A stretch of DNA of 12,139 nt from the NCBI GenBank assembly GCA_019057375.1, contig DXJF01000082.1:1-12139 (forward strand), written 5' to 3'. Both the position numbers and the translations under genes were made by a program. Source of the stretch: Candidatus Heimdallarchaeota archaeon. Lineage in GTDB: Archaea; Asgardarchaeota; Heimdallarchaeia; Heimdallarchaeales; Heimdallarchaeaceae. Below are positions 1-12,139 of this stretch, piece after piece; position 1 is the stretch's first letter, and each line of letters begins with the position of its first letter. The notes under the pieces were generated by a model. The model did no database searches and was not told where the DNA came from. It worked only from the letters and a program-made list of their open reading frames with translations.

Positions 1-6998: not shown

Positions 6999-9629
6999 AT
7001 GCTTAAATCGGTCTTTACGAAGAAAACAGTAGTAATTATTAGTGTAGTGCTATTGATTTTGAGTTCTACTGTTACCATTCTTATGTTTACAGTATTTACG
7101 GAATATGAAACCCACAATTGTATAGAGATTACTTCCAATGATGATGTTTCCAATTATAACTTTCTTGGAGATGGTTCTGATGAGAACCCCTTTCTTATAG
7201 AAGGATTGAAGTTTAAGTCAGATGAAAATTTCGATATTAAAATTTACAATACAACGTATAGTTATATTGTCCGTAACTGCTATTTTACTAATGAAGAATT
7301 TTGTTGTTTACGTTTATGGGAACAAAATTCTGGTTCAATAATAGTTGAAGATAATATTTTTAAAATTGATTCAGAGAAAAACAAACATTCATTTGGAATG
7401 ACTGCACAGGATTCCTGCAATATTACTATCAGAAAAAACAAATTTCTGGGTTATTCAACCTCTTCTCAAATAGGTTTATACTTATGGAATTGTTCAGACA
7501 CACTGATTCAAGAAAATTATTTCGAATCAACTGATGTAAGTTTGATTTATGCTCAAAATTTAATGTTTAATAACAATAAGTTTGATGGAGAAGAGGATGC
7601 GTATTCAAGTTTATTTTCACATGATGTAACAAATATCACAATTTCCCATACAATTTCTAATAAAGCTTATTTTTCTCTTTCTCTAGGGGGTTGTAGGAGT
7701 ATCAAAATTCTAAAAAACTCTTTGAATACTGGATCGATAGTGATAAGAAATGATGTAATTGAAGACTATTTTGAACATCAAGTTGAAAATAATTTTATTG
7801 CTGAAAGAGAATATGGTTTTTTTGTTAATTTGACTGATCAAATAATATTTGAAGAGTATTCGATGATTAATCTAATTCAGAGTGATAATGTAACTATAAG
7901 TAATCAGAATCAATTTGATATATCTACGGGTATTCAATTAGAATCCTGCTCAAACTGCACAATTATGAATAATAGTGTAGCTGATTCTAGATCTGATAGT
8001 ATTTCTGTTTATAATTCAAATTATACTAGTATAATAGACAATCAGATTCTTAGGAGTGGATCTGAATCAATCTTCATTTCTTCTTCTCCAAATACAACAA
8101 TTATGGATTGCAGTATATGGGATAATTATGCTAATGGTGGGTATGAAGGGTATGTGTTTACAAATACAAGAAGCTTGAAAATTGTGGATTCTCCAGATTC
8201 TACAATCGAAAACAATAATATTACTTCAGAAAGATGTAGCTTAGAAATAAGAGAATCTGCATATTCTAGTATACTATCAAACCGATTTACTTCAATAGAT
8301 ATCGGAAATTTGATGAAAGATAAAGACATTTTTTACACTCTTAATATTGAAAATAATACAGTAAATGAGAAAAAATTAGGTATTTTTGTAAATCAAGTTA
8401 ATTTTAGTATATCCCCAGAATATAATCAACTTATTGTCATCAATTGTTCTGATATCTCTCTTGAAAATAGATTCTTTGACTTATTCAATTCTAATGCCAT
8501 AATGTTTTACAATAGCTCTAACATAAGTATAAGTTTTAGTTCATTTAACTCTATAGAGAATTCGCGTCACAGCGCACTTTCCTTTAGAAATTGTAGCAAT
8601 GTGCAATTTCATTATGTGCTTATAGATAATTCCTATACTGGGTTGTATTGTTGGAACTGCAGTAATTTTACTTTTTCCTTTTTGACTGTAAGAAACTCAG
8701 ACTCAGAAGGTGTTGATTGCTACAATGGAGTAAATTTCCTGTTTGAGTATTGTGTTTTTAAATCCTGTCGAGATGCTATTTTTCTTGTAGCATCTCAAAA
8801 TATACATATTTCAAGTATTTTATGTGAATCATCAACCATAAATATCATGAATTGCGATAATATCACAATTCAGAATAGTGAATTCAAGGAATGTGAAGGC
8901 TGTATAGGATTAGATGATAGTTCCAGGATAGATATTTTGAATAATAGTTTCGAATATGAACTATACGCAATTTCCTTCCATAACTATTACACAGTTACTT
9001 TATACCTCAACATCATTAATAATACTCTAACTGGGGGAATAATAGGAATAATACTCAATTCTATCACCAGTCCCACTCTTATTGAAAGAAATGCAATTTT
9101 TGGGAACAGTGAAGAAGAAATATGGGAATTTCATGGTGGAATATATGCTCATCATTGTGAATTTCTGACGATAACAAATAATTATATTGGATACAATTCA
9201 AGAGGTGTTTTTCTAGAATCCTCTTCCTATAGCACGATAACTTTCAACATTTTTGAGAAGAATATTAACTATGCAATTCGTTTAAGCAAATTTTCTCATG
9301 ATAATTTTATCTACCAGAACAATTTCTTTGAAAATCATATCGATGGTGAGTTCCAAGCATACGATGATGGAGAAGATAACGACTGGAACAGTATTGGTCT
9401 CATAGGTAATTACTGGAGTAACTGTTTAGATCAAGATAATTGTAGAATTGAAGGTGAAGGGTGGAGTTTTGATTATCACCCATTAGTTGAACCTGTGGAA
9501 ATTCCATACAATTCATCTTATTTCAATATTACAATATCAGATAGCTCTTACATTCCAGCTATTATAATCTCGATTTGTTCAATTTTTGCAATTAGAGTTT
9601 TAAAAAGACGAAAAAGACCCAGAAGATAA
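6999..9629 (+). CDS. Membrane-anchored right-handed parallel beta-helix (NosD/CASH-like) surface protein, about 876 aa
   Basis: Track ORF is 6906-9629. The ATG at 6999 is preferred because it gives a basic-then-hydrophobic leader (MLKSVFTKKTVVIISVVLLILSSTVTILMF). N-terminal motif GDGSDENPFLIEGL, about 22-23 aa rungs with I..N.I/F and NCSN turns, two ENN...GFFVN...Q/M.I.I..SD/N modules, closing AYDDG...GNYWS...DYHPL, then a TM helix and KRRKRPRR. Confidence 0.9.
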   Translation: MLKSVFTKKTVVIISVVLLILSSTVTILMFTVFTEYETHNCIEITSNDDVSNYNFLGDGSDENPFLIEGLKFKSDENFDIKIYNTTYSYIVRNCYFTNEEFCCLRLWEQNSGSIIVEDNIFKIDSEKNKHSFGMTAQDSCNITIRKNKFLGYSTSSQIGLYLWNCSDTLIQENYFESTDVSLIYAQNLMFNNNKFDGEEDAYSSLFSHDVTNITISHTISNKAYFSLSLGGCRSIKILKNSLNTGSIVIRNDVIEDYFEHQVENNFIAEREYGFFVNLTDQIIFEEYSMINLIQSDNVTISNQNQFDISTGIQLESCSNCTIMNNSVADSRSDSISVYNSNYTSIIDNQILRSGSESIFISSSPNTTIMDCSIWDNYANGGYEGYVFTNTRSLKIVDSPDSTIENNNITSERCSLEIRESAYSSILSNRFTSIDIGNLMKDKDIFYTLNIENNTVNEKKLGIFVNQVNFSISPEYNQLIVINCSDISLENRFFDLFNSNAIMFYNSSNISISFSSFNSIENSRHSALSFRNCSNVQFHYVLIDNSYTGLYCWNCSNFTFSFLTVRNSDSEGVDCYNGVNFLFEYCVFKSCRDAIFLVASQNIHISSILCESSTINIMNCDNITIQNSEFKECEGCIGLDDSSRIDILNNSFEYELYAISFHNYYTVTLYLNIINNTLTGGIIGIILNSITSPTLIERNAIFGNSEEEIWEFHGGIYAHHCEFLTITNNYIGYNSRGVFLESSSYSTITFNIFEKNINYAIRLSKFSHDNFIYQNNFFENHIDGEFQAYDDGEDNDWNSIGLIGNYWSNCLDQDNCRIEGEGWSFDYHPLVEPVEIPYNSSYFNITISDSSYIPAIIISICSIFAIRVLKRRKRPRR

Positions 9630-9640
9630 ACTATTCAATC

Positions 9641-11833
9641 TCAAGTACTAACTTCATTTCTTGTTTTTATTGCACTTCTATATATCTCTAATTCAGCAAA
9701 ACCTTTACTATCCTTTAACCAGTTTTCTAGCTTTTCTGCTTCTGTTTTTTTACCAATAAATAGATTCAATACTTCAAACATCTTCATGAATCGAAAAATA
9801 GTTTCTCTCCACTCACTTACAAAACTGTCGCTAACGTTATATTTTTTACAAATTCTTCTTATCTCAATTCCATTTACGATATCATGAGCTAACCGGATTG
9901 CTAGAAGAGAAGATAGTTCATTAGCTTTTATCTCTTGTTTGATTCGTTTATCCTTCGTTATGAACTGTTTGAGGTATTGAGTTATATTTAATTCTTTATT
10001 TACACCACAAAATTCTAGATAATCAATAAAATCGTAAGGATGAATATAATGTCTTGCAGCTAGTTGACCCATATAGGTTAAATTGACTCTATTTTCAGCT
10101 GATTTTACAATAAATCCTTCTTTGTATAAAAAGTCTAAAATTCCATAATTATTCAGCCATCTTTCTTGCCCCTCAGGATATTTTTCTAGCAGATATCTTT
10201 GATGCTTACATATGTAATTGGAATGCTTACTTTGACACGTACAGCTCCTTCTAGACGCTGATAAATAGATCTGATATAACTTTGATTGTTCTTTGATATT
10301 CGCAATAATTGCTGCTGTGTTTACACCCTCTATTGAGATTATCTCCATCTTTCTTTCTACTACATTTCTAGTCCTATCAAATCTTCTATAGAAATCAATT
10401 ATTTCATGTGTTTCGAGAGTCGATTCTGAAGATGAAAATAGTGCTTGAAACAGCTCAAAATCAACTAGATTTCTCATTACTTTTGATCTATTTTGATAGA
10501 ACCACAATGAATCTTCAATATTTTCGTGCAAATTAGTCAATTCACTGGAAAAAGTCCTATCTGAATTATAGATCCTACTCAAGTAAAACTGAACCAGAAA
10601 ATCATAATCTCCAAAGAAACTCTTTATGGGTTGGAATAGTGGAACAGCTGTTTTCAGTTCTGTTGCATTACTGAAAAACTTCTGTTCAGTTTGCTTCCTA
10701 AGGCGCTCACTACTAACCAAGACAACTCCTTCTCCTGAATCTTTCATCCCTAGTCTTCCTGCTCTCCCTAGAGTCTGAAAGACCAAATTGTTCTCTGTCT
10801 TTATCCTGTTATGTTTTATAGTAAAAACAGAAACATCAGCTGGTAAATTTACTCCAGCTGCAAGAGTGGAAGTGGAAACCAAAGTGTTCAGTTCTCCATT
10901 GAGAAACATGTTCTCTACAATTAACCGGACTAGATCTGATAAACCTGCGTGGTGATAAGCAACCCCTTTCTTAACCATCTCTTTCAAACTAGGAGGAAAA
11001 TATGTTTCTTGTAATATCTTCTTAGTCTTTGAATCTGTAACACTCTCAAGATTTTCAGATATCATCTTTTCAATCTCAAAATCCTGAATTACTTCTTTTT
11101 TTGAGACTATTTTTGTTGCCAATGATTCACTTTCAGACCGTGAGTGAGTAAAAATTAAAATCTGCTTTCCAAAGCTATCTGTTTTATCTAGATATTTGAG
11201 AGGATCCGCAAAAACCTCAATAGAGTAATCAATTGGAACAGGTCTTTTAGTTTCTATTATAGGATAAACATTTAACCAATCTGAAATCTCTAGAGGATTA
11301 GCTATTGAAGAAGAGAGTAAAATTAACTGAGCTTGCCTTTCATTTCTCTGCCATTCAAGTAATATTTCTTCTATTACTTTCCCTCTATCTGTTCCTAGAA
11401 AATGGAATTCATCGATGATTAATATTTTGAGATACTTGTGCAGAACTTCATATCGTTTTAAAAGTACTAAAAATTTCTCATAAGTACCAATAATGATATT
11501 TGCATCTCCTATCTCTTCCTCTTCAATTTCCACCCCTCCAACTGCAAGAAGAGTCTTTATCCCTCTCTGATCAAACAAAGACAAAGAGTGATTGAATTCT
11601 TGGACTGCTAAAGATTTGTAAGGAAGTATGAATCCAATTTTGAATTTTCTAGGAGAATTCAAAAATTTACCAAAGATGGACTGAAAGTATTCTGAAATAT
11701 ATTGCTCTGTGATGAAGGTTTTTCCTGCTGAACTAGGAGCAATAGCAAAGACGTTAGATTTTGTTTTGAACGCTTCTAAGCATCTTTTCTGAAAATCTGT
11801 ATACTTAACTGATTTTCCGTCAGAACTAAGCAT
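9641..11833 (-). CDS. Ski2-like (Hel308/Hjm-related) SF2 DExH helicase with a SWIM zinc finger insertion
   Basis: Q motif TDFQ, I APSSAGKT, Ia LPYKSLA, Ib TYEK, II DEFH, III LSSS, IV IFTHSR, GVAYHHAGL, V TSTLAAGVNLPA, VI QTLGRAGRLG. Winged-helix end GFI...LTYMGQLAARHYIHP. CTC-x8-CKH at aa 531-544. Confidence 0.92.
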   Translation of the reverse strand: MLSSDGKSVKYTDFQKRCLEAFKTKSNVFAIAPSSAGKTFITEQYISEYFQSIFGKFLNSPRKFKIGFILPYKSLAVQEFNHSLSLFDQRGIKTLLAVGGVEIEEEEIGDANIIIGTYEKFLVLLKRYEVLHKYLKILIIDEFHFLGTDRGKVIEEILLEWQRNERQAQLILLSSSIANPLEISDWLNVYPIIETKRPVPIDYSIEVFADPLKYLDKTDSFGKQILIFTHSRSESESLATKIVSKKEVIQDFEIEKMISENLESVTDSKTKKILQETYFPPSLKEMVKKGVAYHHAGLSDLVRLIVENMFLNGELNTLVSTSTLAAGVNLPADVSVFTIKHNRIKTENNLVFQTLGRAGRLGMKDSGEGVVLVSSERLRKQTEQKFFSNATELKTAVPLFQPIKSFFGDYDFLVQFYLSRIYNSDRTFSSELTNLHENIEDSLWFYQNRSKVMRNLVDFELFQALFSSSESTLETHEIIDFYRRFDRTRNVVERKMEIISIEGVNTAAIIANIKEQSKLYQIYLSASRRSCTCQSKHSNYICKHQRYLLEKYPEGQERWLNNYGILDFLYKEGFIVKSAENRVNLTYMGQLAARHYIHPYDFIDYLEFCGVNKELNITQYLKQFITKDKRIKQEIKANELSSLLAIRLAHDIVNGIEIRRICKKYNVSDSFVSEWRETIFRFMKMFEVLNLFIGKKTEAEKLENWLKDSKGFAELEIYRSAIKTRNEVST

Positions 11834-12139
11834 TGTTTATCCTTTTCCTAATGTTTTCGACTAGTTGACTAACAAGATTATCCTTGTTCTTCACGTTTGT
11901 ATCGAAATCGAAGGCATCAGTCTCTTCTTGAATACTTTCGATTATCTCTCTTCTGCTTTTCTGAGTGTAGGCTGATTTTGGCGATTCTTTCTTATTAAGA
12001 GCAGAATATTCCCATAACAGTTGTTGTGATTTTTCAAATGGTTCAGGATACCCAGTTGATTTGAAGAAGGAATTTATCTCATCTAAATACTGTTTTGACT
12101 CCATGTTTGGAAAGAACAATGTTTTTATTTGTAGTAGAG
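11826..12139 (-). CDS. C-terminal part of an unknown protein (start outside window), overlapping the helicase start
   Basis: The frame stays open from the track's TTG at 12119 to the window edge (LLQIKTLFFPN...). Its TAG at 11826-11828 overlaps the helicase ATG at 11831-11833 (8-bp overlap). Charged, helical-looking sequence with no recognised motif. Confidence 0.7.
   Translation of the reverse strand, partial: LLQIKTLFFPNMESKQYLDEINSFFKSTGYPEPFEKSQQLLWEYSALNKKESPKSAYTQKSRREIIESIQEETDAFDFDTNVKNKDNLVSQLVENIRKRINNA

Follow-up and report, generated by a model that had tools for sequence, protein, structure and literature searches.

The window analysed here, that is, the whole stretch of DNA under study, comprises 12,139 nucleotides of a Candidatus Heimdallarchaeota archaeon (GenBank assembly GCA_019057375.1, contig DXJF01000082.1, positions 1 to 12,139). 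On its minus strand it carries the gene for a Hel308-like DExH helicase whose winged-helix (WH) domain is interrupted by a module that we assign to the SWIM zinc fingers. The same strand encodes the 3′ end of an upstream gene and, on the other side of the helicase, a RadA-family paralog. A gene for a beta-helix surface protein resides on the opposite strand between the helicase and the RadA paralog. The features relevant to the following account are:

11826..12139, minus strand: 3′ end of the gene lying upstream (with about 1039 aa in locus L002), the stop of which overlaps the helicase ATG (ATGCTTAG)
9641..11833, minus strand: SWIM-bearing Hel308-like DExH helicase gene, 730 aa plus stop (open reading frame, translation, Pfam DEAD and Helicase_C)
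10679..11833, minus strand: RecA1 and RecA2 motor core, aa 1-385 (Pfam DEAD at 12-178, Helicase_C at 284-362)
10490..10618, minus strand: N-terminal part of WH domain 3, aa 406-448, ending ..DSLWFYQN (AF2 helices 410-423, 432-440 and 443-452)
10148..10489, minus strand: insert (aa 449-562, about 114 aa) made up of two helices and then the SWIM domain (hhalign: without counterpart in canonical Hel308)
10154..10360, minus strand: SWIM core, aa 492-560 (AF2 pLDDT 94; Pfam SWIM on aa 520-545)
10202..10243, minus strand: CxC-x8-CxH signature CTCQSKHSNYICKH, aa 531-544 (re-translation)
10241-10243, 10235-10237, 10208-10210 and 10202-10204, minus strand: codons of the putative ligands C531, C533, C542 and H544, respectively (re-translation)
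10034..10147, minus strand: C-terminal part of WH domain 3, aa 563-600, with helix 565-571, wing hairpin and T..G...YIHP helix (AF2 model, VIA-align, hhalign)
9689..10033, minus strand: ratchet-like helical domain 4, aa 601-715 (family C-half profile, Pfam Helicase_dom4_arc in relatives)
5471..6670, minus strand: RadA-family paralog, 399 aa (Pfam Rad51, 2e-53)

The N-terminal half of the protein contains the SF2 DExH motifs I to VI, including APSSAGKT (I), DEFH (II), TSTLAAGVN (V) and QTLGRAGR (VI). Matches of the helicase to PDB sequences, namely Hel308/Hjm, Brr2, ASCC3 and Slh1, were confined to aa 20-390. Motif III reads SSS, as opposed to SAT in canonical Hel308, and the segment N-terminal to motif VI is six residues shorter than in the canonical enzyme. 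Unwinding activity is therefore not assured for the SWIM helicase. Three of its six cysteine residues fall within the CxC-CxH motif, while the lone N-terminal cysteine is C18, such that there is no N-terminal cysteine cluster.

Both WH domain 3 and ratchet domain 4 were found in the SWIM helicase, and a module of about 110 residues is spliced into the former. A preliminary description of the locus, made from the letters alone, had already placed some 110 extra residues inside the Hel308 WH domain, between DSLWFYQ (aa 441-447) and the element I..L...GFI...T..G....YIHP (aa 565-599), and had pointed out the CxC-CxH signature in between. All three sequence elements were recovered at these positions upon translation of the minus strand of 9641-11833. 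The extent of the insertion is borne out by profile-profile alignment of the family with canonical Hel308 (hhalign), which covered the whole length with a probability of 100 and a single gap, in which about 115 columns of the family, set precisely after ..TF..Q and before the L..L...GFI helix, find no match. It is equally borne out by a fold search (VIA-align), in which the Hel308 and Slh1 WH domains aligned with nothing but the two flanks of the insert and about half of the model remained unaligned. Residues 406-448 matched the WH domains of Hel308 and Slh1 in this search and canonical Hel308 in the hhalign comparison. Note that the AF2 model used for the WH-SWIM region covers aa 395-610 with a pLDDT of 94. 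The full-length AF2 model, based on 15 close orthologs, falls below a pLDDT of 50 from residue 400, and its C-terminal half is unusable. Foldseek of the WH-SWIM model against the PDB yielded no match at E ≤ 0.001. Across 63 family members, occupancy of the insert columns ranges from 0.82 to 0.99.

The part of the protein following the WH domain is likewise related to Hel308. The family C-half profile matched domain 4 of Hel308 in PDB chains with an E-value of 4.8e-5, and Pfam Helicase_dom4_arc matches 29 of the 63 family members. Taken alone, the 730-aa helicase gives a weak POLQ_helical match (Pfam) only in the domain 4 region. The protein stops after this domain and has no HHH Pfam match that would indicate the helix-hairpin-helix (HhH) domain 5, which was found in 13 of 63 other family members and is absent in this clade. 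From archaeal Hel308/Hjm of known structure (PDB 2p6r, 2va8, 2zj2) the SWIM helicase of this clade thus differs by the 110-aa insert in the WH domain and by the lack of domain 5.

In the AF2 model, the SWIM core consists of strands 496-502, 508-515, 518-525 and 529-531 and helices 543-551 and 553-559. The CxC pair closes the last strand of the four-stranded sheet, and the CxH pair of the knuckle opens the helix that follows. Pfam SWIM (PF04434) scores the helicase itself at 14.4-16.0 bits (E 0.0086-0.028), which is below the gathering cut-off of 19.6 bits, and the protein was not picked up by this model in the whole-genome scan. The relative P0068, in contrast, scores above the cut-off (27.7 bits) at the aligned position, between Helicase_C and Helicase_dom4_arc. 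Twelve of 16 diverse members of the family match Pfam SWIM at E ≤ 1, and 6 of 63 at E ≤ 0.01. In a reciprocal search, an HMM of the family SWIM core was run against the 23,998 ORFs of this genome and found as its best non-self match (E 0.016) C39:15087-15533, the ORF also chosen by Pfam SWIM. Furthermore, the family C-half profile matches P0093, a stand-alone protein of 103 aa, at its SWIM positions (Pfam SWIM 28.3 bits). When run against PDB sequences up to E 10, this profile found no SWIM-containing chain, Shu2 included; the VIA-align list was filled by winged-helix matches and an ESM Atlas search with the insert gave no usable match. The spacing n between CxC and CxH is 8 in the protein studied here and 6-35 in the family (median 13), the usual range in SWIM being 6-16 (PMC5727457). 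Signature, AF2 fold, the match of P0068 and the reciprocal ORF match all support the reading already put forward in the preliminary description, that the inserted module is a SWIM zinc finger. In this finger C531, C533, C542 and H544 would hold one Zn2+.

No residues in the entire C-terminal half are more strongly conserved than the four putative ligands. They are invariant in 15 orthologs, account for four of the six invariant columns among 16 sequences with 17-72% identity and for four of the five invariant columns of aa 395-610 among 63 family members with 14-75% identity, and occur in 63 of these 63. As the ligands are invariant in all three sets of relatives, the CxC-CxH motif is no chance match; a chance motif and a remnant of a mobile element are both ruled out by the phylum-wide in-frame conservation. 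Absence of any SWIM HMM or structural match, or poorly conserved Cys/His residues, had been named at the outset as observations that would speak against a SWIM module, and neither was observed, given the HMM matches in relatives and the retention of the ligands. Among orthologs, the SWIM core is the region of highest identity (75.9%, as compared with 61-70% for the RecA domains). The knuckle and helix segment is mildly basic in 76% of the members (median net charge +2), and the charge of the strand region is near neutral.

The SWIM helicase is not the only Hel308-type protein of this organism. The genome encodes a separate canonical Hel308 of 749 aa without SWIM, which reaches 478-505 bits against solved Hel308 structures compared with 103-121 bits for the SWIM helicase, and the two proteins share 25% identity. 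With the NCBIfam models for Hel308 (NF040935, PRK02362, PRK01172, PRK00254) the SWIM helicase attains 153-158 bits, which is below the cut-offs of 887-1200. Similarity to POLQ amounts to 177 bits for the canonical protein and 70 bits for the SWIM helicase. In a phylogenetic tree, which contained no eukaryotic sequences, one branch with an SH-aLRT value of 100 parts 42 SWIM-bearing from 14 canonical sequences. The family comprises 87 clusters among 1.84 billion (1.84e9) proteins. The ten clusters inspected by name stem from Loki-, Heimdall-, Hod-, Jord- and Baldrarchaeia save one member, which is encoded on a 2.9-kb contig labelled Patescibacteria, and the family was matched in 165 of 400 Asgard genomes. 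The SWIM helicase is a divergent paralog of Hel308/Hjm, separate where a canonical Hel308 exists, and occurs in Asgard archaea only as far as seen. This Asgard-wide paralog with SWIM in its WH domain is a variant absent from the literature searched, in which we found no paper describing a SWIM insert in a WH domain of the Ski2/Hel308 type. The arrangement had already been called unfamiliar among characterised Ski2-like helicases when the locus was first described.

Genes for RadA-family paralogs are situated near the SWIM helicase gene in at least four Asgard families. In six Heimdall loci (L002, L003, L006, L010, L013 and L016) the RadA paralog follows directly downstream on the same strand, in family f6 seven out of seven loci have a RadA-family gene no farther than about 2 kb from the helicase, and in families f23 and f31 RadB-like genes reside in the same gene string. 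No RadA-family gene was found within about 8 kb in ten loci of f14, the largest family, which probably belongs to the Lokiarchaeia, nor in two loci of f27. The SWIM ligands are kept in both families. Consequently, the role of the finger cannot depend on an adjacent paralog gene. With regard to the remaining neighbours, a PDB sequence search with the 1039-aa protein from the gene upstream in L002 found nothing. Significant similarity was detected neither between this protein and the 668-aa product of the upstream gene in L067 nor between the 451-aa and 471-aa genes located beside RadB-like genes.

What might the module do in the WH domain? In Hel308 this domain takes part in substrate recognition, and the related HELQ makes physical contact with RAD51 as well as with BCDX2, a complex of RAD51 paralogs (PMC13623763). 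In the Shu structure, the SWIM domain of Shu2 contacts the Rad51 paralog Shu1 (PMC5727457). Together with the gene neighbourhood, these findings lead us to favour, tentatively and at slightly less than an even chance, the idea that the SWIM module serves as a docking surface for RecA-family partners and thereby gives rise to a recombination-mediator helicase. The bound Zn2+ would maintain the fold of the module, which would project rigidly from the WH domain, and the docking surface thus added would couple the helicase to the RadA/RadB-type paralogs encoded next to it. This coupling would act on recombination or fork intermediates, and the outcome would be a dedicated recombination-mediator helicase beside the housekeeping Hel308. 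Several observations weigh against this idea: the f14 and f27 loci that lack a RadA-family neighbour, the beta-helix gene that intervenes between helicase and RadA paralog in this window, the lack of any match of the family profile to Shu2 or another solved SWIM protein, and, as regards the motor, the deviant motif III and the shortened segment before motif VI. Prediction of a complex of the RadA paralog, Zn and the WH-SWIM region (aa 395-610) gave a score of 0.00, which is no answer and speaks neither for nor against such an association.

The recurrent RadA-family neighbours suit a protein partner. They would do so equally well, however, next to the rather unlikely but serious alternative that the insert is a nucleic-acid-binding element, which acts without a protein partner and widens the DNA surface of the WH domain, either for the choice of branched substrates (fork, D-loop, Holliday junction) or as a clamp on duplex DNA. 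According to PMC13623763, which cites Northall 2017, Hel308 requires its WH domain to bind and unwind DNA, and the original prediction for SWIM was that it binds either DNA or proteins (PMC5727457). Direct DNA binding would also agree with the mildly basic knuckle-plus-helix and with the strict retention of the finger in the f14 loci that lack a RadA neighbour. On the other hand, the charge signal is weak given the nearly neutral strand region, and residues contacting DNA cannot be mapped on the full-length model with its low-confidence C-terminal half. The zinc site could also be purely structural, with the insert stapling or spacing a WH domain that evolves fast and having no binding function of its own. 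We deem this improbable, even though conservation across the family is restricted to the four ligands plus a handful of hydrophobic positions, and the CxC-CxH loop of 6-35 residues leaves no conserved surface patch evident from sequence alone. A mere spacer is hard to reconcile with a 110-residue module kept as a whole in 63 of 63 members across the phylum and with a SWIM core that is more conserved among orthologs than the RecA domains.

Finally, the protein might be an RNA helicase whose WH insert, arch-like as in Mtr4/Ski2, serves RNA surveillance or ribosome quality control by recruiting RNA substrates or adaptors. ASCC3, Slh1 and Brr2 indeed provide the top whole-sequence E-values in the PDB, and two family members show a DSHCT match. 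The scores of these three proteins are, however, the sum of two cassettes of about 100 bits each, while single Hjm/Hel308 chains reach 115-121 bits, which rules out that the SWIM helicase is nearer to Brr2, ASCC3 and Slh1 than to Hel308. Moreover, the family can be aligned with Hel308 over its whole length, including the matches to the archaeal domain 4 model and HhH domain 5 mentioned above, the arch (PF13234) was not found in the helicase or its 63 relatives, and the neighbours are recombinase paralogs rather than RNA-processing genes. A function in RNA metabolism is thus very improbable indeed.

The proposed docking of RecA-family partners has likenesses in eukaryotes. Metazoan HELQ and the helicase domain of POLQ likewise belong to the Hel308 family and act in recombination and repair, but carry no SWIM insert. 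The binding of RAD51 and BCDX2 by HELQ (PMC13623763) parallels the linkage of helicase and RadA-paralog genes reported here. Shu2/SWS1 (ZSWIM7) of the Shu complex shares with the SWIM helicase the CxC-x(n)-CxH finger and the association with paralogs of the Rad51/RadA family (PMC5727457), seen here as gene neighbourhood. In contrast to the internal insert of a 730-aa helicase, Shu2/SWS1 are small stand-alone SWIM proteins, and with n = 59 in Shu2 and n = 8 here, the family profile reveals no similarity beyond the signature. It is conceivable, yet in our estimate quite improbable, that SWIM-Hel308 and the RadA/RadB-type paralogs in its neighbourhood are physically joined in a recombination-mediator machine, the prokaryotic antecedent of the Shu2/SWS1 and HELQ-BCDX2 partnerships, the eukaryotic stand-alone SWIM mediator being a released helicase-embedded module. 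The Hel308/HELQ helicases and the RAD51 paralogs both regulate recombination in ways that are little understood, and animals are the only organisms in which the two are known to act as partners. An Asgard-wide Hel308 paralog that has the same type of finger as Shu2/SWS1 uses to hold Rad51 paralogs, and whose gene repeatedly stands next to RadA paralogs, offers a simple prokaryotic system for studying how a helicase motor couples to recombinase paralogs and whether this coupling predates eukaryotes.

The arch (KOW) of Mtr4/Ski2 likewise interrupts the WH domain of a Ski2-like helicase as an accessory module (PMC10946056). With the arch there and SWIM here, the WH domain of Ski2-like helicases is a recurrent insertion site for recruitment modules. 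The comparison is one of the WH domain as a whole; the arch (PF13234) is of another fold, and Mtr4/Ski2 are eukaryotic RNA helicases. ASH-Ski2, an archaeal Ski2-like RNA helicase present in 38 of 42 Asgard genomes, resembles the SWIM helicase in combining such a motor with a zinc-finger accessory domain, an N-terminal finger with four cysteines (PMC10946056). This finger is not of the SWIM type, and the SWIM helicase is devoid of an N-terminal cysteine cluster and aligns with Hel308. The combination of SWIM with an SF2 motor is as such a known theme; SWIM-SNF2 ATPases of bacteria and stand-alone SWIM proteins of archaea were reportedly described by Makarova, Aravind and Koonin in 2002. In the bacterial proteins the SWIM domain sits at an end of the Snf2-type ATPase, whereas here it interrupts the WH domain of a helicase of the Ski2/Hel308 type. 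Stand-alone SWIM ORFs are also present in the genome studied here and match the family SWIM profile.

The helicase carrying the SWIM module occupies the following position in the window.

9641-11833, minus strand: SWIM-bearing helicase gene, 730-aa translation

Pfam identifies a DEAD domain (aa 12-178) and a Helicase_C domain (aa 284-362) in the 730-aa protein, and helicase motifs I, Ia, II (DEFH), V and VI are all intact. The NCBIfam Hel308 models match the motor only, with 153-158 bits against cut-offs of 887-1200, and solved Hel308/Hjm chains yield 103-121 bits, confined to aa 20-390. ASCC3, Slh1 and Brr2 obtain lower E-values than Hel308/Hjm solely because their scores add up two cassettes, each worth about 100 bits. 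HhH domain 5 is absent in the window's clade. In the same clade motif III (window 11306-11314, aa 174-176) is SSS, not SAT, and relative to the canonical paralog six residues are missing from the stretch that connects motifs V and VI (about 10766-10831), the counterpart of the strand-separating hairpin of Hel308. Judged from these sequence differences, unwinding activity may be altered in this clade.

The preliminary description had placed a SWIM zinc finger inside the winged-helix (WH) domain, between two blocks that were re-found in the translation at aa 441-447 (DSLWFYQ) and aa 565-599 (L..L...GFI...T..G...YIHP). When the family of SWIM-bearing helicases was compared with canonical Hel308 by hhalign, the alignment extended over the whole length with a probability of 100 and left about 115 family columns without counterpart, precisely between ..TF..Q and the WH helix that follows; the insert therefore splits the WH domain. 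An earlier full-length model based on close orthologs only was unusable in its C-terminal half, and aa 395-610 were modeled from a 63-row alignment (AF2; mean pLDDT 94, pTM 0.89). Here, the expected strands, the CxC/CxH knuckle and the helix pattern all appeared, again within the WH domain:

aa 410-423, 432-440 and 443-452: WH helices of the N-terminal side
aa 459-466 and 475-487: two insert helices
aa 496-502, 508-515, 518-525 and 529-531: four SWIM strands, CxC closing the last
aa 543-551, then 553-559: helices after the strands, the first with CxH at its start
aa 565-571: last WH helix, with the wing hairpin at the C-terminal end of the model

A Foldseek search with this WH-SWIM model returned nothing significant. 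The protein is a Hel308-like motor whose WH domain harbours an inserted SWIM module, and it belongs to a paralog family of Asgard archaea.

The signature itself, CTCQSKHSNYICKH, spans aa 531-544 (window 10202-10243) and holds three of the six cysteines of the helicase. The Pfam SWIM model (PF04434) stayed below its 19.6-bit cut-off when this segment of the window's own protein was scanned alone (16 bits, E 0.0086) and exceeded it in the Baldrarchaeial family member P0068 (27.7 bits, residues 501-537). In P0068, DEAD, Helicase_C, SWIM, Helicase_dom4_arc and HHH_5 follow one another and all score above cut-off. SWIM matches at E <= 1 were obtained for 12 of 16 diverse family members (best E 1.1e-5). 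The family profile also matches, at the SWIM positions, the 103-aa stand-alone protein P0093, a Pfam SWIM protein in its own right (28.3 bits). A family SWIM-core HMM run against the 23,998 six-frame ORFs of the whole own genome retrieved the helicase itself first and then, as best non-self match, a small ORF (C39:15087-15533, E 0.016) that is also picked by Pfam SWIM. The four presumed ligands proved invariant in each of three sets: 15 orthologs, 16 sequences with identities as low as 17%, and 63 sequences whose identities range over 14-75%. In the last set they account for four of only five invariant columns out of 216. No part of the protein is better conserved among orthologs than the SWIM core (75.9% vs 61-70% for the RecA domains). 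We thus state that the module is a SWIM finger under strong constraint.

The own genome also encodes a canonical Hel308 of 749 aa beside an MCM-like gene, with 478-505 bits to solved Hel308, an uninterrupted WH domain and no SWIM; the SWIM helicase shares 25% identity with it. Among 1.84 billion representatives, no more than 87 clusters matched a profile of the C-terminal half at E <= 1e-3. Nearly all full-length matches (650-990 aa) carry CxC-x(6-37)-CxH 150-190 residues past motif VI, and the two canonical Hel308 proteins among the matches score borderline and lack the motif. Ten clusters looked up by name belong to Lokiarchaeota/Promethearchaeota, Jordarchaeum, Heimdall-, Hod- and Baldrarchaeia, except for one member whose 2.9-kb contig carries the label Patescibacteria. 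Matches occur in 165 of 400 Asgard genomes, unevenly by family: 93/135 in f14, 11/12 in f6, 6/6 in f23, 10/14 in f27, 21/30 in the window's own family, 1/22 in f5 and 0/12 in f2. A quick maximum likelihood tree, drawn without outgroup, separates 42 SWIM-bearing from 14 canonical sequences by one branch (SH-aLRT 100), which is compatible with a single gain of the SWIM module but does not prove it. In family f14, canonical Hel308 went undetected at E <= 1e-60 in both genomes searched (98-99% complete) and the SWIM form retains HhH domain 5, and it may therefore be the sole Hel308-type helicase there.

As to the canonical genes, that of the own genome comes immediately after an MCM-like gene (L021:2-1429, contig C126); both the MCM-like label and a possible intein in that gene are read off the translation. 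Canonical Hel308 in several Asgard genomes (G012:C1, G022:C35, G015:C2) resides in open frames of 913-1265 aa that match in two parts, which suggests inteins.

Searches of full texts for SWIM together with Hel308 or with Asgard helicases yielded nothing relevant. The 2024 survey of archaeal Ski2-like helicases, covering 75 Asgard genomes, nowhere contains 'SWIM' (PMC10946056), and the passages of the 2026 Hel308/HELQ review on Asgard, paralogs, winged helix and BCDX2 present only the standard five-domain layout (PMC13623763). A useful precedent is the arch domain of Mtr4 and Ski2, which also sits inside the WH domain (PMC10946056).

The helicase is linked to RadA-family genes in several Asgard lineages. 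In six Heimdallarchaeial loci a RadA paralog follows 60-200 bp downstream on the same strand, and then a giant Ig-repeat surface protein; in f6, 7/7 loci have a RadA-family gene at a distance of about 2 kb, and short RadB-like genes occur within the helicase's gene string in f23 and f31. No RadA-family gene was present within about 8 kb in ten f14 and two f27 loci. The loci are not all independent; proximity by chance is nevertheless unlikely, since the own genome has only four RadA-family genes per 3.5 Mb. In two other Asgard families (L067:6295-8392, L070:10558-12653), a RadB-like gene of 225-254 aa is directly followed by a 451-471-aa gene without Pfam matches, both close to the SWIM helicase; compared with each other, the two longer products are not significantly similar (E 0.011).

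One zinc ion would hold the SWIM module folded, and the module would add a binding surface to the WH domain, which recognizes the substrate. We tentatively favor docking of RecA-family partners, on account of the gene linkage, the contact of the Shu2 SWIM domain with its paralog partner Shu1 (PMC5727457) and the interaction of HELQ with BCDX2 (PMC13623763). No link specific to eukaryotic Shu2/SWS1 emerged for the insert; the family profile revealed no Shu2 similarity among PDB sequences. The same surface could recognize branched DNA directly, a possibility we rate nearly as high as docking. A purely structural role appears improbable beside these two, and an RNA-related one is very improbable.

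Two further genes adjoin the helicase:

11826-12139, minus strand: 3' end of the upstream gene, cut by the contig end; counterpart L002:2856-5975 in a related genome, about 1039 aa
6906-9629, plus strand: NosD/right-handed beta-helix protein, 907 aa, between helicase and RadA paralog on the opposite strand

The stop of the upstream gene overlaps the helicase start (ATGCTTAG). The approximately 1039-aa product has neither a Pfam match nor a Walker A motif; its ESM-Atlas feature neighbours are HerA/VirB4/DUF87-type ATPases (scores 0.89-0.90, a lead only), and it is possibly a HerA/VirB4-like protein that has lost its activity. In L002:23-14119, a tight same-strand string of at least eight genes encodes proteins of 209, 218, 348 (weak AAA_25, RecA-like match), 158 and 1039 aa, the SWIM helicase as gene 6, the RadA paralog and the Ig-repeat surface protein (>1567 aa), which suggests one operon joining recombination proteins to a surface protein. 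The NosD-like gene looks like a recent insertion into this string, because it is present only in the window and its nearest relatives L001 and L009, apart from short remnant matches in L004 and L019 among the other loci.
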